Both the position numbers and the translations under genes were made by a program. DNA of 64,000 bases, counting the filler, from Basidiobolus ranarum (lineage: Eukaryota), in the NCBI GenBank assembly GCA_040143965.1. It is 16 parts of 16 records of this genome, joined end to end, with 100 filler letters (N's around TTAATTAATTAA, not from the genome) between each part and the next. Parts side by side here need not be neighbours in the genome. Positions count along the whole stretch, not along the records: positions 40,213 to 44,123 come from JASJQH010009095.1; 15 more parts are not named here. One strand, given 5' to 3'. A model generated the notes under the pieces. That model worked only from the letters and a program-made list of their open reading frames with translations. It searched no databases and was not told where the DNA came from. Positions 1-64,000 of this stretch are shown here, one piece after another (position 1 is the first letter of the stretch; each line of letters starts with the position of its first letter).

Positions 1-1597
1 TGTCTTAGATTCTACTGACTTAACTTTTCTGCTTTGCAACATTCATACAAATACTCCAGATCTCCATACATTAGTTAAGAAACTACAAAAGTAGTTATGG
101 CTTCTTTGTTTAGTTTGAAATAAAGATTTCACCTTTTGGTGACTGTCTCCCCCCCTAACCCAATCAGACAAATAGCTTGCCAAGAATCTTCAAGAGAAGT
201 TTGGAAATGATACTATATTAATACTTGGTAACTGGTCGGCTGGAAATGAAAAGTATCATGAGCCCAATAGAGGCGTCGGAATGAGAAAAATGTAAGCCAA
301 AGAAGGCTTCCAGCTATACCTCCTTGACTTAGGGTCTGAGTTTAAAACTTCAAATCTGTGCCCTACTTGCCAGAATGGTGAACTAGAAAAGCTTCAAAAA
401 AGTACAAAATCCTAGACCTTACAAAAGAGAAAAGTATTCTATTGTATATCGTCACGGCCTTGTAAGGTAAACGCTTTTTATATGTAAGTAGAAAATTTAA
501 ACCTAATTTCGGTTTGGATGCAAAAATCAACAGTCTTTAAAGGTCGTGGCCAATATTACTGAAGATTCTCCCCTTCGTCTTTGGAATCGTGACCTGGCTG
601 CTACTTCGACATATCTTTTTTAACTTGCGCTCAAATGGGGAAAGACCAGAACGTTTTTGCAGATTGAAGGAACCTCTCTCCACCGGGTATAAGAGAAAGG
701 GTATCTCGTCAGCTAGCAGCAGTCGGCCAACGAAAAAAGCAAACAATCCTGTGTGGTCATCGCTACACTAAACATTTGATACAGATTAAGTTTCTTTTGC
801 CATGTGTCTGAGCTTATCTCCAATTCTTTGCGATCGTCTCATTGATTATTTTTATTCGTCTCATTTTAGATTAAAACACCGTATCTGCAGTTACTAGTCA
901 CGTGAACTAGTATGTTCATTTAGTGTTAATATCAGGTAGATCATCAGTTAGGTATCGGTTGTTTGAAACATTCATTTGTTTGTTTCATTTTGGAAATCGC
1001 TAACCGGCATTGATGCTTAATGTTCAATTTAGTAATACCCAGTTGTTTACTGAGTTAGGTGTGACATTTGGTTGGAGATAAATTAGGGCTAAGCTACCCT
1101 ATCTACGACATTTACTCACTGCCACTTGTACCACAATATATACACAGTAAAATCATATTTGCAACTACCCAATAGGAGCATTTCTTCACCAGTTGCCTCA
1201 TATTTCTGTTGTAATTCCAACAGACAATTAGTTTCCTTACACGATCAGCTTAGAAATGATCATTTTCAGATAAATGAATTCATTAATTGAAAAACACTTG
1301 ATGATCGACCTGCTCTTAGTCATTCGTGAAGTCATATCGTAAAACGATGTTTTGTTGGGTTGGTTTCTTTAAACACTGTATTTGAAGCTCCATAGAACAT
1401 TGTAGTCAGTGTGTCTTGGAAAAGTGCCGACAATGCGTAAATATAGTACTTGAGCAGACAACTATTTGGTTAAGATTTTCTAATTACTTTGACTCACTGG
1501 CCTATTAGTCAGAAACAAAGTTAATAAATACGACATTTGTCACCAGAGCTTATTATCAACGGTGCCACTACTGCTACTTGAACCAATGCTGCCTACA

Positions 1598-2371
1598 ATG
1601 AAATTCACTGCTTTCGCCTTTGCCGCTATCTGGTCTATTAACGCCGCTCCAGTTGACCAGCCCAAATCTTCTGCTCAATCACACACTATAACCTTCGTCA
1701 ATCGATGCACACAGAATATCTGGCTAGCCTCGCTAACTTCCTCTGAGGTTCCTTCTCTTCCGGCTAATGGGGGCCTTCTTCCGGCTGGTGGCTCTCATGT
1801 TCTCTCCGGTATAGCTGGTTGGCAGGGGCGTTTTTGGGGTCGTACTGACTGTGACTTTAGCAACAAAAATAAGTCATCAAATGTCGCTTGTCTTACTGGT
1901 GATTGCGGCTCCGGGCAAGAATATTGTGGACAGGCAACTGGACAACCCCCAGCTTCTCTTGCCGAATTTAAATTTAACGGTTGGAATAACCTAGATTTTT
2001 ACGATATTTCACTTGTAGACGGCTACAACTTGCCTCTATCCATTGAGCCTCACTCTAAATCTGGCTCAACTAATGGGAATTCCTATACATGTGCTACACC
2101 TTCCATTGGAAAAGATATCAACCTCATTTGCCCACCGGAGCTTCAGAAAGTGGACTCGAAAGGAAAAGTAATTGGTTGCAATTCGGCATGTGTGGCGTTC
2201 GGTTCACCTGAATACTGCTGCTCTGGTGCACATAGTACTCCAGATACTTGTAGTCCATCAACTTATTCCAAAATTTTCAAAACTTCATGTCCAGGTTGCT
2301 ATAGTTACGCGTATGATGATTCCACCTCTACTTTCACTTGCTCAGGAGACTACACCATACAATTCTGCTAG
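1598..2371 (+). CDS. Secreted thaumatin-like protein (PR-5 family), intronless
   Basis: Signal peptide MKFTAFAFAAIWSINA; motifs GRFWGRTDC, CLTGDCG, PPASLAEF, DFYDISLVDGYNLP, YSYAYDD, YTIQFC; 16 Cys; REDDD acidic-cleft residues present. Confidence 0.95.
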   Translation: MKFTAFAFAAIWSINAAPVDQPKSSAQSHTITFVNRCTQNIWLASLTSSEVPSLPANGGLLPAGGSHVLSGIAGWQGRFWGRTDCDFSNKNKSSNVACLTGDCGSGQEYCGQATGQPPASLAEFKFNGWNNLDFYDISLVDGYNLPLSIEPHSKSGSTNGNSYTCATPSIGKDINLICPPELQKVDSKGKVIGCNSACVAFGSPEYCCSGAHSTPDTCSPSTYSKIFKTSCPGCYSYAYDDSTSTFTCSGDYTIQFC

Positions 2372-3927
2372 AGCCGAACTTGGCGAAAAATGAACACTTG
2401 CACTGAATCAAGTTGCTACACCTCAAGGTCAACAAGGAAACATACCATTGCATAACTAATCAATAAAGTAAACTATTCTCAACACAAAACTTATAGGTCT
2501 AAATCATATTGATTTTCTTTTAGTCTTGATTATTTTGATTCCTCTCACATTAGATTAAAACACTGTATGAAATGGTGCCCAAGTGTGATGATTATTGCAT
2601 GCAAATAATTTATTGAATGGTAAATGAATCACCACAATTACCACCGATGTTTCGATAACGTATCCAGCGATAACTGGTGATTTGCCCACAATCAGCAAAA
2701 CCGTAAGTGGATAAAGCTACAACACACGTCCACAGTGCTATAGCAATGAGTATCTATTTCTAGACAAGCCCGTTCAAGATTCAACATCGGGTGGATCAAA
2801 CTAGACGAATATATCAAAGTTAGCGCATACAAAACCTTAAATTAACTTGTAATCTGGAGACGTACATATGGATGGTCGGCTGGGCTGTATTCAGGAGGTG
2901 GTGAGACATAGGACGGAGTAGCCAAAGATGCTAGTTTAGCGTTGATTTCGTCGGGTTCATCTATAGGATCGTTGTTGGTAAGGATCTTAAGAACTCCCAG
3001 ATCGAAATTGTTGATTCTAAAATGAGATTTTTTGAAATAAGTGCCAGGTATTACACCAGTTACTTTCCCCCTAGAAACAATATATTCAATAGCATAAGTA
3101 GACGCTTAGGATGATGCTTCTAAAAACTGTCTATACCAAGCACCACTCGATAGATTGTGACTTCTGTATAGCGAGGAAAGAAGGCGGAAGTTAATCAATA
3201 TATATTACAACAACACAACTATTCTTTCATAAAACCAACCCTATGTAGTTCCATCCAATGGCATGTGAATTGGAATCCGATGTTTCGAGGGGAATGGACT
3301 TTTGTAATTTGGCTAAGAATACCTAGTGGTAGAGTGTTATCAACTACAGCTGAACAAAGATTGACCTTATGTGGCTCTCTACCTTTGAGTGACTTAAGGA
3401 TCCGGGTTGCTTGCATATCGAGTCTCTAAGAAGAGTTTTTGGGAAAGTAGGTCTAGAATAGAAGGACTCTTTGAGATGAAATTGATGATTATGCTGGTAT
3501 TGGGAAATTATTCAACGTAAGCAAAGGGGGTGGCATAGATAGGAGGAAGTAACTGAAAGTCGAATACCCCATGAGCGGAATTTTGGATGGTACTTTGCGA
3601 TGGATAAATGATATCAACGGGCAAATCTTTCATGCTATATACGTCTTTAACTGCCAGTCCGCCACTACATGACCGATAAAATTCACGTAGCCAGTATTCG
3701 TCTATCGCTCCAATAGCACTCGTCTAATCCGATATACAGTATTTAACATACAAGCTCAAAGCAATGCTTAAAATACCACCAAACCTGATACTCCAACTTC
3801 ATTTTGTTATCACTGGAATTTGACATCAAGCCATGATCTTTCAAAATACGCGCTACTCTTCGATGCCCGTATACCTGTACTTGGTTGTGCAAATGGTAAC
3901 CGGGAAAGGATGGAACTAAGCTAACCT

Positions 3928-4027
3928 NNNNNNNNNNNNNNNNNNNNNNNNNNNNNNNNNNNNNNNNNNNNTTAATTAATTAANNNNNNNNNNNNNNNNN
4001 NNNNNNNNNNNNNNNNNNNNNNNNNNN
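3928..4027. other. Artificial contig linker (N-run + TTAATTAATTAA + N-run); recurs 15 times, about every 4 kb
   Basis: Same 100-nt layout at 3928, 7955, 11981, 16005, 20028, 24051, 28073, 32088, 36102, 40113, 44124, 48134, 52143, 56149 and 60154. TTAATTAATTAA gives stops in all six frames. Confidence 0.98.
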
Positions 4028-5060
4028 ATATTTGATATCTCAGATAGTTGAATGCAATTGATATCCTGATTTGTATTAATGATGCTTTGGTAATCTATGG
4101 ATTGATACCTTACTGGGTGTCAGTATCTAGCAAATTTTTCGCTTCACTTGAAGTTGAGTCCTTTAAGGGCGTGCTTTAAAGTGATTGAGAACAATACGTG
4201 GAAGACTGTGAGGCTTGGATTTTCTGAGCGCTTTCCTCAACAGTTCCAAGATTTCACTAATGCAAACCTGAACTAAACATTATCGTACCGCATTTAACCA
4301 ATATCCTCATTATATATTTATTTAACGTTTGGATACAGTACGCTATTTGTAATCGCACACAACACCAACGAGTTACTTAGAGTAGACCATGATTATTCTC
4401 AACCAAGAACTCAGTTTCCTCCATTCTGTATGCGGTGAGTAACCAGGAATTCAATTTGAGGCTTAAAGTAACAAATGTAAAATAGGGGTGAACGGGGTTA
4501 TTCTCTATTAAGGTGCGCTTTAACAAAACAGGCAGTATGGAATGGTTTTTATATTCTTGACGTACACGCACCAGTACTCATAGCTGATTCTCATTTTGGC
4601 ATGCATATTCAAATTGTATCTTAACAATCAGACGCTTTCTCAAGTTAAATTTCTCAATTGCTCATTTTTTTACTTGATCATGTTCCAACACCACCAAAGA
4701 CATATCAATGAATCAAAGCCTCAAAGCAAGCCCTTGGATCACAAAGTACTACTGAATAGGGAATGCAAGTAAATTGGGCAAGTAATGAGGTAAGTTAATG
4801 CCATCAAAAACAATTTGGTAATTTTCACCATCATTAATATCAAAAGTTGATATTTTGAACCGATAATGCTTTTCAGTGTTTACTTTGGTGCTATACATAG
4901 TCACTATAGTAGAGTGGGAATCAGAGTGCATATTTAGTAGGAATTATCAGGTCGATAGCTTGGCTGTGCATTATTACATATGCTGGAAAATTTGATATCC
5001 TTGTGAAGCTAACATAAATGATGATCTATCCAGAAATAAAGCAGACGAGAGTGCTCACAC

Positions 5061-5307
5061 TGTTGAAATTAACAAAGCCTGAACATCTTGGAAGCTCTCA
5101 GATATATAGGTTTTTTCAAACTTGTGCTAGAACCCCAAACTTTGCACACATGTTCCTGGGACCTTCCTTAACATTCACACGTTAGTTTGCTTACATCTTG
5201 ACAAAACTATAAATGTCAACTTTCTACTCAATAAATTAATAAGTGATCACCACCAATTTCTCTATTTCTCCAAACCACTTCCAACAGGCTCACGAAATAC
5301 TTTTACA
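5061..5307 (+). mobile_element. Solo LTR, copia family A (internally deleted)
   Basis: Starts TGTTGAAATT and ends TTTTACA; colinear with the LTR at 63249-63588, which is followed by PBS and gag. Confidence 0.8.
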
Positions 5308-5571
5308 CAGAGAGTATATATTTATAAGTAAGTAGAGCTTATATTGGTCACTTTTACTTGGCCTGTACTTGTTATATTTTGTCAAACAAAAGTCAGACTT
5401 GCAAGCTAATTAGAGTACCCAAGTGTTTTCTATTTTGAAAGAAATGGTTCAAAAAATAGAACAGTGCATCACATAGCCAGTGTTCTTAACCATAGTTCTG
5501 AAGATTGAAAGTTTATAGTCATCCATAAAATGCATCACTAAGCATGTTGTCACAAAAAGGAATGTCTAAGA

Positions 5572-5811
5572 TGCTAAAGTGTTTTGAGAGTTTGCTGGAA
5601 GTGGCTTGGAGAACTAGAAGAATTGGTGGTTTTCACTTATTGATTTATTAAGTAAAAAGTTGACATCTACAGTTTTGTCGAGATGCAAACAAACAATCAT
5701 GTGGAATGTATTAAGAAAGGTCCCAGGAACATGTGTGCAAAGTTTGGGGCTTCTAGCGCAAGTTTCAAAAGATCCATATATCTGAGAACTTCTAAGTAAA
5801 TTCCTCTTGAG
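5572..5811 (-). mobile_element. Partial solo LTR, copia family A, inverted relative to 5061-5307
   Basis: Reverse complement matches the 3' ~240 nt of the family A LTR (e.g. CCCAAACTTTGCACACATGTTCCTGGGACCTT). Confidence 0.8.
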
Positions 5812-8056
5812 GTGATACCTTAGTTCAATATGGAATAACTACATACTAAACTCGTCCGACACTCCCCGAACTTTCGTACACACTTGGTAAATTTGCAGGA
5901 CAGTAGTTGACTTCGTATTGAGCGCTAGCGTATGTGTACTACAGCGATTCTCTTGAGCGCATTCGTATTTAAATAGCACCATAAATGATAAAAACTCCAA
6001 GATCACAGATAAAAATATTGGTAATAATTAGAAAAATCGAGTGAACTTCAAAAAGACAGTCAGTCAGTAGTATTAAAAATCCATACACAAGTTCGCCGCG
6101 GGTACAGCTTAAATTGCGATATCGCGTAGCCAATCATATATCAGTAAATATGTATCCACTGGTAAACGGTCTCTTTAGATTAGCAGGATGTTTTGGTGTA
6201 AACTTGAACTCGTATCATATACTCAGGAAATTCTCTCATCGGCTAATGGTTTGTAGGTAAAAAAGAAGCATAGCCTAGATGGGGTAATCTCCCAAGGAAT
6301 CAATAATGACGCTCGATGCCTTTCAACTCCAAATTGTAGAGTACAATATCTAGATGTCATTCCCTAGAAATCAGGCACAAAAGGGATAAAAGAAAACCTT
6401 TAAATCAGCCTAAAATGAGGACCCATCCGAAGTTTGGTTATCTGGAATGCTTAGTATGTAGTATTGCTAATCAACAACTTCCTTAAGTGATTTTTTTAGA
6501 TCAGGCGAGCTAGGCAGAAAGGTTTATCCAAGTGAAGCATGAGGATACTTTAAGAGACCTGGATGCTTCTGTTTGAATCTTTATTTGGGCCCAGTTGCAA
6601 AAACCCACACGATCGCTATTTGTGAATAGAAGGCGTGAGCATACGCTTTTGGATATTTCAAGAAAATATTCGATGGATATGTATGAGGCGTGCAAAGAGC
6701 TGTAGAACATTAAAAACCCACTGTAATGTTGGTTGAGATAGATGGATAGAAATGATTTTCTGATGCCTTGCTGCTTAAATCTCATCATTGAAGGTATCAC
6801 GAAGGCAACTGAAACTGCCAACATCCATGGGATATTTCAATACGTGCCACTTTCCGTTATTGTTGCAGTTGGAATGTCTCATTAATCTCAAAACAGCGAT
6901 CTAGATTGGATAGTCAAGTACAAAGACTACTCACCCTCTAGTATTGGCTAAGCAGTTTCTCAACCCGAGATCATTGATCCTAGGTAGTTTGGTGCATTCC
7001 AATTTTGTGAATACAATATTAATGGCTACACACAGAATAGTTCCATATCTCAAATGTACAATAGCCCGGAAAAGTCTAACAAGATGATTAATCTTTGCTT
7101 GATCTCAACGGAAAGAGTTAGTAAACAAAGCATCAACAATGATGCAGCTCCATTTTTACTTCATTGCATTGCGCGCCTAATAGGCCCAATAAAATCCAAC
7201 TATTTGCCAGTATCATTATAGCTAAGGGGATTGAAAATCCAAAAATAACTTCAGTGGTGCAAACTCCTTTTTTGCATTCTCAGTAGCCCATAAATGAAAA
7301 TACAACTTGAAGCAAAGTAAAGTATGCCAATACGAAACATCCATAAATAGTCATTGAAGGTGATTTTAACACTATCGGGCTGGGTTATGGAGCTTACTGA
7401 CTCGTCCGCCAACTACATTCCGCTTATCTTGTGGGGCAGATGGTAGAGATCTTCCGGTAACTCGAGTATACTACCAAAAACAGCCTTATCTGAGCATTTG
7501 GCGCCGAAGTGCTGCACTTTGCCGGCCTATGATTTGTACCAACTGCTAAATAAATGCGCAATCGACGATAAGAGATACATGTGCTCCATGGCTACTCGAC
7601 CCCGCTTTGAGATCTCAATGCTACGGACGTCACATTATAGGGCTTAATTCAATATCTATTTCCTTGAATGGCAAATGGCTTGCAGCTGGCGTTTTAACGT
7701 GATCAGAAGCAGCAGCCCTATACTCAGGGTTGTCCAGGGGCCTAAAGTATCTCGGTAATAGAGTGCGTGTTCTGATTTGGATCGCATATGATATATATCT
7801 CAGCTCATTGCAAACTGCCTGGAAGAGGTGGAGTCTAGTGGTGATTGAGGATATGTTATAGTTAGCCACTCCCAATCGATCGTAATGCGATATCTAGTTA
7901 TTAATGTGAAACCCCATAGAGTCTATCTAAATTATAGCCATACTAATTTCAAAGNNNNNNNNNNNNNNNNNNNNNNNNNNNNNNNNNNNNNNNNNNNNTT
8001 AATTAATTAANNNNNNNNNNNNNNNNNNNNNNNNNNNNNNNNNNNNNNNNNNNNAA

Positions 8057-8129
8057 GGACTCGTAGCTCAGTGGTTAGAGCACCTTGCTAGAGTGAAGGA
8101 GGTCCCAGGTTCAATTCCTGGCCAGCCCA
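8057..8129 (+). tRNA. tRNA-like sequence (probable pseudogene or SINE head), nominal anticodon AGA
   Basis: 73 nt: D-arm GCTC-AGTGGTTA-GAGC, T-arm CCAGG-TTCAATT-CCTGG, A/B boxes present; 2 acceptor-stem mismatches, a G-G pair in the anticodon stem and a short variable loop. Confidence 0.6.
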
Positions 8130-8149
8130 ATATTAATCCATAAATAATT

Positions 8150-8884
8150 TTAACAATCTCTATATTTTAGACTAATTTGTTTGTGTGATAATCCGGTGGT
8201 ATATTCAGGAAAGCTGCATGACAGACTTCTTGGCAAGATCAATTAAGATACACATTATTGTCATTTTAGCCAGGGGGTAATCTATTCCAGCAATGACACA
8301 TCTAATTGTGGCAGGACATTTGTTGACTGAAAGTTGGAGATATATTTGCTGAATTCTTTACAGAAATTTGTCAAAATCCATGAGCTTATTCTCATTGTGA
8401 CTGGTAACAAGAGTCAGCTATTTGCCAAGTGTCAGTGCTATTCAAAATTTCAGATGTTTAACAATTTATCCACTATTAGTTTGCTGGTAAAGAATGTTGA
8501 TGTTGTTGAGTTAAGTCTGATCCTTCAAGTATGTGCATATGTAGAGACCAAGCACAATAAGATTCTTGTATTTTTCAATTCTTATTATGGTGGAATACAA
8601 AGCCTAAAATATCTAAATAAATGTATGCATATTAATTCAAATTCCTACAGCAGTAAACCCAGTAATTTGCCAGTCAAAATTAGTTTTTACAAAAATTGCC
8701 AGATATTGAATAACACAAGCCTAATTTGAGGATCTATATTTTAACATGTATGAATACCATCAAAATACCATCAATAAACTGCCATCAGAATGTCAGCCAC
8801 CAATATTGTGAGGGTTCTTGGACTGCTTTGATATTTCAGAGTGTGGATCTGATTGGGATCAAATCAATTTTATTTTTGTTAGGG
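8150..8884 (+). mobile_element. CACTA-superfamily element: transposase C-terminus and terminus B (...TTTTGTTAGGG)
   Basis: ORF 8334-8729 matches 34062-34502 and 52244-52669 (KIQELILIV.GNKSQLFAKCQC); similarity between copies ends at GTTAGGG. Confidence 0.85.
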
Positions 8885-8889
8885 CTTAG

Positions 8890-9655
8890 ACTGCATTAAA
8901 GTTGTTGTTTTAGTAGCTCTATATATCTTGATTTGGTTTCAACATATTACATCAGTTCACCAAAAGCAGTTATTTTGAATTTGGTAGATAAGCAGGATTT
9001 GGTTTTCTCCAAAGTGATTTAGACATTAGATGCTACAAGAAGGTCATCTACATATAAAGCTAATAAAACTGGGTTCATCTTATCTGGTGTAAAATAGATA
9101 CTACCATCAGCATTACTCTTTTGGAATATGAAAGTTTACAAAAAGGCATCTTTATTGCTATATCAAGCTCTTGTAGATTGTATTAAGCCATAGAGTATTT
9201 TCCAGAGACTGAAAGCTTTTTTAGGCTTTTATGCATCCACATATCCTTCTGGCTAGTTGATATAGATCTACTCTTCAACCTCTCCATTTAAAAGCAGCTT
9301 TAACACCCATTAGAGATATAATAAACTGATATTTGGCTGAAATTGCCAAAATCTATCTAATCAAATTAAACTCTGCTACAGGAGTAAATTTCTGTGTAAT
9401 CTATTTTTGGGCCTTAGTACTAGCCTTTGGCTACTACTCTAGCCTTGTACTTTTCTATGTTGCAATCAGGGTTGTATTTAACTTTAAAAACCCATTGGCA
9501 TCCAATTGATTCTCTATCATCAGATAAGTTGGTTAAAAGCCAAGTTTGATTATCAATCAAAGTTGAGTACTCATCAGCAATTGCACAACTCCAGAATTTT
9601 GTGTGGGGTCCATTCAGGCCCCTTTTACTGTCCAGGGTTCATGTACTTGGACTGT
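8890..9655 (-). mobile_element. Degenerate Ty1/copia reverse transcriptase fragment
   Basis: Minus strand near 9430-9500 reads GCQWVFKVKYNPDCNIEKYKARVVAKG, a copia RT signature; stops and frameshifts elsewhere. Confidence 0.8.
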
Positions 9656-9660
9656 GCAGG

Positions 9661-9946
9661 CACTTACTGGTTTATTGAGTAGAAAGTTGACATTTATAGT
9701 TTTGTCAAGATGTAAACAAACTAACATGTGGAATGTGTTAAGCAAGGTCCCACAAACATGTGTGCTAAGCTTGGAGTTTGAACAGAAGTTTGAGAAATGT
9801 TAATATCTGAGAATTTCTAAGTTAGTAAAACTAATATAAGTAAATTCCAATTGAGAAAATTTGATGATGACTTGGTAAATTAAAATGTTACTAGGGACTA
9901 AGCTATATAGGACTATCTAAGCATTTAGGCAAGGCTAATTTCAACA
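9661..9946 (-). mobile_element. Partial LTR, copia family A
   Basis: Reverse complement starts TGTTGAAATTAGCCTTGCCTAAA and matches 63249 onward. Confidence 0.8.
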
Positions 9947-10579
9947 GCATCACAGCAGATGAAAAATGGAATTATTTTACTTTGATAGGAAAGAATGACA
10001 ACTCAGAAATTTTACATAATACAATCAGTTTGCATCCGACATATTAAGACAGAAGCCTAGGCAAATCAGCAACTAACTGTTAAATTTCACTTACCTAGTA
10101 ATTTTTCTACAGATACATAGGAGAGGTAGGTTTCCAGAGGGATATATATGCCTCACATGCTTGCTTTGGCTTTTGAATTTGTGTACATGGGCTTACTCAA
10201 AATTAGCTTTCTGATCAGGATTTGTGTAACCTCATGAATGAATAGGCCAAGAAAGAATAATTTTGGTTATACATCTGAGGATCAAATTGTAACCTCCAAT
10301 GGAGCCCATGTATGGTGTCCAGCAGCAAACTAACTCAAAACCTTGAACTTTACTGATCTAATGAAGCAGTTTAATGCCATGTCCCTGACCTGTTAGAACA
10401 GGAGAAATTACCCAAACATATCTATAGGGTATTGGTCTAGAGATTTGCATTAGTTTGACAAATAATGGTAATGATAGGTTTGCTGCATGGCTGGGCTTTG
10501 TATTTTATATATGCTGGTAAATAACTATCACTTGAGCTACTATGATTAGCAAGTCACAACAACCTGCCACACTAAATAT

Positions 10580-11210
10580 GCCTAACAGAAATAAAATCAA
10601 TTTGATCCAGATTGATCCACCCTTCTAAATTGCAAAAGCATCAGAGAACTGGCACAACATTTGTGGTGAGCATTCTGCCAGGGATCTTGATGGTTCAATG
10701 GCAGCTTCTGGATGGTACTTTCACAGTATTCACACAGGTTGAAATATTGATCCTTATACTTGGCATAGATTATTTAATTTCCTACAATTATTGAAAAAAT
10801 CTAAATTTTGAATAGCAAATAACTGGGTTTACTGCTGTAGGAATTCAAATCAATACATATGCTGTCATTTAGATATTTTAGGCTTTGTACTCCAGCCATC
10901 ATGAGAATCAAAAAAATAAGAATCTTGTTGTGTTTAGTCTCTGCATATGCATATATTTGAGTGATCAGATATAACTCAACAACATCTACATGCTTAACAA
11001 GCAAACTAAAGTGAAAAATTGCTAAACATCTGATATTTTGAATAGCACTGACATTTAGCAAATAACTGACTGTTGTTACTGGTGACTATGAACATAAGCT
11101 CTTGGATTTTGGCAAATTTCCATGTAGATTTCAGCAAAAATATTCCCAACTTGAAATTGGCAAATGTCCTGCCACAAGTAGATGTGTCATGGCTTGAATA
11201 GATTACCCCG
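10580..11210 (-). mobile_element. CACTA-superfamily element: terminus B and transposase C-terminus
   Basis: Starts (G)CCTAACAGAAATAAAATCAATTTGATCC; ORF 10801-11061 matches the other copies. Confidence 0.8.
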
Positions 11211-11244
11211 TTTCTTGCTATTCCAAGTTATGTCTGCTTCAATA

Positions 11245-11980
11245 CCCAAATAGAAATCTGAGTATTATTATGGTAGGAAGACCATCATAATTTTAATCCA
11301 CTTGGAATTGACCATATAAACTTGTGAAGTTAGATTTGATTTTGATCAATTTTTTCAGTTTCAGGAGAGAAAGTTCACAATCTTGCAAAACAGTTGTGCA
11401 TGATTGGCTACAATCTCAGAGAACTATGGATCAAAACATGTGAAAAAAATGTATATATATATAAATTTACCACTTCAATGTTAATTTGTCATCTTAGAAA
11501 TTCCTAGTTTCTTTGATACATTCTCCTGAATATTTTTATAGAGTTCCATGTACCCAAGGTCAAGCTCATACACAACACAAGTTTGTGTCCATATCTCCAT
11601 TACAGCCCACCATTGTATCAACATTGCTCCATTAACATTTTTCCAGCTATCTGGAAGATACCATGCAAATTTTGCCACTCTGTATAGAGTACTTTCCAGA
11701 TATCTGCACACTCACTACCAGACTGAAGGTCAAGTTGAATGTTCTTCTTCTGAAGCCACTTTCTGCTTACTTGCACTGCATTTTTCCCTTCATACTTTTG
11801 AAAATACTCCCCAAGCACTTTGACTATTTTTGTACATCCTTGTAGTGTGATGCTACTGAGAGTGCTATGTGGTGTTTGTGCAGCTTTTTGCTTGCCTTTA
11901 CCTTTGGGACTAATTTCAACACTTTGAAAAGTACCAGTTGAGGTTGGAGAGCCGTGAGGTTTTTTTTGTGGTGGTTTTGG
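11245..11980 (-). mobile_element. CACTA-superfamily element: terminus A and 3' part of second gene (ORF2)
   Basis: Colinear with 22512-23240 and, inverted, with 53900-54509; frameshifted LGEYFQKYEGKNAVQVSRKWLQ...AWYLPDSWKNV. Confidence 0.8.
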
Positions 11981-12080
11981 NNNNNNNNNNNNNNNNNNNN
12001 NNNNNNNNNNNNNNNNNNNNNNNNTTAATTAATTAANNNNNNNNNNNNNNNNNNNNNNNNNNNNNNNNNNNNNNNNNNNN

Positions 12081-14523
12081 ACCAACGACACTACCAACTG
12101 TACGACTCTAATTAGAAGTAAATGGTTATTGTAGATCAGTGGGCCATATAGTTCCAAGTATACACACAATTAATTTTCGAAGACGAGGTATTGCCATAAC
12201 GATACGATAAAATCTCGCTACTTGAAACACAGTAAGATACCGATAAAGCATTCCAGAGGAAACTGTGGGAATAGGAGGTATTTGGATTATGCAGTTTATC
12301 ACAGCCAGGAATAAATCGAGTCGGTTTCTCTTGGACGAAAAGAATTTAGTTCTCCGTTCAGATTTCGGTGTGGCGAAATAGCGGAGAATTATTTCAATGG
12401 CAAAAAAGGCGGTAAATATACGCTCAGCTATCAGAAAATCACCCTGAACTAAAGGAAGCTTAGTTGAGTAAAGTATACATATGTTTTCATCATTACGTAT
12501 TTAGCTCAGCATACTCATGGTTGGATCTGATGATGCAGCGTTGTCTTCATCATCAGGATCATAGGAGCGAACGCACATAATTACAAGGTCAGCTGCCACC
12601 AAAAGTATCCAAAAGTAATAGGTGACTTCAAAATTCTTTTCCAGAAAACTTTGCTTCAGCTTCACTTTGTTTTGACCTTGTAACCCGTCATCTTCTGTAC
12701 CATCATTTAGGACTATAGTAGATCTATTGCATCAAAGTTACATCAGATACTGTGACTGCCATATATCTCACTTTTCGAAGAGACTTACCTAGACGAGATG
12801 AATGCACTATGGTTTGTATCTTCTCGAATCTTGGCAAACATTTCAGTGATTACTGCAACAAACAAGTTGAGAAGCCAAAAGTTGAAGACAACTACTCCGA
12901 TGATGTAGTACAAAGCTGACGGCAAGGAATACTCTGCATCCATGGTTTGGAACATTAATACAAGCCATCCTTGAGCTAGCAAGGTTTATCAGTGTCAACC
13001 CTCGATTGGAAAATCGACTCTAAATACTGCACTTACCAGCCGTGATACCAAACAATATTGGTACAGCTTGGAAAATATTGTTATATCCGAGGGTTCCTTC
13101 AAACGGGCTGCCAATATTCTTACAAAAACTTAGTGAAGGGTATGATACATGGTGTCTATGATTATCCAAAAGAAACAATATCTTACCATGCATTTAAAGT
13201 TAGGAGGACACGCATATCCTTTGGTAAAGTCGTCGTAGTGTCCGCAATATCGCTCCGGAATAGTAAAATATTGCTCCACAGTTTCCGGGTTACTGGGAAT
13301 ATCTTGTATATGGTTAACGATCAAATTCAAAAGTAACTTGGCATGTTAGGAAAACCAACCTGCAGCAACACATCGCCGGTCGAAAGACCCTTCGAATGAG
13401 ATGACTCCAATGATACTGTGCATTCGAAAACGATAGTTAACGTTTCAGCAATTATATACAGAGTGCTTAAAGGTATACGAACCCAAAGAGTAGGAAAAAA
13501 CAGAGCAAGAACAGGGTTACATTAGCTAGAACTGGGGCACTCTTTTTAAGAGATCTCAAGATCGTCTGAAAAAGGAATAAAGTCAGTAAGACTCTTTGGA
13601 GAATAATCTCAGCTGGAAGCATACCCAAGACCCCGAAGTCATAGATATAAGGCGAAATGGTCGCAGAGCACTTAGAGCACTAAACACAGTGAATCGTCCG
13701 TGCCCAGTGAATAGTAGTACAAGGTTAATCCAAAATGAAACAACTACCACAAAATCAATCCGCTGGAAGCTGTGGCGCAAATATGCCCTATCAGGGAAAA
13801 GTGAATCGAGTTCGGAGTGAACGTCCACAACCAGAAATTGAGACTTTTTCATGATGTCAACTCTTGGATGTCTGGGTTGAAGCCCAGATGGGTTTATTAT
13901 AAACCCGGAAATAATGATTCTAGCAATCATCTCCAAACTATCAACGGTAAGCATTGGATTAACATTTGTGAATCTTTCGATAGATCATTAACACTACATA
14001 CGTATAGAATACGAAAATCACAAACAGAGGATAATCAGTCCAACTAGCGCCAAATGTGTAGTCGCGTACTCCAGCATCCCAAAACTGGACACAAAGAAGA
14101 AGCCAATGGTGAACAATCAGGAGAGTAATCAGCAAGCCCATCCATCTACAAGGTTTAAATGGTGAGCACTACTACCATTAACCGAGATTGTTATTAGTAT
14201 TACCTCTTATTAAATAATTTTGCTAAAGCGATTCTCAATGAATTATTGGAGCTGAAAATGTACAGAGAACGGCCACTAAGTCGGTGTGGTTGGGAGTAAA
14301 ATTCATCGTCAGACTTCCTTTCATCCGATTCTGGATTTGAATTCTCAAGTGATACGGGAGCCGAAGATGGATTGTCAAATCGAGTTGTTGATAGGTTGAT
14401 AATGCGCGCTGATGCTCTTTGTATTGCACTCCTCACTGAATGCTTTTGAAAGGTAGTTTGTGAAGTTTTGGGAAGTTTAGTGGAGCTACAGTTCTCTGAA
14501 AGCGAAGTCTCCTCTATATCCAT
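12081..14523 (-). CDS. CCH1: Cch1-type four-domain Ca2+ channel alpha subunit, 5' part (domain I and start of II), multi-exon, truncated by contig end
   Basis: GRSLYIFSSNNSLRI, LEMIARIIISGF, AYLRHSFQRIDFVVVVSFWI, S4 ALSALRPFRL, TILRSLKKSAP, spliced pore ITAAQGW, S6 NFWLLNLFVAVITEMFAKIR; GT-AG introns. Confidence 0.9.
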
Positions 14524-15710
14524 GTGATTAATCAGTTGTGCAATAACTACTTGATTGTTTGTTCAGGTCTCTTTCGTAAACACTATTATCGCTTTTAAGA
14601 CTCCACACCTATTAAATTAAAAAGAGTCAGAATTTTGTGTAACTTGATTAAACCAAACGGGAGAGGAATATCGGTGTTGATAAGTACGTACTGTGGAAGG
14701 AGTGTTATGGGTGGGGTACAAGAAGAAACTGAAACGTACGATAAAGAACGTGTGAGGAAATAAGGTAGGTTGCACAGAAATTTATCTCTACTGAATATCC
14801 AGAGATATAGGACCCAACTGCTCCACGCCAGAACATAGCTTTGTTAGTAATAGTTTAGAAAGACACAACAACTTTAGGTAAAGTCTTACCACAAAAATAG
14901 AAAAATCGAAAAGCGAAACCGGTAAAGTTGTGGTTGAGGCTCTGTTTAAGTATTAAAAAATGCTCAAACAAAGCAAAGCACAATCTATGAGAGCAAGTAA
15001 GGACTAGCGGTCTCAAACGCTCCGCCCATATGTTTTACTAAATATGTATGATCTCATCCAAACTGATCCTAGGAAGGGATATTTCGGCAGTTCTGCAAAA
15101 TCGGCCTTTCGTTAGTAAGCCGACATTCGTCAGGAGAAAGAGGCTTGAGGATCAACTCAAGACAGCAATACTTGCATACAATCAAACAAAATATCCAGGA
15201 CTCTGTACATTACTATATACACTGCATATTGATCAGTTTACTGACACCAAATAGCCACTAAACTTGATTAAACTATTAGTGTTACACGGTACTACATTGT
15301 TTCAAACACGATCCTGTGATCTTTAGCCCAACGCTAACTTAAAGCATCACGGGTATATTCAGTTTAGTCCATTATCTCATTTGCCATTTGCCGTTTGCTG
15401 TAGAGACAATTCTTCCGCTGACTTCAGAAATCTTGGTCAAATTATACTTTCCTAATATGGAGATTTTTTGTATATTTCCTCCTATTGGGATGTGGCTGTG
15501 ACTCCTAATCTGGTCACAATCGCAGCCTAATCTCCAGACAAGCATGAATTTATTTGGTTGAAGCATATATTGAGCCAGTACGAGCCAGTACGCATTTTTG
15601 AAATAATGGTTAACTCATTTTACTTTGCCTGAGGTATACATTCAATCAATATTGCGGTGTTAGATTTGCTTATGGATGCAGCCGATGCAGCGGATAGCGA
15701 ATATTAGGCA

Positions 15711-15745
15711 GTGGATGGTGGATGGTGGATGGTGGATGGTGGATG
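15711..15745 (+). repeat. (GTGGATG)x5 minisatellite
   Basis: Five perfect tandem 7-mers. Confidence 0.9.
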
Positions 15746-16104
15746 ATTCATTGGGTTCAATCAACAAACCAGAACGTCATAGATTCTTATGTAAGAAACT
15801 AAATTCACACCTATCAAGTGGATTTATGGTGATTCTTCTCAGTGAATTCCTCTTGGTCTTCAATATATTAGTAAGCCTCATGCAGTTTGACGATTAAAAT
15901 ATTTATGAACTGTGATATCTATGGACTTGAACCAAGTGCTGTTAATGAGACTTCCACTAGTCATATATTTATTCTTATTGACATGTGATCTATCAATATT
16001 ATTGNNNNNNNNNNNNNNNNNNNNNNNNNNNNNNNNNNNNNNNNNNNNTTAATTAATTAANNNNNNNNNNNNNNNNNNNNNNNNNNNNNNNNNNNNNNNN
16101 NNNN

Positions 16105-16215
16105 ATCATGCCAGAGGGTGATAGATAGTGCCAAATTGTGCCGCATAAATTTTAGAATACTTTATCCAATATGATATATACAGCACAATTTGGCACTATC
16201 ACAGAGAACAAGTCC
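16105..16215. mobile_element. Right half of a Tourist/PIF-Harbinger-like MITE (left part lost at contig start)
   Basis: Near-identical to 20449-20559; ends GAACAAGTCC, the inverse of GGACTTGTTC. Confidence 0.75.
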
Positions 16216-16223
16216 AGTACTTA

Positions 16224-16400
16224 CCCATAGAAGCAAAAACGAGTAGTATTTTTTGATTTTCTCTTCCATTTCAGTGCCGTTCTTCAAGCCTTCACAAATC
16301 AAACCTTCACTCAGGAAGATATAAATACTTATCAGGGTGCAAAGAATGCCGATGATGAGGCAGCACCAAGCCAATCGTATTCATATTTAAACACCTCGTA
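16224..16400 (-). pseudogene. Exon of a small membrane-protein gene family, copy 1
   Basis: AWCCLIIGILCTLISIYIFLSEGLICEGLKNGTEM...YSFLLLW then GTAAGT donor; paralogous to 17768-17960. Confidence 0.45.
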
Positions 16401-17569
16401 TTTAGGGTTAGGGTCATCAAGCCTAGATTTTGGGTGACAATGGGAATATGCTCATCTGCTGTACTTTCATTGATCCTGAGGCAGGCGAGCATTAGTTTTA
16501 AATCGACAACGACTTATATGGAATACCGTTACATGCACATGGAATATAATAGTGTCAAGATGGTCTGTTGAGTTACATCGAGAAACACTCTCCTAATCAC
16601 AGGACAGAACATACATTCTACTTCTATTTAGAAATCCGATGGTAGAGATCTGACAGTAACCAAGCCTAGATCGTGTGACAATGAGAATATGCTCATCCAC
16701 TGTATTTTCATCCATACATTAATCTAGATGGAAACTTTGACAGCAATATAGACAATGGATTTAGAAGTAGTGGGTTACGATATTAACACATATATAATAT
16801 AATTAAAGAATTAGGGATATATCAGTAAATGTTGTGTTGCCCTGAGTGACAATATTCAACCCACTAATTCAATTGTAAATGCAACGGATTCTGAAGGCCG
16901 CGGTTGGTGTGTACCTGCCAATATAATTAGTTTCATCGTTGTTCAACGTCGCCCGAGTGAGATTGAAGAGATATCTTGTGAGAGTAAGAAGAGATAACAC
17001 TTCAATCAGATATATATATATTCATTATAGAACTGTATAGCAGTCCAGTTGACAAAAAGGCTACACAAATATAGTAATGGAACATATAAATCCTATGCAA
17101 AACAAAACCGAAATATTGCATTTATCTAGGCGTAACGCTCCTCATCATTCAGAAATGCTATATTATATAATGGATGGTTGACCCACTTGAGATAATTCGA
17201 AGACTATCAAAAAGCTATACATGAATCTAAATAGAAATTCAGCCAGGAATATTACATGATGAATGTTTATTGATTTCACTAGGGTTCATTACATAATGGA
17301 TGGTCAGCTTACTTGAGATAATGCTTGGATTACGTGACTGACAATTCTTCTGTTGAGAAAATTGACGTCATATAAGCATTCCGATAGCTCCATACTGATT
17401 GCAAATCATATATCAAGCCAAGCCAAGATAGGATACTCAATCAGTTTAGGTCATGGTTGAATCTACATGTTTAGATATTTGATATTTGCTTCAATTCAGG
17501 AAGTGGAAGATCAGTTGTGCTGATATATATATATACATGAAAAATTAGCCAAAATATCAATAATACATA

Positions 17570-17960
17570 CTATGCCATTGAAATATACCTGGAGGAAAAA
17601 GCAGGTTGAATGTACTTGGCTTCGCCCAATTCTATTTGGGAGATTCTGCGTATTATAGCGCGACGAAGCTGGTAGCAAAGCAGCACTAGTAACATGCCAC
17701 ATACAAACCATTGAATCATTTAGTTACAAAAATAAATAGAAAGCTCATCGATCGATACAGTACTTACCATTGGAAGTAAAAGCCTGTATCGGTGTTGGGT
17801 ATACCTTTTCATTTCAGTATTGGCACTCAAGCCTTCGCAAACTGAATCTTCATTTTGGAAGATATAAGTAATTGCCATGGTGTGAAGAATAGTGATAACG
17901 AGGCTGCACCAGGCTGATCGTGTAAATATTCGAACACCTCTTAGTTTATCATTTCTATAC
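17570..17960 (-). pseudogene. Two exons of the same membrane-protein family, copy 2 (probable pseudogene)
   Basis: AWCSLVITILHTMAITYIFQNEDSVCEGLSANTEM...YRLLLPM|GTAAGT, then MIQWFVCGMLLVLLCYQLRRAIIRR...*; the last acceptor appears to be TAA instead of TAG. Confidence 0.45.
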
Positions 17961-20127
17961 CTGTAAAACAGAATGCAGTGGACAAGTAGTGATAAGAAAC
18001 TAGTGCCTAGGTAAATATTGGGGGATAGTTGAGAGCGTTTGTTGCAATACGCGAGGATTTGACGAGTGTCCCAAAGCTATGGTGTGATAATTAATATTAC
18101 AACCGTGATGAGTTATCTAATGTATCTAGCTGAGTTGTCTAGTGTGCATAGACAGCCTTACGTACCAGTTTGAGAGCGTTACCAGTCATGTAACAGGAAC
18201 TAATAATAAGATTCAAGTAGGTTGTATTATTACTATTTTCTGAGGTAAAGTGCTCAGCTAATACCAAGAAGAAATTAGATAAACAACTCATTTTTAACGC
18301 AGGAGATGCAGAAATAATCCGTTTACGGGGGAGAATAGATTTTATATCAAAATGGTAATATTCACATCCGTAAGTCCTTTCTTTCGAAGAAAATTATTAT
18401 CAGGAAATCAGCTCTTGTTTTACTTCACCTTTCCACATGCCTAGATCGACATTTTAGATGGAACATCTATGTTTATGCTATATAGAGGATTACAGCTAGT
18501 TGAGACGTATCTGGAGAAAGAGATGTTTCGTAAGGCTATAAATTTATCCACCTGCACTTGAAGAGTTGAGCCCACAGTCAAGATTACCATGAGTGATGAT
18601 ATTCAACCCAGTAATTCAAATGTATAAGCAGCAGGCAACAGTTTTATGAAGCTAAGCACTGCCATGACTGATGTCGGATCGTACCTGGCGGAATAGATAA
18701 GTTTCAAGGCTGAAAATTTACCAAAATCCACTTAAGGCCTACTAATAGTGGAATGGCAACTGTAAACATATATTTATACCACATGAAATATACAAATATA
18801 TCTCTCTATGTGCTCACATGAGAACTAAATGCATATTCTACATGACTAGATTAGCAAAAGAGACAGAGGTTTTAGAACACCAAGAAAAAGCGAACACACA
18901 TATAGCACATGAATATGCATGTCCATTTCAGTGCAATCAAGTAGTATCTTATAAACTGGATCCTCATTCAGGAGGACATGACAAATAGAACAAGCTCATA
19001 CCAAAGTAAATATCATCATGCTGGTAATGAAGAAGGGAGTAAGTAGTAAGTTTTCAGAAGTTCTACATTATACGACAAGAGATGGTTATGTTATGATATG
19101 CAATATATGAGGAATTTAAGCATTGACAGGAGGCTGTATTTCAAAGGTTCCGATGATATTTTTATGAAGCTAAAGTGAACTGATTAGCCACTTTAGGTCA
19201 TTATGGAATTGGGTCCTGTCGAGTCCACATGATTTGGTTGTTATTACCGAATTGAAGGGAATATTTTCGGGTATATTGAAACATCTTTCGGCCTCTTACT
19301 ATTGCAGCTTTAATAATGCAATAGATGATATTACTATAGTTGATAATCTGTATAGAAAGATTAATCATGAGTATACATATGTATACCAACAAAATAGGAT
19401 TTGTGTATTTCCCATCAAATTCCAGCGATACAGAGAAATATATGTAATCCGTTCCTTTTGGCACAATATTTTCATTCATACATCCACTCCTACTGAGATA
19501 TATCGCTACTATTTATGTTCGGATGCATGTATAAATGATTATTTAATAGAGAGTAAGTGTATGTAATTATACTGAATATGTAATATATATATATATCTGC
19601 TGATTGTTGAGCTACATCGAGAAATGCTCTTATACTTTAACCAGTTAAGCTCTTTTCAGCACGCTCGCTCAGCTCTCCTCGGGCGGTACAAGAGTTACTA
19701 GATGGATGAGAGACCTGGTAATAGTATAATGGGAGAGCAACGATAGAATAGAGCTATATATATAAGTCTAGTTAGAAAAATAACCACTGAATGTTTAGAA
19801 CAATACAGTACATACGGAAAGAATCAAGCCTGCACAAGACAAAACTAACCCACAAAGAGTAAGCTTGAAATGACTCTGGTGACATGTATTTATGTCCATT
19901 GCGAAGATAGCACTATTACTCATTCTTTCACAAAAGACATCTAAACCAAATTTGCAAGCACCAAGCATACTGATAATCAAACCCGCCCAGAAATATGGAA
20001 TGGAGTTTTGATTTCCCTTAATTTTGTNNNNNNNNNNNNNNNNNNNNNNNNNNNNNNNNNNNNNNNNNNNNTTAATTAATTAANNNNNNNNNNNNNNNNN
20101 NNNNNNNNNNNNNNNNNNNNNNNNNNN

Positions 20128-20206
20128 AACTTATATGTGATATATGAAATAGTTAGGTGTATAAAGAGAGAGATAACAAATATGATAAAGACAATAAACT
20201 TTAACA
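20128..20206 (-). mobile_element. 5' end of a third LTR family (C), abutting CACTA DNA
   Basis: Reverse complement TGTTAAAGTTTATTGTCTTTATCATATTTG matches 55991 onward. Confidence 0.65.
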
Positions 20207-22511
20207 TATACTCCAGTAGGTTCCTGAAAAAAATAACAGCAACTTGATCTGGATTGTATCCACCCTTCTGAATTGAAAAACCATCATAGAATTATCCCAA
20301 TATTGGTGGCTTGCATTCTGCCAGGGATATTGATAGTGAGATGGTAGCTTCTTGATGATATTTTGAGAGTATTCATAGGACTTGTTCCATTGGGCCAAGA
20401 TTTATTGGACCTTGGATCAATATATCAGAGTAAATCTGATTGAAGTTGATCATGCCAGAGGGTGATGGATAGTGCCAAATTGTGCTGCAAAAGTTTTAGA
20501 ATACTTTATCCAATATGATATGAATAGCACAATCTGGCACTATCACAGAGAACACATCCATACATGTTGAAACATTGATCATTATATTTGGCATGCATTA
20601 TTCAATTTCCAGCAATTTTCACAAAAATATAATTTTTAAATGGCAAATAACTGGGTCTATTGCTGTACAAATTTGAGTTAATATGCATGCCTTTATTTAG
20701 ATACTTTGGGCTTTGTATTCAACCCATAATGAGAATGAAAAGATACAAGAATCTTGTTGTGTTTAGACTCTACATATGCATATACTTGACTGATCAGTCA
20801 TAACTCAACAACATCACTATGCTTTATTGCAAACTAATGGTGGAAAAAATGGTAAACTTCTGAAATTTTGAATTGCACTGACACTTGGCAAATAGCTGAC
20901 TCTTGTTACCATTCACAATGAGAATATGCTCTTGGATTTAGGCAAATATCCATAAAGAATTCTGCCAAAATATCCCCAACTTGCAGTCTGCAAATGTCCT
21001 GCCCAAAGTAGATGTGTCATTGCTCCAATAGATTGCCCCATGGCTAAAATAATATTACTGCATATTTGATTAACTCACCAAGAAGTCTATCTTACAGCTT
21101 TCCTAGAAATACCATCAGACTAGAACACAAACAAATTAGTACAGATTATAGAGATACTTACTCTGTGTCCATGGATTGAGTTTTGTTGCTGTTATTGTAC
21201 TCAAACAATGCAAAAACCCATGAACACATTGAAAAGAGCCCTCTATTTCAAGGTTAATATACTTTGGAGTCTCCTTAACCCGTCACATTACATCCATCTC
21301 AAATTTTACTGATACATTGTCAATCACATTAGCATACAGTAACACTAAGGATTTCACACAGAGCATCATTTCACCACAGGCATGCTCCATTGGGAACTCC
21401 CTGAATGTATAATAAGGGCCTATAATCTCCAAGCATTGTGAAAGATGCAGCAGGGATATATTGACTACTGACCAACATTCATTCTATCTTCTGCAAACCT
21501 GTAATAAAGTTTTTCATGTCCAATCACAAAATCTTTACACAGTTGCTGTATCTGCCTGAGATCTGCCAATGAGAGTTGATGCCTTAAGAATATATTAACA
21601 GTATCCACAAACAACTTCCAATTTTGCCAATACTTCTCAGGCAGAAATCTTTTCAAGTTTCCACTTTAATATACACAAATCCAATACTTCCAGTCTTTGC
21701 ATTTAAATAAATACCTAGATGAGTGGATATTGAAGGGAGTGCTGGTAAAATATGATGGGTTCTTGATGTTTTCAAGCATTTTCCAAATTGATTCAAACTC
21801 TGATCCTATCAAGAATGGCTCATTCATATTGAGTTTCCACTATATAGCTGAGTAAGTAGAATTGTAATGTTGCTGAATAGTAAGAGCATAGTGCCTAATG
21901 GGAAGCTCCAGCTCCAGCCAATACCCTTTAGCACAATAATCTTAGGCTTACATCTAATACCAAGTTTGATGTCTGACTGACTATCTGGTGAATTGCTATC
22001 AGTGATCATATTGGAATCTGACTGGGCACTTGTTAGTAAAGTCATGGAGTTTAGTGTCGTATTTGGATTATAGTGTAAACTCCATTGATTTGACAACATC
22101 TACAGCAAGATAGTGCATTGAACTCACAAAAACCTCCAAGTTTACTCATGGCAGGGGTGTCACCAGTTACAGACAATGAAATTAGCTTTAATAAAATGTT
22201 TGCTCTTCTGATCCCCATTAGATAACTGTTCAAATTCCACAATCAAAGGCTCCACAAAGCTTTTAAAAGCACTGGTAATTCAGGGCCAGATGTGATGGAT
22301 AGTATCAAAATATTATGACTCTTGTGCCATTCAGAAGGAGGAAGATTTAGGTCAATTAAAATTATTGGTAAGCAAGCCTTTCCAATGGTATATTTGTTTA
22401 GTGAGAGACCATCCAGAGCCAATGTAAATGCATGATCATATGTGTTCTTGCAGAAACCTTGACTTTTCAGATTCTGGTAGTGATATCCATCAGGTATATT
22501 GGTGATACCAT
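20207..22511 (-). mobile_element. Degenerate CACTA-superfamily transposase (Transposase_21/TnpD-like)
   Basis: GDTPAMSKLGGFCEFNALSCCRCC, KRFLPEKYWQNWKLFV, EFPME; colinear with 33777-36101. Confidence 0.88.
20378..20559. mobile_element. 182-bp Tourist/PIF-Harbinger-like MITE with 3-bp TSD (ATA)
   Basis: GGACTTGTTC...GAACACATCC flanked by ATA on both sides; the empty site TTC-ATA-CATG is seen in another CACTA copy (~58718). Confidence 0.8.
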
Positions 22512-24050
22512 CCCTAACAGAAATTTAAGGATTGTTATTGTAGGAAAACTGTCACAATTTTAATCCATTTGGGATTGACCATTTACTTACCATCAAAAAA
22601 TCATCAGGATAAATTTGATTTTAATCAATTTTTTCAGTTTCAGGAGTGAAATTTCAAGATCTTGCAAAATAGTTGCACATGATTGGCTACAATTTCAGCA
22701 AACTATGGATCAACACATGTGCAAAAAACATGACTCAAGTTTTACACATTTACCACTTGAATGCTAATTTGTCACCTTTGAAATTCCTAGTTTCTTTGAT
22801 ATACTGTCCTGAATATTTTAATACAGGTCTTCATACCAAGGTTTAGCTCATATTTGATACAAGTTTGTATTAATATCTCCATTAAAGCCCACCATTGTTT
22901 TAACGTTGCTGAATCAACATTCTTCCAGCTATCTGGTAGATACCATGCAATATTGTGCCACTCTGTATTAAGTTCTTCCCAGATATCTGCATGGTCAACA
23001 CAAAACTGAATGTCAACTTGAATGTTCTTCTTCTGAAGTCACTTTCTGCATACCTGCACTGCATTTTTTCCTTCACACCTTTGAAAATACTCCTCAAGTA
23101 CTTTTACTATTTTCATGCATCCTTGTAGTGTGATACTACTGAGAGTGGTTTGTGGTGTTTGTATGGCTTTTTCTTGCCTTTAAGTTTGGGGCTAATTTTA
23201 ACACTTTGACAAGTACCAGTTGAGATTGGAGAGCCATATGTTTTATTTGCTAGTGTTTTGACTTGTTGAGAGATGCCAGGTGTTGGATGAACTTCCAAAT
23301 TTAGCACTCTTCCAACAGGTGTACCTGGTTCCATGGTGAAATTAAGCTTTTTTGCCAGTATATTTAACTATTGAAATGCAGATCTTTGTAATGGTGTGAA
23401 GAACTTGGTAAGTGGGACAGTAGAGCCTAAAATCAATGTCTCCTTTGCTTTTCCATTGGGTTTACTAACTTCCAGCTCCTTGAGTACTTCTTTAGCTGCT
23501 TTTCTTTCTTTTCCAAGTTGATAGTTGCATACATTTTTTTGATGTTTTATGAAGAGGCCTATTCCAGCTCAATTGCCATTTGCTTGCAAAAACCCAGAAT
23601 AAGCCACACAAAATAAGTGAAGAACCTTCAGAGTAATGCCTGGTTTTTGGTTTTTCACAATTGGCTCCAATTGAGATGATTTTGGGCAAGATTTCACACA
23701 GTCTCCAAAATGTTTGACCACTCATTGTCAGAGCAAGTGACAGCAGTTCTTACATTCAGAGTCTTTTGGCTTGCTGGTTTTCCTATGAGATTTCTACTTT
23801 CATGTGCCCAAGCAATTTTGGGCAGTTATGTAGCCTCAATGGTCAAATACATATTCTGCTCTGCTAGATTAGCATGGTGACATTCATATGTATGATGTAG
23901 GATTGATTGACATCCCACATAAGAATAGATGGAGGAACAGCATGTTGCTGTAGCTCAAGTACAGCATTCTGAAGGTCTTGTATCATTGTTGAGTGACTCT
24001 CTAACTGTTGACCAGTTGCTTCCAAATGCTGCATTAATTGCAATGTTGTG
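22512..24050 (-). mobile_element. Second CACTA-superfamily copy nested in the first: terminus A and ORF2
   Basis: Begins CCCTAACAGAAATTTAAGG exactly where the host transposase is interrupted; ORF2 fragment MEPGTPVGRVLNLEVHPTPG. Confidence 0.8.
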
Positions 24051-24150
24051 NNNNNNNNNNNNNNNNNNNNNNNNNNNNNNNNNNNNNNNNNNNNTTAATT
24101 AATTAANNNNNNNNNNNNNNNNNNNNNNNNNNNNNNNNNNNNNNNNNNNN

Positions 24151-24620
24151 TACAGAAGGTCCACTCAACCTCAATTGGAACACCATTATGAAGACTATAA
24201 ACGAAGATACAGCAGCGTTCTTCCAGGATGGTGGTTGGAGCTTTTTGCGGAATGATTCCGACGCCGAGCATTCAGATGCCTCCGAAGACTTGGAAAGTGA
24301 GTTCGAAATGGAATCCGACGACTTCGCCGAAAGTTCTTCAGACCAGAGTTCCATCGACTCGGATAAGTATTCGGAGTCTGATTCAGGCTCAGGTTCTGAT
24401 GTAGAAGAATCCGGGGAAGATTGGGATGAGCTCGAAGAGAAAGCACGAAAATGTAAGTATTTAATGCATAATATTGATCTAATGGTAGGGTTCAGGGTTT
24501 AATTGAGTTTTTCTAGATGATGAGAAGAAGCACGGTGCCTCCACCTCAGAACCTAAACAGGAGCCCAAACGTAAAACCAACGGAAACAGTGCTAGACCTC
24601 AGAAGAAAGCTAGACATTAA
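24151..24620 (+). CDS. SPT16: FACT complex subunit Spt16, 3' end (exons ..24452 and 24517-24620)
   Basis: [28 protein letters not shown], then an acidic tail with [11 protein letters not shown] and a basic tail after an in-phase GT-AG intron. Confidence 0.92.
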
Positions 24621-25108
24621 ACTATGTATTAATTATTTGGAGACAATGACCAATCTTGCTCGACCTTTATGCATACTCGACAGTGCCACGGGTGTTCATG
24701 GTCGAACTTCTTTCTATTCACTTTTTACTTTATCTTTGCATATTTTTTATTCGTAGAGGATGATATTATTGTTGTGGTTAATTTGGAGTAAAGCACCAAA
24801 CAAAAGATGCGATATTTACGAAACTGAACAATTGTCAGCTTAGTTCGTTTTTACCTCAAGCTTGATACACCCACCAATCTCCCTGTTAAATGTCTCTTTC
24901 GTTAAAATAAACCAAACCAATTGGGCAGAAAGTTGCTGTTCACGTGAAAATGTAAGAATTGTATTGTATTTCAGATGTGGACTTGATATTTATTACAAAC
25001 AGTCAGAAACAGGAATGTGCAAGATGTCGTACAAAGAACTACATGGAAATAGCTTCATTGCTGGCTAACCGTAACATGATTCAATGCAGAATGATTAGTA
25101 TAGGCCAA

Positions 25109-26004
25109 TTAACTTTTCATAATCTCGTTAGATTTTGCTTTGAGGATATCCTCAATGTCCTTGGTTACTTTATCCACAATGGTCTGAACCTTCTTTTCTA
25201 ATTTTTTGATGTCATCTTCCGACACTCCGTTGTTCTTTTCTTTCTTCACCTGTTTCAGGGCATCTTGGCGTACGTTGCGTACAGACATCTTGGCTTTTTC
25301 AGTGGTTTTCCCGGCCATTTTGATTAGATTCTCTCGGAATTCTTTGTTGAGCTTAGGGATTGGAACTCGAATTATCTTGTTATCAATGACTGGATTCAAA
25401 TTCAATCCAGCAATACGGATAGCCTTGTCAACGGCTGAGATACTCTACAAATAACATGCCTGTTAGTCTCTTTAGACTCATTCTCAGACGACTACCTTAA
25501 CTTACTTCGCTATCATAGACATTAACGATAAGTGTTTGTGGATCCTTGACAGAAACCTGAGCTAATTGGTTTAAGGGGAAAGCACCATCGTTAACTGCAA
25601 CAACGACAGTATCTAGAATGGCTATTGTTTTTTTAAATACTATATACGCTGTTTGTCGCAGAAATAAAGAAGTATTTACCAGGATTAGCTCTGCCAACAC
25701 GCATGGAATTAAATTCCCTCTTCAAAGCCTCAACACTATCCAGGAATTTAGCTTCAACCTTGGATATATCAAATTCGGAAACGGCCGTGGCATCTGACCC
25801 TACTTCGACGTCATCCCCCTTTTTCCCTTTTTTCTCTGCCTTCCCTGCCTTCTTCTTGGCATAATTGCGCTGCTGTTGAAATTCGTAGTTGACAGAATTG
25901 ACGTGGCGAGGTAAAGCCAAGGCCCCTACTCTACAAGAATTGAAAGTAACAACTCTGGAGGATATGGCACTGAGTGGTCTAACGGCTCTATATAAGAAAG
26001 ACAT
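25109..26004 (-). CDS. RRF1: Mitochondrial ribosome recycling factor, 3 exons
   Basis: Presequence-like N-terminus; MRVGRANP|AILD, PLNQLAQVSVKDPQTLIVNVYD, LNLNP, RVPIPK..KEFRE, VRNVRQDA, SEDD. Confidence 0.92.
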
Positions 26005-26636
26005 GGTCTTTTTGACTTCTTTGAGAACGGCGCTTCTATATTATTTTGAAAGTAAGGCCCACTACAACTCTTCGTCGGTCTAAATGACAATTCTCACACA
26101 TTGCTGTAACTCGCAGATCTTCCTTAAACCGATGACCAGCTAATTATTCAAAATTTTCTTGCTCTGGTGTAACTCAATCTAGATGCGAAGTTTGTCAATA
26201 CTCCTCAGCAACCCTCAAATACCTTATTTTGGGGCCCAGATTTTTAGTGCATACAATATGGTTTAAAATCGCTGCGGGGTGTTCAATTTTGTTTGGGGAA
26301 GAGATATTGATCACAACAGAACCTGTCAAAAATGAAAAATTTGGGGCTGCATTCAGGGCCAGTAATAAATTCTTAGTGAAAAAATATCGGGGATGTGGGG
26401 GATGCGATGGTAGAAATGTGGGGGCCCAAAACAGAGAACCAGGGCATTGTAAAAGAAAGTGGAGAAAATTTAACACGCTTGGCACAAGCAATTTCTTTCT
26501 TGAGGTGGAAGTCTATTTTGGTATTTTGAAATTTCAACCTCTAATTTACTCGATTGCTCAGAGGTTTACCTACCTTACTTTTGTTTCATTAGATTTTTAA
26601 AACATACCCTTGCCTTCTCTAAAACTGCTCTCAGTG

Positions 26637-27387
26637 ATGGCTTCTTTGATTACTTCTACTTTGGCTAAGCGCTCCCTTCGCGCCACAACCGCCCTTAGAC
26701 CTATTTGCTCTTCTTTCGTGAAGACTGGGGCTTTCGGTAAGACCAATGAATGTGTGTTTTTGTGTCTCCACTTTACTCACGATTATTTTATTTGCTTTAG
26801 GTTATCAACAACGCCAATCTTCTTACTCTCGTAACTCCACCGTTGTTCCAGATTTCTCTGCTTATAAGAAGGAAAATACTGGAGAAGACTCTAGCAGAGC
26901 CTTCAGTTACTTCATGGTTGGTACTACAGGATTAGCAACTGCCGTTGTTGCCAAGGCCACTGTGTATGACTTCCTTACCAATCTCAGTGCCTCTGCTGAC
27001 GTTTTAGCCTTGGCTAAGGTTGAAGTTGACTTGGCCAACATCCCTGAAGGCAAGAACGTTGTTGTTAAATGGCGTGGTAAGCCCGTGTTCATCCGTCATA
27101 GAACTCAATCTGAAATCAGTGAAGCCAATTCAGTCAACGTTACTGAACTCAGAGATCCTCAGCAAGATTCCGAGCGTGTCAAACAGCCCGAGTGGATGAT
27201 TATGCTTGGTATCTGTACCCATTTGGGATGTGTTCCAATTGGTGAGGCCGGTGATTATGGTGGTTGGTATTGCCCTTGCCACGGATCCCATTATGATATC
27301 TCTGGACGTATTAGAAAGGGACCAGCTCCTCTTAACTTGGAAATCCCCGAATATACCATTGACGGTAACCAACTAGTCATTGGATAA
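26637..27387 (+). CDS. RIP1: Ubiquinol-cytochrome c reductase Rieske Fe-S subunit, 1 intron (~26737-26800)
   Basis: SASADVLALAKVEV, KWRGKPVFIRHRT, CTHLGCVP, CPCHGSHYD, GPAPLNLE. Confidence 0.97.
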
Positions 27388-29019
27388 GCATCAAGTAAAC
27401 CTTTTGATTTCCCTACATCTCTACCCTATTTACTATGACCATGCCACATCCTTTGCCCTTTCTTGTAGAAAATCACTATCCACACAATTCTTGACGTTAC
27501 TCTCAAACTTCAGCATTCCCACTCCTCTTTGACTTTATAATCCAACAAACAATCTCAGTCAGAATAAATATTTATGAAGGAGAATATTTCTCTTGGTCTA
27601 TGCTAGTGTTCACAAGATGATGCGGAACATGGTCAGAAACACGTACACAACGAAACACGGTCACGCCACACAGCTTGCTAGCGTACCGATGCTTGAAGAG
27701 CCCTGGACACCCAGACTGAACACAAAATAAATTATAGCGCTCCAAGAGCCATCTCGCGTTCGAGTGAACTAAATTTGGTGACCCATTTGTTTACCCAAAT
27801 CCACTTGCCATTGCCTATCCCCAGTACACCATCGTAATCTATAAGTGAAGCTTTAATTGGAGATTTAAACATCATGATCAATCCAAATATCATCCAGTTC
27901 CATATATGTACATAATGTTTTTCCGTATGGTTTCTCAGGTTTCCGATTTTTAAGAAACCCTTTTATATTTGTTATTATCTCGGATTCACTCTTGAATCTT
28001 GTTTTTATCTTTTCATTATTTCTTGAATTGCCCTAGATTCTTATCTTGGAGTACTTGCCTCTCTATCGTTAGNNNNNNNNNNNNNNNNNNNNNNNNNNNN
28101 NNNNNNNNNNNNNNNNTTAATTAATTAANNNNNNNNNNNNNNNNNNNNNNNNNNNNNNNNNNNNNNNNNNNNTGAGGTTAAAAATACCTGTGACGAAAAT
28201 AGATTAAATCTTCGATGGCTAATGGCCGCAATAGTTTGTGATTATCCATGTCAGGTGTTTCATTTCGGATTCTGATTGAATTTCATTGGCTAAATCAATA
28301 TTAGGATCTTCGCATGCCTATTAGGTATCAGAAATTAGATATCGTGTGGATTCAGTCTCAGCTAATAAGTCTTGTTTCTTCTTTCTGCATGCAATATCTT
28401 GAGGCGATTGCTTCGATACTGTAGCAGATTCCTGACGTGAAACACAGCATCATGCTGAGATGTTCCGATTCATTGACTAGTCGGGCTTGCAGTGTGAACT
28501 GTGAATTCTATAGGCTCAAATCGCTGGGAAACATACAAAGCTGCTATTTCCAGCAAATGATACGACCTGAGGGCTGGATCGGCTGAAGAAGGCTCCACCT
28601 ATTGGCACAATATGGTAGATTCCGGGTTGTTTCTTGGGTTGTACCGCCAAGTTCCATGAAGCTAAATTGAGTACAGAGGCTCCGGATGTCAAACAAATTT
28701 GGCTATACAATTTGGTAATTATTGGATCGGGATACGATTTTCGCCTTGCATTAAGATAGTTTGTTGCCTCCCATTAACAAATAAATTCTGAACCATTTCT
28801 CCATTTCTGACCTTAATCTGCATTAAAACCTCCGCACTTACTGTCTTCCACCAAAAGTTATTTGGATCCTCCTTCATTCTTATCTCTAGAGGTGTCAAAT
28901 TTACCTTCTTCGTCTGGTCCTTCTCGTGCACCTGCTTCAATCAATATCCTTGTCGTCTTCCCGAAACCTGTATTTTATTGTTCCTTCATAGACCTTCCTA
29001 AACATATATATATATAGCC

Positions 29020-30998
29020 ATGTCACTGATGAAGGTTTGGTCTTTATGATTCTTCATTATAACGTCTCCTATGTACTCAATATTGTTCTAATAGCTGGAG
29101 CTTGAACAATGGCAATTGGCTGTCAGAGCTTTCGATGAAAAGAAATACGAAAATGCCCTGGAATTATTCGAGGTATTGCTATTTCTTAGCTCTTATCAAG
29201 AGTGAATTATAAACTCATAATTTCCATCAATAGACCGTAGGAGAATCTGCAAAAATATTTTTTAACATTGGTGTTATCTTGAGTACCCTTAATGAACAAG
29301 AATCTGCGGTTAGTATTACGTATATATCCTTCAGTTTTCTATTTTGAATCTTATTCGTGAGCTCCTATCATTTCAGGTGCGAGCGTTTACTTCCGCTTTA
29401 CAGCAAGACCAATATTTTGCTGTTGCATATTTTCAGAAAGGGGTTTCAAATATGATTCTCAAAGATTTCGAAGCAGCGTTTGAAGATTTTAATGACGCTC
29501 TATTGGTAATTCATTCAAAGAGATGCTTTTAGAGTACACACGCTTGGTTGATACCTTCAAAAAACTAATCCCATAATTCTATTGTTATACTCTAGTATCT
29601 CCGCGGTAATCTTTATATCGATTACTCGCAACTCGGATTCGAATTCAAACTGTACTCTTGCGAGGTTTTGTTCAACAGAGCATTATGCTACTTCTATGTG
29701 GATGAAGATGCACTCGGAATGAATGACCTCTTAGCCGCGCAAAAAGAGAAGCAAATCCCAAAACATTACGTTATCGACAAGGCAATAGACAACAAAGCTC
29801 GGGTATTTCAGTTATATTGATTGATATGTTTATATATCTTTGATTTTACTGAGTCTCATATATCTTCATAGGATTGTGCATTCTATAGTATTCCACGTGG
29901 TGTATTATTTCGACCTTGTGAAAGCAAGATCAGAAACTCAAAAAAAGTTGATTACCTTGGCAACTCCAAGCTCATTGCAGCTGCTGATGATAAAGATACG
30001 TTTACTGGATTCAAAGGCGCTTTAGTTCGCAAGGTATTCGTTATTATTCCCAAATAGAATCAAAATATTGTCCAATTGTAACTTTTTTTGGTGTAGGCCA
30101 CATATATGGCGACTACCAGCCCTGTCCCCTCTGTGAGGTCAGGCTTTGGAAAGCCCATGGCTGAAGTTATTGCCTCACATGAGTTTAAATCCAACCCTTA
30201 TGCCAATAACCAATTTACCAGAGCGGCTATGGCTGCAAATGAAGATCCAGATACATACATCCCAGATATGACTTTACGTTCGGATCACCTTATCAGTAGC
30301 CCGCCACCTGTTTCTAAACCATCTCTAGTACGTCGTGCGACTTTAGGAGATTCCTTGCGTCGCTCAAACTCTAGAGCTGCTGAGAGATTTCGTTCCAAGC
30401 CTAATTTGTCTCGACATAATACTGCTACTGCCACAGGTTATGGCAAATCTGGCAATGATCACGAAGTTCCTAGGCTTGACATTAAAGCTGCGCTAGCCGC
30501 AATACCCCGAGCTCAATTTGCCTCACGTCCACCACCTAATTCTTTCAGCGGAGCTGACAAAACGCATGTTCCAGCTTTATCTCCTTCAAGCACCTCACCA
30601 ACGTCAACTTCTAGCTTGGGCTCAACTGAAGATTCCGTTTCCCTCTTACATTCATCCAAATCGATTAGAATTCCTAAAGGCAAGGTAAGTTGGGCGCTGG
30701 TATGTTTTTTCCTGAAGTTGAAAATTCACAGTTGGTTATTTAGTTAAAGGTAAAATGCCATTTTAATGACACTCGTGTAATTTTGGTTGATCAGAATGCT
30801 ACCTTCCAAGCACTGCTTAATCGAATTAAAGAGAAGTACGGGGTAACTCAAGGCTCACTTAAATTGAAGTACCGTGATGAGGATGATGAGTTAATTCTAA
30901 TCACCGATCAAGACGATTTGGACATGGCACGAGGTCTTCCCAACGACAACCCGAATTCTGGACTAAGCGATCGTTTAGAACTCTGGTGTTTTGCTTAA
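29020..30998 (+). CDS. noxR: NADPH oxidase regulator NoxR (p67phox-like: TPR N-terminus, PB1 C-terminus), multi-exon
   Basis: MSLMK|LELEQWQLAV, SAKIFFNIG, DQYFAVAYFQKGVSN, YLRGNLYIDYSQLG..FKLYSCEVLFNR, FRP, DYLG; PB1 KLKYRDEDDELILITDQDDLDMA. Confidence 0.92.
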
Positions 30999-32187
30999 CC
31001 ATAACCATAATCTTAATTCCTTTACCTTACCGAGTTAAAGCTACAAGCTCGTTGTCTACACTCACACTATCACATTTTCTCGAAACTGTTCAAACATCAA
31101 TTGCCCAATCGCCACCCATCGCAGTTAAGTTGAACTTAACAATTGATTGTCCATTGAATCCCAGATGGCTTTGCATCTTACCAAACGAATCTCATCTACA
31201 ACGATGTAACAGCAGGGCTGTTCATTAGTGTGAAACCCTTTTGTTTCATAATTTTTGCCTCGTAATGAGTGATCTTTCTTGACCTTAATACATATGCCCA
31301 CTCTTTATTATATGCTAATAAACATATCATTTTTACTCAGTGCTTCCAATATGGCTTACTACTACATCGTGGCACTAGGTCCACACGACTTCACAGGGCT
31401 GGGAAGCGTTATTTCCCAGTCACTGTATCTGTAATGATCTATCGCATTCTCTATCTATGCATCCCCACTAGTACGTTTATTGGAGAACAAAAGGATAGTC
31501 GTGGGTCAGAACCATATCGATACCATTATACCAGCGATGTAGGGTGGGAAATAACAGTGATGGCATTGGCGGGCCGACCTATTAGATGTGGGGTAGAAGG
31601 CTGGCTTTGTACGACGTAAAAAACCAATATGCACTAGCAGTCAAGATCAAGATTGGATTGATTTGTATTTCAGCATGTAGACACCAAAATGGATAGATTG
31701 AAAATCCATTTACCACAAGTCATCAGCTCTGTTTGCTAGGAGATGTATATCCGATTTGTAGCCCATTATCTCTCGATCGATAGGACCCAAACCACATCTG
31801 GCAGCTCTTGGTAGATGGAGCAAGGCTACCTTGGTAGTGTCGATGAGGGAATCAGTGCCCACTACTGCGCCATAGCTCCATGCCAACAGGCCAATCTAGA
31901 GCCTCATCTGGCCATTTCCTTTCAATAGGGATCTAACCAGTTAGAAGGGGAGAAGTTTTATCCTCAGACCCGGCTTGTTAGCCAGTTTACCACGGTAGTG
32001 TCGATGTAGCCACCATCACTAACTAGGTAATCTGGGCATACTTAAATGATGGTGTATGTAAACCTCGGCAATAAACAGTTGCCAATGNNNNNNNNNNNNN
32101 NNNNNNNNNNNNNNNNNNNNNNNNNNNNNNNTTAATTAATTAANNNNNNNNNNNNNNNNNNNNNNNNNNNNNNNNNNNNNNNNNNNN

Positions 32188-32533
32188 AGGTGAAACATAA
32201 TATACTGAATAGGGAATATACTGTGGCAAGTTTGAGAGTTGGGGTGTCAGGGACTACAAGGACCAATACAAAGAGGGATGATGCAAGGATGATGTAAGAA
32301 TGATCAGGTGACCTTCCAGGGAAGGTCTTGGCAGAAATACATTGTGTTTGGGATTGCATGGTTGGTTAGTTTTCAAGGAATATTCCAAAGAACATGACTT
32401 CCATATAAGGTAATATGGATGAACTAACACCAGATTGCCAAGAAGGGATGGCACAGCAGATATGATGTCGTAATCTAATAATAGAAGAGTTCTATTTGCA
32501 GTGGATCAGTATGCTGAGATCAGAATCATGACA
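32188..32533 (-). mobile_element. Possible LTR 5' end inserted into a CACTA transposase
   Basis: Reverse complement starts TGTCATG exactly where CACTA similarity stops; CpG-poor; single copy only. Confidence 0.4.
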
Positions 32534-33776
32534 AGTAATTTGTATGCCTGATAGAATAAAGTCTATTGATTTGACATAAACTACAGCAAGATAGTGCATT
32601 GTGCCCACAAAAACCTCCAAGTTTACTGATGGCAGAAGTGTCAAAATACATACAAAGATATTAGCTTTGAGAAAATATTCACCCATCTAAATCCCATTAG
32701 ATAACCATTTGTATTGTGCAAACAAAGGCTCCAAAAAGTTATCTATAAGCACTGGTGACTTAGGTCCAGATATGATAGATAGTGTCAAAATATTGTGACT
32801 GCTATACTACTCAGAAGGAGGAAGACTTAAGTTAATTAAAATTATAGGCCAGCAAGCCTTTCCAATGGTATGGTTGTTTAGTGAGTAACCATCCAGAGCC
32901 AATGAAATTGCATGATCATACATGTTTTCAAAGAAACCTTAACTTTTAAGATTCTGGTAGTGATATCCATCAAGTATATTGGTAATACCATCAGCTATAT
33001 GTTGTATACTTTGGTATTGGATTAATGATCTATGTTTAGGTGATTTCATCAAAACCTCAAAAGGGGGAATTAAAGATATGTAAGCCAAATACAAACAATA
33101 TTTACCTCATTCAGTGAGTTTGATTACAGAAGGTTTACAAGTCATACAAGTGACAAGTGTTTTCCACTTGTACCAGGTCTGTGGCAAGCAACATCTGCCA
33201 TCAACTGTGGTAAAACTATAAGAAAACCAACAAGCACCTTGTTGCTAAGATTAGATTGAACTCTCCATACCTCAATAATCAAAGCTGCTTCCTTTATGGT
33301 AAGTGTTATCAATGGACTAATGCTTGCTGATAACAAAGAGTCCATAACAAAACCATCATCTTCTTCTTCAACTTCTGATATACCACCATTGGTACTGGAA
33401 CAACCAGGGTCAACATCTAGCAGCAAGTCCTCAAAGCTGTCTGGACTTACTGGTATGACCAAAGCTGCATTTCTACCTACATCATTCTGGTCATATAACC
33501 ATGGTAGGTCCAAGGTATCCAGACATTTGGCAGTATTACAAAACTTTGAGGCAAAGTACAGTCAGTGGACACAGTGAGCAAATCTAAAGTCAATTTTTTG
33601 CACTTATTACTGATGATATTCACCAGGCTTTGTGCAGCTGGTGGTGTTGTACAGTTACTGAGCTTCTGATTACTTTTTCTATGAAGTCACCAGCTTTCAT
33701 AGCACAAGAATTTGTGTCTATAATAGCAGGGCTCCTTTAAGTGTTTGTGTTGCAGCATGTGATGGATATTGTAGAA
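32534..33776 (-). mobile_element. CACTA-superfamily transposase, 5' half (degenerate)
   Basis: 32534-33120 is colinear with 35440-36030; upstream acidic stretch (ORF 33142-33513) and Cys-containing region probably the transposase N-terminus. Confidence 0.7.
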
Positions 33777-36101
33777 CCCAAGCAAAAATAAAATTGATTT
33801 GATCTGGATTGGATCCACCCTGCAAAAGAGCAAAACCATCAGAGAACCATCACAATATCTGTAGCTTGCATTCTACCAGGGATTTTGATGGCATGATGGC
33901 AGTTTCTTGACTGTATTTTAATGGTATTCATTCATGTTAAAATATTGATCCTCAAATTGGCATTTGTTATTCAATATCTGGCAGTTTTTGCAAAAATATA
34001 ATTCTCAAATGGCAAATTACTGGGCTTACTGCTTTAAGAATTTGATTTAATATGCATGCCTTTATTTAGATATTTTAGGCGTTGTATTCCAGCTGTAAGG
34101 AGAATCAAAAAATTCAAGAATCTTGTTGTGTTTAGTCTCTACATGTGCACATACTTGACTGATTAGACATAACTCAACCACATTGAGATGCTTTACCAGC
34201 AAACTAATGGTGGAAAAATTGCTAAACATCTGAAATTTTGAATAGCACTGACACTTGGCAAATAGCTGACTGTTGTTACCATTCACAATGAGAATAAGCT
34301 CTTGGATTTTGGCAAATTTCCAAAAAGAATTCAGCCAATATATCCCCAATTTGCAGTCAACAAATGTCCTGCCACAAGTAGATGTGTCATTGCTGGAATA
34401 GATTCCCCCATGGCTAAAACAATAATACTGCATATCTTGATCTATCTTACCAAGAAGTCTGTCTTGCAGCTTTCCTAAAAGTATTGTCATATTATCACAC
34501 AAGCAAATTTGTCCAATTATAGAGGTACTTACTCTGTGTCCATGGATTTGGCTTTGTTGGGGTTATTGTGCTCAAACAATGCAAGAACACATGAGCACAT
34601 TAAAAAGAGCCCTTTGTTGGCATGTTAATACACTCTGGAGTCTCCTTAACCCGTCATATTACATCCATCACTGACTTTGCTGATACATTGTTAATCAGAT
34701 TAGCATATGGTAATACTGAAAATTTTACATGAAGCATAATTTTACCACAGGTGCACTCCATTGGAAACTCCCTGAAAGAATAGCAAGGGCCTATAATATC
34801 TAAGCATTGTGAAAGATGCAGCAGGGAATGTATTGAATACAGGCGTAGATTCAGTCTATCTTCTTTAAAGCTGAAATAAGGTTTTCCATATCTAATTACA
34901 AAATCTTTGCACAGGTGCTGTATCTGCCTGAGATCTGCCAATGTGAGTTGATGCTGTAAGAATATATTAACAATATTCACAAACAACTCCCAATGTTGCC
35001 AATACCTATCAGGCAGAAATCTTTTCAAAATTCCACTTGAATATATACAAATCCAATACTTCCAGTCTTTGAATTTGAATAAATGCTTAGATGAGTGGAT
35101 ATTGATGGGAGTCCTGGTAAAATTTGATGGTATCTTGATGTTTTCAAGCATTTTCCCAATCAATTCAAACTTGGATCCTATCACAAATGGCTCATTGATA
35201 TTGAGTTTTCCACTATATAGCTGAGTAAGTAGTATTGGAATGTTGTTGAATAGTAAGTACATAGTGCCTGAAGGGAAGCTCTGGCTCCAGCTCATCCCCT
35301 TTAGCAATATAATCTTAGGCTCATGGCTAATACCAAGTTTGATGTTAGACTGACTATTTGGAGATTTCTATCAGTGATCATGTTGAAATCTGACCAGGCT
35401 CTTGATGGTAAAATCATGGAGTTTAGCATTGTATTTGGTTAGTAGTAATGCGTATGCCTGTTAGAGTAAACTCCATTGCTTTTACAAAATCTCCAGCAAG
35501 ATAGTGCATAGTGCCCACAAAAACCTCCAAGTTTACTGATGGCAGGAGTGTCACCAATACATACAATGGTATTAGCATTAATAAAATATTCACCTATTTG
35601 GACCCCATTAGATAACCATTCAAATTCCGCAATCAAAGGCTCCAAGAAGCTATCTTTAAGCCCTGGTGATTTAGATCCAGATATGATGGATAGTATCAAA
35701 ATATTATGACTCTTATACCGTTCAGAAGGAGGAAGATTTAAGTCAATTAAAATTATTGGCCAGCAAGCTTTCCTAACAGTATATTTGTTTAGTGAAGAAC
35801 CATCCAGAGCCAATGCAAATGCATGATCATATGTGTTCTCAAAGAAACCTTTACTTTTCTGCTTCTGGTAGTGATATCCAACAAGTATATTGGTAATACC
35901 TTCAGCTTTATGGTGAGTACTTTAGTATTGGATCAATGATCTATATTTTGGTGATTTCATCAAAACTTTAAGACAGGGAATCAATGGTATGTAAGCCAAA
36001 TATGAACAATATTTACCTGATTCAGTGATTGCCAATTGTGTGCAAACAGTACATGATTTCAGGTTTTTCAGATCACTGGTGAAAGCCAAACAACCATTTA
36101 G
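33777..36101 (-). mobile_element. Best-preserved CACTA-superfamily transposase copy with terminus B
   Basis: ALDG, CWPIILIDLNLPPSERY, FLEPLIAEFEWL, GDTPAISKLGGFCGH...C.FC, M.LLFNNIP, FK.KDW, IHSLLHL, GP.Y.F.EFPME: Transposase_21 motifs. Confidence 0.92.
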
Positions 36102-36201
36102 NNNNNNNNNNNNNNNNNNNNNNNNNNNNNNNNNNNNNNNNNNNNTTAATTAATTAANNNNNNNNNNNNNNNNNNNNNNNNNNNNNNNNNNNNNNNNNNN
36201 N

Positions 36202-36975
36202 ATCTTTGTAATGGTGTGAAGAATTTGGTAAGTGGGACAGTAGAGCTTAAACTCACTGGCTCCTTTGCTTTTCCCTTGAGTTTAGTAACTTCCTGCTTCT
36301 TCAGTACTTCTTTATCTATTTTTTGTTTCTTTTCAAGGTCAATGATTGTGTATATTTTTGAGATGTTTCATGAACATGCCTATACCCGCCCAATTGCCAT
36401 TTGCTTGCAAAAACCCCCAATAAGCAATACTATATAAGTCAAGAACCTTCAGAGTAACTCTAGATTTTTAGTTTTTCCAGGATTAGCTCAAATCAAGGTG
36501 CTTTTAACCATAATTCTGCACAATTTCAAAATAGATCAAGAAGCTTGTGAGTAACACCTGGCCTTGGTTTTTCCACAATTGGCCCAAACCAAGGTGATTT
36601 TGGGTAAGATTCTGCACAGTTTCAAATTGTTAAACCTTTGAACATTGAAACAAGTGACTGTAGCTCTGAAATGCTGAGTCTTTATGTTTCCTGCTGTCCA
36701 ATAAGATTTTTACTTCCATGTGCCCAGGCAATTTTAGGTCAATGTATGGGCGCAATGGTCAAGCACATATTCTTCATCACTAGGTTGACATAGCAATGGT
36801 CATATATATGGCATGTGACTGCTTAAGATCACTTATGAGTATGGGTAGAGGGAGCAACATGTTGATATAGCTTAAGTACAGCATTCTGAAGGTCTTGTAT
36901 CATGTTGAGTGACACTTTAAGTAATGACTAGTTGATTCAGAATGCTGCATTAATGCAGTATTGCTGTTTGCACTC
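36202..36975 (-). mobile_element. CACTA-superfamily ORF2 5' region
   Basis: Colinear with 23380-24050. Confidence 0.75.
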
Positions 36976-37121
36976 TTGTTATGTCCTGGGTATCTACTTG
37001 TTAGTTTTTACTTATGATTGTATACAATTCATTAAGGTGTTTTGCCTATGATTCAATTGATATAATGATTCTTTCCGCGCTGTCTACAGAGCAGTGTTCA
37101 ATTGTTGTCAAAGTAAGCATT

Positions 37122-39850
37122 TGTTAAAATTATATACATAGCAACTCATTGTTTAGTAGTTAGTTTATTCATATTCTGATTATTTAGCATTCAACTCTGC
37201 TGTTCAAAAATGTATGTTTATTGCTCTAATTGATAGAAATATTGTTTAAGTAACCTTTATCACTATTTTCTCAAAACTTCTACAAATCACCTCAAATTTT
37301 CACCCATGTTCAACAGGCATGTTTGTTATGATCTCACCATGTCCAATAGTTCTTATTTATAGCAAACTATAAATAGGACATATTGAATTCAATAAAATTA
37401 AGTGTCTAACTCACAAATCTGATTCTTGTCCAAAACACTTCCAAGTCCCATACACACTTTTAGCAGGTTATGAGCCCCAAGCTAGTGGTTATGGAAATAT
37501 CAACCCGCACTATTTCCAATGATTTTGCATCCACAGAGAAATTTGATGGTGAAGACTTTCTCCTTTGGAAATTTACGACACAATTGGTACTAGAAGACAA
37601 GGAACTTAGGGGATTTATTACAGAAAAAGAAATAGAGCCAAAGGGACCACCTGTAGCAATACTTGCTTTTCACAAGATGCAGAAAAAAGCATTCTCTATA
37701 CTTTGTGCATATCTCATAGACTACCAATTGAGGCACATACAATCAGCCAAAAATGTCAAAATTGCTTGGGAAACACTTGAAAGACTATTTGTGACTAAAG
37801 GTTTGGCTAATAGGCTATATCTTGGGCAAAAATTAGTCTCAATTCAGATGAATACTGATGATTCTATGCTTACACATATAAATTGGATAAAAACTATGGC
37901 AGATCAGCTCTCATCCATTTAGAGCACCTCTAAATGAAGATGATTTTGTCATGATACTATTTGGGAGCCTGCCAGATGAGTTTAGGAATGTCATAATGGC
38001 CCTATAATCAAGATCAGAGTCATTAACAATGGAATATGTTGGTGCCAAGCTTTTTATTGAGGAGTTAAGAACATCTAATCCTCAACAAAATATTGCAGAA
38101 GAAGAATTTTTTGGAGCTGTAAAAAAACCCACAGGATTCAAAAATGGTGCCTCCAATAGGAAATCAATTATCTGCCAGTATTGCAAGAAATCAAGCCATT
38201 TAATTAAAGATTGCAGAAAAAGGATTGTTGCTGCAAAGCTGAAATCAGAACAAGCAAATCAAGCAAGCACTTATAGAGATCAACAAATTGTGTCTGCCCT
38301 ATCAATAACCACTAAAAATGGCTCAGAAATGTGGCACATTTATTTGGAAGCTTCCCAGCATATGTCAAACAAAAAAGATAGGTTTTCTAGCTTATGACCC
38401 ATCCAAACAAAGAATGGCTACTTAGCTCATGACTATGCACTAGATGCCATTGGCAAGCGCACAGTTGTGCTCAATTTAGACCAAATTTCAGCTACACCAT
38501 TGGGAAATTGTATTTTATGCTCTACACACCAAATTTAACCAAAAATCTACTCTCAGTAAGCCAAGCAACAGCTCAAGGACTACATTTTGTGTTCAGCAAG
38601 GCTGGATGCACCAACACAGATCACAATAATACCAAATTAGTTACTGGGATCAAAACTCAAAACTTATACAAGCTAGAATTCAGCAAAATTCCATTTGGAG
38701 CTTGCAAACTAGGCAAAACTGGTGAAATTAGTTGTGAAACATGGCATAGAAGATAAAACCACATCAGGGAACAAAAACTAACCTATATGATCTGAAATCA
38801 GCCTTTTTCAGGCTAAGAAACTGATACTAGCACCAAATTGGATCAGTGTGAAGATAGCATATATAGAAATCATCACAGAGAACCATTTTTGAGCTATGCA
38901 GAGATCAAATCCACTCGTAGTTTACCCAGATTAATTCTGACCAGTGTAGGCCCATGAAAATTGGCTCACTTGGTGAGAAAAGGTAAGCTATGACCTTTAT
39001 CAATGACAAAACAAGATATACTTGGGTAAACTTTTTCAAATCAAAATATGAAGTCTTAGCTCATTCAAGTGCTACAAAGTAGTGGCTGAGAAAGAATCAA
39101 CACAGAAAATTAGGGTACAAAGGAGTTATAATGGTGGAAAATATTGCTCCAAAGACTTTGCTAGTTTTTGTTCTACACATGGAATTAACAACGAACTATT
39201 GTATCTTATACTGAGCAGCAAGATGCAGTTGCTGAATGTGCTAATAGGACCATAGTAAAGATGGCAAGTTCAATGATACATGATCAAAAGTTAGATTACA
39301 AATATTTTGCTGAATCTGTCCCCACTGCAATCTATATGAAAAACAAATACCCAATGAGATTGCTACAAAATTCAGCTCCATTTGAAGCCCTGTATGGATT
39401 AAAATCAAGTGTGAATCTTCTCAGGATCTTTGGTTGCAAGGTATATTATCAAATTCCATCTCAAAAAACATGGTAACTGGGAACCCAAAAGCAGAAATGC
39501 ATATTTCTTGGTAATAACAATGGATCTAAGCCTTACAAGTTGTTTGATACCTAAAGTCAGAAGTTAATCAAGAGTAGAGATATGATATTTGATGAAAAGT
39601 CTCATTTTTCACCTTGAAACACAGTTCTTGATCCTGAAAACACAATCAGCACTATTCAGGAAGTGTCTGACATAATTACAGCTGTATCTATATCCTATTT
39701 AACCAAAATTCCAGTCCCTATAATAGCAGAGGATGATTTAAGGCCCAAAAGATCTTCCAGGAAAAGAAATCAGCCAGGACACTAGTGGAATACATCCAAT
39801 GATTATGTATATGCTTATCTAGCATTATGTGATGTGCTACAGACTATAGA
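37122..39850 (+). mobile_element. Ty1/copia family B: 5' LTR (37122-37465), PBS GGTTATGAGCCC, decayed gag-protease-integrase, truncated
   Basis: LTR TG...CA; gag EKFDGEDFLLWKF, zinc knuckle CQYCKKSSHLIKDC, protease-like W....ASQHM, PNLTKNLLSVSQ, WHRR, integrase-region LRIFGCKVY. Confidence 0.92.
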
Positions 39851-40112
39851 TCATAGCTGAGTAAGTAATATTGGAATGTTGTTGAATAGCAAGTGTATAG
39901 TGCCTGATGGGAAGCTCTGCCTCCAGCAGATCCCCTTTGACAATATAATCTTAGCCTTATGGCTAATGCAAAACTTGATGTTCAACTGACTATTTGGTGA
40001 ATTGATATCAGTGATCATATTGAAATCTGACCAGGCTCTTGATGGTAAACCCAAGAAGTTTAGTGTTGTATTTGGATGGTAGTAATGCATATGCCTGTTA
40101 GAGTAAACTCCA
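39851..40112 (-). mobile_element. CACTA-superfamily transposase fragment
   Basis: Matches 35215-35475 (QSFPSGTIHLLFNNIPILLTQL). Confidence 0.85.
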
Positions 40113-40212
40113 NNNNNNNNNNNNNNNNNNNNNNNNNNNNNNNNNNNNNNNNNNNNTTAATTAATTAANNNNNNNNNNNNNNNNNNNNNNNNNNNNNNNN
40201 NNNNNNNNNNNN

Positions 40213-40312
40213 CCCTTTGCCACCCCATATCCCAAACCCTCACCCTCACCCTACCCCAACCCCATCCCCTAACCCTAAAACAAACCCTAAACCTAACCCT
40301 AACCCTAACCCT
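40213..40312 (+). repeat. Degenerate (CCCTAA)n telomere-like tract
   Basis: CCCTCA/CCCTAC/CCCCAA variants grading into perfect CCCTAA units, then GGGTT. Confidence 0.75.
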
Positions 40313-41450
40313 AAGGGTTGCATCTGCCAAACCCCCCTTTTTATATCCTTACCCTGACCAGAATATTCATACCCAGGGTGCTCTTTGCTAGTGTTGTAGA
40401 GCCAGCACAACAATACATAAACATTATGTAGGTAATAAGAAAGGTTCTGGGAAAAGTGTTCTCTAGCAATATGCTGACTTACTAGAATTAACATATTCCT
40501 GACCCCCCTTGACCAATCAAATTCTCTGATTCTTCCCTCTTATTGAAAGAGTAACATAGGCTAAAAGGTAATACAAGTAGTAGGAAAAGGGCACTCTTAC
40601 CAGAACCAGTGTAACCCTAACCCATTTTGGCCAATCAAATTGATAGCTTTTGCAATCCCATCTTGACACATCATATTGTTAAGATATTAGGTTCTTGACA
40701 AAAGAGCAATATGGCATAAGTGGTAGTTTTCACTTCAGAGAAACTATATACTATTAGTTTATTGTTTACTTCAGACAAACTCAAGAGTTAGATATTTTAA
40801 GTAGCAGATTAAGTAGCTCCTAATGGCTTCTTTGCATGAGTTGATTTTTCATATAAATAAAGACTACACCCTCATGGTGTATGTTTGACCCCCGTAACAT
40901 TACTTCTATTGAAGATGTTATGCTTGCATCTTTATACTACCATTTACCAATACCATTAGAACTGTTTGCAACTGGAAAATGTAGAAGATACCACCACTAT
41001 TATACAGTCAAGGCAAGTATTTTAGAGAATGAAAATAATAATTTTAGGGAAACTTCATTGTGAAATGCTTATATGCTGTTGCTAATATATGGTGCTTTCG
41101 ATTTTATTTCAGAAAGATACTTCGGTGAAATTCTTTAGTGTATCATAGTTCTCTTCCATAGCTAACTAGTCTAGAATTGTATTTTCCCCCTCTATTCCTC
41201 TATTTCTCTTATTTTAGTGATGAGGCCAGATCCAAGCTGGAGTGATTGCTAACTTGCCACTTCATATTCTCCAGTTTCTATCTTGTTCAAATTATGCTTC
41301 TTCATGGTAGATGCTTTTAGGTTGTTGGCATATGAGGTAGGTTGTGTACTGTAACGAACGAAGCTATTTTCAGCAAGAATTTTAACCCTTAAGTTTATTA
41401 ATACTATAATTCAGAAGCAAGGGATATGTAGTTCACGTATAAGTATGTTG

Positions 41451-44123
41451 CTAGCAGTTCTTTGCTTTGCGGTCGGGTAGTTGCTTGGGTGGTAGATCGA
41501 TATATTTGCTGTCTCGTTTTCGCTTATTTGGATTAGTTCGGACATATACAGGCTTACCAGTAGGATTGTTTTGGAGCGAGTATGTGACTCGTGGACGATT
41601 GATTAATCCAGTAGTAGTTATTCCCAGAGCTGTATAAACTTTGGTCGCGGTTCGTAGCCGCTGCAAATTCTAATCAACCATTTGGTTAAAATGGGGAATT
41701 GTATGTGAATATGCTGACAGAAAATATAGCTTAAGAATACTTACACTTGATGCTGAATTGAATTTCTTTCTTTCTTCTTCAATAATATTGACTTGGCCTA
41801 ATTTAAGGGAAAGATATTGTGATTGTTAGCTCAGCGATTTGGTTGTTATTTTGCAGGTTGAAGAAAAGCTAGTCGAACCCTAAATATACTTACGCAAATT
41901 ATATTGAGATTCCAACTTCTTGAAGTTCGTACTGCTATAAATATCATTCAGAATTTTTTGTATATTGGAAGCAGTTTTTTGCCGACTTGCGGATATACTG
42001 TCCATGTAACTCTCTACAAATAAAGAAATAATTAGTTGAAGTGGACGACAACGAGGAGGAACCAAGGTGAACAATAATAACAGGAAATTTTAATCAAAAC
42101 GTACCAGTCAAACTGAACACCTCCGGGTTCAGTCGATTCGCAGACACTTTTGGACTTGAATCTTTATAATCTCCTTTTATCAGTGAGCCTTTGAATGAAT
42201 TAACTGAAGCATCGGATCCAAACATATTGTCACCATGATTTAGTGTTTTCGTAATTTTATCGTTCCATTCTTTGCTCCAAAATGCATCGCAAAATTTCTG
42301 AGAATGGTATTGAGTTAGAGGTACTGTTTGTCGGTTAAAAATCAAAAGTGCTTACGTTCAACTCTTTTTTGCTAAGCTGAGTTCCAAGTATATTTCTTAA
42401 AGTGCTCAATAGTTCTTGCGCTTCATATGCATGATCACATTGAGGTCCATAGAAGTACTTATACCTTTGATCCGTATTAGTAAAATCTGTCATTTCAGCG
42501 AAGCTCAACTGTGAAGCAGCAGTATCTTGTAGGCCATCGATTAGAGCTGGAGGAAAGCTAATTTTACTAATCGAATTTTTACAGTGATCTTCATAATTAT
42601 GCCCTTTCATGTCATCAGCCTTTCCCATTGTCCATGGACACTGGCTATATGGAAGTCCTCTCGCTGTTAAAGAGACCGAAGTGTAGCCAAGTGAACTTGG
42701 ATTCGGTGAATTAGAAGCGTTGGAGAGCATTCCTGGAAGTGCCATTGTCACCAAGCCTGTACTTACAATTTTAGGAATGACCCAGCTATCTAATCCAATA
42801 GAAACGCCTTCTTCCACTGCTTCTGAAGCTAAGCATTTCATAATGGTAGTATCGAGCTTACTGGCAACTGCATTCTTGGCTTTGGTAACCCCGTTCCGAA
42901 CCCATGGAGGCATTAAAGTTTTAAGTCCACTTGCAATTGCTTTGATATCATCGATAGAGGCAATTCCTTTAGCAAAGGCCTTCTCAAATGCGGAAGATTC
43001 AGCCAAGTATGCACCACCGCGAGCGACTCTAGCTGCCTTCAGGGCTCCACTGATACCACGTGCCGCCAGTGTAATTCCTCTGGCTACGCCACCAAGGATG
43101 GGGCCAATAGCGAAACTTAGTAGAGTGATACCAATGTCAATAAGTAGACTGGTCATTGCCTCTCTAGCAGCTTTTTCCTGTGCTTCCTTGTCCAAAGCTT
43201 CGGCCAGTGCATAAATGTAATTATTCGCCATTTCTAGTGTATGATTTCCACTGACTACGGAAGAAATGGCTACGTTAGCCATTCTTGCTACATCCTCCAA
43301 TGGAACATCATCAGAGAAAGCGTAGAACTCCATTTCTTTAATTTGAAGAATAGCAGATGCTACATATTCTTGAATAGGTTGTGAGGGGTGCACAAATATT
43401 TTATCGGTCGCCTTTAGAACACCGTGCCTAGCAATATTGAAGTTTAGATCTTAACACAAAAAAGACGGAGAATATCAATGGAAAAAAGATTTACCAGTCA
43501 GTTTCAATACAACTTGGATCAGGTTTAAAGGGGTCATCTTCGGATCTTTTGGCAATTCGCGGGGCAGAAGTGGAGAGAGAAGTCACCCCATTCGCGAGTG
43601 TTAGATTAGACTCACTACGGGAAGCGAATGGAATGGGATTGTAGCATCCACCTGAGAACAAAATCAACCATGAAGTGTAGTCATGGATAGAATAAGAATA
43701 AGGAATCATATCTTGGAGTTACTCAGTATTAAACCCTCCTACCACTCATTGGATAGCTTGCAGTCGCTCGATCCAAGTCAGCAAGATTGACACCCAGCAT
43801 CTCTAACAAAAACGATTCGAACCCTTGGGTATCCACCAAGTTCCAGTAAATATCATATTCACCTTGAGGACTTTTGAATGATGTTGGACAGTTATCGGGA
43901 GATTCTTCTGGCTTTAGAGTGGATCTGGAGAACAATTAGTCAGTAAAGAAATGGAGGAAATCTACCAGAATTATTAGCAAAACTCATTCCATTACATACT
44001 TGCATGACCAATATTTTCTTCCCTCTCCTATCATGTGTGCGTGAAACTTCAATTAATGAAGAAATAATTAGCTTTCATTGAAACGTTTGATCGGAACCTA
44101 AATAGATTATAGTGAAGGCTGCA
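41451..44123 (-). CDS. 5'-truncated multi-exon protein resembling the C-terminal region of killer-toxin-like (subgroup C GH18) chitinases, ending in a putative HNH-like toxin domain
   Basis: GT-AG exons splice into EGRKYWSCK|STLKP..NCP..YDIYWNLVDTQGFESFLLEMLGV..|GCYNP..AKRSEDD..C..W|..HPSQPIQ..hydrophobic hairpin..CDHAYEAQ..|KFC..LNHGDNMFGSDASVNSFKG..|..|RQVNII..|..PNKRKRDSK..RKAKNC*. Phases checked by hand for the first and the last four junctions. Confidence 0.75.
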
Positions 44124-44223
44124 NNNNNNNNNNNNNNNNNNNNNNNNNNNNNNNNNNNNNNNNNNNNTTAATTAATTAANNNNNNNNNNNNNNNNNNNNN
44201 NNNNNNNNNNNNNNNNNNNNNNN

Positions 44224-46671
44224 CCAGGTGGGGTTCCTGCTTGTGATATTGTTGATGCGCCAGCGCCTCCACCAGCAGAGGTAGGCGGTTGTGAGCTATT
44301 ACCCGAGAGAAGATCATTACTGGCCTTTGGAGTCGTGAATGTTGATGAGTCAGGTTGGTAATGATGGTATTTGATTCCCTGTGTCAACTGATTGGCTCCA
44401 AGAAGTTGTTGATTGTTGAAATCCACCATGTTTTGGGTGTTTACTCCAGAAATATTTTGGGAATAAATTTGAAGGGAACGAGACATTTCATGACTTTTGA
44501 CATGCTTTCGCAAAGATCTAGAATGATAATAGGCTTTTCCGCAACCAGGAACAGGACACAAATATGGTCTGACATTGGAGTGGGTTTTGACATGTGTAGC
44601 TAAAGAATCAGGTCTTGAGAACCTCTTACCACAATCTATATAGATTTGACAAACATATGTTAGAATTCATTTGTGTAATGAAATGAGCTGAGATCAATTG
44701 AAAGTACCGGCTACAGGGCATTGGAACGGTCTTTCACCAGTATGGGTTCTTAGATGATTATACATCTTATGGCGTTTGGTAAATGGCTTCTGATTACGTG
44801 GGCAGCCTTGCCACTCACATTTGTAAGATGCCTACAAATTACAAACAAGGCGATTAGACCGTGAAAATAGGAACGTAATGGACCGATAATGTAACTTTAC
44901 CTTGCCACTCCCAATATGCTCCTGGCCAATATGGGAAATTAGAACATCTAGTGCTGGGAAAGATTTAGAGCAATCGTTCCAAAGACAATCAAATATTTGC
45001 GGTTTTTCGAATTTCTCGTCGTCTTTGTCACCCTTGATATCATCTTCATCGTCAAGCTCCTCGTCCTCTTCATCTTCCTCGGCGAGTTTTTCTTCATATG
45101 CGTGCGTGATTGAAATGTCGGCCCCCGTAGGACTCAAAGAGTCGGCTATGACAGCTAAAAAAATAGATTTGATGAGTAAACATCAGGTAATGGTTACAAC
45201 AATAACAGAACCTACGTTCATCGCCTTGTTCAGATGAAGTTTCACCACAAGGGCTAGTCGTGAAGTCAGCCATCAAATTGGGAGACTTGGTAGGAGAGTG
45301 TTTGGTCTTTGCCAATTCGTTCTCAACATTTCGAAGTCTTTTAATCAACTCCTCGCGAGTCAAATTATCAAGAGATTTCAACTTTTGCTTATCCGGTAGG
45401 TCATCTACAGAGCCGGACTTGTAAGGGAAGGTGTGTCCTCTATACTTGAAATCTTGAACAGGGTTGATTATGCTGTTACTATTAGGTCTCAATACACCGT
45501 ATCCATCCGCAGTGTACTCGAGTATCTTTAGAGGCTTCTGTTCTGGATCACCTTGAGAGTGTAAAGTCAATGCTTCTATCTGCTCAGGAGTAAGTCCATG
45601 CAGATCATTAGGCGATACCTGATTCATAGGGGACATTTGCATATATCCACGTTGCCTCAACATTTGTCCTTCAGTAGTTTGTCTGAGCAGCTGCTTCTCC
45701 GGGCTCCGGGGATATCCTGAATATTTTAATTCGGGAGCTGAGTATTGCCTACGATGACCCATTTTTTTGCGCATTGCGTGCAACATTTGGCTATTTTCAA
45801 CCATTTGCTTTTGAAAAGAAGGGGGAATTCGCTCAGATGGCATTGGTTGCATAAAGTGTGGGTTGGGAGTTGGCTTTAGATTGCTCATGCAATATTGCGA
45901 CCCAGAAGGTCTGGATTGATTCGGAGGAGTAAACATTGACACTGATTTACTATATCCATGACGAAGATGAGCTGGTCTATTGGAACGAACAGAGTGTTTT
46001 CGAGGTACCTGAGATAGGCACATGTCGAAATTCATCATATTGTTGTTAGCAAAGACATTGGGCATGTGCGCATTAGAAGGCATAGAAGGAACACTCCGAG
46101 GAGGATCGAGAGGCAAGTTATCCGGTCCTAGCATATTTTGAGAGTTTGAAATAGCATTTTGTGTATTTGTACTTGTAAGCATATTCTCAAAAAATTGCTG
46201 TTCATTTGAGATAGGATTCATCATGTTATTGGTCATAATCAAGTTGGAACCCTCAGTATGAAAGCCGCCATGGGACGAGAGGTGCATCATAGAGGATACT
46301 ACATGCTCTTGAGGAGATAGACCACCACTTGGTGTTGACTCGCCCGAATTAATTAAATTCTCTAGATTGTTGTCGTGAATAATAACTTTAGACTGAGTCA
46401 TCAACTCGTGTGAAGGTAGAGTGGGTGTATCAATTAACATCAAGCCTTGTGGGAGCACATTCGAACCAGACAGAAGCTCGGTATACTGTTGCTGGGAAGC
46501 TAACTGCTGGTTGAGAAAGGCTTGGTTGATTGCATCCTGGGACATATTCGGGAACATGTTGCCTGTGGTTGAGTTGCTCTGCATCTCTCTAGTAGAATAG
46601 TCGATAGAAAGGCCAGTAGGAGTGGAATTATTTGAGATTATGGAAGAGGAGTGGTCTTGAGTAAGTTGCAT
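44224..46671 (-). CDS. C2H2 zinc-finger transcription factor with GLI/Zic-like tandem CWCH2 fingers; 3' end truncated
   Basis: Long Q/N/S/M/P-rich N-terminus, coiled coil, acidic tract; fingers CLWNDC..HIGQEH, CEWQGC..FTKRHKMYNHLRTHTGERPF, CPVA.CGKRFSRPDSLATHVKTH, CPVPGCGKAYYHSRSLRKHVKSH. Confidence 0.9.
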
Positions 46672-48233
46672 AGGTAGTTTGGATATGCAATAAAAAAGAC
46701 TGGAAAAATGAATGTCTATGAAATATAAAAGAGAATAAACGAGACTTTTGATAGTAGTTGAGGTTTTTCGGTCAGTCTGTGGTTCAATTCATCAGAGAAC
46801 TTTCTGGAAAATGGGATATGAATAGCAAGTTTTGAAGCACTTGTTATCGGTATAGACGTTAAGAAGTGTAAAGTAAGCAAGCTCAACGGTAAAACCGAGT
46901 AGAGTTGCGAGCGGAAGAAGAAAGGAAAGTAGGAGAAGAGAGCCTAGTACAAAAATATCAGAGAACGATAATAGGAACAGAAAATGCAGATAGATAAAAG
47001 TGGAAGAGAAAAGTAAATTTGGCTCAGGCAAGACTGAAGTTTATATAATTGACTAGTGTAGCGTCGATAGATCAAGTAATTAGTACAAGCCATTATTTCC
47101 CTAAAAAAGACTCAATCATCTCGGGTGAGTTCCTATTCAGGATAAAGTACCAAAAAGCTGATAAAGTGTATTGAATGCATCAAATGCAGAACTACCCCTA
47201 GTGATTTACCAAGTTTGGGAGGAGAAGCAGACAATCGATGGATCAAATGAATATTTCAAATCGACCCGAATCTCCCAACAGTCGACCACGTTGATAAACT
47301 AACCAAATCAATTTCGAATTTAGCTACAGGGAAACCTCGAATGCCTTATTGCCTCCTTTTTCTGCTGAGCGCATCAGTTGCGTCTTAGCTAGGTACAAAT
47401 GGGCCTCTCGTTGCAAGAAGAGCATCAGGTGCTGAGTTTTTAGGGCTGTCTGGGAATGGTTTGCAGGGACCAGTCTCTTTGGTCTTTGTTGCTTGCGCAG
47501 TCTGGCGCCCATCATTGCTCATCGATTCTGCCAAACCACTTGGATTTCTCGAGATCTCGCCATCATACATCCACGAGCCACACATTACGGACCGATTCCA
47601 AAAATAGCGCTTGTTTGTGTAGCAAGAGGATTCCCATACGGGTAATTATCCTGTTTTGGAATCCACAACTCATCAGGAGAAATATAGTGGTATGCAGAGT
47701 ACCTTAATTGCAGATTAGACAAAGCACGGAATTTAGCTTTCACTGCTCATGTACCAAATATAATCTGATGACGCTGATTTGTTTTGGCCAACAATGATAC
47801 TGCGATTTGCTGGCATGCCAATAAATGCCTCCCGTTTATTAAGATCAAACAAGGAAGCAGCATAATTTATTCAAAACCGATGTGGTGGCACCAATCCCAT
47901 GCAAATAATGTTCGACCTCTACAAATTAGTGTTTACAGGCCTGGTACTCTAGCTATCCGATACATTCGTTGGTTTAAGTACTAATTCACCTGTGGATAAG
48001 GTAGATGGACGTGAATGCATTGAACGAAAGCTCATGCGAGCCTCAAGGTGCGAACGATATATTGACTTTACCCTGGCTATCGTTCCAACCTTGAACTCTG
48101 CTACGGTGATAGTGGAGCCAGGGTATAGAGGCTNNNNNNNNNNNNNNNNNNNNNNNNNNNNNNNNNNNNNNNNNNNNTTAATTAATTAANNNNNNNNNNN
48201 NNNNNNNNNNNNNNNNNNNNNNNNNNNNNNNNN

Positions 48234-49240
48234 CTCATCTTGTATTCAAAGTTTTGTGCTGCTACTAATGGATTCCAGAGATTGGAACATCCAGAGCCTA
48301 ACTCAACACAAATCTCACCACAAGCACCTCCTACATTGGGGTTTCTGTCAAACGCCTTCCATAAGTGATAAATTGAGGTACCACTAGGACGAGTACCCAC
48401 ATCTAACAGAATGCATACGTTAGGATTAAGAAGTGGGGCGAATGCGTTGAAGAACCAGCGATGGGAGTTTAATTTCTTCGCGTTTCTCTCCTTCAAACAA
48501 AAGACCATTTGTATAGGCACGAAATCCTGCTCAGTAATGGAATGCACCTTCATGTCACTATCAAGGTAAAGCTGAGCAGTATATTCGTAGATATGAGCGG
48601 TAACATTCTTTCCATTGACTGAACTTTGAGCCACTCCTTCCTGGTAAGCACCCATAGCACCCAAAACTTTGAGAACTCGGGGATGAACTTTTGTACGTCC
48701 ATCAGCAACAACGCAAACGACACATTTTTTCCATCCTTCGTTCCCCCAAACTTTAGATTTCGAACGGTTGCAAAGATGACGAATGTTTTTAATTACACCG
48801 GTAAGCGTTTTGACGAATAGATGCTCATCTTCGTTGTACATCGTCATGACAATAAAGAGCTCAGTGGTACGACCATAAATAGCCGGGCGTAGTGTATATC
48901 TATTGAGAAGGAAGTCATTTGGATCACAAGTAGCCGCTGTATATCGCATAGTTTCGAACTCTTCCCCTCTATTGGGGGCACCTTCTAGGATTTTATCTGG
49001 GATTGGGCACTCGATGACCAAGTTACCAGAGGTGAGTTCTATATGGCGAAGACTTTTACGACGATCCTCTATATACTGTCTATATCTCCGAGAACCTGGT
49101 GGAGGAGCTATGTTTGCATCGTAGAGTTCTTCCAAATGCTTACTACTAGGAGGATCTTGAAAAGGGTCCTCAGGATGATGGCCATCATTGTCGTAAGCCA
49201 GTGGATGATCCGAATAAGGTTCCTGACGGTAATTACTCAT
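48234..49240 (-). CDS. Chitin synthase (division 1, class I/II-like), 5' part, truncated
   Basis: [72 protein letters not shown]. Confidence 0.96.
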
Positions 49241-52200
49241 TTTGAACGGAATAAAGAGGTTGGCTAAGGTCTCTCAAAGACGCGAAGCTTCGGATAAGGG
49301 AAAGGAAACGGAAAAGATTGAATGAAAACTGATATAGGAAATTGCTTGCCTTACAACTAATATTACTTGTATGATCCTCTAGCGAGTTGGTTGAATGAAA
49401 ATCTGAAGGAATTTATATGTTTTTACTTTCTCTGAAGAGGGAATTTGTAATCTAAAAAAAGACATGGATGCTGTGTTACCATTGATTTACGACGTATCTC
49501 CATCTTGATATTCAGTCATTTGTGGAAATTATCACAAAGCAATTGTGTGTGGGTGAGATCCATGAACTGGTTAGTATCGCAAAATAGTGTGTGTAAGTTA
49601 CCTGGCGCTTCTAGCCTCTCATCATAAAGCAACTGACTGTACCAATTGATTGATTCTAGTTAATTTCTATTGATTCGATGTTTAAGAAATCGAGGAGTAA
49701 TAAAAGCACTATGAGCGCATTAGGAGGGGATTTCCGGATCAGGATGAACATAGAGCCATATATAGAGGATAGCCGTCTATTAAATTCATCACCCAAAGTG
49801 ACACTTAATTTTTTATTACCCATCTTTGGGCAGCCTTTGTACCACTTTCTGGGAGGTGGTGATTCAGGTTAAAAGGGGACCATGCATTGAATACTATCAA
49901 CTGTAGTTCAAGAACGTAGCAAACTTGAAATACTTCCCTTAACACGCGGGTATTGCAGGGTTAACAGTGGGCCTTGGGTTGGACACGAGCCAATGATATA
50001 GTCATTCTATTAATACGGCGATGAATAAGGAAATACAGTCGTTCTTTTGAGGTAGTTACTTGATCCAACTACATTAATAAACAGGGGTGCGTTTGGTGAA
50101 GAATGCGAACAAGCAATAGGTAGATGCCATTCTGGTCGAGCTCCCAACATGCTGGTGTCAGCGACTGATGAGGGTACAGGTTGGTATCTTGTTACAGCTT
50201 CATCAGCAAAACAGTTTCCCGCAGACATGAAGTGGACTGAGTATTCGAACCTCATTGTGGAAAGTATCGTCTTTTGAAGAAAATTCCAAGTGATTATTGA
50301 AGGAGTAAGCACATCTGCTGGATTCCATTATACTGGCTAACCCATATTTCAACTAAATATATTGGTCTCAAACATCGAGCAGCTCCCAAGACCGTGATGA
50401 ATGGTTAGGCTTGATCAGTCTGAAACTGAATATATTTCACTTCCTAAATAGTACGAGTCCTGAGGTCCCTTCAGCAATTACACTAAATGAGAAGTGGATG
50501 GTACAGTGCATGATAATTGGCAGTTGTAGATTACTTCATCCCTAAAATGAAAGATCCATAACTCGGATAAACTATTTATCAGTAGAAGTCATCTTACATA
50601 CAATGTTAATGGCATCTGCCGAAGTAGTGCTGGTAAGCGAGTGGCTCGTGATGCCTGAATCAATCGTACTTAGAAACGTGGTACATGTTTATCGAATTCA
50701 GCAAAGGTGCTCGTCTTCGATCAATTAGGCCTAAATACCACAGTTTTCAAGCGCATCAGTGTCTAGCATAAATAATTTTCAGTTGGACTTTCTCTGTTGT
50801 TTGAAAGTGAGGTACATTAATTCCAAGCTTCCAAGTAGGAAGGAGATGAAAGCTCATCGTTAATTCCACTAATTACGCCGATATTCTAGCCTTGGGCAAT
50901 CATACTGATGACTAAATATATGCACCATTACGCCTAATCAGTGTTTGTTTCTGTGTACGCAGATACAATCTATGTTCGAGTTCTTAACAAACAAATAGAT
51001 TATATTTGCATCGGGTTGCATGATTGAATGTGGGTTTCTCTTTGGGTTTTGACATAGTTCCATAATCTAATTCAACCATACAATAGTCAGAATTAAAGTT
51101 TTGGTTGATTCATTTTGGATCTCTCTAAATAGTTGTGGTTGAGTATCCGGTAGCATTACTGGCGCACGAGCATGTGATACATGTTGCGATGCACGTCGTC
51201 TTGCACAAGTAATTAAATGTTGAGATCAATAAGGATTACCTTGAAGAACTCAAGTTTCAATGGATGATCAAGGGACTTACTATATATACGTGATGGTAGG
51301 ATTGTCTTCTATGCCTGAATGGGCTTTTTGTGCCAATCTTGTACTTCGTTTTCTTTCGCATTAACATGATCTTTTCTATTCGTATATGCAAGTTGAGCGG
51401 TAGGATTCCTTCTGTGACTGAATTCTGGTTCTTCGGGCCAATCTGGTAACACATATGACTGGTATGTTTACCCCCTATTGCTATGTGTAGTGTCAATAGA
51501 CATAGCGTTAAGTGTTAGCATTGAACTTGTATATTGATGGAGAGTATATGGGGTTTGGGCCACCATTGATTGCGATATAAAACGATATGAGATGTGCTTA
51601 TTATTGTGGACAAGCAGTATTAAATATGGAGTAATTGTGCATAAAACATGGTCGTATCACTCCATTTGTTGCAAGTTTCTCTCATTACACACTTGTATTA
51701 TCTGTATGGATGCGATCTTGATTCATTGCTGTTCTATAATATAGCTACGTGAGGTATGTCAATATTGTAAATAATTCTGCAACTTCAATCATCTGAACCG
51801 CATATCTATATACTCTTAAATTGCCATCAGATTGTATATGATTGTTCGCCTAAATTAAGTTATTTTAAGGCCTGTGTTTCATCAGAAACAATACTGATTC
51901 CATATTAGATACCATATACCTATATTTATGGCTTTGATACTATATTTACTGAAATTTTCCAATAATTCCATACAGGGGAAGTTGTAGGCCTGATGATTTT
52001 TTGACTTAAATGGTATAACTAAAGGCAATATAGCCTCTCTGAGCAATGCTATAGGGAAAAGCTGTACCCCAAATATAGGTACTTGGGGAATAACCAGTAA
52101 ACCATGACTCACTAACCATGGGCACTTTGCAAGTTGGGGGGGNNNNNNNNNNNNNNNNNNNNNNNNNNNNNNNNNNNNNNNNNNNNTTAATTAATTAANN

Positions 52201-52242
52201 NNNNNNNNNNNNNNNNNNNNNNNNNNNNNNNNNNNNNNNNNN

Positions 52243-52954
52243 GATGGTATTTTTAGGAAAGCTGCAAGACACACTTCTTGGTGAGATAGATGGAGATATG
52301 CAGTATTATTGTTTTAGCCATGGGGTAATCTATTCAAGCAATGACACATCTACTTGTGGCAGGACATTTGTTGACTGCAAGTCAGGGATATATTGGCCAA
52401 ATTCTTTATGGAAATTTGCCAAAATCCAAGAACTTATTCTCATAGTGAATGGTAACAAGAGTCAGCTATTTGCCAAGTGTCAGTGCTCTTCAAAATTTCA
52501 GATGTTTAGCAATGTTTTTACCATTAGTTTGCTGGTAAAGCATATTGATGTTGTTGAGTTATGTCTAATCAGTCAAATATGTGCATATGTAGAGACTAAA
52601 CATGACAAGATTCTTGTATTTTTTGATTCTCATTATGGCTGGTATACAAAGCCTAAAATATCTAAATAAAGGCATGCATTTTAATTTGAATTCCTACAGC
52701 AATAAATCCAGTAATTTACCATTTGAAAATTATATTTTTGCAAAAATTGCTGGCTATTGAATAACCCATACCAGATTTGAGGATCAATATTTTAACATGT
52801 ATGAATATCATTAAGATACCCTCAAGAAACCACCATCATACCATCAAAATCCCTGGCAGAATGCAAGCCAGCAATATTGTGATGGTTCTCTGACAGTTTG
52901 CTATTTTGGAGGGTGGATCCAATCCAGATCAAATTGATTTTATTTTTGTTAGGG
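52243..52954 (+). mobile_element. CACTA-superfamily transposase C-terminus and terminus B, nested in another copy
   Basis: ORF 52244-52669; ends ATTTTTGTTAGGG and is followed directly by interrupted transposase sequence. Confidence 0.85.
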
Positions 52955-54509
52955 TAGTATTGGAAAGTTGTTGAACAGTAAGTGCATGACGCCTAATGGG
53001 AAGCTCTGGCTCCAGCTGATCCTATTTAGAAATATAATCCTAGGCTTACAGCTAATACTTGGTTTGATGTTAGACTGACTGTTTGGTGAATTGATATCAG
53101 TGATCATCTTGATATCTGATGGGGCTCTTGACAGTAACATCATGGAGTTTAATTTTGTATTTGCATAGTAGTAATGCATATGCCTGATAAAGTAGACTCC
53201 ATTTATTTGACAAAATCTATAGCAAGTTAGTGCATTGAGCCTGCAAAAACCTCCAAGTTTGCTGAAGGCAGGAGTGTCACCAAAATATACAATGATATTA
53301 GCTTTAATGAAATATTCACCCATCTGAACGCCATTAGATAATCTTCAGAATGCTGTTCTTGAGCTACAGCAAATTGCTGCTCCCTCCGTCCATTCTCATA
53401 CAGGATTTCAATCAATCCCACACCGTACATATGAACACCACCATGACAATTGAGCAGAGCACAATATGTGTTGGACCATTAAGCCTACTTTATCCTGGGT
53501 TTTTGCAAGCAAATGGCAATTGGGCCAGTATAGGCCCATTCATGAAACATCTCAAAAAGGTACACATTTATAGACTTGGAACAAAAAGAAAAACAGCTAA
53601 AGAAGTACTCAAGGAGCAGGAAGTTAGTAAGCCCAAGAGAAAGGCAAAGGAGCCAGTGAGTGTAGGCTCTATTGTCCCACTAGGTAAATTTTTCATGGCG
53701 TTACAAAGATCCGCATTTTCAGAGTCAAATGTACTGGCAAAAAAGGTTAATTTCATCATGGAACCAGGTACACCTGTTGGAAGAGTGCTAAATTTAAGAT
53801 TTATCCAACACCTGGTACCTCTCAACAATCCAAAGCACCAGCAAATAAAACTCATGACTCTCCTACCGCAAAGCATCCTCAGTAGTGTCACACTAGAAGG
53901 ACATATGAAAATAGTAAAAGTGCTTGAGGAGTATTTTCAAAAGTATGAAGGGAGAAATGCAGTGCAAGTATGCAGAAAGTGGCTTCAGACTAAGAACATT
54001 CAACTTAACATTCAATCTGGTGTTGACCATGCAGATATCTGGGAAGAACTTAATTCAGAGTAGCACAATCTTGCAGGGCATCTGCCAGATAGCTGGAAGA
54101 TTGTTAAGTCAGCAACATTCATACAATGCTAGGTTTTATGGAGATATTGATACAAACTTGTGTTGGGTATGAGCTAAACCTTGGGTATGAAGAACTCTAT
54201 AAAAATATTCAGGAGAATATATCAAAGAAACTAGGAATTTCAAAGGTGACAAATTAGCATTCAAGTGGTAAATGTGTAAAATTTGAGTTATGTTTTTTGC
54301 ACATGCATTGATCCATAGTTTGCCAAGATTGTGGCCAATCATATGCAACTACTTTGTGATACCTTGAAATTGCACTCCTGAAACTGAAAAAATTAATTAA
54401 AATCAAATCTAACTTGACAATTTTATGGCAGTAAGTAAATGGTCAATCCCAAATGGATTAAAATTGTGACTGTTTTCCTATGATAATGATCCTTAAATAT
54501 ATGTTAGGG
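52955..54509. mobile_element. Internally deleted CACTA-superfamily copy: transposase fragment (-) joined to ORF2 (+) and terminus A
   Basis: ORF 52949-53323(-) with GDTPAFSKLGGFC; ORF 53350-54063(+) ORF2; ends ATATGTTAGGG. Confidence 0.82.
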
Positions 54510-54529
54510 AATATTCACTCATCTCAATG

Positions 54530-55990
54530 CCCAACATAAATAAAATCTATTTGATCTGGATTGGCCCACCCTTCTAGAGTGCCATACCATGAGTGAACCA
54601 TCACAATATTGGTGGCTTGTATTCTTCCAGGGATGTTGATGGTGAGATGGCCACTTCTCAGCAGTTTTTTGCCAAATTCATACAAGGTAAAATATTGATT
54701 ATCATATTTGAAAGGTATTATTTAATTTCCAACAGTTTTGCAAAAAACCAAATATTTGAATGGCAAATTACTGAGTCTATTGCTATAGGAATTTGAATTA
54801 ATAAGCACACCTTTATTAAGATATTTTAAGCTTTGCATTCTAGCTATAATGAGAATCAAAAAATACAAGAATCTTGTTGCACTTAGTCTCTATATATGCA
54901 CATACCTGACTGATCAGACATAACTCAACAACATCAATATGCTTTACCAGCAAACTAATGGTGGAAAAATTTCTTAATATCAGAATTTTTGAATAGACTA
55001 ACACTTTGCAAATAGCTGACTCTTGTTACCAATAACAATGGGAATAAGCTCTAGGATTTTGGCAAATTTTAATTAAGAATTTGGCCAAAATAACCCAACT
55101 TGCAGTCTACAAATGTCCTGCTACAAGTAGATGAGTCTTTGCTGGAATAGATTACCACATGTCTAAAACATTAATACTGCATATCTCAATCTATCTCATC
55201 AAGAAGTCCATCTTACAAGTTTCTGAGAAATACCTTCAGATAATCACACAAAACAATTAGTTCAAATTATAGAGGTACTTACTCTGAGGCTATATATTGG
55301 TTTTCGTTACTGTCATTGTGCTCAAACAATGCACAAACCCATGAGCACATTGAAAAGCAACCTTTGTTGCAAGATTAATATACTCTGGAGTCTCCTTAAC
55401 CCATCCCATTATACCCATCACTGATTTTGCTGATACACTGTTTTCAGATTAGCACATAGTAATATTGGCAGTTTCACACAGGGCATCATTCCACCACTGG
55501 CACACTCCATTGGGAACTCCCAGAATGTATAGCAAAGGCCTCTAATCACAAAGCATTGTGAAAGATGCACCAGAGAATGTATTGAAAATCAGCATAGAAT
55601 CAGTCTATCTTCTTTAAATCTATAATAAAATCTTTCATGTTGAAATACAAAATGTTTGCACAGTTGCTATATCTACCTGAAATCTGCCAATGTGAGTTGA
55701 TGCATTAAGAATAAATTAACAATATCCACAATCAACTCCCAGTGTTGCCAATACTTATCAGGCAGAGATCTTTTCATGATTCTAGTTAAATATATACAAA
55801 TTCAACATTTGGAGTCTTTGCTTTTGAACACCTAGATGAGTAAATATTGATAGGAGTTCTGGTAAAATACAACTGCATCTTGATGTTATCAAGTTTTTTC
55901 CCAATGGATTCCACCATTGATCCTTTTTAGACTGGCTCATTCAGATTGAATTTTCCACTATCCAGGTGAGTAAATAGTATTGGAATGTTG
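54530..55990 (-). mobile_element. CACTA-superfamily copy: terminus B and decayed transposase 3' half
   Basis: Starts CCCAACATAAATAAAATCTATTTGATCTGG; colinear with 33777-35240. Confidence 0.85.
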
Positions 55991-56148
55991 TGTTGAAGTT
56001 TATTGTCTTTATCATATTTGTTATCTCTATCTTTATGCACCTAACTATTTCATATATCACATATAAGTTAGTTAACATTACTTAGTCAAATATCACTTAG
56101 CTGAAAATTGGAACATATATTATATATATATGTGAATAATGTGAGAAT
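55991..56148 (+). mobile_element. 5' end of LTR family C inserted in a CACTA transposase
   Basis: TGTTGAAGTTTATTGTC starts at the CACTA breakpoint; second copy at 20128-20206. Confidence 0.65.
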
Positions 56149-56248
56149 NNNNNNNNNNNNNNNNNNNNNNNNNNNNNNNNNNNNNNNNNNNNTTAATTAA
56201 TTAANNNNNNNNNNNNNNNNNNNNNNNNNNNNNNNNNNNNNNNNNNNN

Positions 56249-56849
56249 TATTTGAAGATAATCAAAGTTGTATTTCATTAGCTAAAAACCCTCATTTCAT
56301 GCTAGAACAAAACATATATATATTAGGCATCATTTTGTTAGAGAAGCAATAGAGAATGATATAATTGAACCTGTCTATTGCCCTATTGAAGAAATGATAG
56401 CTGATATCTTAACCAAACCTTTACCTAAAGCACTATTTGAATTATTAATATATAAGTTAGGTTTAAGAGAAACACAAAATAATTAGTTGAGTGGGAATGT
56501 TGAAATTAGGTAAATAGCAACTGATTATTTAGTAGTTAGTTTATTCATATTCTGATTATTTAGTACTCAATTCTGTCATTCAAAAACGTGTGTTTTTTAC
56601 TCTAATTGATAGAAATATCAATTAGATCACTTTTGCCAATTTTCACTATTTTCTCAAAACTTCTCCAAATCATCTCAAATTTTCACCCATGCTTAACAGG
56701 CATGTTCTTTATGATCTAAGCACATCCAAGAGTCCTATTTCATAGTGAACTACAAATAGGAAATAGTCAATTTAATAAAACTTAAGTGTCTAATTTACAA
56801 ATCCAAATCTTGTCCAAAACACCTCAATATCCCCTGAACACTTTTATCA
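56249..56849 (+). mobile_element. Copia family B 3' end: RNase H C-terminus, PPT, 3' LTR (56498-56849)
   Basis: IFEDNQSCI, RHHFVRE, EEMIADILTKPLP; GAGTGGGAA PPT; LTR matches 37122-37465. Confidence 0.9.
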
Positions 56850-58598
56850 ACCCAAAACTAGCTAAGTCTGTAAAGCAGTATTCTCTACCATTATCACTCC
56901 TTAATACACTTATTTTCTGTGCTGATTCTTTCTCTACCTTTGCTTGGCAATGCTTGAATGTAACTAAGGCTTCAGATGGCAATTTGAGTAAGAATACCCA
57001 GCATAGCTGGTTTTAATATATGTGTTGACATTCCTTTAGCCACTAGCTTTGGGCTCATAGCATGATAAATGTTTTTGGGGGATTTGGAAGTGTTTCTGAC
57101 AGTGTTTCAATTTGTAAATTAGACACTTAAGTCTTATTGGGTTGAAGATATCTTCATTATAGTTTGCTATGAAATAGGACTGCTGGACTTGCTTAAATCA
57201 TAACAAAGGTGCCAGTTAAGCATGGGTGAAAATTTTTGGTGATTTGGAGAAGTTTTGAGGAAATAGTGAAAATTGGTAAAAGTGAGATGATTAAATTTTT
57301 TATCATGGAGCACAATGAACACTCTTTAATGAAAGCAGAATTGAGTGCTAAATAATCAAAATATGTTTATACTAACTACCAAATAATGAGTTGCTATTTA
57401 CTCAACTGCAACATTTGAATTCAACTAATTATTCTGTATTTCTCCTAAACTTAACTTATATCCTAATAATTCAAATTGTGCTTTGGCTAACAGTTTAGTG
57501 AAGATGTCAGCAATCATTCCTTCAGTAGGGAAATAGACAACTTCAATAATATCTTTCTCTTTGGCCTCTCAGCTAAAATGATGCCTAATATCTATATGTA
57601 TTGTTCTAGAAAGAAATGCAGGGTTCAACCCATGAAAGCCAACTTTAATTATCTTCAAATACAGTAATAGCACAATTTGAATGTATCCTAAGTCTCTGAA
57701 TAACTTCCTTAAGCATCTAGCTTCTTGTGTGGTAGCAGACGCAGCCAGATACTCTGCTTCAGTAGTGATAAGTTCTATGGTCAGTTGCTTCTTACTATTC
57801 CTAGTTTTAGCTTCATTACCATGGAAAATGGTCAAGCCAGTTGTTGATCTTCTTTTGCCAAGGTTTCTTCCCCAGTTTGCATCACTGTAGCCTTCAAAAT
57901 TTTGTGCATCAGGAGTGCCTAGTATTCCAGAACCAGATCTACAGTTCCTCTCAAATACCTGAATATTTGTTGTTCTACAGTTTTGCACCCAAGCCCTGGA
58001 TTTTTGAGATATTGACTGACCATTCCCACTGTCATAGCAATATTTGGACAGGTTCCAACCATTGTATACAATTAACTACCCACCATGGTTTGATAAGGGG
58101 ACTCCTAACTTTGATTTGAGTCATTTTGGGACAAATTGTATGAAATTTTGGTTTGATAAGCTGCTTTTTGTTTGATCATGTGCTTCTAGAATTCTTGTGA
58201 CCATGATCAACTCATCCACATGTAGTGCCAAGATAAGGATCCTAATTCTGGTTGTTTTGATGTAAATACTGTGTCTGCTATGCATTTTTGGAATTTTAGT
58301 GATTCCAAATAGGTATCTATCTTGTTGTACCATGCCCTGGATGCTTGCTTGAGTCTATATAGCAATTTTTGCAGCATACAGATCATATCAGGATGTTTTG
58401 GGTCAATAAACCCATCTGGTTGCTCCATCTAGATCTTTTCTCCTAGATACCAATTGAGAAAGGCTGTTCTTGCATCAATTCAATGTATATCAAGGTCATG
58501 GATGGCTGAGAGCATAAGGATTGTTCTAATGGAGTTAAACTTAGCTATTGGGGTTAAATGTACAAAATAATCAACTCCTGGAGTCTGGGAATAACCTT
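56850..58598 (-). mobile_element. Copia family B: RT-RNase H, then LTR (57063-57413), PBS and a deleted gag/integrase remnant
   Basis: GYSQTPGVDY, MEQPDGF, LYRLKQASRAW, LHVDEL, GYSDANW, RRSTTG, TTEAEY; PBS TGCTATGAGCCC at 57051-57062; integrase LRSDNGREY. Confidence 0.9.
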
Positions 58599-58599
58599 A

Positions 58600-60153
58600 C
58601 CAGATCCATCCTCCAAAAGAGCAAAATCATCAGAAAACTGTCATAAAATTGGTGGCTTGCATTCTGCCAAGGATTTTGATGGTGTAACGGTGGTTTCTAG
58701 ATGGTATTTTGATGGTATTCATACATGTTAAAATATTTCTCCTCAAATTTGGCATGCATTGTTCAATATCCAACAATTTTTGCAAAATATATTTTTCAAA
58801 TGTCAAATTACTAGGTTTACTGCTGTAGGAATTTGAATTAATATGCATGCCTGTATGAAGACATTTTAGGCTTTGTATTCCAGCCATATTGAGAATCAAA
58901 TAATACCAGAATCTTGTTGTATTTAGTCTCTACATATGAACATACTTAACTAATTAGACATAACTCAACAACTTCAATATGCTTTACCAGCAAATTAATG
59001 GTGGAAAAATTGCTCAACATCTGAAATTTTGAATAGCACTGACACTTGGTAAATAGCTGACTCTTGTTACCATGCACTATGAGAAAAAGCTCTTGGATTT
59101 TGGCAAATTTTCATAAAGAATTCAGCCAACATATTCCCAACTTGCAGGCAATAAATGTCCTGCCACAAGTAGATGTGTCATTACTTGAATTGATTACCCC
59201 ATGGCTAAAACAATAATACTGTGTTCCTTAAATTATCTGACCAACAAGTCTAGCTTGTAGCTTTCCTAAAAATTCCAGCATATTATCACTCAAGCAAAAT
59301 AGTCCAATTATTGAGGTACTAACTCTGTGTCCATGGATTCGGCATTGTTGCTGTTATTGTGCTCAAACAATGAAAAAACCCATGAGCACATTGAAAAGAG
59401 CCCTTTGTTGGCAAGTTAATATACTCTAGGGTCTTCTTAACCCATTGCATTACATCCATCACTAATTTTGTTGATACATTTTTAATCATATTAGCATACG
59501 GTAATACTGACAACTTCACACAGAGCATCATTTCACCACCGGTGCACTCCATTGGGAACTCCCAGAATGTATAGCAAGGGCCTATAATCTCTAAGCTTTT
59601 GAAAGATACAGCCAGGAATGTATTGAATACCAGCATAGATTCAGTCTATCTTCTTTCAGCCTGTAGTAAAGTTTGTCATATCCAACTACAAAATCTTGGC
59701 ACAGCAGCCATATCTACCTGAGATCTGCCAATGTGAGTTGATACCATATGAATACATTAACAATATCCACAAACAACTCCCAATGTTGCCAATACTTATC
59801 AGGCAGAAACCTTTTCAAAATTCCACTTCAATATATACACATTCATACTCCCAGTCTTTGCATTTGAATAAAAACCTAGATGAGTGGATATTGATGGGAG
59901 TCCTGGCAAAATATGATGGTATCTTGATGTTGCCAAGCATTTTCCAAATTGATTCAAACTTTGATCCTATCTCAAATGGCTCATTCATATAAAATTTTCC
60001 ACTATATAGCTGAGTAAGTAGTATTGAATGTTGTTGAATAGAAAGTGCATAGTGCCTAATGGGAAGCTCTGGCTCCAGCTGATCCCCTTTAGCAATATAA
60101 TCTTAGGCTTATGGCTAATACCAAGTTTGATGTTAGACTGACTATTTGGTGAA
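58600..60153 (-). mobile_element. CACTA-superfamily decayed transposase 3' half
   Basis: IGPCYTFWEFPMECTGG; colinear with 33810-35360. Confidence 0.87.
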
Positions 60154-60444
60154 NNNNNNNNNNNNNNNNNNNNNNNNNNNNNNNNNNNNNNNNNNNNTTA
60201 ATTAATTAANNNNNNNNNNNNNNNNNNNNNNNNNNNNNNNNNNNNNNNNNNNNATGAGATAGCTGTAGGAGTTTGTGTGACGAGCTTATTAATAATGGCG
60301 CTAACAATGAAGGATGGGAAACCTGATGAATTTAGAAAGTAACCGAGTTAGCTAACAAGAAGATTTCGAATGAAGGCAGTAAGGAAAAGAAAGGAACGAA
60401 GAAGTATACCATGAAATCATGAAAATAGGTCAGACTCTTGTAAG

Positions 60445-60452
60445 TATAAATA
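60445..60452 (+). promoter_or_regulatory. TATA box of the 3D-domain gene
   Basis: TATAAATA ~70 nt upstream of the ATG; the same GTATAAATAC precedes the paralog remnant (61961). Confidence 0.55.
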
Positions 60453-60516
60453 CACACTCTTGAGATGCGTAACTTATCAGATTATTATTTGAATCCTACA
60501 TACGCTACTATGAACT

Positions 60517-61116
60517 ATGCACTCTCTTTCCAAGCTATTTTTCATTACTCTTCTTAGTCTTGCTTTCTTACAGGCTACAGTAATGGCTAAAAGAGTGAAG
60601 ATGACCTACTACTGGGTTGCAAACGAGAACGACCACTCAGGATCTAGAAATGTAGACATTAAGACTTGTGCAGGAAAGTCCATCGCCAAAGTTTCTTGGT
60701 CTTTCGCCGAAGCTGCTCGTATGGAGGGTACTGCACGCTTGAACAACGGTAAGGTAGTCAACCTTTCATGCAGCTGTGGCAGCGGATTCAACTGTTTCAT
60801 GACTCTTGACGAGAAGAGATATCCCTTCGGCTTAGGTTCGCAGGGCAATGCTCTTAAGCCTTTCATTAGCATCTCTGCCAACGATATTCCATTTGGAAGC
60901 ACAGTTTTGGTAAAGGAGCTTCAAGGACTTAAGATGCCCAATGGTGTGACTCATAACGGATGTGTACGAGTCGATGATAAGGGATGGAGCTTTGGAAACA
61001 ACCACATTGATTTATTGGTTGGCGACAAGAAGTATTACGAACAAATCAGTCGTCAATACGGTAGCAGGCTCAGCAACGTCGACATTACTCGTACTTCCTG
61101 CCAACTTCAAGGATAA
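60517..61116 (+). CDS. Secreted 3D-domain (MltA-like double-psi beta-barrel) protein, intronless
   Basis: Signal peptide; TYY..E, MEG, G..G..LKPF.S.SANDIPFGSTV.V.EL.G..MP.G..HNGC...DDKG..F..NHIDL.VG pattern of bacterial 3D proteins. Confidence 0.8.
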   Translation: MHSLSKLFFITLLSLAFLQATVMAKRVKMTYYWVANENDHSGSRNVDIKTCAGKSIAKVSWSFAEAARMEGTARLNNGKVVNLSCSCGSGFNCFMTLDEKRYPFGLGSQGNALKPFISISANDIPFGSTVLVKELQGLKMPNGVTHNGCVRVDDKGWSFGNNHIDLLVGDKKYYEQISRQYGSRLSNVDITRTSCQLQG

Positions 61117-61960
61117 GCTATATCTGAAGTATTGTATTACTAAAGATGATCCACATGTAGAGTATGTAGCTATTTATATGTATGTAGCTATTTGGTTTAT
61201 TTGCATCTGCTGGTAAGAACAATGAAGCCAATAAAAAAAACCTATTTCAAGGAATTACCGCTATTTATCATTTCTTCCTATCACTTTTATTTATCAAGTA
61301 TTATTTGTCAATAACTTGACAGTAAAATTTGTATTTGAGCAGCAAAAATGCTGTGAATCTAACATGGTTCAAATGTTTGTACTTACCTCTGAAAGGCTTA
61401 TGAGAGCTAAGTTGACATTCTGCCGTAGAAACGTGTGTTAAATGTTTAAATTGACCTGGCCAATCACCATGAATTACTACTTATCCAGATCAAAGCAAAT
61501 TAGGCAACTTGCCAACTGAGCGGCTAAGAATATAGAAACCCTAACCCCAAATGGCCATTGCAAAGACCGCTAGCTTAGGGTTAGGTGGGCGAACTACAAA
61601 GACCAGATTCAATATTTCTCTAAGCCAATAAAACGCCAGAGCAAATGATTGTGGAAAAATTTGGATTGGCTCAACTGATCAACTCCTGCCAACTTCAACA
61701 AGTATCCAATCAGGAACACAAAGAGAGTGCACCCAAAACTGTTAATGTCATTTGGACTCGGGTGGCTCGCAGCCATTTCAAAATCCGTGTACCCATACCG
61801 ATGAAATCTGTTTACAGAACGAACCCAAAAGAGCATATCCCATTCTGAAGCGGTTGCCGTTACGATGGTTGCAAATTGAGTTTTTGAGGAACCGGACCAA
61901 GTAATCTATCCAAAGCAATCTGTATACAGCATAGTCCTCCGTAGCAGCACTATTGAAAAT

Positions 61961-62146
61961 GTATAAATACTCCCCTGCAAGTAATGGATCTTCATCCGCT
62001 TTCTTTAGGACTTTACAATGTTATCTGCACTAAGCGGTTTTTGCTATCTTGATTGGACTTGTTCTTCAGGCCACAGTCTTCACCAACCAAGTTAAAATGA
62101 CTTTCTACTGGGTCTCTAGAGAGAGCAATCTCTCTGGATCCAAATG
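61961..62146 (+). pseudogene. Truncated, frameshifted paralog of the 3D-domain gene (TATA + N-terminus)
   Basis: LQATVFTNQVKMTFYWVSRESNLSGSK versus LQATVMAKRVKMTYYWVANENDHSGSR. Confidence 0.75.
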
Positions 62147-62923
62147 TCCGGCTATAACCTCAATCAAGTATATGTTTCTCACATCAAGTGTAACCATGTG
62201 TCCTGATATGCACAATAGATTTGTGCTTTGGTTACCCAACGATTGCTGCTACAATGACCTTAACCACAACCTCAAGTATTGAATACTGAATAAAATTTCC
62301 AATCTAGAATTATTGCATTGAATGACCTTTTTAGAGTAAAGAGAACTTAGAATGTACAAATTTAGCTGAACTCATTATGACATGTGATGATTTGTGCTTA
62401 ATGATAAGAATTTTTTATTTGTAAAATGTAAATGTTGCAAGCAGTGCATTGTGTACAGCAACTTTGCCACAACAAATGCAGGGTGGAAGAGTAGCTTCCT
62501 GGATACCGGTCTGCTTAATCACATTTGCTCATTTGTTGAAGTGAAGAAAGGATAATTTATTGTTCTTTTTGACTTCCATTTCAGCTAGAATAGCTGCGGT
62601 ATTAATATTGAACATCTTGGATGCTGAATACAGTGTACCGAAAATATGCAAGCAAATGCCAAAATTTTTGCTTCAAAATTACCTTAGGAATTGCTTTATA
62701 ATACCATTAGGTTATCCATGTTAAAGCAGTTATAATTCAAGTCTATGGTATTGCACCAATTTAATCCAGATCTGATTGAGGTCATCCAAATTGTTCTCAT
62801 AGCAATATGTATCATATTTGTAGCCATCATTAATTTAAAGAACTCAGGGGCATAGAGCAGAACCTATCACTTTGATAGATATCCTCAAGAACTTTAAGTG
62901 AAGAAATGCATATATGGAACAAC

Positions 62924-63135
62924 TATTGAAATTAACATTACCTAACAATCTATATTGTCATATGTAGCTTAGCATTTTGTAATCCTATATTTCACTAAAA
63001 TAGCACCCACTATTCTCATATGGGTTTTGCCTCTATGCTTTTACCAATTTAGAAGGTCTTAGATATGTTGATTTTTCCAAATAGTTCTAGGGGCTGCTAA
63101 TCTTGCACACATGTTTCTGAGATCTATATTGCCAC
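62924..63135 (+). mobile_element. Highly diverged partial LTR, copia family A
   Basis: TATTGAAATTAACATTACCTAA...TTGCACACATGTT is colinear with 63249 onward. Confidence 0.6.
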
Positions 63136-63248
63136 ATCCCACACCTTTGTATATTTATATCATTAGGGAACAACAAACTTAAGCATGGACTCAATATGGA
63201 AATAAGGGACAACCATGAATTTCTCAAAATATCCAAGCTACTTCCAAC

Positions 63249-63830
63249 TGTTGAAATTAGCATTGCCTAAACATCTATATAGTCATATATAGCTTAGTAC
63301 ATAGTTAGCTGATAATTTACTAAGATATTGTTTGTTATTCTCAATTGGAATTCACTTGAAATATTTTTATCAACTTCTCAGGTATATAGCTTTTTGAACT
63401 TATGCTAGAAGCCCCAGACTTTGCACACATGCTCCTGGGACCTTCCTTAACATATTCTACATGTTAGATTGCTTTCATCTTGACAAAAATATAAAAGTCA
63501 ACATTCAGGTCAATAAAGCAATAAGTGAAAACCACCAATTTCTCTAATTGTCCAAACCACCTCCAACAGGCTCCCAAATACTTTAACAGGTCATGAGCAC
63601 CAAGCTTCCACTCTCTGCAATGTCTACTTCTCACATGTATGGAACTTTCCCCTCTTGCAAAAAATTGGATGGAACTAACTATTGAGTTGGGATATTTAAA
63701 ATGAAAATGCTGCTGCAAGAAAGAGGACTTTTGGAAATTGTTCTAGGAGAAAAAAACAATGCCAGACTATTTGAAATAAAAGCTTTACTCTAGGTAAAAA
63801 AAGAACAAAGTACCTTCAATACAATTTCTG
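63249..63830 (+). mobile_element. Ty1/copia family A: 5' LTR (63249-63588), PBS GGTCATGAGCAC, decayed gag start (ATG 63620)
   Basis: TGTTG...TTAACA; gag KLDGTNY*..IFKMKMLLQERGLLEIVLGE. Confidence 0.85.
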
Positions 63831-64000
63831 TTGGAGGATCTTGATATAATGGTGGTAGACTTTGATTATTAGAAGCAACTTATGATAGTGTGTTTTAGTT
63901 AGTTTATTCTCAAGAGTATATGGTGACTTATATAGTAGAAAAGTAAATCAATTGTTTGAGATATCCAGGAGTTTGTGTAATAAGATATAATAGATAAGTG

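Follow-up and report, generated by a model that had tools for sequence, protein, structure and literature searches.

A subtelomeric gene of Basidiobolus ranarum that probably encodes the tail of a killer-toxin-like chitinase, with a C-terminal domain suggestive of an HNH-type nuclease

Zymocin-type toxins are the best-understood case of the delivery of an enzyme from one fungus into another. Nuclease colicins (e.g. colicin E9) and bacterial polymorphic toxins of the Rhs/CdiA type are directed against close competitors; in each, a single polypeptide has a part that binds a receptor or the wall, a part for translocation across the membrane and, at the C-terminus, a nuclease. In zymocin, cleavage of a single chitinase precursor gives both the alpha and the beta subunit; the preprint describing this gives a terminal Cys as a feature of zymocin-type chitinases and of gamma toxins, labels a TM segment among the domains in the legend to its chitinase cartoons (Figure 4) and flags some chitinase clusters as potentially subtelomeric (10.1101/2024.10.25.620242). 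Plasmids of Zoopagomycota and Mucoromycota also carry C-II chitinases, most of them described as lacking an identifiable gamma-toxin, and Heneghan and Wolfe speculate in this context that non-Dikarya chitinases deliver a different class of toxin (PMC13556262; PMC13348850). The 2026 GBE paper mentions Basidiobolus nowhere in its main text (0 occurrences).

The window analysed here is a stretch of 64,000 nt of the B. ranarum assembly GCA_040143965.1, made up of parts of 16 contigs. Splice reconstruction on the minus strand, together with tblastn and the NCBI protein record, places a CDS at 41451..44034. It has eight exons (44034-44000, 43924-43743, 43651-43495, 43427-42356, 42297-42105, 42013-41894, 41797-41745 and 41669-41451) and seven introns of 58-96 nt, all GT-AG, and it ends in a TAG stop codon at 41451-41453. 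The spliced product matches every letter of the NCBI entry 'hypothetical protein K7432_015681 [Basidiobolus ranarum]' (676 aa; P0001 below). The initial annotation had proposed that several short ORFs splice into a single long protein, which this model bears out, and the string that it quoted (EGRKYWSC...CP...YDIYWNLVDTQGFESFLLEMLGV) lies at residues 4-56.

At the start of the contig there is a telomere-type array on the plus strand (40231..40314; CCCTAA, 14 copies, 77% matches by Tandem Repeats Finder), about 1.14 kb from the stop codon. A pattern search for CCCTAA gave three overlapping matches within the array, none elsewhere in the window and none in 100 shuffles. The gene is alike to the nuclear C-II copies of Pezizomycotina in being both intron-bearing and subtelomeric. 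In contrast with zymocin, neither a gamma-toxin-like gene nor an immunity gene was seen in the 1.1 kb between the stop codon and the telomere, nor was any convincing ORF.

An exhaustive HMMER search (phmmer, residues 126-483 as query) of a library of 1.84 billion representatives found five related clusters across three fungal phyla, with members in Basidiobolus, the chytrid Phlyctochytrium and two basidiomycetes. The E-value is 1e-28 for P0002, a paralogue within B. ranarum, and 8.5e-6 to 6.6e-4 for P0003 to P0005, which belong to other fungal phyla. Judged by these values, the similarity of P0001 to its four relatives is not due to chance. In P0002, residues 7-81 are the end of a GH18 domain and lie directly upstream of the module that this protein shares with P0001; the match (27.3 bits) is under the Pfam cut-off of 29.6 because only the end of the domain is present. 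The Hypsizygus protein P0003 has a full GH18 domain at 691-1000 (121.9 bits), again directly upstream of the same module, and a hydrophobic signal-like segment at residues 2-20. With GH18 ahead of this module in two relatives, both homology and architecture support a connection with killer-toxin-like chitinases, in agreement with the earlier proposal of a C-terminal extension to a protein of the GH18 chitinase type.

This arrangement of P0002 and P0003 is also that of the zymocin alpha/beta precursor (the Kluyveromyces lactis pGKL1 chitinase, 'chitin-binding protein') and of the C-II chitinases. Unlike these, P0003 gave no match to LysM in Pfam at E <= 10, and none to CBM18 at the same threshold. 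The phmmer search retrieved no canonical ascomycete C-II chitinase at E <= 1e-3, so the likeness to zymocin beta is one of shared architecture only. Pfam found only GH18 in six exon pieces and P0001 to P0005, and NCBIfam and PADLOC gave noise only. Word-index protein searches with P0001 and with profile A1 returned only P0001 itself, PDB sequence searches with the same two queries gave noise, and tblastn of P0001 against plasmids gave no match. A metagenome scan with A3 and a viral-contig scan with P0001 gave 145 and 13 pattern matches, respectively, none of which was confirmed. The protein atlas, queried with residues 405-600, listed candidate bacterial 'chitin-binding protein' look-alikes at 0.93; profile A1 had 0 matches in 401 Pseudomonadota genomes.

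The features of the protein, all on the minus strand, were placed mainly with alignment A1. Residues 1-70 (43750..44034, exons 1 and 2) form the Cys-containing domain that follows GH18 in P0002 and P0003, with the pattern G.GR.YW.C ... CPT ... Y..W.L...GF....E.LG and 51% and 26% identity to these two proteins, respectively. The G.KYW.C / CP / W.L.D..GF pattern that had been recognized in the initial annotation aligns here to P0002 (36/70 identical) and P0003 (18/69). Next there is a dibasic site, K107-R108 (43545..43550; RIAKR/SEDDPF), which is a candidate for Kex2-type cleavage. It is aligned before DP[FY]..DP.C in P0001, P0002 and P0003, has a counterpart nearby in P0005 and is absent from P0004 (4/5 proteins). 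By analogy with zymocin biology, cleavage at this candidate site would split an alpha-like part from a beta-like part. The latter has a conserved start, DPFKPDPSC (residues 112-120, 43509..43535), of which P113 and C120 are invariant in all five proteins.

Residues 216-262 (43016..43156) comprise a hydrophobic segment with a central Gly-Pro (LLIDIGITLLSFAIGPILGG) and then a Gly/Ala/Arg-rich stretch. They hold the top Kyte-Doolittle 19-mer of the whole protein in each of P0001 to P0005 (1.88-2.28), and F230, P234 and R258 are invariant. We regard these residues as a candidate membrane-insertion element. A hydrophobic hairpin had been described here, at about 43050-43155, and LLIDIGITLLSFAIGPILGGVARGITLAARG is indeed found within residues 216-262 (43156-43016). 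There is only one strongly hydrophobic arm, however: in P0001 the strongly hydrophobic stretch is limited to the 19 residues 219-237 (Kyte-Doolittle 2.02), while Gly, Ala and Arg dominate the second 'arm'. A hairpin is thus plausible at most. The Ser/Asn/Pro linker and the Cys-containing C-domain of the earlier description are both present after this segment.

At the other end of the protein there is a basic tail (residues 640-676, 41454..41564), which includes NKRKRD and has Cys676 as its last residue. In the four proteins that reach the C-terminus, Lys and Arg together account for 13-18 of the last 60 residues, and there is a Cys 1 (P0001), 5, 14 and 8 residues from the end. The dibasic site, the hydrophobic membrane segment and the Cys near the C-terminus are all features that the P0001 module has in common with the zymocin precursor and C-II chitinases. 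In contrast with them, the part of P0001 after KR is 568 aa long and contains an extra conserved domain with catalytic-type residues.

This C-domain (residues 386-530, 42154..42646, across the junction of exons 4 and 5) is conserved in all four relatives that extend that far and, with pairwise identities of 23-33%, is among the best-conserved regions of the protein. There are two motifs within it. The first, Q454-C455-D456-H457 (42431..42442) followed by E460 and E463, gives an invariant CDH..E..E with a putative catalytic DH dyad. The second, N502...N506-M507...N515..K518 (42190..42240), is an invariant N-x3-N-[LM]-x7-N-x2-K with identical spacing in 4/4 relatives. The order of the invariant residues (D456-H457, N502, N506-M507, N515 and K518; alignment A1 and motif scan) matches the 'DH, N, N, N, K' signature. 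This signature defines Tox-DHNNK, an HNH/EndoVII clade that is listed for ascomycete and basidiomycete fungi (PMC3482391 Table 2; PMC3113570). Readings of CDH..E..E as a deaminase (HxE...PCxxC), PD-(D/E)xK or HEPN motif were rejected by eye as their spacing and partner motifs misfit.

Profile comparisons were made by hhalign with DUF1524 in place of DH-NNK. In the top local alignment the N motif is placed on ANDPLNLLAVDG..N..KG of 25 actinobacterial secreted-type DUF1524 domains, with which the spacing of the last four residues is identical. The CDH motif is collinear with VQIDH of DUF1524 at relaxed settings only. The domains differ in that the insert between DH and the N motif is longer in P0001 (44 residues against about 25), and in that P0001 has CDH..E..E where DUF1524 has DHVV.LS.AW. 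The score against the 25 domains (15.8-16.2, P about 0.07-0.1, probability 0.6-0.8%) is not significant and was reached by 10/200 column shuffles. It is the sole near-threshold score within P0001, with 16.2 for the C-domain and 7.1-10.8 for three other regions. The test is of low power, two true PF07510 subgroups reaching only a score of 22.9 (P 0.005). A comparison with seven GmrSD-type DUF1524 domains gave no match (P 0.97), and hmmscan against Pfam, NCBIfam and PADLOC found no nuclease family at E <= 10.

By features, the protein atlas gave GmrSD_C (0.89) and GH-E (0.85) for residues 405-600; by structure it gave clusters of GmrSD_C/HNH at TM 0.41-0.45, the latter being a lead only. AlphaFold2 models from five-sequence alignments were too poor for use (mean pLDDT 37.0 for P0001 and 33.5 for P0004). 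Upstream of the C-domain, 3/4 relatives have an aligned dibasic site that P0001 lacks, and this counts against the nuclease step. In all, the match of the C-domain to His-Me finger nucleases of the HNH (DH-NNK/DUF1524) type is no more than suggestive, and the domain may be a toxin in its own right, one that cuts DNA.

On balance we favour the reading that this locus comprises the 3' two-thirds of a nuclear B. ranarum gene with introns and a subtelomeric position, and that P0001 is the tail of a secreted chitinase precursor that is killer-toxin-like and has the zymocin alpha/beta type of architecture. The contig would then encode, in order, a post-GH18 Cys-containing domain, a linker with the Kex2-type KR site, a helical 'beta-like' part that includes the Gly-Pro-kinked hydrophobic segment, a domain of about 150 aa with the DH / N / N[LM] / N..K residues, and a Lys/Arg-rich tail ending in Cys. 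In the mechanism that we propose, the precursor would be secreted and cut after KR, the chitinase part would dock on a rival fungus at its chitin and the hydrophobic segment would insert into the target membrane, across which a toxic moiety would be carried. What this moiety is can be suggested only tentatively. The slightly likelier of two doubtful candidates is the C-domain itself, which would act as a DNase of the HNH type and have a basic, NLS-like tail; the other is a gamma-like toxin that is encoded by a separate gene and attached to the terminal Cys.

If the first candidate is the right one, the family could be an ancient one of single-polypeptide 'fungal colicins', in which a killer-type chitinase scaffold carries its own C-terminal DH-N-N-N-K HNH-type DNase, NLS-like tail and tethering Cys. 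This is a tentative idea. It would amount, equally tentatively, to an alpha-beta-gamma fusion in which a cis-encoded DNase replaces the separately encoded tRNase of zymocin. The modular logic would be that of the colicins and Rhs/CdiA toxins, although the sequences are unrelated, the setting is the eukaryotic secretory pathway with Kex2-type processing, exchange of tips was not observed (4/4 relatives have the same C-domain) and no immunity gene was seen near the P0001 gene.

The locus adds to the described systems a nuclear, telomere-adjacent copy of killer-chitinase type in Basidiobolus, with introns, and a small family spread over three phyla in which a conserved domain bearing the signature of a nuclease-type active site comes after the carrier. 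Were the C-domain a DNase, toxin and carrier would lie in one gene and the system would be easy to test. It would also supply the 'different category of toxin' of Heneghan and Wolfe for non-Dikarya chitinases, and would connect the killer chitinases of fungi with HNH toxin domains for which Zhang et al. list a transfer to fungi but whose delivery context is not known. Were the domain inert, the locus would merely be a new, fragmentary killer-toxin-like chitinase.

The strongest competitor, itself rather doubtful, is that the protein has a delivery function only. Everything from KR to the C-terminus would then be a large non-enzymatic subunit of the beta type, with Cys676 in a disulfide to a gamma-like toxin that is secreted and has a gene of its own, as is the case for zymocin. 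Conservation of the near-terminal Cys in all four proteins that reach the C-terminus is what such a subunit would show, and significant nuclease homology was found neither with Pfam nor with hhalign. A carrier accounts less well for the 568 aa after KR, with their domain of invariant polar residues (D, H, E, E, N, N, N and K), since these are typical of an active site. Additionally, no small-ORF partner is visible on the contig, and in the published searches most of the non-Dikarya chitinase plasmids had no gamma-toxin gene (PMC13556262).

It is unlikely that the protein is not a weapon but a GH18 chitinase for wall remodelling or nutrition, with an extension that anchors or regulates the enzyme in the membrane or wall of the producer. 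Its sole strongly hydrophobic segment might serve simply to anchor it in a membrane, neither a toxin nor an immunity partner was seen in the 1.1 kb downstream, and some C-II chitinases are reported to lie outside toxin clusters (10.1101/2024.10.25.620242). An anchor would, however, leave unexplained the conserved KR site, the 150-aa domain that lies past this segment and has catalytic-type invariant residues, the Cys-terminated basic tail, the subtelomeric position and the very patchy distribution (five clusters in three phyla).

The killer-type chitinase reading places the N-terminus of the protein beyond the contig, as the initial annotation had supposed, and the 89 nt between the annotated ATG and the end of the contig (44035..44123) support this. 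The annotated Met of P0001 (Met-Ile-Gly) is internal in the paralogue P0002 (QLMIGDGRQFWSCK). The local tblastn match to the paralogue continues for five codons upstream of the ATG, to 44049, and there is an in-frame TAA just beyond, at 44055-44053. Exon 1 is likely to have four more codons (44046-44035), preceded by an intron with a candidate AG acceptor at 44048-44047. At 44123 the contig ends in the linker of Ns. None of the 16 contigs of the window, this one included, gave a GH18 domain, signal peptide or chitin-binding module, which counts against the chitinase reading. The gene is probably 5'-truncated by the contig edge, with the part for GH18 and the signal peptide beyond it. It is very improbable that the 676-aa protein is complete, a stand-alone, non-secreted, membrane-associated protein that merely shares a module with chitinases. 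The NCBI annotation does start at the ATG at 44034, and P0004 (635 aa) and P0005 (836 aa) are likewise annotated without GH18. The internal Met-Ile-Gly of P0002, the similarity that runs upstream to the candidate acceptor and the 89 nt of contig left all argue otherwise, as do the relatives: P0005 starts exactly where GH18 would end and P0004 starts mid-module, so both look like truncated gene models.

Finally, the initial annotation had taken the C-domain to be unrelated, a swappable tip of a polymorphic-type toxin, and had proposed looking for a conserved N-terminal and middle region with divergent C-termini. The data do not support this: the same C-domain and invariant motif are present in all four relatives extending that far, and the identity of the C-domain (23-33%) equals or exceeds that of most of the presumed delivery part. 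Homologues that always have the same, non-toxic C-terminus had been named as evidence against the proposal, and the sameness was found, in 4/4 relatives reaching the C-terminus. Because half of the C-domain lay within the phmmer query (residues 126-483), a relative with another tip would score lower and could have been missed. A conserved chitinase and translocation cassette with interchangeable, unrelated C-terminal toxin tips is the least probable reading of all: modular chitinases, e.g. Hce2 fusions, are reported in Pezizomycotina (PMC13556262; 10.1101/2024.10.25.620242) and the atlas lists bacterial GH-E, AHH, LHH and Ntox15 for the whole protein, at values (0.76-0.79) often reached by shuffled proteins, but among 1.84 billion representatives, searched with a query biased against finding them, there were zero different-tip relatives, and in 4/4 relatives the C-domain is the same, with an identity not lower than that of the rest of the protein.

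The window is made up of 16 contigs of ~3.9 kb, separated by linkers of N44-TTAATTAATTAA-N44 (gaps at 3928-4027, 7955-8054, ... 60154-60253). Because these contigs are joined, those on either side, and their genes, are not genomic neighbours of the gene described here, which lies on the contig at 40213-44123. The G+C content is 37.5%. The minus strand was read by eye and a splice-search script was then used to build the gene model. This gave eight exons, at 44034-44000, 43924-43743, 43651-43495, 43427-42356, 42297-42105, 42013-41894, 41797-41745 and 41669-41451, with seven introns of 58-96 nt, all GT-AG. The spliced product is identical to the NCBI 676-aa 'hypothetical protein K7432_015681 [Basidiobolus ranarum]' (P0001), seen on one 3911-base contig, and it contains every sequence string quoted in the initial annotation. 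The 5' end of the gene is almost certainly cut off by the contig edge, as had been claimed: the annotated start Met-Ile-Gly is an internal position in the paralogue P0002 (…QLMIGDGRQFWSCK…), similarity to this paralogue reaches 5 codons upstream of the annotated ATG, with an in-frame stop beyond, and the contig edge is 89 nt upstream of the ATG. There are 14 degenerate CCCTAA repeats at the start of the contig (40231-40314), the sole such site in the window and one present in 0 of 100 shuffles, which places the stop codon ~1.14 kb from a telomere-type array. No further gene lies between the toxin-like gene and the chromosome end.

Pfam, NCBIfam and PADLOC gave no family for P0001 or its exon pieces, and word-index protein searches returned P0001 itself and no other protein. 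An exhaustive phmmer search of 1.84 billion representatives with the large exon (residues 126-483; E <= 1e-3) yielded five proteins, P0001 and four relatives. These are P0002, which is partial and also from B. ranarum (E 1e-28); P0003, a 'GH18 domain-containing protein' of 1803 aa from Hypsizygus marmoreus (E 8.5e-6); P0004 from Rhizoctonia solani (635 aa, E 1e-5); and P0005 from the chytrid Phlyctochytrium arcticum (836 aa, E 6.6e-4). P0003 has a complete GH18 domain (121.9 bits). P0002 has the final 75 residues of one and scores 27.3 bits, below the cut-off of 29.6, because the domain's end alone is present. GH18 is immediately upstream of the window's module in both proteins. The initial annotation had read the region as the C-terminal extension of a chitinase and, judged by homology, it is indeed a post-GH18 extension. 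GH18 was not found on the window's other contigs. No further relatives were found in plasmids by tblastn or in 401 Pseudomonadota genomes with a profile of A1 (the alignment of P0001-P0005), and none of the pattern matches in metagenome contigs (145) or viral contigs (13) was confirmed as a relative. Ahead of GH18, residues 1-690 of P0003 have a signal-like hydrophobic start and no Pfam match at E <= 10; a carbohydrate-active or beta-helix domain may have escaped recognition here.

In A1, the module begins with a Cys-containing domain (P0001 residues 1-70; G.GR.YW.C…CPT…Y..W.L…GF….E.LG) whose identity is 51% with P0002 and 26% with P0003. A poorly conserved linker follows and ends at K107-R108; this KR has an aligned counterpart in both P0002 and P0003, a nearby one in P0005 and none in P0004. 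After it there is a DP[FY]..DP.C motif, with P113 and C120 invariant, and then predicted helices. Hydrophobicity over 19 residues peaks at 219-237 (LLIDIGITLLSFAIGPILG) in P0001 and at the same segment of the four relatives (Kyte-Doolittle 1.88-2.28), with F230 and P234 invariant. The hydrophobic stretch as a whole (residues 216-262) maps to 43156-43016, in agreement with the position first assigned to it. A hydrophobic hairpin had been proposed here; its first part stands, the second is a Gly/Ala/Arg-rich stretch downstream, and a hairpin formed by the two is plausible. The helical and hydrophobic part of P0005 (378-481) gives an NCBIfam match, at noise level (E 1.9), to the alpha-xenorhabdolysin family binary toxin subunit A; this is an alpha-pore-forming toxin family, and the match is no more than a hint at how the membrane segment might work. 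Downstream of the hydrophobic part there are further helices and a Ser/Asn/Pro linker. In this stretch, ahead of the C-domain (A1 columns ~672-680), a second dibasic site is aligned in three of the four relatives, as AAKR in P0003 (K1496-R1497), LARR in P0004 (R299-R300) and VLRR in P0005 (R527-R528), and there is a gap at this point in P0001. In the species of P0003, P0004 and P0005, such a site would be compatible with the C-domain being freed as a subunit of its own. The conserved C-domain itself (residues 386-530; C388, C407 and C485) has two invariant motifs, C455-D456-H457..E460..E463 and N502-x3-N506-[LM]-x7-N515-x2-K518. It is followed by a Lys/Arg-rich tail (13-18 K+R among the final 60 residues), and the four proteins with a C-terminus each have a Cys close to it, at 1, 5, 14 and 8 residues from the last position.

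The possible nuclease nature of this conserved extra domain is the interesting, testable part of the locus. The DH-NNK/Tox-DHNNK toxin clade (HNH/EndoVII fold) of Zhang et al. is given the signature 'DH, N, N, N, K', and ascomycete and basidiomycete fungi are among its listed hosts (PMC3482391; PMC3113570). These signature residues are exactly the invariant ones of the C-domain. In a protein atlas, residues 405-600 gave, as leads only, feature matches to unnamed clusters (top, 0.93), GmrSD_C (0.89) and GH-E (0.85), and structure matches to GmrSD_C/HNH clusters (TM 0.41-0.45) and an unnamed 236-aa ascomycete cluster (TM 0.65/0.56); whole-protein matches of 0.76-0.79 were at noise level. The 0.93 clusters comprise bacterial ones of 226 aa, with the automatic name 'Chitin-binding protein', and a 139-aa basidiomycete one; the profile search of the 401 Pseudomonadota genomes gave no match. 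We also compared the four-sequence C-domain alignment, using hhalign, with 32 PF07510 (GmrSD_C/DUF1524) domains translated from bacterial genomes, leaving out one locus from an unpublished genome. Of these, 25 are of the secreted actinobacterial type …QIDHVVALSDAWQKGA…FANDPLNLLAVDG..N..KGD and seven are GmrSD-type. Against the 25, the best local alignment sets N..dNM.......N..K of the C-domain exactly on ANDPLNLLAVDG..N..KG and, with relaxed settings, CQCDH is collinear with VQIDH. The score is 15.8-16.2 (P 0.077-0.1, probability < 1%); 10 of 200 column shuffles scored as high and the reversed alignment scored 9.5. There was no match to the seven GmrSD-type domains (P 0.97), and P was 0.071 against all 32. 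Two genuine PF07510 subgroups reach just 22.9 (P 0.005), so the test has little power. Three other regions of the family scored 7.1-10.8 against DUF1524; none but the C-domain approached the threshold. AlphaFold2 models built on five-sequence alignments were too poor to use, with mean pLDDT of 37.0 for P0001 and 33.5 for P0004. Taken together, the exact motif match and weak leads, short of significant homology, make a nuclease possible.

The module can be compared with zymocin, whose alpha and beta subunits are both reported to be cut from one GH18 chitinase precursor (10.1101/2024.10.25.620242; PMC13556262; PMC13442484; see also PMC11848437). A chitinase domain cartoon labels a TM segment in its legend (10.1101/2024.10.25.620242). 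Pezizomycotina copies of such chitinases are described as nuclear and intron-bearing (10.1101/2024.10.25.620242; PMC13556262), some of them flagged as potentially subtelomeric (10.1101/2024.10.25.620242). P0001 shares with these chitinases the KR site, hydrophobic segment, terminal Cys, introns and subtelomeric position. The likeness to the canonical zymocin beta subunit that the data show is one of architecture. No canonical C-II chitinase was among the phmmer matches (query 126-483, E <= 1e-3), and neither LysM nor CBM18 was detected in P0003 at E <= 10. C-II chitinases are also reported on Zoopagomycota/Mucoromycota plasmids, mostly without a recognisable gamma toxin, and the authors therefore speculate that these chitinases carry a toxin of another kind (PMC13556262; PMC13348850). 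'Basidiobolus' is absent from the main text of PMC13348850, and our literature search on the genus and killer-toxin chitinases gave one paper, on an unrelated matter. The locus is probably a variant, new but fragmentary, of the killer-toxin-like chitinases; the literature searched describes none from this lineage.

We propose that the precursor would be secreted and cleaved after the KR, that the off-contig GH18 part would dock on chitin and that the hydrophobic segment would insert in the membrane, so letting a toxic moiety enter the target. Tentatively, this moiety could be the C-domain and tail themselves (~290 aa), as the gamma equivalent, a Cys-tethered DNase with an NLS-like tail. The length falls inside the 225-366 aa given for ascomycete gamma toxins (PMC13348850), the catalytic-type residues are invariant and three relatives have the upstream dibasic site, but P0001 itself does not. 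Only slightly less likely is an arrangement in which Cys676 instead holds a separately encoded toxin. The terminal Cys fits both arrangements equally, because the zymocin chitinase and gamma toxin both carry one (10.1101/2024.10.25.620242). A chitinase that is not a weapon is unlikely. The initial annotation also envisaged interchangeable toxin tips on a conserved carrier, which predicts conservation through the N-terminal and middle parts and divergence at the C-termini. This was not seen in the relatives compared: the same C-domain is present in 4 of 4 relatives extending that far, although the sole exhaustive query included half of it, which puts any relative bearing a different tip at a disadvantage in score. 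Pairwise identity is 23-33% in the C-domain (six pairs), 16-39% before the hydrophobic segment (109-215), 14-28% after it (263-385) and 15-27% in the tail (531-676). Swappable tips are thus highly improbable; what had been observed holds, as does its reading as a chitinase tail. There is equally little chance that P0001 is a stand-alone protein.

Finally, the adjacent contig has minus-strand ORFs (44224-45182) that encode repeated zinc fingers of the C2H2 type (…CGKRFSRPDSLATHVKTHSNVRPYLCPVPGCGKAYYHSRSLRKHVKSH…) together with an acidic stretch. These represent a transcription-factor-like gene, unrelated to the toxin-like gene.
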